Positions 1-64,000 of a DNA stretch of 64,000 nucleotides are shown here, in pieces. The stretch lies in assembly GCA_039545335.1 (NCBI GenBank), contig BCIN01000004.1:1168925-1232924 (forward strand), given 5' to 3'. Below the pieces are notes generated by a model. It did no database searches and was not told the DNA's origin. It was given only the letters and a program-made list of their open reading frames with translations. Position numbers and translations under genes: made by a program. Every line of letters starts with the position of its first letter. Positions within the stretch are counted from its first letter, which is position 1. Source of the stretch: Kondoa subrosea (Eukaryota).

Positions 1-1594
1 CTTGTCTGGTAGAAGAGTGGATGCAGATCGAGATTGTGTACTCAAGGCTGAAATGGCAAAGAAGAACTTGCACACCAAACGTGGATTGGCTAATGGTGCT
101 CCCGCAAGTGACGGTTCTTCTGTCGGTGTTGGCAACACGACTGGAAACGCTAGCTTACCGCCTAGTGTCATGGCTTTGGGTCAACGCAATCTAGCAGTCG
201 CAGCTGCCGCAGCTCTCAACCCTCAGTTCTTGGCCAATGCTCTCGTGCAACAGACACGCGGTGATGTTGGAGGTCAACGTCAGCAATCGCCTGTGTCCGG
301 TACTTCAGGTGGTCAGCTTGGCGTTGCGGCTTTACTTCGTGAACGCGAACAAGAACCAATGAGCCGAGACTCGAGAAACACAGCTTTCGACGCTTTCCAT
401 TCTGTTCCACCTGCTCAACTCTCGCCTACTTACCTGCAACACAGCCGAACAGCAGAAGGATCAGCAGTTGCTGCCGCTGATCCTCGCTACAATGCTTACA
501 ATGGTCCAAGTCGTCATGAGATGTCACCTGGCTTGCTTGAGCTTTCTTCTTCTGCTTCCATTTCACCTGGAATCTCTTCTGCTTCTGCTTATTATCGCAA
601 CGCGGCTCAGCTCTCCGGTCCCTACGCTCAAATGCAAAGAGATTTGGACGATTCGAACCGTCGGTCTATCATTGGTCATACAGTTGATGGATACACCCAG
701 CACAATTTCGGCAATTACGGTAAAGAGCAAGACTCGTTCGCCAATCGCAACGGTTACTATCCTTCAAGTTCTGCTTCAACTGGTTTGAGCGGTCGATTTA
801 ACACTCTTTCGGTCAATACTGGCATGGGTATGGGATCAAGCATGCGATCTAGCTCTCCTCCTTCCGGTGCAATGAGCCCAAGAGGTGCCAATCCGGCTGA
901 TCAGAATCCACCCATCAACACGCTTTATGTTGGTGGTTTACCAGCTGTGAGTCTATTTTTATACTTGCATTCCTGCAGCTGACAAGAGTATATAGGTCTT
1001 GCCTTCCTTGACTGGACCAATGTCAGCTTCTCACCTCGAAGATAGTCTTCGAGCTGTCTTCTCCCGGTCACCTGGTTTCAAGCGTTTGTGCTTCAGGCAG
1101 AAGTCAAAGTGAGTCGAGTCAAGAGTGAATCTGATGGTCGAATACTTACATCGCCTTTCCAGCGGACCAATGTCGTTCATCGAGTACGAAAATGTGGAAT
1201 ATGCGACTCGAGCATTATCCGACTTATACGGTCACACTTTGGGCGGCTTAGTGAAAGGAGGCATCCGGTTGAGCTACTCCAAGAATCCATTGGTGAGTTC
1301 CCAATTAATCTATCCTGTACTTTCTTTGACATGCAATTACAGGGCGTTCGCTCGAACAGTGTTTCTCAGAATGGCTTCACTAACGGTCCTCTATCACCTG
1401 GCATGAATGGCTATGGCTCTGATCCTTATTCTCTTACACCGACTTCAGCACGTCGACCAACTCTAGATCCGTTCTATCAACCTCAAAGTGCCGGCTTCCG
1501 CTCACTTACGCCTAGAGTGCAATCGCCAACAGCAAGCATGCCTTTCAGTCCCTTCTCTGTCAACCCGATGGACTTTGGCGAGCACAACTATTAG
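1..1594 (+). CDS. Whi3/Scw1-family RRM RNA-binding protein (5' end outside window; spliced)
   Basis: Spliced translation gives NPADQNPPINTLYVGGLP...[56 protein letters not shown], the Whi3/Scw1 C-terminal RRM. Stop TAG at 1592-1594. Confidence 0.85.
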
Positions 1595-2213
1595 GCGACA
1601 CGAATCATCTTACTGCATCCACGCATTTTCGCATGTTCATTGCATTTCTAATCGCACATCAAACATTTTACGCTTTATGTACAACATAATTTTTTTTTCT
1701 TCTCGCCCTTTCATCTTCACATGTGGTCATCACCTTTCTTTCAAATCGGGGCGTCTTCTGTCTTCCACCACAAAGTATCGCCATTGCTGTGCATCGTTGT
1801 CTGCGTCATTCATTGTTCTTTTACTGGCTTGGTCAAGAAGTACTTCATAAAACAAAAACAAAAAACTCTCAAAGCAAGAAGAATTCAAACTTTCAAGATC
1901 CCATTTCTTAAATCCCTGAAACATCTCTATACCAATTACGGTCTGTCTCGCTCTCGCATTGTGTTGTGACAAAGCATTGGTATATGGCCATCAAGAGAAG
2001 AGAAGTAAAAGGAAAGAATTCTATTAATCGTCGTGATCTTGTATGTAAACGGGCAAAGCAAAGCACAAATAAATGGGTCACTGTTTCTTTCTTGTGCATC
2101 ACGGCTTTCATTGTCTTACAGATCGTTGCGTTTGAGCATTTTATACCGACTATGCAGATCGCGTTCATTTTCTCGTGTCAACGAGGACATTACACCTTTC
2201 CAGCACAGGTACC

Positions 2214-4838
2214 ATGGTCGCAGGCCCGGCGCTGAGTGTGTGGCCGAATGATACCGCGACAGAGCAGCAACAGAGCTATCTTCCATCTTTCCTAAGATCT
2301 AGGCAAACAGCAGATAGTCAGCCTCTCGCGCTCCATGAGGCTACTCACATGACTGATCAGACTGGACGCAGAGGATCTACAAACGGCAGCGAGCTATTTC
2401 ATCCCGCATCTGCCTGGCCTGCCGTCCACTTCAACCTTGAAACTGTTCGGAGGTCATATTCCAGTTTCACCAGCTTCGGCATCCCAGACTGCAGATGCAC
2501 ATTTGTTCTTCTTGCTCGCTAGAGCTAGACATATAGCTGCAAGAGAATCTTTAGTCATTTGGTTCAATGGATAAGTTGCATTTGACCGAACTGCTTGCTG
2601 CACTACGCGAGACTAATCTACTGTGCGGTAATTACAGGTCCTGGATGGTGAGCATAGCTGTCTCGTAGTACCGTAGAATTCTGAGATGGCAATTGTAGCT
2701 CAAGTTTCGATGGTGCTATGATGGAGGTTGGACCATTCCGATTACAAGCAGGCGAAGGAACAACTGGACGACCGACGTTAAGAGAAATAGATGGCGCATG
2801 GAATGAGTACTCCAATGTGCTGTTTCGTCAGTCTCTTGTCTCTACTATTTCTCGACCGGGATCGAAGCTGTCTTGTCAGTCGATCAACCGCCGGGAACTG
2901 GATACAGCTACATCAACACCAATAGCTACGTACACGAACTTACTGACGTAAATTCCAAGTTGGTCAAAAGTATGGATCGTTGAGCTAAAAATTGGTTCAG
3001 GCAGCGGAATATGTCGTGGAATTCCTACGCAAATTCTACCTTATCTTTCCCGAATTTGAAGATATGGATGTCTGTCTCCTCTTTGAACGCGCGAAAACAT
3101 GCAGCTGAAATTATAGCTAGACTTACCTCGCAGGGGAATCTTATGCTGGGCAATATATACCCTACACAGCTGATGCGATTCTCAAAACGACTGAAGTAGC
3201 TACACCACTCAAAGGGTGAGTCTCATCAATCTTTCAAACTTGTACCACTGACTTTGTTGATAGTCTGTTGATCGGAAACGGATGGATTGATCCTTGGAAC
3301 CAATACCCAGCTTACTACCCTTACGCAAAAGAGAATGGAGTGCTTATAGAAGGATCAGAGTCCGAAAAGAACGTCAAGAGTCTGCATGAGGCTTGTGTAG
3401 CGGAAATGACTTCTATTGGGAAAGATAAAATTGGTGTGCATGATGGTTCTTGCGAAAGAATCTTGGCTGCCATACTTGAAAGTACTGTTCAAACGTAAGT
3501 AGTGACCGGTCAAAGCCTGTGGGATCCACTGAAAGGCATTATAGGGTGGATGGCAAGAAGTTGTGCTTAAATACATATGATATTCGGTAAGTCGCTGTTG
3601 CTGGAGCTGACGCACGTCTTCATGATAATTTCAGGCTGACGGACGAACATCCTGCTTGTGGCATGAATTGGCCGCCAGATCTGAAGGAAATGTACGAGTA
3701 TCTACCGGTAAGATTACCTTCGTTTGCAGAATATACATACTGATCTCAGCAATAGCGAGACGACATTAAAGCAGCTTTCCATGCGTCTGCAAAAGAAGGA
3801 GGCTGGGTTGAATGCAACGGTCGAGTTGGAGCGAATTTCTACACCGCAAATTCAAGACCAGCAGTGAGCTTGTTGCCTTCTCTACTAGAACAAATACGTG
3901 AGTCTTCAATTGTTCAACTCTCATAGATCCTCATGATACTGGCTAGCGATATTACTGTTCGCCGGCGAACAAGATCTGATATGTAATTGGTTTGGCACCA
4001 AAGCACTAATAGACGACCTAGAATTCAATGGCGAAACGGGATTCGGAGATGCTCCTGAAGAAGAATGGTTCGTGGATGGCGACTTAGCTGGATCATGGCA
4101 AACTGCAAGAAATTTGACGTTGGTCAAAGTAGCAAATGCTTCGCATATGGTAAGCTTTTGATTATTACGATGACAGAGCGCTTCATGATGAGTCATCAGG
4201 TTCCATTCGACGTACCCCTTGTCTCGCATGATATGCTTCTTCGCTTCACTGCAACAGACATGATCAGTGCAGCGGGTCAAGCGGCTAAAGTGCCAAGTCG
4301 GATAGGAGCAGAAACTGAAGCGGTCATTAGCGAAACGCATCCGAACGGTACTGCAATAGAAGATATCGATGGCGCTCTAGCTGGCAACCTCGAAATAGGC
4401 GATCTACCAGCAGTAGCCAAAACCGGGGCTGAACATGTACGAGACACTTACTACAACATCGGATCAGCAGCCATCCTTCTCCTACTGTTTCTTGCTGTTG
4501 CTGGCATCTTCTTCTGCCTACGAGCTCGAGTACGCAAAGATTCAGCAGCTCGCTCTAGTGCAGGCTATTATGAAAGTCGGCCGTCAACGTCTTCTCGGAA
4601 AAGCGGTCGACGATCGCATAAACGAGGCATGTCAAGCGTTTCTTCAACAAAGACAAGAGGGAGCGACGATCATCATGAACTCGCTGAACTCGTCAAAAAT
4701 CAAGACGGAGAGTATGATTTGGAAGAAAGGGGCGCTTACCGCCAACCCAGAAGAGACGAAGAGGTCTTCTCCTTGGGTGATTCTGACGATGAAGCGGATA
4801 GAGAAGGTGATATAGGGAGAGCAGCTGATGACAGGTAA
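2214..4838 (+). CDS. KEX1: Kex1-type serine carboxypeptidase (S10) with C-terminal TM helix and acidic tail; start uncertain
   Basis: Motifs [26 protein letters not shown] (catalytic Ser), [16 protein letters not shown] and NASHMVP; TM segment [17 protein letters not shown]; tail [12 protein letters not shown]. Confidence 0.9.
2571..2635 (+). other. Putative AT-AC intron (U2-like signals) in KEX1
   Basis: AAT GG|ataagt...gactaat...aattac|A GGT CCT GGA restores the conserved NGGPG motif; there is no GT donor at the junction. Confidence 0.75.
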
Positions 4839-5207
4839 ACTCTCTTGTAAGATTTTGGGTTGTATGGGAGTTCAGACGGTCTTGTGAGGCGCTTTTGGCC
4901 AGCTTGCATTTGCAACGGTATGCTAAGAGCTTTCCCTTACGTAATCTGCCTCGCTTGCAGAATCACCAAGTTGCTCGATTTTGGTGAGCAAGAACGAATG
5001 CCCGTCAGCACGAGTCTGAAGCTCTGAATCAGTGCTAAATCACTACATCTCTGCTCAATTTAAGAGGTCTCTTTGTCTAAACAGTTTTGCCTTGCATTGC
5101 TTCAAGTTCTCGAGTGCAACGCATAACGCGGGGTTTCCTGTACGGTGTGATCCTGTCGTTCTGGCACTTCCCTCTACTCTTATTTACTTAGCATCAGCTC
5201 CTTCGCC

Positions 5208-7769
5208 ATGTATACCGCTTCAGTCGCATTCCTAGAAACTCTCAAAGCTGCAGGCGTAGATGTAGTCTTCACAAATCTGGGTTCAGATCACCCGTCCATA
5301 TCAGAGGCTATCGCAATGAGCACAAAGACCTCTTCAGAGTCAGCAATGCCTCGCTTCATTTCGGTCGCGCATGAAAGTCAGTGATCATGCGAAGCTCTGA
5401 GCCAGGCTGATGTGAGACGCCACGCAGTGGTGTAAGCTCTGTGTACCTCGCTTCAGAAGAGCGGACTGATCGCGAAGTAGAGCGCTAGCGGCTGCTCAAG
5501 GATACTATCAAGCAACGTGAGTTCTGCGATGATACGCTCATTGCCTTCTAACGAATTATACAGCGGCAAACTGGCTGCTGTGATCCTGTATGCTGGATTC
5601 GATCATTCTGACGATGTGTCTAATCATTAGTCTAGACATGTTGATTGCGGTCTCATGAATGCTGGCGGAATGATTCACAACCTCTGGCGTGGTCGTTGTC
5701 CTGCAATTGTGAGCCAATGCGATACATTGACGCAACAAGCTGATTAAATTGAAGATCTTTTCTGGTCTTTCGCCCATTACGCAAGAGAACGAGATGCGTG
5801 GATCGCGATCTGAATTCATACAGTAAGTAAACATCTTAAGAGTGTTTGCTCGGTTCAATACACAATCGCAGATGGGTTCAAGGTCAGTCTTTGCTTTATA
5901 GTGGAGCGTACAGTGCTGAAGGTTTTTCTTAGACACGCACGATCAACCAGGCCTTGTACGAGGATACTCGAAGTATTCCTACGAGTTCAGGACCGGAAAG
6001 AATATTGCTCAAGGTCAGGGCGAATTGTATACGCAGGCGATGATGCACTAATACTGAGTACTACATCAGTCACGATGCGAGCTATCCAAATAGCTATGTC
6101 GGAGCCTCGAGGACCAGTATAGTGCGCTGTGATCACGCGAATCACCACACACACGCTCATGTTCAACAGCTTGTTTGGCGCGCGAGAAATTATGGAAGAA
6201 GATCTAGCTGGACCAATTCCGCTCAAACTAGAACACTGGCAGCCAATTGGCGCATCAGCTCTACCGCCTAGTGGAGTCACGCAGATAGCTGACTTGCTCG
6301 TCAAGGCTAAGAGGCCTTTGATCATTTCTTCGTGGTTAGGTCAAAATCCAGCTGCATCAGTGGCTTTGGTCAAATTGGCGGAGAAGCTTTCAATACCTGT
6401 CCTCGATAATGCGCCTTTTGCTCTCAATTTCCCAACACAGCATGATCTGTATGCGGGCAATCATTGGACTGGAATGGGTCAAAACAAGATGCTAGCTGAG
6501 GCGGATGTAGTAATGAGTGCGCTGTCCTTCTGTTTAAGTGACATATCTAAATCATGGGCTCTGTAGTCCTTGACTCTGATGTTCCCTGGATTGCAACCCA
6601 AAACAAGCCGAACGAAGATGCTGTCATCGTCCATATCGATGCTGACCCGCTTAAATCTGCAATGCCTTTATTTTACATACCTGCGTCCTATCGGTACACT
6701 GTGTCGTCTTTGGAAGCAGTCAAGCAACTCGATACGCATATTACAGCAAATCACCTACAACCATACAAAGAGCAGATCTCTACTCGGCTGCAAGAAGCCA
6801 AAGAACGAGCAGCGAAGAGAAAAGAAGCATTAAGCAGTGCTGCTGCTATTCCTCCGAACCTCAACAGTCCTGCGCCAGCTGCTGTCGGCTTAGCTTGCCT
6901 TACGAGATGTCTGCCTGAAAATCGCTTTGTTGTTTGCGAAGCGATAAGCAAGTCAGTCCCTTTCTCTTCTCTCTATCGAAGGACAATCGCTGAGCGATTT
7001 CTAGTTTTGGAATTACTCTCGACCAGATGCAAATGAATGATTCGGCGCGATATGTTACTTCTGGTGCAAGCTCATTAGGTTATTCTGGTGGAGCGGCTGT
7101 GGGAGCAAAATTGGCATTCTCTATTGCTGGGAAAGATCGATTGGGCAAAGATGCGAGCAATACATTCGTTTGCGCAATTTGCGGTACGTTTGGCAAACGT
7201 TTTACTCTACTTCAAACTGAGTAATTACAACAGGCGACGGCACATACATGTTCAGCGTACATTTGATACTTGCTGAATTAGTCAGAAAATAGCTGATCTT
7301 GAATGAACAGGTGCCATCTTCGGTTCATCATTTGAGCTCCAAGATCTCCATGCCTTTTCTCACTGTCATCCTGGTGAATGGTGGCTGGAAATCACCTCGA
7401 CTGAGCACTTTGCTGGTGCATCCTAAAGGTCATGTTGCGAATTCATCAGGCGAAGATCTAGGAGTGACCTTCGGACGTGAGCGAATCCTTCTCCAGCAGT
7501 TTCATTGAGCTGACCCGCGCCGCAGCAAGGGAAACAAGGCCTCAATATGGAAAGATAGCTGTAGCTAGCGCGTAAGTCCGAATTGTCTCGCAGGTTGTTT
7601 TTCTGCTGACGGAGAATCTTTCGACAGAGGAGGTGAAACCAAGTGTTGGAGTGCTGTCGTTCTCTCTGGTGCACCCGAAATGGAGCAAGTCTTCCGAGAA
7701 GCCATTGACGTGGTGCAAAACGGAAGAAGTGCGGTCATTGAGCTTGTTCTCCCTGATCTGGATGCCTAA
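5208..7769 (+). CDS. Thiamine pyrophosphate-dependent enzyme (acetolactate synthase / benzoylformate decarboxylase-like), many short exons
   Basis: MYTASVAFLETLKAAGVDVVFTNLGSDHP, HEMVALAAAQGY (catalytic Glu), HVDCG and the TPP/Mg motif GDGTYMFS...VNGGW; all GT-AG introns stay in frame. Confidence 0.88.
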
Positions 7770-7935
7770 GACTGTAATGTGAAGGAATATCGAATGTCTC
7801 CTGTGAATGAATTATGTCGTTGCGATCCGTCGCTCTTGAGGCCGAAACTCAACTTGAATTCTAAACATTGAAACAAGCCGCCCTTGCTCCCTTGTCGCCA
7901 AGTTGCGTATATACCCTTCGGATGGTGGAGCGCTC

Positions 7936-10694
7936 ATGAATACCACAGAGGATGTGTATGATATCTCTTGGGCGCGAGAAGTCCTGGAAGATGGGAGCAA
8001 TCTCAGAGTTTCGGAAATCAAGCTCAAGCAAGTCTTGCTCAGGCTTATTCAGGTGTTTGATGCATTGGTACGCTTCATGCTAGACGCAGTGGTCGCAATC
8101 CCCGTCTGATGGGCTCCCTTTGCTTGACAGTCCCAGCGATGTACAAGATTGCAAGCATCAGAAGCTGAACTCGCAACTGCAGCAAAGATCGCTCGGTCAA
8201 ATCTGGTCTTAGCTGAAGCCAACGCTGATGCGCTCGAGGAAGCCTTGAAGAGGAAGAATACTTCTTCGCCCAAACCAAACCCTCACTTCCAAGCTGCTAA
8301 TGTACCAATTCGAAGTAACAGCTCCCAAGCTTCTTTCCCTGTCTATCATTCTACAGATCCTAGAAGAACACCTGAATTGATTCAGCAGGGGACTTTTGAT
8401 AATGGTAGTCCGAACGCATCACCTGGAGGAAGTCCTAATCCAGATCCGCAAGGCGAACCGAGAGAACGCAGTCTTTCGTTCTGGAAAAGGAAGAGACCTG
8501 TCATGACTCCTCCTGTACCACCAGTACCTGGTCAAACTCCTTTGCAAATAAATGTATCGCATTTACATGGTTTAACTCGGTCAGAAGATTCAGCTAATCG
8601 AGCTTCTTCTTCCACCCTGTCCTCCAATGGCATGTACCCTTCGCCCATTCCTCGTTCTCCTGCAATGTCTGAACATTCCACTACAACAACGGGAGAGGAC
8701 TCATCAGCTGAAGCAGCTCAACTTCGATCTCAACTGATTCAACTATCTAACCTACATTCTTCTGCTGTCAATCAATTGTCTCACAGTCAGGCTTCTGTGG
8801 CCGATCTAAAAAGGGAATTGGAAACATTAAAAGCGAATCATCAAGCCTTGCTGTCCACTCATACGGAATTGAAGAGTGCTCATGATAATTTACAAACGGA
8901 ATTGGAAACGCTCAGTCAAGCTCTGTTTGAGGAAGCGAACAAGATGGTCAGCGAAGAAAGGAAGATGAAAGCTGGTTTAGAAGCTCAAGTGGAAAGTTTG
9001 AAACAAGAGTTGCTGATCTTGAGAGGTCGAACGGAACGGGAACTGAGGCAAGAGCTAGGCTTAACCAAAAGACCGGTATCAGATCCTGTGGAAGTAGAAG
9101 ATACGGAAGAGGATGATTTACCTGAACCTCCTGCACCTACACGACTTTCGGCTCCTAAACCTCTTGCTATACGCTCAACCGTTACTTCACCTGATATGTT
9201 AGCACCAGAACAAATCGAGAAACCGCTAAGTAGTCCCATCACAGCAGCTGCCAACTGGTTCACTTCCTTTTCGAAACGTAAAACAGCAACGGAATCATCT
9301 ATTCCTGAACCACTTGAGGATTTTTCGGCGCCTTCTTCTGCTACTTCTGAAGTGCCTACTCCAATTCGTGAACTGCAAGAGGAGGAATTGGACAGGATCA
9401 ACAAATCACCTCTGTTCGCTGATGCGGAGAGCAGCGATGATGATTTACCAGGTCAAAACAGATCCAGGCATATTCAAGTTGAGAGTCGTGGGCTTCGAAT
9501 CAGCGAATCTACACCACCCAAACTCTCCAGAACAACGCTTGAATATGCTGAATCCGCTTTGTCTACTTCTCCCGACGCCCAAGTGCGACAATCTCCAGTG
9601 AAGAACAAGCCTTTGCCCTCAATAGGAATACCTGAAGAGCTAACGCCGCTAAGAAGATCTACGAGAACGACTGCATTGGCTACTAGTGATATCGAAACAA
9701 AATCACCTTCACCCATAAAGAATCCCTATAAGTCTAGCTCAAAGATAGACACATCCCCACCTGCAAACAGTCGACGTCCCAGGGGCACGATGTTCCAGGC
9801 ACTACCAAAGCTAGATTCCAGCGATTCGATAGTTTCGCTCAATCGTTTCACTCAACGTATATCACCCCTAATGCCAACTGAACCGCAACCTTTCTCTGCA
9901 GAGACGAACCTGCAACAAGCTGTCTCACCTGAAAGCCCTGTATTTAGAAAAACGAGCAGAAATTCAGACAGTTCAGTAACTACTATCGAATGGGATGATC
10001 CTCCTCCGCCTCCTAGAGGATTCTCTCCAGATCTGGAAAGTACTCCTCGTCCTCTTGTCCAGCACACTCAATCTACTTCAAATGTGCTTTCACCCACGCT
10101 TGGAAAGACTCGATCCACACCTAAAGCGATAGACAGGTTGCGAAGACCAGGTTTAGCTAGTCGAAATAATACGGATCCTACTGCCGCAAAGAACTTTTCA
10201 CGACCTCAGCAACACATCGATCCAAACGATCAATATCATAAACGAATGCAGTCGAACGAATCTACTACTTCCGCAAATTCTTCTCTTTCTATGTCCCGAT
10301 CACTCAGTGCGCCGAATAAGAAGTCTCGGTCTGAACAGCTATCGAGATCCAAGACTCAGCATGTGTCACCTTCGACATCAAACAGTTCCGTCGCTTCAGC
10401 TGATTCTTCTTCATCTGGTCGATCTTTTCTTAGAACTGGATTAGACCCGCCAATCAATGGGGCAGATAAGTTCAGGTCACGCTTCGAAGCGATGTCGATC
10501 AAGCAAGCGAGTGATAGTGAGATAAGGGGCATTAAAAGAGAAGGGTCCAGTAAGTTTGATCTTTTGCTTTGTGTAACTTATGGCTGAAAGCATCAACAGG
10601 TGGCTTGGATGCTCTTCTAGATGATCTGGCAGATGATTTGGGTTTCGAAGATGATTTATTTGCGGAATCAGCATTATATGATGTAGAGAAATAG
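7936..10694 (+). CDS. Sec2-domain (Rab GEF) coiled-coil protein with long Ser/Pro-rich regions
   Basis: LQTELETLSQALFEEANKMVSEER is the Sec2 GEF signature; large central exon (ORF 8149-10587) plus short terminal exons. Confidence 0.78.
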
Positions 10695-10724
10695 GATCAT
10701 TTTGGGGATTTGTACATATGCATT

Positions 10725-12524
10725 TCATTTTAATCCCAGGCTCTGTCTTACGGATCCCGACTTGAACACAGCAACCAACATCAATTGACCGACGACTGGC
10801 GAATGAGGTTAAGCGATCATTAGTTTCCAGTCATTATCAGAGACTAACCATCAATGACAGAAGAGAAGATAGGTAGCGCATGAAGATCGGGATCTAGCTT
10901 GTTTCTCCACAACACCAAGGGTAACAGATACGCCAGTACTAAATCAACAATCGAGAGAAAGATGACCATGACAATGTAGGCGAAGACAAGATTTATGTTT
11001 ACGTCGACCTGCTTCAGTATTATTGCGAATACCAGGCAAATTGCCAGAATAGGAGCAGAAATGAAGAAGAGCATTGTAGCGGTAAATGAGTGTAGCGAGG
11101 TCTTGAAAGTTTGACTGTGCAACGATGTTGAAATTCGACTGATCAGAACTGCGCCGACGTTGCCGCTAACTCCATTAATGACCGACGAAAGGAGACCGAA
11201 ACCGTTGTAAGCTGAAATGTACTCTTCCAGTACTAACCCTGCTCCGCTGCAAGATATTCAGCCTGGATACAGTTGTACTACACCGCAACATACCTTGATA
11301 TGAGCATAGCCAATATAAGGGTGCTCCATCCGGTGAACAGCAAGTTGTGTACATATTCGTTCCGGAATGCAATTACAGCGTTGAAAAATGTAAGAGCCAT
11401 CATGACAACGCAGACCAATGCCGAGAGCCAAATACCTGGGCATCTTTCAGTAAATTACATAACAGAAGACCTAGAACATACTGTCTATTCTCACCAGGAC
11501 TGAGCTGACCAGACCTAGCAGAACCAGAGCTAATAAATCGCCCAAGCTTGCTGCCATGGGAGTTGCGATATTATCCTATTGAGGCAGATCTTGATAGTAT
11601 GAGCTTTCACATTTCAATTGACAGATGCGGTACCAACAGGATTTATCTTCCACTTCCTACTCAATACAATCAAGGCAGATATAAAGGATCCAACTAAAGC
11701 CGAACTTGACGATGCTGCCAGCATACTTGCTGCCAGAACAGTTGCCCAATTTAAATAGTGGTTTCGTTGCTGATCTGTTGGTATTGGTACGGAATTATTC
11801 CTGCATAGACCGAAAAGAAAAGCAATCAAGCCAGCTAAAAGTGATACCAGAACTGCCTGGACTTGAAGTAGCGCAAGATTACCGTAAATGAGTGTTTTCC
11901 GCTTGTGCTGTTTATCGAGATCTCCAATATGAGCAGCAGTAGAAAGTCTCGCGCCAAGGTTCATCTCGATGTTGCCCTTGAGGTTGATGAGTATCGGTAC
12001 CAGGATGAAGAGCTCTGGTACGCGCTCGAAAGCAATCCATGTCTAAACCCATCTTAGCTCGAAATTGGCAAGCAAAAGGGGTTTCCTTCACCTTCAGCCG
12101 AAGGAGAATCTCGCCTGCCAGCCAAGATCCACAAGCTGAAAGAAGCAACATAGGAAAGATCTGCCATAGTATGATGAATGGATCAGGTTGACACGTGATT
12201 ATCACCAACCTCGAAAAGCATCTCCTTTGCAAATTCTACAACACGAAATCAATAATACTCTGTTGGCACTGGACTACATAACAGACCTTTTCGCTGTTTT
12301 CCTCTGCGACTGGCTGTCCATTGGGCGAACAAAGCCCTGGATTCGAGTTGATGCATAGGTGGCATTGGACTAGATGGAACATCTTCGGCTTGGCTCTTTG
12401 CGCCTAACATTACTGCCTTGACATCGCAGACGACAGGTGAGAGAAGTGCTTGGTCCTCTTCGCTTGTCAAGGGGTTGTATGAAGCGTATGAGGAATTGGT
12501 ATCCTCGCGAAAAGCATTTTGCAT
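10725..12524 (-). CDS. SLC41/MgtE-family divalent cation transporter
   Basis: LKGNIEMNLGARLSTAAHIGDL, INPDNIATPMAASLGDL and LDPDLHALPIFSSVID, i.e. two MgtE-type repeats. Confidence 0.88.
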
Positions 12525-13252
12525 AGAGATAGATAGGGTAACGCAAATGAGTGGAAGATTGAGAGAAAGAGAGGATGGATTACAGGAGACTACGGAAGCA
12601 AGGAGGCTTGTGACTACTACCCCAGAGAGAACGAGGCATGTGCTAATAAACATTCGGTGAACACTCGAAACTTGGCGAAGTAGTTCAAGCGCCGCCATTG
12701 CAAAGATGAAATACACGAGCGGCATGCAAGAAATGCATGTGCAGCAACAAGCAAGCAGAAGAAATCGAGATACGGTTTCATATCGTTTCGAAATTTCGTG
12801 ATCGAAACAACCCAGTCGTGCAATTTGAGACGGATTGGAGAAATCTCTAGAAGGCAAGACACCAGCATGGATATCAAAACGCGCTTAGCCAAAATGTCGT
12901 CGTGCAAGAAAGATCGATCTCTTTTTTTCGAAACCCTACATGCTTTGGGTTCATGCATTGCACTTGGATAGACCCGAGACTCTCGTTGAATACACTCCTT
13001 AAGTCGTTATACCTTCTTCCTGAAGGGTCAGTCACAAGAAATGCATTAAACGCATAACAACAAGCGGGATCTTTTAAGTTTAAGACGCGAGTCTTTGCTT
13101 TCTTTGCCAGGCTGTCAGGAGCCCAGGATGTTTTCATTTGAAGCTCTTCCTTCTTCCACTGCTTTCAAACACCATAGCCAAAAGCTGCACTTCTCAGTTG
13201 CTGCATCTTATCGCTTAAGAAGTATTCGGCCAACCTCTGTCAGCACACCAAG

Positions 13253-14217
13253 ATGCTCCACTCGTTGCAGAGGCTTGCAATCATCTTCACTTTCTTTTAC
13301 ACCGTCTATGCATCAGTAGTAAAGGATGTAATTGGAACACGACAAGTGCAAGCACGCGATCTGCGCAACGGAGGACGTTTTTCTTCTACACGACGTTTGC
13401 ATGCTAGACAAGGACAAGCTTCTGTGCAGCCTTCGCCTGAAGTTCTCTTCGTGGATCCGGGAAAATACTCGGTTAGCTTGTCTTCTCTATGTTTCTGCGC
13501 TAGCGGTTCTGATACAATGTCGGACAGGATTGCCCTGTGCTTGAGAACTACGAAAGTATGCATCTCTTGCAGCAACTGATGGAAATTGCAGGCTAATACG
13601 TACTCTAGACTCTGCCGTTCTGCAAACGAGATCCCTTAGTCAAGGCTTCATTGAATGTCGGTTCAGTCGCAATTCCAGCCCTATTGGCAGATGTCAATAC
13701 AATGTTGAGCTCATTTTCTAGGCTCCCTAAACTCGCTGAAATTTGCTTCGAGACTTTCACTGGACAACTCAGTCCTGGTCCTTATGCTTCTACAGGTCGA
13801 CCGTACGAAGAAGGTGCATGTCCACAGCAAATTCAAGAAGCACCTACGGACGGCACATACTGCGCACTAAGCTGTCCACTTGGTGCTAAGAACGGGGATT
13901 CATGGGATTATCAATATGCGGATTTATGGACAAAGTCGTCCCAGTCAGTGTCAGAATCTACCTCATCGCTCAGCGCTCTGACGAATATTTCCTTTCAAGA
14001 CAACTGTCCACAACAGTCTGTGAATACTATGCTGACGATTCATATTACGAATGTGAGATCAATAAGCTCGTGTTTTGAAAGACCTGTTGACTGACTACGC
14101 GAGCTTGCAGGTCAATACGACCCTACCTCAGGTCTTGCTCAGCCAGCGACACTCGACAATGTCAGATGCCATACTTCGATTCCGAAGACCAGCCCTTGCG
14201 TCAACAGTGTGTCATGA
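13253..14217 (+). CDS. Small secreted cysteine-rich protein with two CP...C...C-x-Y/F...G...C modules
   Basis: Signal-like MLHSLQRLAIIFTFFYTVYA; five GT-AG introns give DCPVLEN...IEC...EICFETFTG...GACP...CALSCPLG...VCEYYADDSYYECQYDPTSG...RCH...PC. Confidence 0.7.
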
Positions 14218-14679
14218 AGGTGTCTCATCTCCCAGCGAATAATTCGTGGTCCGGAAGGGCCTGTATAGCTTTGTCTGGGTGTCTGCAACTACTGTACGCG
14301 TTTCAAGTTTTTCCTGCTGTCTAAAATTTCTCGGCTGCCTGCCATGGCTATCGGTATACTCGATGGCACCGAGGTCAAAGGCGTTCGGTTACGCGACCGG
14401 TCACGTCTGCTTTGCAATCTCTTCAATTTCTTTTGTTGCATTCATCAGAGACATTTTTCACCGTGATCTGCAAGTCGAGGCTTTCAGCTTCCTTTTGACG
14501 ATGAGGATTGTCCCTTTGTCACTACTTACCGGGCTTCGCGCGGCGCGTAATATAAGTCGGAGACAGTCTCTGACGTCGCGTTAAAGTGCTCCAATTGAAT
14601 TCCCTCCCTTCTTCTTCTTCTCTCATCCAGCTCAGCTTTCCCACTCGTCAATCCTTTCCACCTACCCACTCGCTTCACA

Positions 14680-16540
14680 ATGAAAACTTCCTTCCTTCTC
14701 GCAGCTGTTTTAGCTAGCTTCTCCTCGGTCCATGCTAGCGATCTGGCTGAACGCGCCGTCGTCTGTTCCGATATCCAGGCCAGAATCAATGCTGTCTCCG
14801 GCGGTGCAACAACTGCAGCCGTATGCTTTGCATAAAAGTCTCCTCACTTGTAGCTGATTCATCCCTGAGCAGAACTTCTGCAGAACTTACCTTGGATTGG
14901 CACCTAGAACAGTCGTTTCGGTAAGGAATTAGACTTACAGTGCCGGTACTTCATACTCATTTTGATTGGTCGTAGACTTCTACCACAGTCAGAGGAACGT
15001 AAGTCGAACCTGTCCTGTAGGAAGAAGTACATTTCTGATCACTTGTTTCTAGTCGCACTGTCACTCAAGGAGCCTTCACTACAACTATTCTCACCCTCAC
15101 TCCAGCAACCAAAATCTCAACCGTCACTAAACGATCAACTGTGTGTTCTGCTTACTTTCCGTATCGAGCTTCTCTGATCTGCAGTACAGGTTCTTTCGAC
15201 TACTGTTCCAGCTTCCCGAACTGTAACTCAAACGATCACCAGCACTGCATATCTCGACAATGATGGTCAGACTATCGGTATCGAACGTCGCTCTACTCCT
15301 ACCCTTCTCGCTCGTGCCCAAGCAACTCCTTCTTTCTTCAAAGGTCTCTCGAGAGCTGATCTGAAGGCTGCTTGCCAATGTCTTTCGCTGTCTCGTCAGA
15401 CTAGTAAGCTCTGCATTGCTTTCATGCGGCTCTAGGCTGACAGCTTCTACAGTTACTCGGGTTACCAATACTGGAATTTATGCTACCGCAACCAAAGTTC
15501 TGTATGTTCTTCCTCCTTTTTACTTTTGTCGCTTATTCCTCTTTCTAGTAACCGCAAGATCATTAAGACTACTACTCTTCCTGCTCCTCAAGCAATTACA
15601 ACCCAAATCAATGTTCTCACCAAAATCGTGAGTTTAGTTTTCTTTCGGGATCACCTTCTGACTCGGTTTGTCTACCCTACAGATCACCAAGGCTGCTCCT
15701 GCTCTTTCCACCTCAGTCGTGGAATTTGAATATGCCAAGGGTTGCCCGCCCAGCAAATCTACTAAATTCGCATGCCCTCAAGGAACTGCAGATGACGACT
15801 TCAGGTAAGTTTAAGCTGCTTTCGACATCCATTGGCTTGTTTCTTAGTCTTTCGATTGCTCTAGCGATCCTAATTTCGGTTAGTCCAGCCCTCGCTTCAT
15901 TTTTTTGCGAGTCTTGACTTCTTTGCTTTAGAAAACTGCGAAGTCAATGGACTCGACGGCTTCACCGGCTACTGCAAGTACTATGCAGATGATGTGCGGA
16001 AATATTTGTGTCCTGCTCGATCCTTTCTTACCTCTTGCGTTTTCAGGGTTCTCCAGCTGGATCAACCCTGAGTTTGGGTTCAGGCTCTGGCGATCCCGAT
16101 GATGATCGTACGTACTCGCTACCTGCAATCTTAACTGGCTGATTGTCCATGCAGAAACTCGTGACGCCACATATGGTGAAGACAAGTAAGTAGAGCATTC
16201 GTCCTAGGATTCTTATGGCTTACAAAGGTATCGCAGCACTGACGACTGCCCCTCATGGGCCGATTGGATGGTGCGCTACTACCCGCATCGCGCAAAGTCT
16301 CGTCGCTGAAGTCTCTCCCTTTTATAGTGCTCTTCTGCCGCTGCCAAACGATCACTCTTCGACAACGAAGTCGAGAAGAGGGCAAGAAGGAAACCCAAGA
16401 AGGTCACTCTCAAGCACGGTAAGTGTAGTCCGAAGCTCTATTTCTTTATGCTCATTACAGCTCTCGTGACAGGTCCTCTCAAGAAGATCCCTTTCGGTCT
16501 CAGACGTGGTGGAAAGTTCAGACCAGAGCTCAGCTCATAA
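14680..16540 (+). CDS. Secreted Thr-rich/Cys-rich protein with basic C-terminal tail (many exons)
   Basis: Signal MKTSFLLAAVLASFSSVHA; FCRTYLG...AACQCL module; Thr-rich stalk; C-terminal Cys module; KR-flanked cationic tail. The frame is open across the GT-AG introns. Confidence 0.75.
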
Positions 16541-17042
16541 GCTCGTCCTCTTCTTCCCTTTGGCATACAATGGGTCTCACATTCGCCTCCGGTTCTTTTC
16601 TTTGGGTTTCAAGGGTTTCAATAATGGCTGTATATAGTATAGGACACTTCAAAGGAAGGAATCACAAGCATGTCGCTGCACAACTAAAGACTTTGTAAAT
16701 AGATTACATAATCATACACATTCGTTTTGCAATTCGCTCTTGATCCAATACGGCCAAGTTGACTATGCACTTTGCCTCCAATGCCTATTTGCGCAGTCTA
16801 TGAGTTTATCTGCTATTTATACTCCTTGGAGCTCTTTTGTCATCGGGAACCTTCTCGCCATGCGAGAAGGGGCATTCTGACTGTATCTGTACCGCCTAGT
16901 TTCTTCCTGGCAGCTTGTTGTCACTTCCCCTCTACAGTTCTGCATTCTGACTTCTCGCTTACCCCCGTCGTGTTGCTGGAGAAGTCTTGTTGCTATTGTC
17001 CTTTCATCCTTTCCCCAAGCTTCTCAACGGGCCAAAAGGATC

Positions 17043-18188
17043 ATGCTGCTGCTGCTGCAATTTTCAACTGCATGCGTAGCGCTGACGCTGACCTCTGCTG
17101 CTTATGCTGCTTCTCTGTCCACCCGTCAGGACAAGTATAGCTCATTCGTGGATGAGCTGAATCTTATGCCTTTCTAGTGAGCGAAAAAGTTCTCAAACGA
17201 GGCAATTGATGCTAACGAGAGATCTAGCCCTTATGTCGTGCATCAACCAGTCAACTATCCTACTGGTCAAATACCTCCAGCTATGATTTTCTTGGGAGGA
17301 ACAGGCAGCAGAGGGAATGATAGTTCCATGTTCAATGAGCTCAGTACATGGAACGGTCCAGGAAAAGGAATGGTCGAGTATTTGGAAGGAAACATTACTC
17401 CAGCTTCAACTCTGGTAGCAGAACAGTATGTTTACATTGCTTGCTGTTGGATTGCTCTGAGATTCATTTGACTTCATAGATTCCTTCTCATTACTCCTAT
17501 TGCGCCAGATGAAAACCTAAAAGAATGGCGTACTGAATTCATTCTGCCGCTTATTGAAGATGCCAAAACAAAGTTCGCCTTCGATCCAGATCGCATTTAC
17601 TTGACAGGCTTTTCAATGGGAGCTCGTGAATCCTGGCACCTATTGAAGAACAATTCAAGCTATTTCGCAGCTGCTGTCGTTGCTGCAGGAGAACCTGAAA
17701 CTCTGGATGGACTTGAAGCTGTTGTAGATATCCCTATTCGCCAGTGAGTGGAAGACTTCTGTTTCGCTCGGTATGGATTAGCTCAGATTTCCTGTAGCTT
17801 TCAAGGCGGATCAGACTATGTCAGTTTGGCAAAGAACTCTTATGCGACACAGCAAGCAGTTGAAGCACTTGGAGGCACGAAGATGAACTTGACTGTGCTG
17901 CCTGATGTCGATCACAATAGTATGGCGGACATTCGTGAGTTTATCTGTTGCCTGCTATCGAGATATCTGATGTAAAAGAACACAGCTTGGCAAGCGGACG
18001 TCTTCGAATGGCTCTTGCAGCAATCCAAGACTAATAGAAGCCTAAATACAGCCGGAACAAGCTCTTCTGCAGGATCGCTGTTACCGTCTACTGCACCTCC
18101 GCCTTCGAATGCAGTTCAGACATCTGGCGCAGCATCATTGGCAGACTCTAATCCTTTTCGACGCTTCAGCCCCTTTAATAATTCATGA
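17043..18188 (+). CDS. Secreted alpha/beta-hydrolase (esterase/'predicted peptidase'-like), tandem copy 1
   Basis: Signal peptide; DPDRIYLTGFSMGA nucleophile elbow, FQGGSD (Asp), PDVDH (His), WLLQQ. Confidence 0.82.
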
Positions 18189-18766
18189 TGAAGCATGCGC
18201 TTGTACAGGAATCAGCAGGCTAGCACAGATGACTTTGAGGCGAGACATTTTTGGGCTAATGGACCTTTTCATTCATTTCATTATCGTGGCATTGGCATTA
18301 ATATGGGGTTATCCACATCATAAGCATAATCAATGAGCAAAAGCTGATGCAAATTTAACTTCGGCACTTCCCATGAAAATGATTCTTCAAAAGCGCAGAT
18401 CGATATATTCCTCCAAAATTACTGTCTACTCCCAAACCAAGGAAGTGCTTCTACCTCTCCAGTCAATGGCACTCTACGCTGTGATGATGTCGGGCTCGCT
18501 GTAATGCCGATAACGCTGCCGTTTCCGAGTCTCTGCTTGCCTTTTGAGGCGAGATCACATGATTATGTGATCCAATTAAAGCAAGTCAATGCTGTGCTTT
18601 TCATTCTTCGCCTCTTACAGTGCCTTTTCCTCAAAAGTCTTTCGTTCCCTGCCTCCCTGCTCAATATACCACGACCGAGTGTTTCATCTGCGCATATCGC
18701 CTGCCTTTGGCTTTACACATATAGTGGCTTCTTCCGTCGTTTTGTCTGGCATCAAGATACAATACA

Positions 18767-19958
18767 ATGATATCTTCTCAGCTACTCGTCGTGCTTGCAA
18801 GTGTGGCCCTGACTTCTGCTGGTCCCATCAAGCGACAAGACAAATTTAGCTCATTCACAGATGAACTCAATCTCATGCCTTACTAGTAAGGGTGTCAATT
18901 GGTAGCCGTAGAGGCATACTGACAGAACTATTGCAGCCCTTATGTCGTGCATGAACCTGTCAACTATCCACTTCTCCAATTACCACCTTGCATGCTATTC
19001 TTGGGAGGGACTGGAAGCAGAGGAAACGATAGTTCTATGTTCAACGAACTTAGCACGTGGAATGGTCCAGGCAAGAGAATGGTAGAATATCTTGATGGAA
19101 ACAAAACAGCAGCTTCGACTCTGGTAGCAGAACAGTACATACAGCTTCGCCTTTTTGGTGAAAGCTTTTGATACTGATACTGCCTTCTCTTCAGATTTCT
19201 TCTCATTACGCCCATTGCACCAGATGAAGAGTTAGAAGAATGGCGAGAAGAGTACATTTGGCCCTTGTTAGAAGATGCAAAAACGAAGTTCGCTTTCGAT
19301 CCCAATCGCATCTACTTGACAGGCTACAGCATGGGTAAACTCAAAGACTCTTTCCCTGCATAGTCTTCGCTCATTCATTTATCTTCATAGGTGCACGCGA
19401 ATCGTGGCATCTCTTAAAGGACAATGCAACTTATTTCGCAGCAGCTATTATCGCAGCAGGAGAACCGGAAACTCTCGATGGCTTGGATGCGCTACTAGAT
19501 GTACCTATCATCCAGTAGGCCATATAGCAACAGGACTATTTGCTCATGCTAATAATTTCACAGCTTTCAAGGCGGAGCAGATTACGTGAGCTTAGCGAAG
19601 AACGCTTATGCAACGCAACAAACCGTCCAAGCACTTGGAGGAACTCACATGAACTTGACTGTATTGCCAAATGTAACTCATAACAACATGGCTGACACTC
19701 GTAAGCTTTTCTTTCTAATCCGGTAGCTGCATCACTCATGTCGATGCAGCTTGGCAAGCGGATGTCTTCGAATGGTTGCTTCAGCAGAACCTGGCGAATA
19801 GAACTGCTACCTCTGCTTCTGGTTCAGCGTCCGTCCTACCAGTTTTAGCTTCTGGTCTGCCAGCTTCAAGTACCATAGAAGCATTATCACCTCTCACAAC
19901 TCTCCAGCCTCTCGCCTCTGACGCAATGCAAACGGCGGCGCCCACTGTGAAAGTATAG
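18767..19958 (+). CDS. Secreted alpha/beta-hydrolase, tandem copy 2
   Basis: Signal MISSQLLVVLASVALTSA; FLGGTGSRGNDSSMFNELSTWNGPGK identical to copy 1; GYSMG, GGAD and NVTH. Confidence 0.82.
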
Positions 19959-20072
19959 ACTAGATGCTTGTATCACAATGGACATTCGGAAAGGACATTT
20001 GCATATGATTCAATGCATTGTAGATAGATAGAAGGTTTGAAGATCAGTTGAGGTCAACGTTGGGAACATGTG

Positions 20073-21733
20073 CTAAGCTCCAGCGCTAGCAATCTCTAAT
20101 TGAGCTAATTCATCACCGTACAAGCCCAAGAAGAACCGCGTTGTTTCCTTGAGCCCTTCTTTGATACTCCAGCGAGGATTCCACTGCAGTTCTTTCCTTG
20201 CTTTCTCGATTGCAGCTCTTCTTTTAGGTGGATCATCAACAATCGCTTCAACATGCTTGATTCCACTTCGTTTTCTTTTCTGGATATCTACACCAGCTTC
20301 AACAAGCACTTCGTCTACCGTATCGATGATGAATTTAGCCCATTCCAGTATCGTTGCTTCTTCTTCTGTCCCAAGATTGGTAGGTCTTTCAGCAGAACCA
20401 GGATCATCCGAGTTCATCTGGTACTTTCGATTAGTGAGATGCGTATGAACGAACACATGATGCGTACGAGCAGAATCATGCCATCTATCAGATCATGTAC
20501 GTATTGTAATGATCTGGAGAACGATCCATCACCGTAAATGACTAGATCTTCTCCTTTCAGAGCTTGATTGATGAAATTAGAGACCACTCTTCCACTAAAA
20601 AGAAATCATCTTAGCATGAAAACGAGAGGACACTTTGAGACGGTGGGTAAATTTACTCATCTGCTGCCATTCGAGGACCAAAAGTATTGAAAATCCGGGC
20701 TACTCTTACATCGACTCCATCTTGTCTTTGGTAACCGTACGTGAGCGCTTCAGCTACTCGTTTACCTTCATCGTAGCATGCTCGTGGACCTATAATCTAA
20801 CATTGGTTCACTTTCGACATGCTGGTTGAGAGACACAAACCTATTGGATTGACGTTCCCCCAATACGTTTCTTCCTGCGGATGTTCCTCAGGACTGCCAT
20901 AGACCTCTGACATAATTATTCGTCAATAAATCTCTTCGGTTAATGAAATGATAGGGCTGACCTGAAGTACTAGATAGTAGGAACCTCGCTTTCACTCTTT
21001 TAGCTAATCCAAGCATATTCATAGTCCCCATAAAATTAGTCTTCATCGTTTTGACTGCGTTGTATTGATAAGCTTTCGGACTTGCTGGACATGCCAAGTG
21101 ATATATTTGATCCACTTCAATTAAGAAAGAATCCACTACATCATGTCGAACTAGTTCAAAGTTTGGATGGCCACTGACAAAGGATTAATAAGTAAGATTG
21201 GTGTAAATGTGATGGAGAAAATCGGCGCACACCCAATGACTAACAGCCGTTTTCGAACCAGAGAAGAAGCTTGAAAAGAGGATTCCGTCAGCCTGATCGA
21301 TCTTTGAGAAACGAAATATATAGTGAAGAACTTACTTGTCGAGTACACTCACATCATGACCCATAAGCATCAATCTATCGACCAAATGTGATCCAACAAA
21401 TCCAGCTCCTCCAGTGACGAGAATCCTCTTCCTTTCATGCGGTTTCAGCAAAGCGACAGGAGGGTAAGAAGTAGTAGGCAGATAGAAAGCATAATTTGAT
21501 TTCGATGAAGGAGAACGAGGATTTGGACTACTACTATGGTGCCATGAACCAGAACGAGAATGAGAAGGATGTATAGAAAGAGTGGAAAGACCCAAATCAT
21601 CTTCTGGATCTAAGAACATGCGAGGTAGGTACAGCGATTGCAAGACTGAAAGTGGAACTCGATGATTTCCATGACCGACATTTTCTATAGGTTTACCAGT
21701 GTTGTCCAAGGGAGGAGAACGACGTCCAGACAT
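20073..21733 (-). CDS. UXS1: UDP-glucuronate decarboxylase (UDP-xylose synthase)
   Basis: [57 protein letters not shown]. Confidence 0.93.
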
Positions 21734-22015
21734 CGTCAAGGACCAACAGGATCCAGCGCAGGCCCAGATGAGAGCGTTGCGCAAGATCAACTTCCAATCC
21801 AAATCGGTTTTTATGCAACAGTGATCGCCCGCGTGCGCAGCGGCGTGCCGGCCTACAAATTCTGCACTGCTTCTTGAAGAAGAGCTGGTCGCTGCTATGG
21901 AGCTGGAATATTGGCTGACTGTGTGACTATCAACGGGCTGAAACGTGACCTTCTTTCTATTCTTGGGTTTCTTGCTTCTATTGTCTTCCTTTCAAACAGC
22001 GACACCTGATCTGCC

Positions 22016-24202
22016 ATGTCAAGCGAAGGCAGAGCGAAGCGCAAACAAAACATTTCTTGTGATGCTTGTAGGCTACGCAAGGTCAAATGCTTGAGGGCAT
22101 CGCTAGACGACTCCTGCTCTGGCTGCATCAACAAAGCGATTGTCTGCTCTTCAACTCACAGCAAAGCCTCCGCTCTCAGAGGAAAGCGTATTGATGAAGC
22201 GCGAGATCGCTTTGGCACTTCTCTTGTACCTCTCGGGAGCTCTTCTTCAGGCAGCGATCACTTCCTTCTTCAGCCTGCTTCAAGTCTGTCTATGTCCTCT
22301 ACTTCTGCTCAATTGGCCCAATCAGCCATATCTACGCAAATGACTTTGCAGCTCCTGCAAATCTTCAAAGGTATAGAAACGAGATCTCATCGGCAAACAG
22401 AACTGATATTGATCTGTCAGATCATCTGTCTCAGAGAATTACGGTCATCGATATTCCAAGACTGCTTCAAGAGTATACGGCTGCATCGTACCATTTCGAT
22501 TCTATGAGCCGTGAAGCACAGGTTCGTCTGCGTCTTTCTTAATAACTGTACAGCTTCATCAAGGGTCATCAGGTTATTCTTCTGGGTGTCTGCGCGTCTG
22601 CCAATCTCGTAGCACCTTGGAATGATGCAGAAACTACTGGTCCGTCGACCAATACAGAAAGACTTGTCTTGGCTAAACTCTCTATTTAGCCAAGCGTGCG
22701 AGACTGGAATCGATGAACCCTTTCATGGATGCTTATGTTGAAGAATGGTGGCAGCTTTCTCGCAGTCAGAGCTATTATCGCGATTGCCTGTGCAAACCCA
22801 TGTCGGACAGGATGTTGGAATTGTATGATCAATATGGTCAGTCTTACTTTCCTAGCTCTCAAAGATGCTCAGTCGCTGAAGTATTGCGTAGGACTTCATC
22901 GCAAACTTAATGTCAGATCTATGGAAGCTTTGCGACTAATTCTGGCTTTATCGATGGACGAGGTCGATATCAAGTTTACACGCTCGCACAGCTTCATTTC
23001 AACAGCAGCACAACTCGTCACCCACTTGCGAACATTATCAGAGGAAGGATTAAACCAGGCGCAAGCGTCCGACTGGTTTTGGTCTTACGTTCTGAGCGAT
23101 TCTCTTACGGCTGCACTGACTGGCAGGCAGCCAGACTTCTCAGATGAAGACTTTAAGAACTATGCGCCTTTCTTGTTCGCCTCGATCGATATTCATCAAG
23201 TCCTTACTTCGACCGACCCAGAAATGATGGTTTTGGCTTTTGGTTTACTGCTTGGCAATTTACTCCTTCTTGCTCGTCAAATTCAAGTCAAAATTACTTG
23301 TCGCCTAGCTCAATCCTCTCCTGCTAATTTAGCATTTATTCGTGAAGCACATAATACTCTTGATCGGTCTAGTCTTCTGTTTCCCAAGGTTGCTGCAATG
23401 CTATCAGATATATATAAAACCGAAATACCAACTTTGTATCGACTCTGGTGTACTTTTCTGCGAGCATTTTGTAAGCTCCATCGATCTCTTCTCTGCTGAA
23501 TTTGACTGATTGGGTAGTTTTCTTTTAGCTATACTACTAGAATGCATTCTTGTGGACGCCTTGGAGACTTTCCAGCTCAATCTTACGCAGCAATTGGATG
23601 ATTTGAACTATATGAGTCAATTAGGGGAGTTGACCTTGTTGAGCGAGCGACGGGCTTTCAAGGGCATCAGAGCCGCTATGCAACTCATCAAAGATGAACC
23701 TATGCTAGAAGGTGCTCTTGGACGCGCACGCTGGTATGGAGATAGTGTCTATTCATATAGTACGTCTCATCTACCGCTAAATTTTGCGCACTTTAGTTGA
23801 TGGGCATATATTCAGTATTTGTGAAATTCGCCAAACGTCTGCTCAGATGTTTGTCGCCTGATGAAGGAGGTACTTATCGTGAGCAAATGTCTCTCATATG
23901 CTTGCTTTCACTCATGCCGGTTCATTTCAAGCGTGTACGATACAAGAAAAGGCCGTCGAATGTACCGGTGAGTTTCTTATCTTGCTAATACCTCGGATAG
24001 GACTGACTGTTCACTTGGAGCAGATATTCTGATAATCCTGATAAGGGCATCGGCATTCTATCCTCACTTACTCAACATTGTCACTGCTTTGTCTGAAGAA
24101 ATACAAGCTTTACGGAAGAAAGCAGTCGAAAGCGCACTGGATAGTCTACCACCTACGGTTCCCCAACTCATACATCTAATTCATCACAATACCCTCCATT
24201 GA
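22016..24202 (+). CDS. Zn(II)2Cys6 fungal transcription factor
   Basis: SCDACRLRKVKCLRASLDDSCSGCINKAIVC followed by a helical fungal TF region (FWSYVLSDSLTAALTGR); divergent from UXS1. Confidence 0.85.
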
Positions 24203-24783
24203 TGGATTCTGCAAGCAAATAATGAGGATTTGGCCATCTGCAGCACTTATCTGAATGCACATAAACAGTATTCAGCGTGTTGTAACGCAAGCATACAAAT
24301 TACAACGTTTTCGCCCATTCTCTTTCTGCTTTTGGAAAAGCCTCTATCTTCAATGCTACGAAGTCTACATGCATTACGAAGGCATTTGTATCAGTGCTTG
24401 ACTGTTTACTGCTATTCATCATTCGTCTCTGATCTCGTTTGCTTGTTCTTACGTCAAAAATGCCAAATCCGATCGCTGTTATGTCGGTCAAGATCAGCGT
24501 GGGTCGTGCCACTTCTCGGTATCATGAGCGAGGACTTGCAGACAATAGAAAACGCGGGCCGGAGGCGGCAACGGGATTTTGTTTATCGACGAAATCCCCC
24601 TTTTCAAAAACCGCAAATGGCTGAAGTGCTCATCACAAAAGAAAAGTTTTCAATGCATGCTCCTAAAGCAGTTCAAGCTCCTCGCCAGCCTGGCGGGTCA
24701 CACATAGCATATATTCTTCAAGATTCTTCGCTCTTTTTCTTCTTTCCCATCCGATTGACTAACAACAACAAACCGCATTTGAT

Positions 24784-27700
24784 ATGCGTGTCTCCATTCC
24801 TTTCACACTACTAGCACTCCTGCGTGTTCACCAAGCTGCTGCTGCTGTATCAAGCGACTTTTGTACTTCGTAAGTCTGACTTTTTTTTGGCTTGAGATCT
24901 CCCGCCTTTGCTCATCCATGATTTCAGTGTGCAAGCGGCGGTCCTCGATGATAATGGAGAGATACCAGACGATGTAGAGGTACTTCTTTTCTACATTTCT
25001 TCTTCTCCGCAGTCTGACAACGAGTTCTCTTTAGGCTATATGCCGCACTTATCAAAACATACGGCCTGTAACCACTACAAACACCAACACCATTACTCAG
25101 GCAACCAAGACTGTCTCTCAAGCAGTATACACCACTTCTACAAGCATTGTTGCACCTGTTCTCACCAAATGGATGATCAAGATGCAAACTGTTGTTACGA
25201 GCATGGAGCCAGCTACCCAGTATGTCAGCCAGCTATTGCATTGTACAAGCTCATACTGGAACAGGACTGTTACTATGGAGATGCCTGATGAGGCGCAACG
25301 TCTCAAGAAGCGAGCTGCCGTCATGCCCGAATACTTTCAAGGAAAAAACAGGGCACAAGTTATTGAAGCCTGCAAATGCTTCGATATCATGGCCTCCACC
25401 TTCATCATTCAACGTACTGCTTATGCCAGTGAGTGGATCGTGACATTGTGACCGAATGCTGCTCATTGCGATTCCGATTAGCTGCCACTGTCACTAAAAT
25501 TCTACCTCGTATAATGTCAACTGTCATGACCAAACCAACCCAAACCATGATCGCCACAACGACCTCTAGTGAGTACATTCATTTAAAGTGGTCACAAATC
25601 TGACTTCACACGATGTTTAGTGAAACTGAAGACTTACAACATGCCTATCCCTTACTTCACTAAGTGGATCCAGAAGATTGCCAGTGCTGTTCCTTCATCC
25701 AAATCTGTTTCTGTCTCAGCAAGTGCAATCTCAAGCGCGCAAAGTGCGGCCGCAAGTGTTACGAGCCAAGTTCAATCTAGCGCTATCTCGGCTATCAGCA
25801 GCGCATCTGCGATCCCGTCTTCTGCAATCTCGAGCGCACAAAGTGTAGCCGCAAGTGTTACAAGCCAAGCCCAATCTAGTGCTATATCAAGCGCGCAAAG
25901 TGTGGCCGCAAGTGTTACTAGCCAACTTCCATCTGGCGCCTCCTCGGCTATCGGCAGCGCATCTGCTTTTGCCTCCTCCGCAATCCCATCTTCTGCCATT
26001 TCCGCTGCGAACAGTGCTGCTTCTTCTGCGATCCCGTCCTCTACAATTTCAGCAGCAGCTTCAGCAGTGTCTTCTGCTGTGGCCTCTGCACTACCATCTA
26101 ATGGACTTACAGCTCGATCATATGGTTATGATGCTTGCGTACGTTCATCCCCAGTTGAGTGATCGTGCACTGAATTTTCTTGTGCAGTACGCAGAAGGTC
26201 AAGATTCACGCGCTCTCTCTCCTATCTCCTCGTCGCCAGATATGACTGTCGAATCCTGTCTTGGGCTTTGCGCAGCTTCTGCTTTGGAAGTTTGCGGTAT
26301 GATGTACGGAAATGAATGGTTAGCCGTCTTCTACTGTTATACGCATAAACTGACCGAAGATTAAGCTGGGGAGCTCCTGCACTAGCCGATGGCACTTTCC
26401 GAGATCGCGAAACCTCTTGCTCGAGTACCTGCGTTGGCCGATCAGACGAGATTTGTATGTCGAGCTTGAATCTGAAGTTTATCAGCTGCTGATTATCTAC
26501 TCAGGCGGTGGATCCAACTTCTATTCCGTATACACTTTGACTTCTGGCAAGACTAAGCCTTTTGTGGTGCAACCAATTTCCAGTGCTGCCGCCTCGAGCA
26601 AAGCTGCCGCAAGTGCTTCAGCTACGGGCTCTTCTCTCACGGTATCATCCTACACCGCAGCTGGCTGTTGGTCGGACAATGTATCGGGCCGAACTTTGGC
26701 TACAAGACAGTTGCCAGGCTCAATGACTCAAGAGAAGTGTCTAGCAATTTGTGCCGCCAACAACGCCTACTACTGCGGAATGGAGTATTCTTCTGAATGT
26801 TTCTACAGCAATACTATCAACCCAGCTGCATCTCAGGTCGACCCTAGCACCTGTTCAATGGCTTGTCAAGGCAACTCCGCGCAGAAATGTGGTGGCTCAT
26901 CACGTCTTACCTTGTTCAGTCTGAACCCTAACCCTGCTCCTTATGTCAAACCTTCTGCTGTCTCTTCAGCTACAGCCAGTGCCAGCTCTACTACCCCTAT
27001 CAACTACGTATATGGATATGGTGGATGTGTAAGTCTTTCATTCACAAATCGATATCATATACTAATACCTGCCTAGTATGCCGAACCTTCTGGCGGAAGA
27101 GCTCTTCTGGCCGTCACCTCAAGCGCAAATATGACCGTGGAATACTGTTTGGCAGCTTGTGCCGCTAAGAAATACTCAATCTGCGGTCTTGAATGGAATG
27201 TACGTCTTCTTAGGAATTGGCTTATGGACAGGACTGACCAATTTCTATCTGACAGAGAGAATGCTGGGGTGGAAATTCTCTCGCTTCCGGAACTACAGTT
27301 GCACCGGAAAGCGAATGCAAACTTCCTTGTCTAGGTGATGCCAACGAAATCTGCGGTGGTGATTCTCGATTGAGCACATACAACATCGAAGCTGGAAAGA
27401 CCAACCCTTTCAAGAAGCCTACTGGTCCGCCTTCTTCTTCCGCGGTAGTTAGTTCAAGTTCAGCTGCACCTACTCCAACACAAGCTGTCGGCACTACCGC
27501 TAAACCGGTCATTGTTCAACAAGCGGGAACATATACATACCAAGGCTGCTTGCTAGAAGCTTCGGGCGTGAGTTCAGCCTTTTTCTCGTCAAGACTTGGT
27601 TTTGACATTGTTTTTCGGACATTAGTCTAGGACACTGCCTCGAGCGCTGGCATCTAACAATACCATGACTATTCCGATGTGCATGGAACTGGCGCGAATC

Positions 27701-28664
27701 GGTAAGTCCTCGTCTTTTTATTGGACGAAAAACCACATTGCTGACATTTGCCTTCTCCACTATCGTAGCTCAGTTGACCTATGCCGGCGTCGAATACGGG
27801 TGATTCACTTTGCACGAGTATAGCGGAACCCTGCTGATTGCTGTTGTTCTTATTTTAGAGGTGAATGTTATGGGAGCAACGTAGCGCCGGCTACAAATCT
27901 TACAGTGGACACCCAATGCAACATGGCGTGCAACGGTGACAAGACTACCTACTGTGGAGCAGGCAATCGTCTGTCCTTCTACAAATCATCGGTCGTTTAC
28001 GCTACTACAACTACTTCTGCCGCACCTAAAGCAACAATGCAAGCGACGGTCTCCAACTACACTTATGAAGGATGCTTCACGGACAAGACTTCGGCTCGTG
28101 TGATGTCCAATCAAATCGCTGCGGGAAGCACTATGACTATTGACCTTTGCGTTTCAAAAGGTCCGTTCCGGTCGAAATCTAATGTGCTTTGACTGAAATT
28201 GCTCCATTCATAGCTGCTGAACTTGGCTATGCCTATTGTGGTGTCGAGGTAAGCCAAACACATCTTCAGTTGCAACTTACTCATGTTGACTATCTAGTAT
28301 GGATCCGAGTGTTGGGCTACAAATACACCGGCATCGACTGCACAAGTAGCAGATAGTGAATGCTCTATGAAGTGCGCGGGAAATGCCGCAACAACGTGAG
28401 TTTCAATCTTCGTACAACTCTTTTCGGTTACATATTCTGACATGCATCGTTCTTCAGTTGCGGAAATGGTGACAGATTGCAAGGTTCGTTGGGTCACACG
28501 AACTGAAGATTCCATATTGACGTCTTTACACTTTTACAGTCTATACCAAAAACGGAGCAAAGCGTTTGGCAGAAATTTACCCTAAAGCCAGTGCTTCAGC
28601 ATCAGCAAGTGCGAAAGCGAAGCGAGACAATATCAGACGCAAGTTTGGACCTAAGAGGAACTAG
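24784..28664 (+). CDS. Secreted protein: N-terminal Cys/Thr module, Ser/Ala repeats and five WSC domains
   Basis: Signal MRVSIPFTLLALLRVHQAAA; five WSC-type units (e.g. YTAAGCWSD...MTQEKCLAIC...YCGMEYSSECF...CSMACQGNSAQKCGGSSRLTLF); no TM or GPI tail seen. Confidence 0.87.
25725..25925 (+). repeat. Three imperfect 45-nt coding repeats (AISSAQSxAASVTSQ)
   Basis: Copies at 25725-25769, 25824-25868 and 25881-25925. Confidence 0.85.
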
Positions 28665-28880
28665 ATACAGGCTTCTAGCGGCTGGTTCGCGCGATGTAAT
28701 AAGGGATTGCTTGTAACTTATAGAGATTTCTTGGTTGGAAATACATTGTTTTCGTCTTTCTTTTGGCTCTCTACTGCTTGACAACCACTCTAAGTACTAT
28801 TTGATCTGTTCAAAAGAGCAGAAGACTTTCTGTGTTCAGAAAGCGACTTCTTTCCTTGTTTTTCAACAACCGCGAAGACA

Positions 28881-29896
28881 ATGAGTGATTGGGGTGATAT
28901 ATGGCATTGCAGGCGATAGATCAATAACTAACGGAATGGCACAGATGCTGATAGCGCGGACGAAGCGGCCAAGCCTGTGGTAGCAGCTCCATTGCCAAAA
29001 GCTGCAAAACAAAAATGGGCGGAAGAAGATGCCTCTGATGATGATCTCAAGGTATGCAACCCATCCATTAGCTGTTTCGAATATATGCAGACTATTTTAC
29101 AGGACGATTGGGATGCATCAGATGAAGAACCAGCGAAACCGACTTCTACAGGTCCTGCTCCGCCAATACGGAAGAAGGGCATTACAAAGCTCAAGATTGC
29201 TGAAAAGGAAGCTCAAGAGCAGGCCAAAATAGAGGCGAGGGCAGCTGCTGTTCGTCTTGATGCATTCGGAGAAATTCCAAGGCCGCTGACATAGTATGTT
29301 AATGTGATTCAGCTGGCACTGGAGAATGATCCGGAAGCGAGGAGGAAAGCAGCACGCGAACGTGAACTGAAAGCGGACATGGAGAATGCACGAGGCTTGT
29401 TTGGCGACGATGCAGTAGACGGGATAGCACCTCTTTCCGGTCAGTCTGTCTCGACCTCAATTGAAGTTTGCTCAAGCAGACATATAGATGACCCTTTCTC
29501 TTCGAATCCTATCACTCAGAAACAACTAGAAGAAGTCTCACAGCAAATAGCAGATATGATCATTGACAAATTTGGCTCAAAAGCACTATATGCGTCTTTC
29601 GTTGAGCATCACGTCAAAGCGATCTGCGCACCTCTACGAGATCTAGAAACGAGAAAAGCCAGCAGTGCGTTAGCAACGCTAGCAAACACCAAACAGGCAG
29701 CCGCGAAAGATGCTGCAGGCGGCAAGAAAAAGAAGGGAGCAGCTAAACCTGCTTTGGGTGTATCAGGAGCCAAGACTGTTGCAAAAGGAGCGGATACATC
29801 TAGATACGATGAGGCTTTAGATGAGTAAGTCCAGTCACCATGCGACTCTGCAGGATAGCTTACTCTCGGCACAGTGATTTCGATGACTTTATGTAG
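28881..29896 (+). CDS. HCR1: Translation initiation factor eIF3 subunit j
   Basis: MSDWD start, KWAEED, DDWDASDEE, KADMENARGLFG and the C-terminal DDFM*. Confidence 0.88.
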
Positions 29897-29973
29897 TTTG
29901 GGTCAGCGGACAGTTCAGTAACAGAGATGTCATGCAATTAGAATTAGAGCATGCCCTGGCAATATTACATGCA

Positions 29974-31919
29974 TCAACCCTCTTCGACCTCATCTTCAGA
30001 CTCATCGTCCTTCGCTATGCCTATCAGACCACCTGTATCTCTTGCTTTTTGAGCTGCTGCTTCTACATCCTTGCCTAGCGCTCTAATACGATCGCCGAAG
30101 ACTCTTCGCACGCCTGCATTTTGAGCGCAATCCCACAGCTGGAGCGTACCGTTCGAACCTGCTGCAGCAATAGTTGTTGGATCATCTGGTGAGAGTTTAG
30201 CAGAGAATACGTTCCCCTAGAACCAATTGTCAACTTTGCTCAAATCCGCCTGACAGACTTAAGACTCACAACACCCATATCTCTCGAAGCAACCAAAGAA
30301 ATCTTTGTCTCTCCTCCCGTTTTCCCTCCTTCTAGTGTATTCCAAAGTTTGACAGTCTTGTCTTGACCACCAGTGACCAAAAAGCCATTGATGAGTTCAG
30401 AGAAATCCAAAGCAGAACAACTTTTATCATGAGCAGCCAAAGTCCAAAGCAGCGATTTATCTTTCTTGTTCTTCTCCTGCGCCTGCGCAACTGAATGCAA
30501 CATTCTTGAATCGTAAGATTTAACTAAACCATTCTCTAAAGCGCAAATGAATTCCGTTCCTCCAGTTGACCAAGGGTTCCATTTCACTGCTTCTACTTCC
30601 GCATCCACTTGAACTCCGACTGCTCCTTTTGGTGAACGTGAATCAAAGACTTGAACGGTTCCATCCCATGATCCAGATAAAAGAACAGTAGGTAAAGTAG
30701 TAGACCAAGATAAAGCTTGAACTTTATCTGAATGAATAGTATAAGATCGGATTGCTGGTGAAGACGAAGGAAGTGAAAGATCCCATAGTTTGATGGTTTG
30801 ATCTGCTGAGGCTGAAGCGAGTAAAGATCGATGCGACTTGTTCCAAGACAAAGCTAAAATGGAATCAGTGTGATAAGACGAAGAAGCCGCTGGTTCAGAA
30901 GGTATAGACTTAGACTTCTTCTTTTTCTTCTTCTTGGATTTGGAAGATTCGTCTAATGTTGTATCTTCTACTTTTGAAGTGAGAGCTTCTAGAGAAGTAG
31001 CTACATTTGCTTTGGGTGCGCCTAGAATCGCATCTGGGTATAAACCATCCAAGACATCCAGGTTCCAGATCTCGATTTCTGGATCCAATGTACCAACAGC
31101 GATGAAATTGCCTGGTTCACTTGAGGTGGAATCTTCCATCGAGCTTGATGATGCAGGGATATAATCTAGCCATTCGAGACAAAGAGGCATAGCAGGTAGT
31201 AATAGATCATGATGCACGTAAAGATTTTCTTGAGTTTCATCGTAGACGTATATATCCAGTTGCGATACTTCATCTTCTGTTCGAGCTGTTACTATCAGGT
31301 TGTCTGTAGGGAAGATTTCTAGTTCTTCTCTGTCATCGCCATCGTTGATTTCGCTCTGTACATCAATATAAGTAATTGCGTTCGACTGAAAACGAGCTAC
31401 TTACCTCTTTCAACGTAATATAAGGATCTTCTTCTTCGTTCCCATGAAATTGTAGACCTCTGACTTACAAGATCAGCGTTTGACTAAGTCAGAAGACAAA
31501 GGGACCGACTTGATGTTACTAAAAGCACCCATCGCTGAACCAGTACTTCGTTCCTTATCGTAGTCATCCAGGTTATAAATGGACAGATCATCCGGATCCG
31601 CTTTCTGACCAGATCCAGCCTTCAGCCTAGTTGCAGCAGCTCTCGCAGTCGCTTTTGCTGCATCTTCCATTTCGACATCATTGTCTGCTCCTGAACCTGA
31701 GCCTTCCTCGTCTGTTCCCCATTCAGCTTCACTTCCATCAATATCTCCAGATTCAGCTAAGCCTTGAGCAGCTTGCAGCTTCATTTTCGCTTCATCCAAT
31801 TCTACAGCTGCAAGTTTACTGATTCGAGCCAGCTCTTCTTCAGTCAAGGCATATTTCTGAGGCGTTTGGGCTGCCTTGCCTCGAGGTACCCAGCTAAGGG
31901 AAGTGATCAGATTAGGCAT
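29974..31919 (-). CDS. PWP1: Periodic tryptophan protein 1 (WD40, ribosome biogenesis)
   Basis: ITSLSWVPRG, YNLDDYD, DPYITL, LYVHHDLLLPAMPLCLEWLD, PEIEIWNLD and WD40 repeats. Confidence 0.92.
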
Positions 31920-32134
31920 ATCGCTCGTTGCTCTCAAAGAGCCAAAGATCAAAAATTTGAAAAATGTTTTCTTTTTGACAGAGGACAGCCAGCTCGATGC
32001 AGTATTGGCGTCAAGAGTGTGCGAGCGTGTCATATTAAGAGTTCTGTGCAGTCTGATCTCCCAAGAGCCGCTTACTGCATTGCGTTATCGAGAAAATCAT
32101 GAACGCATGCGTCGAGGAATTCTACTGCAAGATT

Positions 32135-32841
32135 TAACGCCTGGTCTGCGTCATGGGCGCTCTCTTCTTTTCCTATCTTTGAACTATCTTTGCCCATTCG
32201 AAATCCCCGACGCGATCTTGCTTCAGCTTACGTAATCGAAGAAGCCCTTGTGACACCGCTTGATTCGTTTCCTTATCCTTGCTATCTCTGATCATCTTTT
32301 TCCTTTTCTCACCAGCCATCACAAATATAGCAAAAGGGCCCCCAAATTGGCTTGCCCTTACGCCGTGCAACTCTCGCGTTCCCACGAGAACCTGAGGTCT
32401 ATCGCTCGAGAGAGGCAATGGGTAGCCATTGTGAGACTCCTGAGAGATCAAGAAATCAAGGGATCTGACTGATGTAGCCCTCTCGGCTGACCGATCTGCG
32501 TAGAAAGGGCTGTAAATCTCGAACAACAGCACGAGCTTCTTCTTCAATAGCATCCGAAGCAGATCCACCAGATCCATCTACTGGTCATGTCTGGACATTC
32601 CAGTGCCAATGTTACAGAAGCGAAAAGCCAATTGAAACAACCGTATCAAGTTTCTTGTCGTGGTGGAAGGTGTTGTTATGATTGTATTGTTGGACAGTTG
32701 ACTAGATGGGAAGAGGAGACGTTTGGTTTTGGACGGAGGCTGGAGATGCGTTTCAAGGGTCATGCAAGCTGCAGAGGAAGTAGACGAAGGAAGCAAAGAG
32801 TGAAGGTGGACGTGTCTGAATACGGCCAGGGCAGCGGACAT
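32135..32841 (-). pseudogene. Decayed gene fragment of unknown identity (in-frame stops)
   Basis: ORFs 32578-32841 and 32173-32577 are in one frame separated by a single TAG, with another TAG at 32173; the 3' part is duplicated at 36113-36317. Confidence 0.4.
32205..32410 (+). repeat. Direct repeat copy A (~205 bp)
   Basis: cttcagcttacgtaatcga...tgattcgtttcctt...gctatctctgatcatctttt...acgagaacctga..tctatcgctcgag aligns with 36113-36317. Confidence 0.9.
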
Positions 32842-32915
32842 GATCTGAACCCTACTTAGAAACTAGTATGCATAATACTCTACGGCGCACAATGCGATCC
32901 ACTGGTATGAGCCTT

Positions 32916-35479
32916 CTACCGCTTGATCAATTTATAAGAAACTTCGTGTGGTTCCACTGCGTTCATTTTTAGCTTAACTATAGGGGGCAAGTACTTTACG
33001 TACAAATGACTTTGGGCCCTCCACGAATGATACGCTTAGCCATCTGCTCTTGCGTTTCGCCTAGTAATTTGACAGCTTCGATCTTGTAGCGCAAGAGTAA
33101 ATTGGACATGATGCAAACGGCTTCGACCTCAGCAAATTTGCGACCTGTTGTCATTAAATCAGCATACGTCTTAGGCTTGTTTTTTTGGTACTTACCTATG
33201 CATGAATATGAACCCGATGAAAAGCCGAAGAAGTGTTCTATGAGGAGATAAGTGGGCGTCAATAGCTGGATGCAGGAAGCTCACTCTTTTCCTCGCTGCC
33301 TTCTAAGAACCGATCGGGTCGGAAAACCTGTCACCACAATTCAGCTAGTGCAACAAAAAACAGGTTCTTAAATCGCCGTTGGATCAGGAAAAAATCGAGG
33401 ATTGTAATGGACAGCCTGAAAGTCGGCTGTCACAGATTGTGAATTGCTTGAATCTTCTCAAAGTAAATGACTGACCGCCTACAACTAGACCTTTTGCTAT
33501 TGGAACTTGTACGATCCCACCAGTCCGAATGTTGGGCAGCTTCATGATATGACTCTCGATACTGTTCTTGCCAACGGTGACAGCACCCGGCCTTTTCAAA
33601 AACACTGTTATTATCTTGTGGTGCAATACAAAGAAACGACCTACTGTAAACGTACAGCTTCGGTAAATGCCGCAAGAACTCTTGTCAAGCGGCCATTGTC
33701 AGCGAAAGTCTACAAAGGAGACATTCAGCAGACATCTTGGAGCATCATTCAGACGTACGAGGGCATTATTATCTCCCAATACTTCTTTAATATCTATAGA
33801 AGCGTTGTCAAATTGGTTTGTCTCTGGGAGAGGGAAAAGAGTTACGTTCGAAAAGCTTGTCCTGTTCTTCGGGGTATACCGCAAGATAGGCAAACAGGAA
33901 ACCCAAAGCATTGGCCGTCGTATCTAATCAAACGCTCAGTCCTGGTCAGATCGTTATTGTTCCGTTCCTTACCGTGTCCTTTGCAAACCAAAAAAAACCG
34001 TTCGTCAGTCGATAAGAAGCAAAACATAAGCTTTGACATACCAGCAAACATGAAAATAAAGACATTGCCCAATACTTCTCGCTTGCTCAAACCATTTTCG
34101 CTTTTCATAGAACGTATTAGAGCTCCAAGCAAATCCGCACTTTCTTCCCCTCCATCATCAGAAGCAGCTAGACGTTCATCGATCAGTTCTTCCATGATCT
34201 AATATCAGTACTTGAGCTGAATGATTCCAATATTGGCGAATTACAGCTAACCTTTTCAAATTCCGGAAATGCAACGTTCATTTCGCGCAGGTTCTTGATA
34301 GGAAGTTTGTAGGCAAACTAAGATATTTTGTCAGCCATTTGAAAGCTTGATACGCTACACGATAGGCTAGTGCACACCTTTGGCAGAACAGAGAACAAAA
34401 TAATGTTGAAACCATGAACAACAACGTCGAGCGATCTATCCAATGTCATTCTTCGTCCAAGTTTCGGTAATTCTTCTGAAGTAGTCCATTTCGCAGGTAA
34501 GCCAAACGCAGCAGACTTGATGACATTTAAGGCGATTTTTCGTGTAAAGTCTAAACCGCTAGATAAGAAGACATCTTGATTTGGGAATGCTTCGTCATGT
34601 GCTTGAAAGACGTCTTGCATGATCTTATCAGCTGCAGACCAGACTAGGGAAGAGTTGTTGACTGTGAAAGAGGGTTCTGCTACCAGTCGATGCCTGCGAT
34701 GTTCTTTGCCTGCTGTTGTTAAGACTGCTGGACCACTGCAGACCGTAAGAAAAAAGAAGTGAGCAAGCATACATAGTGGGGCGAATCTGTTAACGAACAA
34801 GATATCTAGCCGGCTAATACAAACTCTCAGAAGCAGATTGACATACAGCGAAAAGTAGACTCACTCTCGTCCTTCCGTACTTCTTTCAAACAATTTGTTG
34901 TTTGCATTGATCTCGCGCACCGCAGCCGAATCAAAGACTTTCACTGAAAATGGCCTTCAATTAGCTTGACCAAACACGCACGCAGTAATTAGTAACGCAC
35001 TTTCAACTGAGAAGGGGAACATGGCTATCATATAAAAGCAGTCTGCTTCCGGATTAATGCGGTCCTTGAATGCTAGAAAGTGAGACGAGAGGAAATCAAT
35101 GAGCTTAGGTGACTACTGAAATTTGGGTCAATGTACATAAATGCAAGAATTCCCTGGAAAAGACAGAGCGGAAGGTCAATTTTCATTCGAAAAGGGAGAT
35201 AAAGAAATTTGCGCACTCATGCCAATTGCTACCCAATGCCAAATAGAAGCCTAACTTTGAACTGCCTATCTTTCTCCTGATGAAGGCACCTGGCGGTTGA
35301 CTGTTGGTGAAATTCATTAGACAGCCATACAAGAGCAGAGACTCCGTGGATCACAAGTTATGGAATACAGTCACCAGAGCAGGACAAGGCGCATTCTGAT
35401 AGGCGCGATAAACAGTATAGATGCGCTGCAAGAGCCATATGGAAATGAGACTACCAATAGCGAGCAACAGTGAGGCCAT
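32916..35479 (-). CDS. Cytochrome P450 (many introns)
   Basis: N-terminal TM anchor; I-helix FIFMFAGHDTTA; EAVR (ExxR); FRPDRF; heme motif FSSGSYSCIG; frame intact after splicing. Confidence 0.9.
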
Positions 35480-35723
35480 AAATGTTGACTGTAGAGGAGA
35501 AGAAAGCCTAGAACGGAGCAGATGGAAACACGAGAGAACAATTCAATAGAATTGTCATGAGTACGCTGACTCAGCCAGATGGCCACTGGTTCCAATCATT
35601 CTGATCTCGTCCTTGTATCGTAGAGCCTGAGCTGTTTTTAGAGCCGTATTTGGCTGCTACAGGTGAGAACGACGCGAAGATCAAAAATTGGTCCGCTTCA
35701 TCCCAAGCGATCATCTATACCTC

Positions 35724-36120
35724 ATGAGTCGTCTACTAAGCTACAGCCTGGGGCTGCTAACATTCTACCTACAAGTTGTACGAGCTCTTGGACTTCTGAG
35801 CATAGATTATGGCACGGACAGCTTCAAAGTGTCATTCGTTGGTCCTGGTTCTCCGTTCGACGTGTTTAAAAGAACAGAGATAGCAAGAGGAAGACAGCGA
35901 GTGTGGTTACTTTGCATGGGAAAGATCGTCATGTTGGAGGGGATGCTGCGACTGTCTACTCGATATTCTTTGGAATCTTTCAGCGGTATCAAACGCTTGC
36001 TTGGTTCAGGTCTAGATAAGCGCAGAAAGCTTTACATGAGAAATGATACAGCGACAAGATGGAATTGGACAAGGTGGACAAGGATGGGAGACTGACTTTG
36101 GCTCGACCTAGTAACCCGAC
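35724..36120 (+). pseudogene. LHS1: Frameshifted 5' fragment of ER Hsp70-family nucleotide exchange factor (Lhs1/HYOU1)
   Basis: Signal peptide + LLSIDYGTDSFKVSFVGPGSPFDV /frameshift/ NRDSKRKTASVVTLHGKDRHVGGDA /frameshift/ STRYSLESFSGIKRLLG; then a stop and truncation. Confidence 0.82.
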
Positions 36121-36317
36121 GGGGATCTTTCTTCAGCTTACGTAATCGAGGAAGCCTTCTCCACCGCTTGATTCGTTTCCTTGTCCTTGCTATCTCTGAT
36201 CATCTTTTCTTTTTCCTCACCGGTCATCACAATCATAGCAAACGGGCCCCAAATCAGCTTTCCTTTGCGCAATGCAACGCTCGCGTTCCGACGAGAACCT
36301 GACATCTATCGCTCGAG
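36113..36317 (+). repeat. Direct repeat copy B (~205 bp)
   Basis: Aligns with 32205-32410 with scattered substitutions and small indels. Confidence 0.9.
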
Positions 36318-36319
36318 CT

Positions 36320-37463
36320 ATGCAAGATGCTTCCTTGACTCGTCTCGCTCATCATCGTCAGCTTTTTAAATGTCGTAAAGGGAACTTTTCGCCTGATATT
36401 GAAAAGCTTTTAGCGGTCAGTCAGCCTTCCTGTTGATTGGTCAATGTTCAGAAGTCTCTTTTCAGAATGTACTCAATGAGCAGCGAGGCTTAGTGGAACT
36501 CTACCCTGAACTAAGACTCGTCAATACTTGGAATCAGGAATTCGTTGGCCTGTTGGACAAGTTTCGCTCAGAGGTAAGATTCTGCTGTCGTGCATCACAG
36601 GACTCTAGAGAGACTCACAGGCCTTACTCGTAGCGCAGGGCTGTTATCGGAGATCTGGAAGCGGTGATCTCATTTCAGATGGGGTGTAAGTTTGATACTA
36701 ATTCTCAATGATTTGCAGCTCCGAGACGCAGAATACGAGCAGGACAAGCTTACTGTGAGATGGTTAGTTAGTCCGGTCACGGAGGTGAGTCAATTCCTCA
36801 GCCGTGATCAGTCCAGATTTGACTTTTCCCTCGTCAGATCTTACAGGAGCTAGTCAAATTCCAATATGCCGTTTACCGACATGCTGCACAAGTCCTATCC
36901 GGAAGCGATACTAAGGAAGGGAAGCTCGCTGAAGCGCTAATCGAACCTTTGGAAAAGATGAACGAAGCACCGCTTCATCTTTCTTCGGATTCATATTGTA
37001 TGGACCAAGATGGGCGAATTCCTGGTCGCCGTCAATCTCTTCTTGAACTTCTGGAAGTCAATCGTCAAGCGGAGCTTCACGTCTATGTCATTGTTGAAGA
37101 GATTTTGTTTTTGTCTCGGGCGCAGAATCAAGAGAAAGAATGGACAGACATCAAAGAGGAAGCGGTTTGTCCTCACTTATAAGATCTCTGGTCAGGGCTC
37201 ATGCGCTCCGCAGATCCCTCGGCTCGTGACTTACATCGCGGTCAGTTACTCTAGAATCGTTTGTTCTGCTGTTGATACTTGTCGCTATCTTCAGCCTCAT
37301 TTGGAGAACAAGAATGCTGCTTATACTTCTGATCGATCGCCTACCGCGAAAGCAGTATACGAAGCTCTAAGGCTCCTGGTGAGCTATGTTTTTTTTCGCG
37401 CCAACTAAAAGGCAGGATCATTGACCTGCATAATAACGGAAGAATGTGACTCCCTTTGAGTGA
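36320..37463 (+). CDS. Hypothetical helical protein (orphan; ends uncertain)
   Basis: Series of short GT-AG introns joining in-frame exons (NVLNEQRGLVELYPEL..., ILQELVKFQYAVYRH..., IPRLVTYIA, PHLENKNAAY). Confidence 0.5.
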
Positions 37464-37706
37464 GGCCAACAGTCGGTTGGAATATATGCTCTTGTATTAT
37501 TGCCCTTGCATTGCTGCTATGACTTCGAAGAATCGATTACTTAAGATCCCAAGCTTGCTTGTCCTGACAATCACTGTATACGGACGGCTTCTCGCAATCG
37601 AGCCTACTCAGGCGACCTTTTCTGAGCTATTGTCACGGTGTCTTATTGCTAGAAGCAGTCTGGATCTGCAGTGACAGTCTGAGCCGCACGACATTTCGAA
37701 AGTCTC

Positions 37707-38897
37707 ATGCTCATGTGCAAGCGGTCTCGTCCTGGACCAGAACGTGTAGATCGTATCGGCTCTGCCCTACCTATCACTATTGGCTCTTATACTTTCATCG
37801 AGCTTCTATCGCATGATGGATTCTTCTCCAGTGTCTATCGAGCTACGAAAGCTGGCTTCGTCTATGCTGTCAAAGTACCGTTGGAGTCGTCTGATATGTG
37901 GAGAGCCGGTGTAGATAGCAAAGAGCAAGTTTTGATCTCGATCAGGCGAGAGAAGACGCTTCTGCAAGATTGCTTGACGTCTCCTTTTGTTGTGCAAATG
38001 ATAGTAGAGGATGATATTCATTTGAAGGATCTGTGTGTGCTCGAGCAGGGTTGTTGCAGTATCTATGAGTGGCACTACACATTACAAGCTCATTCTGGTT
38101 TGCCAGACGTAAGCTTCTCCTTTAAGTGGAAGTATCGCCATTTTACTGATAGAGCCACAGGATACATCTTGGCTAGCTTCTCTACGTACCACTAGCGAGC
38201 GAGAGAGCTATCTGAAAGATCGCCTCATTCCTTGCACACCATTGTAAGCATTTTGACTGTAGCCTTTCGCTGCTCTGACATCTTAGATAGCCAGCTAGAC
38301 CCTTCTCTCGTGCACTACTTGTCTCTTCAAGTCTTTGTGGCTATGCATTATCTACATCAAACTGCTCGAATAACACATGACGATATCAGGTTCTCCAATA
38401 CCATTGTTATGCCGGACTTTACTCTTCGAATATGTGATTTTGGTCAAGCGAGACGAATGCGAAAACCTGAAGAGGGTGTGAACGATTTGAAATACTTTGC
38501 CAATTTCTTCTGGCTTTTAGCGGTATGTCAATTCTTTCTCCTTAATTCAACCTGGTGGCCTCATTACTCGCAGACAGGAATGGGCAGCTATTTTTGCAGA
38601 TTTCAAGAGTCGGAAATTCGAAACTTGATCGAGAGTACAGAGTACAAGCATTCAGCTTTGGCGGAACTGGTTCTTTCTTGTTACGACCCCTCCAAGACTG
38701 TCGAGGATCTCACCAGAAGTATATACTGGACTGAGGAACATCAAGATATTGATATGCCTCAACTCCTTGATCTTCGAAGGGGTGAGCCATACCCCATTCA
38801 ATTCAGACTTCTGCGCAACCAGGCGTGGGATGGCTTGCCAGATCAAGGCAAGACCTTCCTTTCCGAGTCTGGCGTCCGCGTGCCAGAAAGCAGTTGA
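37707..38897 (+). CDS. Atypical protein kinase-like protein
   Basis: YAVK (beta3 Lys), RREK (alphaC Glu), ITHDDIRFSN catalytic loop and ICDFG; degenerate Gly loop and no APE. Confidence 0.75.
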
Positions 38898-39217
38898 TGG
38901 AGTAAGCGTTCTACAAGTGTCTTCGCACTCTTTGGGCTTATCTTTTCTACCAGGACAAGTAGACTGTGAAGTCATGTCTGCTTCATGCTTCTTCCAACGT
39001 TGTTACTACTCACTGTGTATATAGCGAAGTGAAAAGGTGATGAATCTTCGTGATTTCCATCATTGCATGTATATATGTTTGACAGCTTGTAACTATATAT
39101 TCCGATACTTAGCAGCCTCAGCAGATAAATGACACCCTTGAATAATGAGACAAGTTGAGACAAGATCGCATACCAAGTCGCATGCCGCTTCTCTTGATCC
39201 ACCAAAGCTGACTTGAA

Positions 39218-41838
39218 ATGGATTCGCCTCTGCCTGCTGGTAGTCCAACTCCTCAGACCAATAGCACAAATGGTAGCCACGAGACCTTCATTGAAGGCTT
39301 AGTCTATCGTGCGTTCAACATTTGACCAATTGTCAATATGCTCATACAAATGTGCCCATTTGTACAGCTCCTCCCGCTATCAGAGAGACGGTAGATAAGA
39401 CAGCAGCACATATAGGCAAAAGAGGTGCAGATGGACCAGCTTTAGAAGACAAGATTCGACAAAAAGGTTCGACTGGCAAATTCTCTTTCATCAACGCTAC
39501 AGACCCTTATCATCCTTATTACCAACATCGTCTGTCTTTGGTTCGAGCTGGAAAAGATCCGGCTGTTACTGTAGTTCAGGCTAAGAAGGAGGAGTCGGTT
39601 GTAGATGATGGGAGACCGAAAGTACCTCATCCTACACCTTATGAGTTCTTGCTCGATGTACCTAGTATGGCAGCTGTTGATTTGTCAGTTCTTTATCTGC
39701 GTGAGATCATTTGAGCCTAATTTGACTTAAACGGACAGGGATATCATCAAACTCACTGCTCTCTTCACCGCAAGATCTGGTAGAAGGTTTCAAACTGATT
39801 TAGCATCAAGAGAAGCAGCAAACTATCAATTTGAATTCCTCCAACCTTCTCATTCTCTTTTCCCCTTCTTCAATCGTTTAGTCGAACAATACACCAAAGT
39901 TTTAGTACCGGATACGGATCGTTTGGATCGATTATCTCTACATGCTGGTTTAGGTGGTCCATTAGGTAAAACTATAAATGATGATGCGGAAAGAAGACAA
40001 TTAGGTAGAAGAGAAGTGATGAATGAAGTAGCTGATAGAGTAGAATGGGAGAAATGGGAATCAGAGCAAAAGAAAAAACAAGAGGATTTAGAAGAAAAGA
40101 AGAGAATTGCTTTTGCTGAAGTGGATTGGCAAGATTTCGTTGTCGTTACTACTATTGAATTCACCGATGCGGATGATATGGGCGATTTGCATCAACCTTT
40201 CTCAATGAGTGATGTACAAAACATGTCAATGAGAGAAAAGAAGAGAGCGGCGCTTTCGATGCAAGGTCAAGAAGCTGAAGTTGATGAAGAAACGATTCTA
40301 GCTCAAGCGGAAGAAGCGGCAAAGAATGCTGGTTATACTGATGGAGTGTCTATGGAAGTCGATTCTGGTGATGAAGAAGTAGAAAATAGGAAACAAGCGG
40401 ATGAAATCAAGACTGCTGAGCCTACTTCGGGCGCTGTCAAGATCAAACCTCAAGGTTATGTTCCGAGATGTGAGTGATCGTACATGTATACGGAAACCGG
40501 TATACTGATGATGCGCAACAGCCAAACGAAATGCCAAGATTGCTACCACTCTCTGCCAAATTTGCGGCCAACAGATCCCAGTCGACGAAATCACAGAGCA
40601 TGTTCGTATTGAATTGCTCGATCCTCGGTGGAAAGAGAAGCAGAAGATTACAGATGCCAACAGAAGTGCAGCAAGTTTGCTTGGTACAGGTGCGTTGTTT
40701 CGGTACTTCACGCTGAATTTCAGCTGACTTTTCCAAATAATGTACAGGTTCGGATGTTTCTGCTTCCTTACGAGACCTGGCACGGAAGAGAACCGATATC
40801 TTCAGTACTGCAGGCATGTCAGAAGCAGAGAAACTCAAAGCGGCTCAAGAAGAAGCTCGAAGGAAAGCTAAAGACAGAGAAGCGGTGGTTTGGGATGGTC
40901 ATGTGGCTTCTGGAGAATTGACAACCAACAGATTCCAAACGGGCGCTAATCTTAATCAACAAATTGAAGCTCTTCATAAAGCTAAAGGTCTTACAGTGTG
41001 CGTAAACATAGGAAATACTTTTAGCTCTCGAGCTGATGGCTTCCCTCGTTATCGTACAGTGACAATGACCCGCGACGTATTGGACCTGGTTTGGCAGGCC
41101 AAGAACCAGTTCGAGAATTCGCTCCTCTGCCGTCTTTACCTGGCGCAACTATCTCTGCTCAACCTCAAGCAGGAGTTATAAACCAAAACGCACCACAGAT
41201 GTACAATCCATACGGAGTGCCTTTGATGCAGCCAAGTTCTCAACCTCCTTTCGCTCCGCCAATGTCTTCTGGTCCTCCTGCTGGATTCGGCTTCCCTCCT
41301 GGCTTCATGCCACCTCCGCCTCCTGCTGGATTTATGCCACCTAATATCAATGCAAGACCTGCAGACTCTAGTCCAGATGATGAACCTTCGGCTAAAAGAG
41401 CTAGAATGACCAAATTACCCGAAGGTCAATACTATAATGAGCAGATGTGGATCGATACACATCCAGTCAGTCATTCATATATAGTAGACTTTACGAGCTG
41501 ACAAGTTGCGATATTTAGGAACCGATTACGATTCAAGTACAGCTACCCAATTATCCTGACAGACCTGAATGGAAATGTGATGGTTCGACTCTGCCTCTGG
41601 AAGATGTACCACTTACGGCTCTGATCGGGACGCTACGTGACCGCATCCAGGTGAGCCTCTATGGAGCTGAACTATTATCAAACTGAACTCTGTCTAGGCC
41701 AAAACTTCTTTACCCATCGGTCGACAGCAACTCAGGCTGAACGATCGGATTCTGACTAACTCCAACACTCTGGCAAGTCTGAACTTCGATAATGGTGACA
41801 CGGTCACGCTGCAGATTAAAGAGAATAGGAAGAAGTAG
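39218..41838 (+). CDS. PRP21: Splicing factor SF3a subunit 1 (Prp21/SAP114)
   Basis: Two SURP domains (PPAIRETVDKTA...DPYHPYY; DIIKLTALFTA...FEFLQPSHSLF), FAEVDWQDFVVV, HVRIELLDPRWKE and a C-terminal ubiquitin-like domain. Confidence 0.93.
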
Positions 41839-41864
41839 ATGTGTATGCATGCATAGCAATTGTG

Positions 41865-44026
41865 TTACTGCTCGGCTACTTCCATGCTCGCATCGCCTAC
41901 ACTCGCATCGAAGCTGTCATCAGCTCCGACCATAGATTCATCCGCGTCATTTGGCGTGGCCATATATTTGCCTCGACCTAAGAAGATCAACTCATTCCTC
42001 TTCTTAGGCGGTCCTCGGACTCTCGGTTTCGGCGGAACTTGTTCTTCTTCGCTTTCTGATCCTTTCTTTGCACCCTTTTTGCCTTTTCCATTTGCTTTCT
42101 TGCCTTTCTTCGATGATGGACCAGCGGAAGAGTCGTCCTTGCCTGATACAGGGGGTCGACCGCGTTTGACTTTGTATGACTGTAGATCTGAGCCCATAGA
42201 GGGATGCCAACGAGGTCTCATAGTGCCTCTGCTATACACTGGTGCCACCTCTTCTTGCTCGATTTCTTCCGCTAGAGGGACATCTTCTTGGAGTGGTGGT
42301 GGAGGAGGATTGGGATCGATAGAAGCAGAACGAACGAATGCGCCAAGATCAGCCGACCAAACAAAACCTTCGAATTCCGTTTGTTGCTGAACTTTTTGTA
42401 GAGTTTGATAAGCTGCTATACTGGCGTAAGGAACATTGGTTTTAGGATCTTTGTAGCGAGCTGGTTGTCCCGTCATTGGACAGATGATAGGTCTTCGAGC
42501 TAGACGCACTATTAGCCAATGTTTGCATAAAGGTTGAAGAAGACCTACTTAGCGGTCGGCCTTTCGCAGGAATGATCTTAAGGTTCTCCCAATCTACATG
42601 ATCGCCGAACAGAGCAGTCATCTTCCGCGCATAAGGTTTCTGACCGCCATCATCTAATTGATCTAAATCTTCCAGCGTGATGAGCGTCTTTAGGTAGGGT
42701 GGATCAACTTCTTCTTCTGCTTCTTCTTGTCGAGCTTCAGTCGCAGGATTTGCAGTCTCTTCAGTGTTAGCAAGAGCTTCGGTCGATGGTAAAAGAGGCT
42801 CATTGATTAGCGTAGCAGATGAGGGACCTTCTTGAGGAAGTGCACTTGAGCTGGCCTCAGGATTTTTGGACTCTGCTGACTGTTTCGCAGAGCGGACTTG
42901 TAAGATCGCGTTAGGTTGTTCAATCTCTTGAATTCTTTTCCGCTTCTTTTCTCGTTCACCTCCCATTGTAGTGCTGATCCAGGTCAGCCTTGGGCCATAG
43001 ATCCCATAACCACCCGTTCCATGTAATCCATGTTCCCCAAATTCTCTTCTGATTTCTTCCGCTTCATAGAATGCTCTTAGACTCGCTTTGTTCAATTCTT
43101 CCGTTGCCAAAGCTTCTTCAATCAATTCAGTCTGAGTCCATTCCCTTTCTGATTTGGTAAGTTTATCACTTGCTCTTCTCGCCAAGATTTTATCGCGGTA
43201 AGCTTTAATTCGAGCTGCATCTTCAGCAGCACGTTCATCGACTTCTTTATTGAATTGAACAGCAGCAGTACGGGTAGAAGATCTTTCTGCAGGTGTACGA
43301 GAAGGCATGAATGTTCCACCTGGTGAATAACGACTTCGTTTTCTGCTTGCTGAAGGTTCATTCTCTGATTTTCGAGCTGCGAAAGGTTTGTGAATACGTT
43401 TCTTGAGACCTCGACCACCGGCACGTTTCTCACGAGCTTCCTATGAGAAGTAATAGTACATTAGAGTTGCTGGGAGTGGAATGTTGAAGCGAGACCTTAC
43501 TCTTCGAGCTTGTTTCTCTGCTCGCCGAAGTTGTTTCTCAGGACTAGCTTCTTCGCCTTCTTTATCTTCACTCTCCGATGAAGTCTCGCCAAAATCAGAA
43601 TCGAAGATATCCTTGTCATCTACATTCGACTTTGAGTGTCCATACTCGAACTCTGACTATAAAACTGCTATTACCTTTAGCTACAGCTTCGAAATCTTGA
43701 TCATTCTCTTCTTCAGCGAACAGTTCTTCAGCTTCCACTTCGCCTTCCTGATCCAACAAAGCTCGCATTCTATCCAAGACATGAGTAGGGAGTTGAGTAG
43801 AATGTAATTTAAAGACACACCGACTACCAGCATTAGCACGACGTTCTCTAGTGACTACAGCAGCTTCAATCTCCTCCTCCTCCTCTTCCGAACCTGATTC
43901 TGCATTTGAGTCTTGATCAATATCCATACTCTGCCCTTCTGATCCAACAGCGCGCTGGCTTTCATTATGTGTATGCCCTTCAGAGGTATACGGCACAGCG
44001 CTTGTGCTGGCTTGCGGGGTATTCAT
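41865..44026 (-). CDS. VPS72: SWR1 complex subunit Vps72/YL1
   Basis: RERRANAGSRMRALLD, DIFDSDFGETS, TQTELIEEALATEELNKASL and the YL1_C motif CPMTGQPARYKDPKTNVPYA. Confidence 0.9.
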
Positions 44027-44585
44027 GCTTCTCGCTGAGTGGGATCAAGATCCAACAAATACAGGAAACATGGTCTTTCGGAAGCAGCGACTTCGCCTTG
44101 ATAGAAATCAGCTCTAGCATCGCGAAAGCTTGTTACAGGATGACTACTGCGCGAATCTTTCACCTCGAGATGAACTTCACTGAAAGAGCAAGTCAAGATC
44201 CTTGCTCGTGTCTACTCTGCCTGCTCGGAGCTGTGTGTCGCTGTGCTGTGAGCTAGTCAGGAATAGAGTTGCTGGCAGTATCAAGTTCTCAGGCTGAGAT
44301 GTCTCTCTCTTGACTTGTCTGCTCAGCATTTGGGAAAGTCCCCTTTCAGAATAGCGCGGTTCTGACTATCTGGCCTTTGTCGTACGCGACTGTATATGCG
44401 ACACAACATAGTCTAGTGTCGTGTTTCCTTCTTCCTCTGAGTTCGCTCATCTCTTCCCTGATCTTCTGTATATCTAAATTAATGACCACCGTCTGGCTAT
44501 TCTGCCGGGAATTATGGCAGAACTCCATCACCTCACAATGCCCCTCTTTTCTCCATCACCCTACATTCTGCCCAATAAATCGGAA

Positions 44586-45954
44586 ATGAGCTTACATCAT
44601 CGAGCTACAGAACAAGGCACTCCTGCATTCATGCTGGGTGCAGTAGCTAGTGGAGTGCTGGTGTCCTTTCTACTCATGGGAGTGGTGAGTCCAGGCACGG
44701 CCTTTTTGAAGAGATCCAATACTCATGTTTGGATAGATCTTTGCCCAAACTGTCTTATACTTCGAGCGCTATTGGAATGATATTAGACGCATGAAAGCAG
44801 CTGTTCTTGTACTCTTTGTTCTTGCTGTGTAAGTTTGGGCTTTAAAAGTGAAGATCCATGCTAATCTGGGTGCAGCTTTCAAACGGCTTGTCAAGCATCG
44901 TGGTTGTAAGTCCAATAACAGGCTCGGCAATATCTCCAGACTGATTTCTGCTAGTCATGTTACATTCATCCAACGTTATGGCGATTTCGATGTCCTCTTC
45001 TCAACAATTTGGTCTCCCGAAATCAACTTTGCTTTCCTGGCAACCGTTTCCTCTATCGTTCAGCTCTACTTTGCTTTCCGTCTTTTATCAACTACTCGAC
45101 CACAACCTCATATTACCTATTCTTATCACTATCATATCTATTTTGAGTTGCATTAGCGGGTTCGCTTACTTTATTCGACAAACCTACTTGGGTAGCTACA
45201 TGGATCCGGGTGCCCGGAATCTGAGCTGGGTCTCTCAGGTGAGTCGGTCTCTGTCCAGACGTGATGTGGTCTCGACCTGACGGCTGGCTTTAGAGCGCTC
45301 AATTATTGCCTCCATTTGCAGATGTCTTCATCGCGGGAGGCATGTTATACAGCTACACTCGAACGAAAGCCAACCACGACGCTCAAAATGCTCTTGCAGT
45401 ATACAAGCAGTAAATTTCAATCTCACTCGCGGTTGTGCAAATAACTGACTGAAAGCTCTACTTAGGATCATCAAGCTCATCATCAGATCCAACGCTCTCA
45501 CTGCTGCTTTCTCTTTGACTGCTGGTTGTCTTTGTTTGGCTGGGTATAGCTTCGTAGCCTGGGCTTTCACCCTCTCTACGCCTAAAGTAAGCTATCCTTC
45601 TCCATCAAGTGGCATTTGACCGTAATGAAATGTTTGTAAAAGCTCTATTTCATCACTTTACTCTCATGTTTGAACGAAAGAAAGAAACAGAGAAGCAAGC
45701 TAGCTCAATTGAGTATCGCTTTATCTTCGGGAACCAATTCTAGTTCAGCAGATGGAAGTAGGATCGTAAGTTGCCTTACCTTCTGTATCTTAACGAGATC
45801 GCCTACGAGTATTTCCATGCAGACACCAAGAATAGCTGAGCATAGACCGGATTTCAGAACACCTGTTACTTCAACCGGCAAGGAAAGCCCTTTTCGTGGA
45901 ACGGAGGACAAATGGAACGAAGAAAGCGATAAGGTTCATTTCCAGGCATGCTAG
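44586..45954 (+). CDS. DUF6534-like multi-pass membrane protein with an apparent +1 frameshift
   Basis: GVLVSFLLMGVIFAQTVLYFERYWND, VQLYFAFR, ADVFIAGGM, IIRSNALTA and KLYFITLLSCLNER; the frame changes at 45083-45086. Confidence 0.7.
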
Positions 45955-46029
45955 ACACAAAAAGAATGTATAGTATAGCATATACAAGTCTAAATGGATA
46001 TGGAAATTACAGCATAATGATTGCGCCGA

Positions 46030-48250
46030 CTAAGTCGTTTGATGATGGATTCCGGCTAATTCATCGCACTTGATCTTCACCATGTAGGCGCGTAGATAAT
46101 GACGGTAACTAAGGGAAATCAGATCAGCTAGAATGGTGCTCTTCGTCCAAAGCTTACCGTTTGTCTTCAGTCGCGCTGACATCGATGTGCCTCATTGCAT
46201 GGATGTCATCATTTGTATGCTTGGAAGCCCAAGGTGCGACTTCATCAATGGTTTTTGGTTTCTGTCGTATATTTGAGCGGTAATTCGAGAGGGCCTCGAG
46301 CAAATGATGATTCACCTTTTCTTGGAAGCTGAGTCTAAGATTTTTACCAAATAAAAGATAGTCGTTTTTCACGCCTTGGATCTTTGCAGTTTATCATTTG
46401 CTGCTAAGTTTGGCTTTGAGCGAGTTGATCATGTTGTCGACCGTTCCGGGATCAATCTTGACATGAAAGGTGTCGCCTAGATTTCCAATGTCGATATGAC
46501 CCAGTTCCACACGTCCTGAATCGATATAGAGGCTGATCCATGGAGCGAACCCGTTGTGACCTGGTTTCTTTTGATGCTCCTCATAACGTCGCTTGCTATC
46601 AAAACATTCTGTGACATGAGATAAGCAAGTCCCCAGTCCAAGCTTTGCAAGGCTACTCACTAATATCGAGCTGCAAGCCCTTAATGGAGTATCTAACCAA
46701 GAAATCGACGTGTTCTGGGTAGGCGTCCGGACAGATGAAGCGACTGTCAAAGGTGACAGCACTACTTTCTACATGCTTCTTGGGTCCTGTGAATTCGCCT
46801 GAGGCGCAGTTAATGTCAAGCACAAAATACAGTAGATCCAACAATGACGTACCAGGTAAGATAGTTGCTGGAATGCCTACTTCATGGTTTGCCCAATCGC
46901 CATATAGAACTGCTCGGGCTAGATGCTCAATGACAGAAGCAGATTGCCCTGGAGAGATCGCCGCTGCCATGAGGGCAAGAGCAACAGGCAGGCAAAGACA
47001 ACTGACCCAGGCGAAGTTCATCCTTGCATGCTTCGACAATTTGATCCATCTCGAGTTTGCGACCTAGCAAAAAGGCGAACTCGTTCCGATGATCGCGGAC
47101 GAATGTATCAAAGGCTTTCCGGGTATGTTCGATCTGCTTATCAGTCTTTGCTTTGGTTTCATAGTGCTTTGGAGCAGATTCGAGCTGAAGTATTGTGTAC
47201 ACAGCAGTCGAAACTTGAGCACTAGGGCGGGTCTGTTCTGCTCCCATAGTGTTCCTCAGCGTGCGACATACTTGATCAATATTCGCTAAAGTGATCGGAT
47301 CATGATGACCAGGAACATTTCGGCGAGGTGGAAATTTCAGCTTCATGGCTTCCTTGCACTGTTCAAAAAATTTGGCGGTGATGGGATCATGCGGAAAGTT
47401 GCGCCTGATGTCTTCCGCCTTGTGTAGCTCTTCTTTCCTCTTCTCTTTATCTTGAGTCCGCCTTTCTATTGCTTTCTTGTCGTTGGACGCTGGAGCGCTA
47501 TTGTATAGAACGTTATAGGCCAGCGCTTCATTCGCGTGTTCGAAGTACTTTGCAAGGCCAAATTCCCAGCCATCAAGGCACTGCTTCCACTCGTTTGCTT
47601 CCTTATACTGGAATTGCAGACGATTCCACTCCCTGTCTAGTTCGGAAACACGATCTGCCAGAGCCCTTTGATACTGAACAGCTGTCGGATACAAAGCAGC
47701 CTAGCGAATCAGCAAGTCTATTAGTTCAATAAGATCCACAGAAAGACTACGCTTACTCCATTCAGCTCAGCCCGCAACCAGGCATTTGCAGCTTTGGAAA
47801 TGCCTTCGTTGTTCAAATAGGTCTTGGAAAGATCTCCACGTTCCTGTTTGACTTCTCGGCTAGCTTTCGAGACTCAAAAAGAGATGCTCACATTAATATC
47901 GTATCTTCCACCATAGCGGGCATGGGCCTTTCAAAATATAGATGAGGGATCGTTTGGCAAGTAGCACAGGACGAACCGCGAATTCAGCCTTAGCAAAGAA
48001 GGCGGGATTCCGTGATACAGTAGAGACTACGTTGATATTATCGAGTTCGATAGGTGACTTGTATTGATATCTGAACAAAGGAAGTCTGATGACTCAGAAG
48101 GCAAGCGAATCGATTGACTTACGACGAGGCTTGCGATTTTCTTCGCAGCTCAATAGCTGCGTTGCAAATAGACTCCTCCGTTGGTCTAGCAAAAGCAGGA
48201 TCACGATCAGACAAAGGCAAAAGAGCATTTGCAGCAGCTGGATGCGACAT
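46030..48250 (-). CDS. Hypothetical protein (orphan, multi-exon)
   Basis: MSHPAAANALLP start; GT-AG introns join ORFs 47893-48078, 46927-47694, 46653-47039, 46394-46762 and 46154-46372 in frame. Confidence 0.6.
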
Positions 48251-48670
48251 GGCGTCGAGCGGTCACGATAAAGATAAAGGGTATTGCAAAAGAAGATCAA
48301 GATAGCAAGGCAAAGGTTATTGGTACGGAAAGAGAAAGGTTTCATCGTCTACCTTGCGATGAAGAAATAGTGCAAAGGGTCTTTCCAAAATTTAGTGCAA
48401 GTCGCCGCCATTTAGTTGGGGCTCGTAAGAGAGTGAAAGAGCACCTCGGCGAGCTGCAGGATGCTCATGCTTACAGCCAGCCTAGCTCATGGTCGAGTTT
48501 GTGATATGACCCAGCAAATTCTTCGCGTCATCTAAAAGACACAGCCACCTTCATCAGTCTAGTTGACCTGCTAGAAAGCTCCAGAAACTGACCATTCCGG
48601 TCGACAAGACCAACCGGGGTTTCGTCAATTCCGCCTTGTGCTACCGGTCGCGCCTTAGGTAAAACACAAT

Positions 48671-50150
48671 TTATTGCGCTAGCTCAGAAGTTTCTTCGCA
48701 CTCCTCGATTGACCTGCACTTATACATTAGCCTCAGGAAACATGCCAAGAGCCTTCCAAAGCTTACCATCTCGGTCGGAAAGGGTAGTCGTAAGATCTAT
48801 CAATCTCGCCTCTAGCCAATTTCAGAACTCCAACGAAAGCAATCATAGCCGCATTGTCGGTGCATAGAGCTGGAGGAGGGAAGATAAGTCTTGTATCGCT
48901 CTTCCCTAACCGATCCAACATCAAGCGCAATCTTGGATCGAGCAAATCTTCAGTATTCTTCTTTTCATCATTGAATCAACTCCCACCTTGCTCGCAACTC
49001 CAGATTGGAAGCGACTCCTCCAGAGCATACCAGACTCCCTACTGTGATTTTCCTCTTCTCTCGCAACAGATCGAAAGCCATTCCGATCTTTATCTCCAAT
49101 TGACCAATCACAGCATCTTGAAACCCTTTAGCTACATTCGCTTTTTGCTTTACTTGCTCCTCTTGCGTCAAAGCGGACCAATATCTTTCTACAGCAGCTT
49201 GTAAACCAGAGAAGGAGAACGCTAATTTACCAGGCATGACATTGGTTGGAAACATGACGGAAGAAGTCGCTTTTTGAGCTAAAGATTCCAAAGCTGCTCC
49301 AGGTGAAGCGTTTGAACCAGTAGACCATTTTAAATCGAGCATTCGAGCAGTCTTGTCGTATGCGTCGCCTATTGAACTATCTAGAGTCGTAGCTAGGATC
49401 TCGAAAGAGGTTTGTGAGGAAGCCAGAACTAGGAGAGTGTGACCTCCTGAAACCAGTAAAGTGAGGAAAGGAAAAGTAGGAGGATTGGGTTCGGTCAGGA
49501 GGGCAGTAAGAGCGTGAGCTTGCATGTGATGTACGCCTTGTAAGGCAATCAATTGGTGTTTCACAGACAAGAGGCCTATACTAACCGATAGCAGGTATAT
49601 CGAGAGCTGAAGCTAGACTTCGGCCGGCTAACGAGCAGACTTGCAAGCATGGTGCTGTAATTTCAGGTCAGAGAGATCAGAGACAGTATGTTTAAGATCA
49701 AAGGATACCAACCTAGACCTGGTCCTCGTGTGTATCTGCATTTCTGTCAGTCAACGAATCAGAACAGCGATGAATTGACTGACGCTATAGCATGCAACTC
49801 AGCAGCTTTCAGACCAGCTTTTTGCAATGCCTTCTGAATAGCACCAGGCATTCTTTCGGCATGGAGCTGCTTTGCTTTAGTAGGATAGATTCCTCCAAAT
49901 ACTTCCTGCTCTGGTTGCTTGATTACAATGTTGGATAATAATTCGCCATTTGAAGAGACGACACTTGCGCAGGTATCGTCAGCTGATGACTCTAGTCCGA
50001 GAACATATGATCTGAAGAGGAAGAGAGCCAGAGCATAAGGCAACAGAATTGGAGACGGAAAAAAACACTCGAGAAGACGGACAGGGAACGCATAAAACGC
50101 GGTGCGTGGCTACATGATCCAGTTCTGGCTATTGTTCTAGCCAACAGCAT
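48671..50150 (-). CDS. QRI7: Mitochondrial tRNA t6A threonylcarbamoyltransferase (Qri7/OSGEPL1)
   Basis: [47 protein letters not shown] and CTDNAAMIA; Arg-rich presequence. Confidence 0.92.
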
Positions 50151-50577
50151 GCAGATCGCTGTCAATCCGAGCCAAGTCGCGGGTTTTAACCAACCTCCGC
50201 AAATTGGCAACAATTCTTGAGTTTGCTCCTGTTCGGTCAACCAAACTCAGCTCTACTCTGGCACGCAGCTTCCTATATACCCATCTAGCGTGGAATCCTC
50301 TGCTCCTTGTACCCAGAACAGCCAACGCTTGTTCTGTTTCACCACTCGATCACCTTCTTTGTCTTACGCGAAAGCCTAGAAGCTTGCATTTGACTATTCT
50401 ATTGCTTGCTTCGAATTTGCTCAATCCCTTTCGGAGCACTCTCAGTCAAGCAATTCACACGCGTATTTCGCTTCGAACCTGGGCTGCTTAGGGACTTCTT
50501 CTCAGCACAAAGCGAACTAAACATTGGCCCCGGCAGACCTTTCTAGCTTTTGATAGTATAAGCTTTGTGAAAGAAGC

Positions 50578-52834
50578 ATGGCCAAGTTGTATGCGCTGGC
50601 AGCCAACGGTCTAGCTGGTTTGACACCGCCAATGCATTCAACTTCAAAGCTTCAGGGAGGAAATACAGAAAGTTCGGGCGCAGCTGCACAGATCAAGTGC
50701 TCAGATTGCGGTCATCAAGTACCTCTACTATCACTCGGCTCTCATATCTGTGCTTGGCCGGAGGAAGATGCCTCTACTGGTCGAAATACACCTCGCTTGA
50801 GACAATTCTCGCAAGAATCGCGACAAGATGTGTCAGAGAGGGGTCTAGGGATAGATACTGGATCAAGCAAGAAATGGAACTTCAAAGCAGCAGGTCTGCG
50901 TATCAATACAGCCGCAAGATCATTCAAAGGTTAGCTCTTGTTTGTGCAATGGTATGAGTCAAGCTGACGGTCCCGATGCAGCTAGTCTGGCACCTCCTTC
51001 TCCCAGCACTCAGTCACTACCATTGACATCACCGCGGCAACCTCTCACTCCTCTTAGCAATGCTCCAAGTCCTTCTTATTCTACTTCATGTCTTTCACCC
51101 AATCCCTATCCATCAACAGCTCTAGATATACCTTCTCCGACCCACCTGGATAGCTCTGCATCAAGTCCTGGAGCATCGCCTTCGCAGAAATTACCATTCT
51201 TCGAAAAATACGCTCGAGTGTACGGAAATTCACATCAACATACTGCATCGAGCTCAACAACTACCTCAAGCCAGACATCATACACCCTCAATACCCCTTC
51301 TTCCTTTGGGACTGGTTCAACATCACCTTCGCCTCGATCTCCAGCTTTCTCGAACCAACCTCTTCTCAGTACCTCAAGCAGTACCTCCTCTCTTGCAAGC
51401 AGTACCGATAGTTCTGCACACAGCAATTCATATTTCTCTCGACGTAGTCCAGATACAAGCCCAGATCTAGAAGACGAAGTTGACCATGACCTCCGACTAA
51501 CTCTAGAATCGTCAGATCCGGCATTTGATCTCAACCCGAAAGGCAACATTTCACCAGCATACAACTCACCGTCTCTTCGATTGATGCAACAAACTCGTCC
51601 TTTGCAAACAAGAAGCAAAACTGATCATTCACCTCCCCGAGATGGAATAGATTCAGGCAACAAACGAACAGTACCTATTCCTAATCGGAGTATACCAGAA
51701 CGAAAACCATCTTTACCAAGATCTTCTAGCGACTCAGCCGAATCCAATGGACTGGCTAGATTAGGCATGAGCATGTTAACGGCTTCTCAATCTGAACCTG
51801 TTTCTCTGCATTCTTTAGCCAGCTCTTCTTCTTCATCAACAATGACTCCATCGAAAAGCATGTATAAATTGGATGAACTGTTGGAGGACTTATCTTTTGA
51901 TGATGATACCAAACAAGATGAATTGACCAAAACTCCCCAACCTCAAGATCGGGATTCTTTGGATTTCTTTTCCGAAAGTTATACTTACGATATAGAAGAT
52001 ACACCTAAACTAGAACAAGTTAGTAAAGTGAAAGCATGCTTGAATTGTGGGAAACAAGTTTTTGTCGGCGAAGAAGGTGTAGTGGAACAAGAGCAGGATG
52101 GAAGTGCGATTTGTGGTACTTGTTTTGCTGAACGCTATTTACCTAAATGTCGGAAATGCAAAAAGGCGATAGAAGGGAAAGCGATAGGAAGTGGAGACGG
52201 TAAAGTCAAGGGCAAGGTGAGCTCCTTTCAATGCGGATACGATGTATGGAAGTGCTGATCTGCATTTGGTCAGTTTCACCCTGCTTGTTTCAGTTGCTTC
52301 GCTTGCGATGTTTCCCTCTTTCCAAATAAGGAATTCTATGTATGTCTTTTCGGTCAAACTCTTGATTGCATAGTACTCATGCACTTCTGATGCAGGTCTT
52401 TGATGAACGGCCCTACTGCAACAGACACTATCATAAGCTAGCTGGATCACTATGTAGAGGATGCAACAAAGGCATCGAAGGCGCTTGCGTTTCCTTAACC
52501 ACCTCTAAATCAGATTCTCGGTCTAGCGGCAAGAAATGTGAGTTGATTTACCGCTGCTCGAGGTAGCATGGCTGATAAGGCAAATGCAGATCATCCCGAC
52601 TGTTTCCGCTGCAGTGATAAAAGCTGCTCTACTCTCTTGCCAGACTATCACTACGTTCTCGACGGTCAACCATTCTGCGAAGTTCATGCGGCAGAACAAG
52701 AAGCTTCTTCCCTTGTCGACGATTATGCCGATCCGAAGACTGGTAAACGAGTCAGCGATGCACCTAGACGAGCAGAAAAGCGAAGAACAGTCATTGCGGC
52801 AGTAGGATCGAACAGCAATAGGACAAGGCGGTGA
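50578..52834 (+). CDS. Paxillin-like LIM-domain protein (Pxl1-like)
   Basis: N-terminal CSDC...HIC; C-terminal LIMs CRKC...FHPACFSC...PYCNRHYH and CRGC...YHPDCFRC...PFCEVH. Confidence 0.85.
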
Positions 52835-53018
52835 ACATCGATACATCGCAACAGTAATAATGTAATAAGTGTCGAATCGAGAGTTCGATTTCAGTTGCGT
52901 TGTACGATCAAGGTGCAAGGACACTCAGTCAATAGATGTATTAACAATGCGAGTTCAATCGCTCTACACGTAATTGCATTGTACAGAATGACTATATCAC
53001 AAACGATTCTATTCTTAC

Positions 53019-55191
53019 TTACTTCTTTTGCAAATCCGTTTCATTCAATACATTCAACCAGTTCTCCCCTACTTCATTCCTCAATGCTTCGATCTTCTTT
53101 CTGAACGCATCACCCTCATTAGGCGTTGGTAATGGCGGTTCGAAGAATCCTTGGTTGATAGCAGGTCGATTTGATCTTTCTCTAGATAAACGACCAAGGG
53201 TTGAAGACCTTCCTGTAGTGGAAGAAGAAGAGATAGGTGCTAGTTTAGGTCGCGAGGACTTATGTGCTACTGTATTGTAGCGAGATGATGAGTTCTGATG
53301 AGGAGCAGAAGGTGAACGTTGATGAACTTTTGCTTCATCCTCTTCTTCCAAAGCTGGTGAAAGCATAGCAGGAGAGGGAGTAGCTGAAGGCAGGAGGGAA
53401 GAGTTGGGCGGTAGTAGAGCGGGAGAAGGTAAAGCTGATGAATCGCTAGCGTCTTCTGCAGCGGTAATGAAAGAAGCTACAGTAGTTGGTGGAGGAGAGA
53501 CGAAAGTGGTTGTACCGTCTAGATTGACAATTCTGCGTGGTGCTTTCCGTTTCTTTGGTTTATGAGCTACAGGTGTAGCTTTTCCAGGTTGATTGCGTTG
53601 TTCATCAGGTGAGCTCGGTCTTTCTGCTGGAGCATCTTTGACGATAGTAGTAGCAGTACTGACGTTCCTTTGCCTAGCTGACACCTTCTTGGCTTGCAAA
53701 GCGGCTTCTTTCGCAGCTTGCTCTTGTTTAACAGCTTTCAACTTCGTTTGAGTTTCAGGTGCACCAATCCAACGGGATTCCTGCCAAGAAGGGTTCGTCC
53801 CATCCAATTTGATCGTAGTATTCGAATGAGTGTGAAAAGCGGTAAAGAGCGCAACTCGCCAATCAAAGACTTTTTCTCGAGTATTGAAGAGGTTGCCCTC
53901 GGCACACCAGACTTCTTGAATATGAGGTAACGCGGCTAGACGACCAACTTCACCAGAATCTTCCAACAGATTATTCGTTATGTCGACAGAACGTAGATTT
54001 AACAATCGTTCGAGCCCGCAAAGAGAGGTAAGACGGTTGCGAGAGAGGTTAAGCGAGACGATGGCGCCCAGTTGAGAAGATATAGAGAGGATGGAATCAA
54101 TCATGTTGTCCGATAGGTTTAGTGATCGAAGGGATATGAGGGAGAAGAGGCCTGCAAATAACGTTAAGTACAATTCAACTGTAGCTAGAACAGATTTTCG
54201 TACCAGAAGGAATGGCAACCAGTAAATTGCTCGAAAGGTCCAGATGTACAAGATTATCAAAATGATCCCAAGGACAAGAAGAAATGAACGTGATGTCATT
54301 TTCAGGAAGTGCCAATCTCCTCAATGATCTCCATTTTGACGGCGAAAGTACTTTGACTGGTTCTTCACCATCAATTAGCCGATTATCCACTTTCACGCCA
54401 GCTCTCCTTTTCGCATCATCCACTACTGCATCGACAAACAAGCGACCGATATCTTCCAACCCGCTTCTCCTGATCTCCAAGCTTTTCAAAGAGTCTGCCA
54501 AGAAATCCCAGCCCAAAATAGCTAGCGGATCCAGGTTTTCCAGAACGAGTGATTGGAGATTTTTGAAAGCGTATAAAGGAACATGAACGCCATCTGGAAT
54601 AGTTTCAAAGTCTCGAATAAATCCATTCAGCGGAGGAGGCGGTAAAGCTGGTGAAAGATGTAGAGAAGGAAGTTTGGTGAAGCAGGCATAGACGAAACGA
54701 GCTTCGGTGAGTAAGAAATCTTTGTTCTTCGCGTTGAGGGCTTGTGAAGAAGATGAGGAGAACAAAGAAGAACCAAATGTGAATGTCGTAGAGACTGCAG
54801 AAAGGATCGACGAGGCGTCCGACTTGTCTTTGGCGTAAGAAAGAGCGGAGAGATCACCTCCGTTTTGCAAGACACTGACGAAAGAAAGAGGACGAGTAGG
54901 AGGAGAAGAAAGTGGAAAGTCTACAGGACCGGTTTGTGTCGCTGTTATGCCTGCCTCTTCAAATCGCAGCAAGAGGTAAGCGAGATGATGAGGGTCCAGT
55001 CTAAGCGTCAAAGGCTTGATCTCTTTTGCTGGAATACCCAGCCAAGAAGGCTGCGAGACTACTCTGCGACCAGGCAGAAGATTGGCAGCTGTAGCTTGGG
55101 AGAGAGCCCGCTCGTGAGCTCGAAGCCATTTGGCGAACGCTTGAAGATAGGCATCGCCGTCCATGACCGCCTGCGATTGTCTGGTAGACAT
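53019..55191 (-). CDS. Leucine-rich-repeat protein (nischarin/STK11IP-like fungal family)
   Basis: LVHLDLSSNLL, LRSLNLSDNMI, VSLNLSRNRLTSLCGLERL; one intron; C-terminal FRKKIEALRNEVGENWLNVL. Confidence 0.82.
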
Positions 55192-55698
55192 ATTGCCACT
55201 CTGAAGGTGTGAGCAGTCTAGGGCATTGCTTGAGAGGTCGGCATATGGTCCAACTTGACTTAGTTTTTGGCAAGGAGTGGTCGAATAATCGAAACTTGCT
55301 TTGGTTCTTTACTAAACACCTCGTTGGCTTCGTCTGCGTCCGCAAGACCTAGCCATAGCTGTCAGACAGGTGCCTCGCCTTGGAACAGCGAGAGATTTCG
55401 CCGTCGCAGCGCTGCCATCAAACACAGCTCCCAAGAACCAGCCTACCTCTTTAAAACCATTCAAATCAGCACTGACAAGCTCAGAATCGGTCAAGCTTGG
55501 TCAAGCCGTCCTCTGCTGTTTCAAATAAGCGCATAATTTCGTCTTATCCCTGCCTATCTTAAGACCCAGCATAAATCGAGTTCTCGAAACGTGGTCCGGT
55601 CTCCCATCGACCTGCTCAGCCCGCTCTCTATCTTGCAAGTCAAAGCCAGCATTGCCTAGGTCAACAGCAGTCCCCGGAATTCCCTTTTTGAAAGCTAC

Positions 55699-57835
55699 AT
55701 GTCAGCTTTGACGGCAAACTATCGCCCTGCAAACTCTTCGTTCTCTTACAAAGATCCTTCTGGGCAACAAGCATACTCTTCCTCATCATCTGCAAGTCTC
55801 ATTATCCCATCAAAGCCATCGAATTCAAGCACATACCAACCTATTTCCACCGCGACTATGCCTTCCCTTCGCTCTGGCAATGCTTCTACTACAACTACAA
55901 CCGTTCAAACTCAACCTACTTCATCATACAGAACTACAGCTAATGTTACTCGAGCTCAACCAGCTGTTAGACAAGCACCAGTTCGCAAAAATGGTTACAA
56001 AGTCGAAATGGAAAAGTCCAAGAAGGATGGCAAAGTAAAAGAAGTCATTGTGCTCGATTCTGACGACGATGAAGAAGATCAAGCAGAATCAACCGCTTCT
56101 TCTTCCAATGTACCTGCAAAGAAGAGGAAAGTCAATACCTCGGGCAAAGCGGTTGCGTCTACTAGTACTACTTATCAACCTGTAGCCTCTACAAGTAGCG
56201 CCGTTGTTGTTCCGAGAAAGATCGCTGCTTCCGGAGTTGGTGGCAAACGTAAACAGCCCGACCAAGCGGGTCCTTCCTCAAAGGTATTCGTCTTTATTCC
56301 TGTCTATTTATATGGTATGCTTACTCTGCTATGCGCCTAGGTCACCAAGAAAGAAGCTGTTCCGGCTGTACAGCAAAGTTGCGATGATAAAGAAGGACAT
56401 TTCGTCGTTCGAGCTGGCGAATTCCTGAGCGACGGTAGATGTAAGTTTTCTCCTGCCGCATGCTTTGTTCCAATTGCTGAATATCGTCTGGTCAAAATTC
56501 AGACAAGATCGAGAAATTGCTCGGACAAGGCACGTTCGGCAAAGTCGTAGAAGCTTATGATAAGCGAAACAAGAGCTGGGTCGCAGTCAAGATCATTAGG
56601 TCCATCCAGAAATACAGGTCCGTCGGCAATACAAAGCGGTTTGGTGTTGGGCTAATATAAAGCTATTCTTGACGACAGGGATGCAAGTCGAGTGGAAATA
56701 CGAGTTCTCAACTTGTTGAGAGAACAGGACCCAAACAATGATCAGTGAGCTTAATAGTGGCATCGCTTCCGATTGCGTAGCTCACCCTCTCTCTCTAGCA
56801 ACTGCATTCATTTGATCGACTGCTTTGACGATCGCAATCATATATGCATCGTCACCGAGTTGCTATCAGTATCGGTCTTCGACTTCCTTAAGGAGAACAA
56901 TTACGCTCCTTTCCCTTCGAGTCACATTCAGCACTTTGCCAAACAACTGCTGTCGAGCGTTGCTTGTAAGCTTTTGGAGCATTCACTACGAGAAGTTTTC
57001 TGACATAGCTTCGCTCCAGTCTTGCACGATTTGCGCTTGATTCATACCGATCTCAAGCCGGAAAACATTCTTCTGGTAGACAACGAATCTACCTGTCTTG
57101 TAGACCCGAATCCCGTTCGCTCTTATCTTGCTGCTCTGTGAACTTGATCTGAAATCGTGTACAGAAAGCTGGCGATAAACCAAGGCGGATACTAAAAGAC
57201 TCTTCTATCCGCTTGATCGATTTCGGGAGTGCGACTTTCGAGGAAGATTACCACGCTACAGTGGTCTCTACACGTCATTACCGAGCACCAGAGATCATCC
57301 TGGGTTTAGGCTGGACTTTCCCTTGCGATGTTTGGTCAATTGGTTGCATTTTAGTCGAATTCTATACCGGTGAAGCTCTCTTTCAGACCCATGATAATCT
57401 GGAACATCTGGCTATGATGGAAGTCGTCTTTGGAAAGATGCCTGACAAATGGGCGAGGTTAGCTAGGTCAGTTCGCGCTCTCCGTTTGTGCGAATTTGGG
57501 CTGACACAATTTCTCGTGTAACCAGTCGCAGCAAACCTGAATGGTTTAGAGGAACCAAGCTGGATTTCCCGAAGAGCGATACTTCGAGGCAAAGTCAAAA
57601 ATTTGTTAAGCAAATGAAGCCGCTGAATGTGAGTGCTGCTCTACGTCGTCGAGGCGTCAAATGCTGAGTCGGATCTCAGGCGATCATCCCTTCCACCTCT
57701 ATTACTCTGGCAAGGTTCCAAGATCTGCTCACGAAGCTTCTTACTTGGGATCCTTTACATAGGATAACGGTCAAAGAAGCTCTGCGACATCCTTTCTTCT
57801 CTCTTGACATTCAAGATGAAGGATCAATGCCATGA
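55699..57835 (+). CDS. LAMMER dual-specificity kinase (Kns1/Lkh1/CLK family)
   Basis: [38 protein letters not shown] and the signature EHLAMME. Confidence 0.95.
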
Positions 57836-58073
57836 TTCTAAGCTGGTCAGGTGATCAATATGTATAATAGCAAATATCGGGTTGGTATTCTTCCATAGAC
57901 TGGAATGGCACATTGTATTTGTCGCTTGTCTTTGTACATTGCATTGAAGAAGAGTCACTGTCATATGAACTGGATTGGCTGTTGTTTGAGCATCGAACTT
58001 CGCGGAATCGGACTAGCTTCTGACTTGTTTCGACGATTTGGCTCTTTGATTTAAACATTCAATGGTCACTATT

Positions 58074-59905
58074 TCACGATACTGATCTCGGTTCGATGAC
58101 TTCCTCCAGAGGCCCTTGTTGTAATACCCTAGCTTCAGCATTCTGTAAATCCAGCCCTCTTCCGACACTCCTATTCCTGTCGCGAGTATTCGGGCTGATA
58201 GTGATATTGCTAGAGTCATGCGTCTACAAAATGTTTCAGCTTCAATGCAGACGCGGCAAGGGTAAAAACACACCTCAAGAGAGGGAATAGACAACGACCT
58301 TTTGCCTTCTAGCAAACTCTTTGGTCCCTCTTCTCTTCCTCTACCATCTTCATCCTCATTATCACTTGAATGCTGCAAGAGTCCATCAACTTCCTCTTCG
58401 ACCGAATGATTTCGCGTTCGACTTTTTCTCCTTCCGTGATGATGGGAGTGGAGAGGTATTCGATTTCGATAGAGTAAAGATTGTGTCATTATAGTGAGAT
58501 CAAAGATTAGAGTGCCACCTGATCCGATCAAGTAGGGTAAGGCGTCGATGAGAAACATCGGATCAGTTTGAGCTAATGGGTTGGAAAGGATTGAGATGGT
58601 CTGCAGAGCATATCACTACTACGTGAGCATGACACAACTCATAGTATACAACACGTACGTAGGTTAGGTTTCCGCAAAAAGCGGCGATGAAAAGTAGGAT
58701 GGACAATCCTTCTACTGATCTTCGGCGATAATTCTTCCACACTTGAGGCATTCGACTCGTTAGATCTGCAGAACATACATCAATTCAGCTTATTGCGACA
58801 TCGATACATTCCCAGACGTACATAAAGCCGCACACGTCCAGGCTGATGAACGACCGATGATTCTTTGTACAGCTTGCGGAACATGTACATGATCTGATTC
58901 TGATGAATTGCCAGGAGGATGAACGTAAGATAATTCCATGTAGGATTGAGAAGGTGACGGCGGATCACTTGTATGTTGATAGAGATTCGAAGAGGTAGAC
59001 AGAGGTATATCCCAAGCTTGATTTGGCGAGGGAGTAGTGGAGGATAAGAGAACAGAAGTGGAAGGTGTGAGCTGGCTGCCGAAACCAAGGAAAGCGAAGA
59101 GTCCTAGGAAGATCATTGATCGTTGTCGACTTGGACTTGCTTCCCTTGAATTTGTTTCTTCCGCCTGAGCATGTCTTGGCCCGGCTCTTGATCGGCCTCG
59201 AGGGAGAGAGATGGTAGAGGATGTCATTTCGGGCGAGAAATGGGCATGCGTCGAAGAAGCAACGGATGCTATCGAGTCTTGCATTCCTCTTTCTGCTGGT
59301 CGACTGGCAGAACGACTCTTGCTCGGTTGCTTCGAGGTAGAACGATGCTGGTCTGACCTCAAGATGCGGTTTGCATGACGAGCTTGTGAGTCTTCGCGAC
59401 CACTTGTAGAAGAGAGTAAGGATTGGCGAAGCGGATCTGCCGCAGCCATATCTGTTGAACTGGTGCGCAGAAGATGTCGCTTAAGAAAACGACTCGAGGA
59501 ATGTTTAGGTAGGTCGGGAAGATCTGGACCAGGATTGATGCGGGAATAATGTACGTATTGTGCGATGAGCACTACATCGATGACACAGAAGCTAAGCAGG
59601 AATCTTTAGCCAAAGTAGTCTAAGAAGCTTTCGGCAAGCTCACTAGGTCGCCAGATACGTCTGCAAGTACTTTAGTATGTGATAGAAGAGGCTCGAATTT
59701 GGAATGGATTCACCTGAAAGACGAGCTGGTCTGTCAAGATACATCCTAACAGATTTGTAGCATCTCCCATCATCCACGACAGCAAGAAAACAGGTGCCAG
59801 GCCTTCGACAGAACTTGACCTATAGTTTTCTACTATTTGCGGAAGCTGCGCAAAGAGCCAGGCGACCATGGATACACCAGAGAAGAAAGAAGAAATTGTA
59901 GCCAT
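58074..59905 (-). CDS. PQ-loop vacuolar cationic amino-acid transporter (Ypq/PQLC2-like)
   Basis: WLFAQLPQIVENY...SVEGL...GDATNLLGC and a second repeat SRMPQVWKNYRRRSVEGLS; LPYLIGSGGTL. Confidence 0.9.
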
Positions 59906-60396
59906 GTCGAGGCTTTGATCACAGCAGCAACAGCAGGCTCCCTTTCCGTCTCTTCATATATCGGTCTACCGCACACCCCTTGACCAAAACACTCTCGCTT
60001 CCTTTACGCAACCAACTGATGGGTCGCGAAGCAGAACAATCAGGCTCTGGTATCTTTCTAGCTCGTGTATATGCCAGACTTCGAATGTTGCTCGTTCAAG
60101 ATCAAGAAACTTCGAGGTTGCTCCCATCCGTCGACGTCCTGGTCTGCTCAAGTTCCCCGCACAGCACTGCTTCGAGCGTTGCCCAATAACCTTGCTTCAA
60201 TCAGCTTGCTGGCTGTTATTCTGCCGTTGTCTTCTGCCTGTGTCCGCTCTGTTCTGCAAGTTGGACCAAGCTCTTTCCATGATTGCACAGCTGCTATAGT
60301 TGCTCGTATACACTATTTGTGTTTTATGTTCGTTCGCGCTTGCAATCCCATTGAATGCTCTGTTGAACCCCTGTGCGGTAGATCCTCCATTAACGA

Positions 60397-63300
60397 ATGG
60401 CTGCATCGCCAGCGCAGCTCCTGGTCGAGCTTCAGAATATCCTAGGAAGATTACCATATCTCACTCAAGACGAGAAGCGTCAAAAGAAGCTCTATATTGC
60501 TCAGGCCTACCATGTAGCTCGACTAAATCAAGTAGCAAGCTATCTTCTACCAGAACAAGAAGCTATACTCAAAGAGCTGGCTCACAAGATCGATCAAGTC
60601 TCTGATGCCGTCAAAGACAACAAGAGCAAGAAAGTCATTATGGACGGATTATTAGCTGAATATCAAGGGCATCAGACCGGGATCACGAAGCTCCTTGAAA
60701 TTTGGGACTCTTGCTTTAGCTTTATTCAGAGTCATACTCTGCCAATAGAAGCCTGCAGACAAGATTACATGTCCTCAATCAGTTCAAAGTCAGCTCAATC
60801 TATTCAATCTTTTCTATCAAAGCTTCTTTCTCCTTCATCCCTGTCGACTCTAACTACCAGTCTGATTCAGAAACAAGGTTCTGAGCTCCTAAGTCTCCCC
60901 AAACGATTAAGACCATTCTTGATCTTTCTGGTCGAGTCAAGAAATGTTCAAGTATGCGCTCGATTTCTAGAAGACATGCTCGGAAATGTGATTGAAGAAT
61001 TAGAAGCTCTGGAACTGGCTGAAGCACATACTGCTCGGCAAAGAGAATTAGAATCAGTGATTATTGGATTGATGGAAACGGCCGAAGGATTGAAGCTGAA
61101 TGTCGATATCAAGGCTTCTGCGACGAATATCGGTCTGGCACCTATTAAAGGGACGTTTCATCTGGGACTGGAGTTTGAGCAAGTGCTGCTGGAGTTGCTG
61201 GACGAAGGAAGAAGATTGAGAGCATTCTACAAGGCACCTTTTCAGCCTGCTGAAGACGACCGAAGTAGTCGAGACTCGCAAGAAGGCAATTCTTTTTGGC
61301 AAGAAGCGGGCTTCCAAATCGTCGGTATGACGAACACAATCATTTCTACGCCAGCAAGTTTGCTGGCATCCACTTTCAAGCATAGATCGCAACAACCTTC
61401 TATTTCCAGTAGCGGGCCGCCAGAAAGCAAGGAGACCAAAGTCAAATACGATCTCCTGCTGACCCGCTCAGCTGTATCCCTACTTCAATCACTTACACCC
61501 ATTTCTGGAGAGCAAAGCATTTCTCTCCCTCTCTATCTTATTCGTCGTCTGCTACAAAGCCGTTTCGCCTCTGATTTGCGTCCAACAGCACATCGAAGAG
61601 CTCTTCTACTACTCGTGGTTCGATACTATGGATTTTCCCATTTATCCTACATCCTTTCTCGATTAGGTAGCGGCGATATACTAGATGGAGTGCATATCAG
61701 TAAGATGGACTCGACAGATCTCATCCTGCCATTACATCGACGAGCGTATATGGCATTGATCGATGCAACTGGTTTTACAGCTGAAGGTGTTGAGAATCGT
61801 TTTGTCAAGGAACTCTTATCTGACCCCTCGGGATCTAACTCTGCTGCTTTTGTCTCTAATCTTCGAGCTCTACGTGTAGCAAGTCGTGCTTTCTTATCTT
61901 CCTTCTTATCGCCTGTCGAAAGCATGAACGGTGTAGAGTCGGATGAGGAAACAAGCTTCATATTGGCAAAGAACTCTATCCTGGACTTTTGGCATGAATT
62001 CGGTAGTCTCATATCGTCAAATCCTCTTTCCCCTAATATAAGTCCGCCAGGATCAGCTAATGCACATTTTCCAAAACCTCATCTATCTTTCAAACGGAGC
62101 TTCTCATCTGATAGTGCACCTCCAGTGGACAGAAGACAATATGATACAGAAGAGCCAGATGAGCAAATGAACTTCGTTGCTACAGAACTTCAAGGGCTAT
62201 GGCGGAATACTGAAAGTGATTTCGACTTGACTGTATTCTTCTACTCTGGAAATTGCATCTCTACAACATCGTCTGCATGCCATGAGCTCCCAGCCGAAAA
62301 CCTTGCCAACAACCAAGTTGCGCTCGAAGATCCATTTGTTCCTAAGCACGCTTTAGTCGGATCGGATCGAGCCAGTCAGGGATCACTCATCAGCTGGGGT
62401 CGCAATAAAGCTAAAACATCGATATCTCATATACCGAGCAAACCTGCTGGCGAGCTGAAAGAACCAGAGCTTGCACTCTTCCGGCGAACACTCACAATGG
62501 CACTCTGCTACCAGCACATAGCTGTAAAGTCGGAAGATGATCTATCTTCTCTGCTATCGCGACTACTTATTTCAAGCCAATTGCGACAAGAATATACTTT
62601 AGCCAGTCTCTTGTATCAAGCTTCCGAAACTCTGTCCAGCTTCTCGCAAAATCGACCTCATCTGTTGACTGAAGGTTCATCAGCGGTCGTCTCAGCAATT
62701 TTAAAACCTCTTCAGTTGGAGGAAGCAAGTATCCGTAAAACTTTGGATCGCTTGTCTGAAGCGTTCGCCAAATTACGAGCAGAATGTCACCGCCTGCTAC
62801 CAATAGCTCGACTCTCTCTGACACGTATGGACAATATGCGAGCTAGAATCTTCTTCCTTCAACAAATCGAACTGGTTTCTTCCTTATCAGAAACTGCAAG
62901 TCGAATTGGAAACGATACTCGAACGTATGAAGAACAGCTTATTGCTCACGAGCAATTCAGTTCTTGGGCGAGCGCAAATCAAGTTCACGAATTCATCATT
63001 CCTTTTTCTGCAGCCGAAGCAGGCCAAAATGAAAGCCAATACCTTGAAATACTGCAGCATGTGGACAGAACGGCCAGCAGGATGTCAGAGGTAGAGAGTC
63101 TGGCGAACTTCTACAAAAGAGAAACGCCGCAACTTCGGCAATTCGCTCGAGCCTTTTTGCGCGAAGAAAAAGAGCGACCTGTTTCTATGTCAATCAGTCC
63201 CAATCCAATGACTTTCATAGCAAATTCGTCGCAGCTCGTTGTCGACCGCTTTGGTCAGCTGTTACCTAAACTGTCAAATACAGAAAGCATCGAAACGGAC

Positions 63301-64000
63301 GCGAAATTGGAAGAACCTTATACTTTCCTACCTTTTGGGGCTGCGCCTTCGTCTTTCGCTCAGTACACTGAGAAGTCCACCAATTCTTCCGCTGCAATCG
63401 ATACATGGATGCTGAAGCAACAGCTTCGACTCTCTGGCTATCTCTTGAGTTATTTGCACTCCTCGAGCCTTCTCAGTTTCGACGCAATTGGATCTGATGC
63501 TTGGTTTGAATCATACTCTTCAACCAACAAGTCGTTATCGTCGTCTTTACAGACCATCACGCCATTGTCGACTACTTTTCTCCGTCGATTTGCATTACAT
63601 CCAAATCCAACTGTCAAATTCATCGCTCTATTTGATCTTGAGCAGGTTCTAGTTGGCGTCTTAGCAAGTTCCGCTTCCTCTAGCAAGTCTCGTAAGGCAG
63701 AGAAACCCCCTGGCTATTTTAGAAAACTATCAATCAGTTTGAATCGTCGCACTACTACACTTGACGATTCTGGGCCAACCTCACCCACCAGACGAGGTCG
63801 TCACTCATCCCCAGGTGACAATGCAAGTACAATCACATCGGAACCGTCAGAGCTTCCGCTTCCACTCCCATCAGCTGGACTTCATCCTTTCCTCATACCA
63901 GCTCTGTCTACGCCGCCTTTACGAACATCAGATTCGTCGGAACCGCTCTCTACAGATGCTCTGCTGAATAATCTAGAACCCATCATCTTGAATGTACGAG
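60397..64000 (+). CDS. Large protein (>1200 codons, 3' end outside window), possible C-terminal VPS9-like domain
   Basis: Frame from ATG 60397 (MAASPAQLL...) has no stop where translated; it is absent from the ORF track, consistent with no stop before the window end. HPNPTVKFIAL...STDALL near the end. Confidence 0.75.
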   Translation, partial: MAASPAQLLVELQNILGRLPYLTQDEKRQKKLYIAQAYHVARLNQVASYLLPEQEAILKELAHKIDQVSDAVKDNKSKKVIMDGLLAEYQGHQTGITKLLEIWDSCFSFIQSHTLPIEACRQDYMSSISSKSAQSIQSFLSKLLSPSSLSTLTTSLIQKQGSELLSLPKRLRPFLIFLVESRNVQVCARFLEDMLGNVIEELEALELAEAHTARQRELESVIIGLMETAEGLKLNVDIKASATNIGLAPIKGTFHLGLEFEQVLLELLDEGRRLRAFYKAPFQPAEDDRSSRDSQEGNSFWQEAGFQIVGMTNTIISTPASLLASTFKHRSQQPSISSSGPPESKETKVKYDLLLTRSAVSLLQSLTPISGEQSISLPLYLIRRLLQSRFASDLRPTAHRRALLLLVVRYYGFSHLSYILSRLGSGDILDGVHISKMDSTDLILPLHRRAYMALIDATGFTAEGVENRFVKELLSDPSGSNSAAFVSNLRALRVASRAFLSSFLSPVESMNGVESDEETSFILAKNSILDFWHEFGSLISSNPLSPNISPPGSANAHFPKPHLSFKRSFSSDSAPPVDRRQYDTEEPDEQMNFVATELQGLWRNTESDFDLTVFFYSGNCISTTSSACHELPAENLANNQVALEDPFVPKHALVGSDRASQGSLISWGRNKAKTSISHIPSKPAGELKEPELALFRRTLTMALCYQHIAVKSEDDLSSLLSRLLISSQLRQEYTLASLLYQASETLSSFSQNRPHLLTEGSSAVVSAILKPLQLEEASIRKTLDRLSEAFAKLRAECHRLLPIARLSLTRMDNMRARIFFLQQIELVSSLSETASRIGNDTRTYEEQLIAHEQFSSWASANQVHEFIIPFSAAEAGQNESQYLEILQHVDRTASRMSEVESLANFYKRETPQLRQFARAFLREEKERPVSMSISPNPMTFIANSSQLVVDRFGQLLPKLSNTESIETDAKLEEPYTFLPFGAAPSSFAQYTEKSTNSSAAIDTWMLKQQLRLSGYLLSYLHSSSLLSFDAIGSDAWFESYSSTNKSLSSSLQTITPLSTTFLRRFALHPNPTVKFIALFDLEQVLVGVLASSASSSKSRKAEKPPGYFRKLSISLNRRTTTLDDSGPTSPTRRGRHSSPGDNASTITSEPSELPLPLPSAGLHPFLIPALSTPPLRTSDSSEPLSTDALLNNLEPIILNVR

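Follow-up and report, generated by a model that had tools for sequence, protein, structure and literature searches.

AT-AC introns of the U2 type are very rare, with 24 among 610,067 introns of five species, and these few well-documented cases from five model genomes are mostly animal according to the survey of Sheth et al. (2006; PMC1557818). A "very strong" /ATAAGT consensus has been described for their donors (PMC5029451) and was used in their classification (PMC1557818). In yeast and human, a G-to-A change at position +1 was reported to be rescued by a G-to-C change of the last intron base (PMC1557818), and the A-C pair is described as standing in for the G-G pair (PMC11585973). The U2-dependent AT-AC introns of human SCN4A/SCN5A and TAF2 show AT/AC termini and the /ATAAGT donor, carry no U12 motifs, and were experimentally shown or are conserved across orthologues, in animal genomes with a minor spliceosome (Sheth et al., 2006; PMC1557818). 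For Saccharomyces cerevisiae, a fungus without minor spliceosome, engineered and natural AT-AC splicing with an A(+1)/terminal C pair was reported by Parker and Siliciano (1993, in PMC11585973) and for RPL30, where the nested AT-AC intron has a donor that differs from /ATAAGT, accounts for a side product of 1-2% and plays no part in encoding the protein (PMC5029451). AT-AC and GA-AG introns were also found by RNA-seq and verified by cDNA in Fusarium graminearum (PMC3577648), and AT-AC II introns of xylanase genes were hypothesised in filamentous fungi (PMC1557818).

Here we describe a probable AT...AC intron of 65 nt (2571-2635, + strand) in a KEX1-like gene of a 64-kb window, by which we mean the whole stretch of DNA that was analysed. 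In its termini, its /ATAAGT donor and its lack of U12 motifs it resembles the SCN4A/SCN5A and TAF2 type, but it is basidiomycete-like, not shared by relatives and adjoins a 12-nt microexon, and its splicing is deduced from sequence. It shares with the S. cerevisiae cases a presumed fungal host without minor spliceosome and the A(+1)/terminal C pair; in contrast to RPL30, the KEX1 intron has the textbook consensus as its donor, and its AT-AC splicing would be obligatory for a functional protein. As with the Fusarium introns, this would be a rare non-canonical intron in Dikarya whose removal is left to the major spliceosome, although phylum and genes differ and the KEX1 intron is known from DNA, not cDNA. 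The most probable reading of 2571-2635 is a U2-type ("type II") AT-AC intron, carried by a KEX1-like gene that would be functional; the host would be a basidiomycete yeast with affinity to Microbotryomycetes. Such an intron is of a rare but already known kind and reveals no new mechanism. Confirmation on RNA would nevertheless make it a clean natural case of a basidiomycete U2-type AT-AC intron whose splicing is obligatory, with functional protein obtained only via A-C terminal pairing. Neither for KEX1 genes nor for Pucciniomycotina did our literature search, which covered sources outside subscription journals, find a paper on an AT-AC intron.

A KEX1-like carboxypeptidase gene with one probable AT...AC intron

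The host gene (2214-4838, + strand) codes for an S10 serine carboxypeptidase and was modelled with 13 exons, leading to a protein of 667 amino acids plus stop. Of its 12 introns, 11 are GT-AG introns of 48-55 nt, and the AT...AC intron is both the sole exception and the longest; the first intron (2317-2371) and the start codon are tentative. S. cerevisiae KEX1, in contrast, is not known to have introns. The spliced model was open throughout, and its protein showed 51-54% identity to Sporobolomyces and Rhodotorula proteins over ~610-625 aligned residues. Because of the 11 GT-AG introns, the open 667-aa frame and this identity along its length, the gene reads as intact and so is not a decayed pseudogene. 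Membership in the S10 family was supported by matches of Pfam PF00450 on three exons (one of 52.1 bits, above the cut-off of 21.9 bits, and two of 16.3 and 19.1 bits, below it because these exons are short), by a score of 629.5 bits for the AT-AC product on a profile of the family (134 homologues), and by structure matches, as exon 3937-4149 matched those of carboxypeptidase Y (CPY) and Kex1. The best PDB match of a relative (P0002) was likewise Kex1 (1ac5; E 2.9e-87). The model contains the stretches of the S10 Ser/Asp/His motifs including NASHMVP, and WFNGGPGCSS is present given AT-AC splicing; for the catalytic residues we presume that the assignment known from CPY and Kex1 applies. As in S. 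cerevisiae Kex1p (1ac5) and carboxypeptidase Y (1ysc/1wpx), the S10 family motifs are found. A hydrophobic stretch near the C-terminus, a candidate membrane span of Kex1-type topology, leads into a charged, acidic tail that resembles those of the relatives; both were read from the sequence by inspection. An N-terminal signal peptide was not obvious in the modelled protein, whose start is tentative. The best named matches came from Rhodotorula and Sporobolomyces (Microbotryomycetes) with ~50-55% identity, from which the host would be a basidiomycete yeast related to this class; the phylum rests on these matches.

Exon 2 (2372-2570) ends with TGG TTC AAT GG in phase 2, where the codons for W, F and N precede the GG that opens a Gly codon. 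The donor of the following intron reads ATAAGTTG, and its 5' splice site ATAAGT (2571-2576) matches the U2-type consensus at 5/5 positions from +2 to +6, while +1 is A where the consensus has G. An equally complete match at +2 to +6 was reached by 2 of the 10 other firmly placed introns of the gene. A branch-site-like GACTAAT, which matches CTRAY, was found at 2611-2617. Its presumed branch A (2616) precedes the intron's 3' end, which reads AATTAC up to 2635, by 19 nt. Within ACAG (2634-2637), the AC terminus (2634-2635) is directly followed by an AG (2636-2637), the first two bases of the 12-nt microexon AGGTCCTGGATG (2636-2647), which supplies the last base of the Gly codon, then G, P and G, and opens the Cys codon with two bases. 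The downstream intron (2648-2698; 51 nt, phase 2, within the Cys codon) is canonical with GTGAGC...TGTAG. Another GT is located in the Trp codon (TG|GTTCAA, 2562-2563), which is the intron site of three relatives, and together with the AG at 2697-2698 it gives an in-frame canonical intron of 137 nt that deletes WFNGGPG. All of these features lie on the + strand. The exon end, the ATAAGT donor, the GACTAAT element and the AATTAC end had all been described in a first-pass annotation of the window, and every one of these statements agrees with its letters.

Intron boundaries and competing splice solutions

Splicing in silico with removal of 2571-2635 led to WFNGGPGCSSFDG and bore out the expectation of the first-pass annotation that excision of the 65 nt gives W-F-N-G-G-P-G-C-S-S. 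Removal of 2570-2637 led to WFNGPGCSSFDG, and the earlier statement that use of the AG at 2636-2637 implies a GA donor (at 2570) and the loss of one Gly was likewise correct. The donor at 2571 joined to the AG ending at 2637 caused a frameshift with a stop ~40 codons later, and intron retention an immediate stop (GGA TAA). When donors from 2545-2600 were combined with acceptors from 2600-2645, 438 pairs preserved the frame without a stop, none of them GT-AG or GC-AG. The full motif was restored only by 2571-2635 (AT-AC) or by the one-base shift 2572-2636 (TA-CA), which results in the identical mRNA. Of 159 proteins, 9 of >1300 aa were skipped and 24 did not extend over the site; GGPG was found in 123 of the remaining 126 homologues, and W[FL]NGGPGCSSFDG was present in 8/8 named or close relatives covering the site. 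The hexamer ATAAGT by itself occurs at chance level in the 64-kb window (24 matches, 26 expected). Its position, rather than its occurrence, is beyond chance, because only 2571-2635 or the shift with the same mRNA restores the motif and no GT-AG or GC-AG pair is among the 438.

Three features of a type II AT-AC intron, AT...AC termini at boundaries fixed by protein homology, a donor of the major type except for +1, and a CTAAT branch element at -19 without a U12 branch motif, were found. In the proposed mechanism, the major spliceosome would recognise the donor via the perfect match of TAAGT (+2 to +6) to the U1/U6-binding consensus, and branching would take place at the CTAAT element. The AC at 2634-2635 would be selected in the second step, with A(+1) pairing non-canonically with the terminal C in an arrangement isosteric for G-G. 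Joining of the 12-nt microexon would then give an mRNA coding for the complete W-F-N-G-G-P-G-C-S-S. As the +1 A was found to pair with a C and not a G in the last position in yeast genetics (PMC1557818, PMC11585973), strong use of the AG 2 nt downstream would be disfavoured, and the published work, applied to this intron by analogy, argues against it. The suggestion of the first-pass annotation that this AG competes and could limit Kex1 output thus gained no support from the analysis. Full expression of Kex1 may still not be guaranteed because the rescue of A(+1) by C(-1) is less efficient than GT-AG splicing (PMC1557818). The earlier proposal of a major-spliceosome AT-AC intron is backed by the boundaries, the /ATAAGT donor, the lack of U12 motifs and the basidiomycete affinity, from which splicing at these sites and the type of spliceosome are predicted.

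Several other explanations have to be weighed. Non-canonical splice sites in draft genomes are frequently errors, and a check of the DNA at 2571 had been proposed earlier. The letters there proved to be the same in Logan contigs from two DNA runs, at word depths of 142 and 52.7, which reproduce 2000-4900 of the window without a gap or a differing letter; the runs share a single sample, possibly the source of the window itself, and are not strain-independent. A single error would be insufficient, as a G at 2571 joined to the AG at 2637 breaks the frame; two coordinated ones would be needed, and an error of base calling or assembly at these positions (2571 and/or 2635) is extremely unlikely. We judge removal by the minor (U12-type) spliceosome to be just as improbable. 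AT-AC introns of animals and plants are indeed mostly of this type (353 compared to 24 U2-type; PMC1557818), which is characterised by a donor /(A or G)TATCCTT and a branch motif TCCTTAAC near the 3' end. Inspection of 2571-2635, however, revealed ATAAGT instead of ATATCC and no TCCTTAAC-like motif; RTATCCTT is at chance level in the 64-kb window (3 matches, 3.3 expected) with none at this intron, and an Rfam scan of the same 64 kb gave 0 families and hence no snRNA. Moreover, two surveys reported neither minor introns nor minor snRNAs from Basidiomycota (PMC10639083, PMC11347168), and the absence of U11, U12, U4atac and U6atac in this organism is assumed from its phylum.

An ordinary acceptor would be used if the intron were spliced as GA-AG (2570-2637, equivalent to 2571-2638 or 2569-2636), leading to a Kex1 with one Gly, W-F-N-G-P-G-C. 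The frame is kept without a stop, the AG at 2636-2637 looks like a normal acceptor (CAG), and GA-AG introns are known from the RNA-seq of F. graminearum (PMC3577648). However, the one-Gly form (N-G-P-G-C) was present in 0/126 homologues covering the site, its product scored 619.2 bits on the family profile, 10.3 bits below the AT-AC product, and a GA donor would place A at +2, a position nearly invariant in fungal introns, with the TAAGT match out of register, which makes this solution quite unlikely. Still less credible is the canonical removal of the 137 nt from 2562 to 2698 with skipping of the microexon, a solution that is the sole frame-preserving one with GT-AG ends and whose donor sits at the Trp-codon position used by the relatives. 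Its product ...S-L-V-I-C-S-S-F-D-G lacks W-F-N-G-G-P-G and scored 588.2 bits, 41 bits below the AT-AC product; the donor GTTCAA fits the consensus at GT only, the intron would be more than twice as long as any other in the gene (48-65 nt), and the perfect coding of F-N-G and G-P-G-C by the removed bases would be unexplained if these were intronic. Finally, the gene might be crippled in this strain, with the AT...AC state as a recent lesion, poor or no removal of the intron or mis-splicing to the AG with a frameshift, and little or no active Kex1. The stops after retention and after splicing from 2571 to the AG at 2637, the lower efficiency of AT-AC rescue (PMC1557818) and the absence of the AT-AC state from relatives would agree with this. 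A(+1) and C(-1), however, fall exactly on the only boundaries that restore frame and motif, the remaining donor bases fit the consensus perfectly, all 11 further introns are intact along with the 667-aa frame, and one inactivating hit would not yield a compensating pair, so that we regard a crippled gene as unlikely.

For gene prediction, the locus is an annotation trap because callers restricted to GT/GC-AG either break the gene or choose the in-frame 137-nt intron, silently deleting the active-site segment W-F-N-G-G-P-G.

The AT-AC state in the window and in relatives

To the probable U2-type AT-AC intron in KEX1 no further one could be added from the window by a regex scan for intron-like elements with varied terminal letters, combined with a 25-codon ORF-joining test. 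GT..AG elements were enriched on the + strand (51 candidates, 29 of them ORF-joining), whereas the 24 AT..AC candidates (10 joining) were not above controls such as CT..AG (34, 20 joining). As the microexon is too short, the joining test is blind to the intron at 2571-2635, and its result is uninformative on other AT-AC introns.

The first-pass annotation had also suggested a comparison with the orthologous intron, and this did not lend support, since the AT-AC intron was not found in orthologues. In three relatives (L034, L013 and L020) the Trp codon is instead interrupted, 9 nt upstream, by a GT-AG intron, and therefore the AT-AC state is lineage-specific and not conserved among the available relatives. 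Neither an orthologous AT-AC intron nor a covariation from G-G to A-C was seen in these three, the relatives with an intron in this region. No intron within the motif was present in 77/80 metagenome loci, a set skewed by having been collected with the pattern W[FL]NGGPGC.

A more far-reaching reading would be that of a constitutive major-spliceosome AT-AC intron in a lineage without minor spliceosome. Its origin would be a downstream shift, by 9 nt, of an ancestral GT-AG intron of the Trp codon that three relatives retain, with the 12-nt microexon as the result. If true, expression of the active-site motif would depend wholly on second-step pairing between A(+1) and C(-1), in the presence of a decoy AG at a distance of 2 nt, and the locus would be a natural reporter of 3' splice-site proofreading and a boundary migration via non-canonical termini caught in the act. 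We give this reading only a small chance. Between the last 9 nt of the window intron and GTTCAACGG of the relatives, 3/9 positions match by eye, and a sequence comparison with the relatives for intron sliding gave nothing alignable at ~50% protein identity. Introns of the relatives were read base by base at the Trp-codon site, the G|GC site of L013 and the F|(I/L/V)DQP site. Homologue searches with single exons resulted in no match for exon 2, two proteins for the C-terminal exon and eight for exon 3265-3492. About six of the intron positions of the window gene coincide with those of L034 and L013, as approximated from the ends of tblastn HSPs.

The host gene and its predicted splice products

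The KEX1-like gene model at 2214-4838 on the forward strand (13 exons, 667 aa, frame open from end to end) includes NASHMVP along with a hydrophobic span and a charged tail. Over about 610-625 aligned residues it shares 51-54% identity with proteins from Sporobolomyces and Rhodotorula. Single exons match Pfam PF00450 as well as CPY and Kex1 structures, and Kex1 (1ac5, E 2.9e-87) was the best solved relative of the homologous protein P0002. The modelled start codon and first intron (2317-2371) are tentative, and a signal peptide was not found at the modelled start (MVAGP..., resembling P0002). A further ORF upstream (about 1990-2207) includes a hydrophobic stretch and ends in CAG/GTACCA; its in-frame joining to the gene failed. 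Eleven of the 12 introns are GT-AG with lengths of 48-55 nt, the twelfth being the 65-nt AT...AC element at 2571-2635.

The upstream exon ends in ATT TGG TTC AAT GG at 2570, followed by ATAAGT (2571-2576), GACTAAT (2611-2617) and a 3' end of AATTAC at 2635, all as read in the first-pass annotation. Between this element and a canonical second intron (GTGAGC...TGTAG, 51 nt, 2648-2698, forward strand) lies the 12-nt microexon AGGTCCTGGATG (2636-2647, forward strand), which codes for G-P-G together with part of the codon on either side; the downstream frame continues with C TCA AGT TTC GAT GGT. W-F-N-G-G-P-G-C-S-S-F-D-G results when 2570 is joined to 2636 and 2647 to 2699, in agreement with the earlier claim that removal of the 65 nt leaves the GGPG motif intact. 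Use of the AG at 2636-2637 with a GA donor (2569 joined to 2638) gave W-F-N-G-P-G-C-S-S, with the predicted loss of one Gly. With 2570 joined to 2638 the frame is lost and a stop follows about 40 codons on, and retention of 2571-2635 results in an immediate stop (GGA TAA). Logan contigs from two DNA runs (word depth 142 and 52.7) showed 0 differences to the window across 2000-4900, including the donor base at 2571 that the first-pass annotation had marked for checking, which rules out an assembly slip; as both runs are from one sample, possibly the source of the window, this agreement is not strain-independent.

Evidence for the AT-AC boundaries

Combining all donors in 2545-2600 with all acceptors in 2600-2645, the other exons being fixed, yielded 438 frame-preserving, stop-free pairs, with no GT-AG or GC-AG among them. 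The full motif resulted only from 2571-2635 and from its one-base shift 2572-2636 (TA-CA), which gives the same mRNA. The sole canonical in-frame option is removal of 2562-2698 (137 nt, donor GTTCAA), a GT-AG pseudo-intron that skips the microexon and deletes W-F-N-G-G-P-G, and which a gene caller restricted to GT-AG would probably pick. As ATAAGT occurs 24 times in the window, compared to 26 expected, its position and not the hexamer itself carries the weight.

W[FL]NGGPGCSSFDG was present in all eight first-found relatives covering the site. From 159 proteins available after a representative search, 9 were skipped (>1300 aa) and 24 did not cover the site; GGPG was found in 123 of the remaining 126 (121 NGGPG, one QGGPG, one SGGPG), and the one-Gly form N-G-P-G-C in 0 of these 126. 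The three proteins lacking GGPG, namely P0047 (WFNGGCVILDG), P0158 (WFNGWPRMLFLDG; additionally with GESFGG and ASHSPN) and P0100 (a gap in a poor model), may reflect mis-called splice sites at the motif or inactive paralogues. A profile from 134 homologues scored the AT-AC product highest (629.5 bits), ahead of the GA-AG product (619.2) and the microexon-skipping one (588.2).

Compared to CAG/GTAAGT, the donor at 2571 matches in five of five positions from +2 to +6, equalled by just two of the gene's 10 other firmly placed introns. CTAAT matches the CTRAY branch consensus, and the distance of 19 nt between its A and the AC is inside the 10-26 nt span of the gene's other introns. Neither an ATATCC donor nor a TCCTTAAC branch was found in the intron candidate, RTATCCTT occurs in the window at chance level (3 matches vs 3.3 expected), and the single ATATCCTT, at 43607, is away from this intron, within what by eye resembles the antisense strand of a minus-strand gene.

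U2-type (type II) AT-AC introns are described as established but very rare (24 of 610,067 introns in five model species), with experimental proof for SCN4A and SCN5A and a hypothesised occurrence in fungal xylanase genes; the same source reports rescue of a +1 G-to-A change by a last-base G-to-C change in yeast and human, "although less efficiently" (PMC1557818). Their donor consensus is given as a very strong /ATAAGT, and 1-2% use of an AT-AC pair within the RPL30 intron is reported for S. cerevisiae, which is without a minor spliceosome (PMC5029451). The first and last intron bases are reported to form a non-Watson-Crick pair for which A-C can substitute (PMC11585973). In Fusarium graminearum, cDNA confirmed both AT-AC and GA-AG junctions (PMC3577648). 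AT-AC introns are seldom annotated in fungi (PMC7072748), and neither of two surveys found convincing evidence of minor introns or minor snRNAs in Basidiomycota (PMC10639083; PMC11347168).

The best explanation for 2571-2635 is, with good probability as judged from sequence, a working major-spliceosome AT-AC intron; splicing at these sites, spliceosome type and efficiency are what we infer. The first-pass annotation proposed that the neighbouring AG competes and could limit Kex1 output; the A-C pairing rule argues against strong use of this AG with an A at +1. The candidate is an added member of an already known rare class; its further value lies in being a trap for annotation and, possibly, a natural probe of how faithful the second splicing step is.

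Intron positions in relatives

Scanning metagenomes with an alignment built from seven relatives and the patterns AWNEYAN and W[FL]NGGPGC led to 588 stretches, 559 of which were confirmed and the best 80 kept. The motif was contiguous in 77 of these 80, a set biased by W[FL]NGGPGC towards loci with an uninterrupted motif. The first-pass annotation had suggested comparing the orthologous intron in relatives. In the other three loci, read base by base, a GT-AG intron splits the Trp codon (TG/G); it shares the phase of the AT-AC site and is located 9 nt upstream of it: L034 (270-375; 79% identical to the Rhodotorula graminis protein), L020 (1521-1612) and L013 (496-626, with a second motif intron at 642-703). 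The two L013 introns flank a 17-nt microexon (G TTC AAC GGT GGG CCT G), which covers the same motif as the 12-nt one with both boundaries shifted; the second, GT-AG at G/GC, is placed 4 nt upstream of the site of the 2648-2698 intron. An intron between F and (I/L/V)DQP is common to the window gene and all three loci. Among the best 80, L034 and L013 are most similar to the window's protein and none is close; with the GT-AG intron placed elsewhere in all three loci, the AT-AC state is specific to the window's lineage. From these positions, the AT-AC intron may be a displaced Trp-codon intron or a separate gain.

Neighbouring reading frames

By eye, ORF translations resembled pieces of an RRM-type RNA-binding protein (2-1594), a thiamine-diphosphate enzyme (5151-7224), a LIM-domain protein (52000-52420) and a protein kinase (56900-57530) on the forward strand, and of a WD40 protein (30243-31400) and a leucine-rich-repeat protein (53019-55308) on the reverse strand. 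A serine/alanine-rich repetitive ORF at 25587-26162 (forward strand), with repeats of SAISSAQSVAASVTSQ..., may encode a secreted or cell-wall protein.
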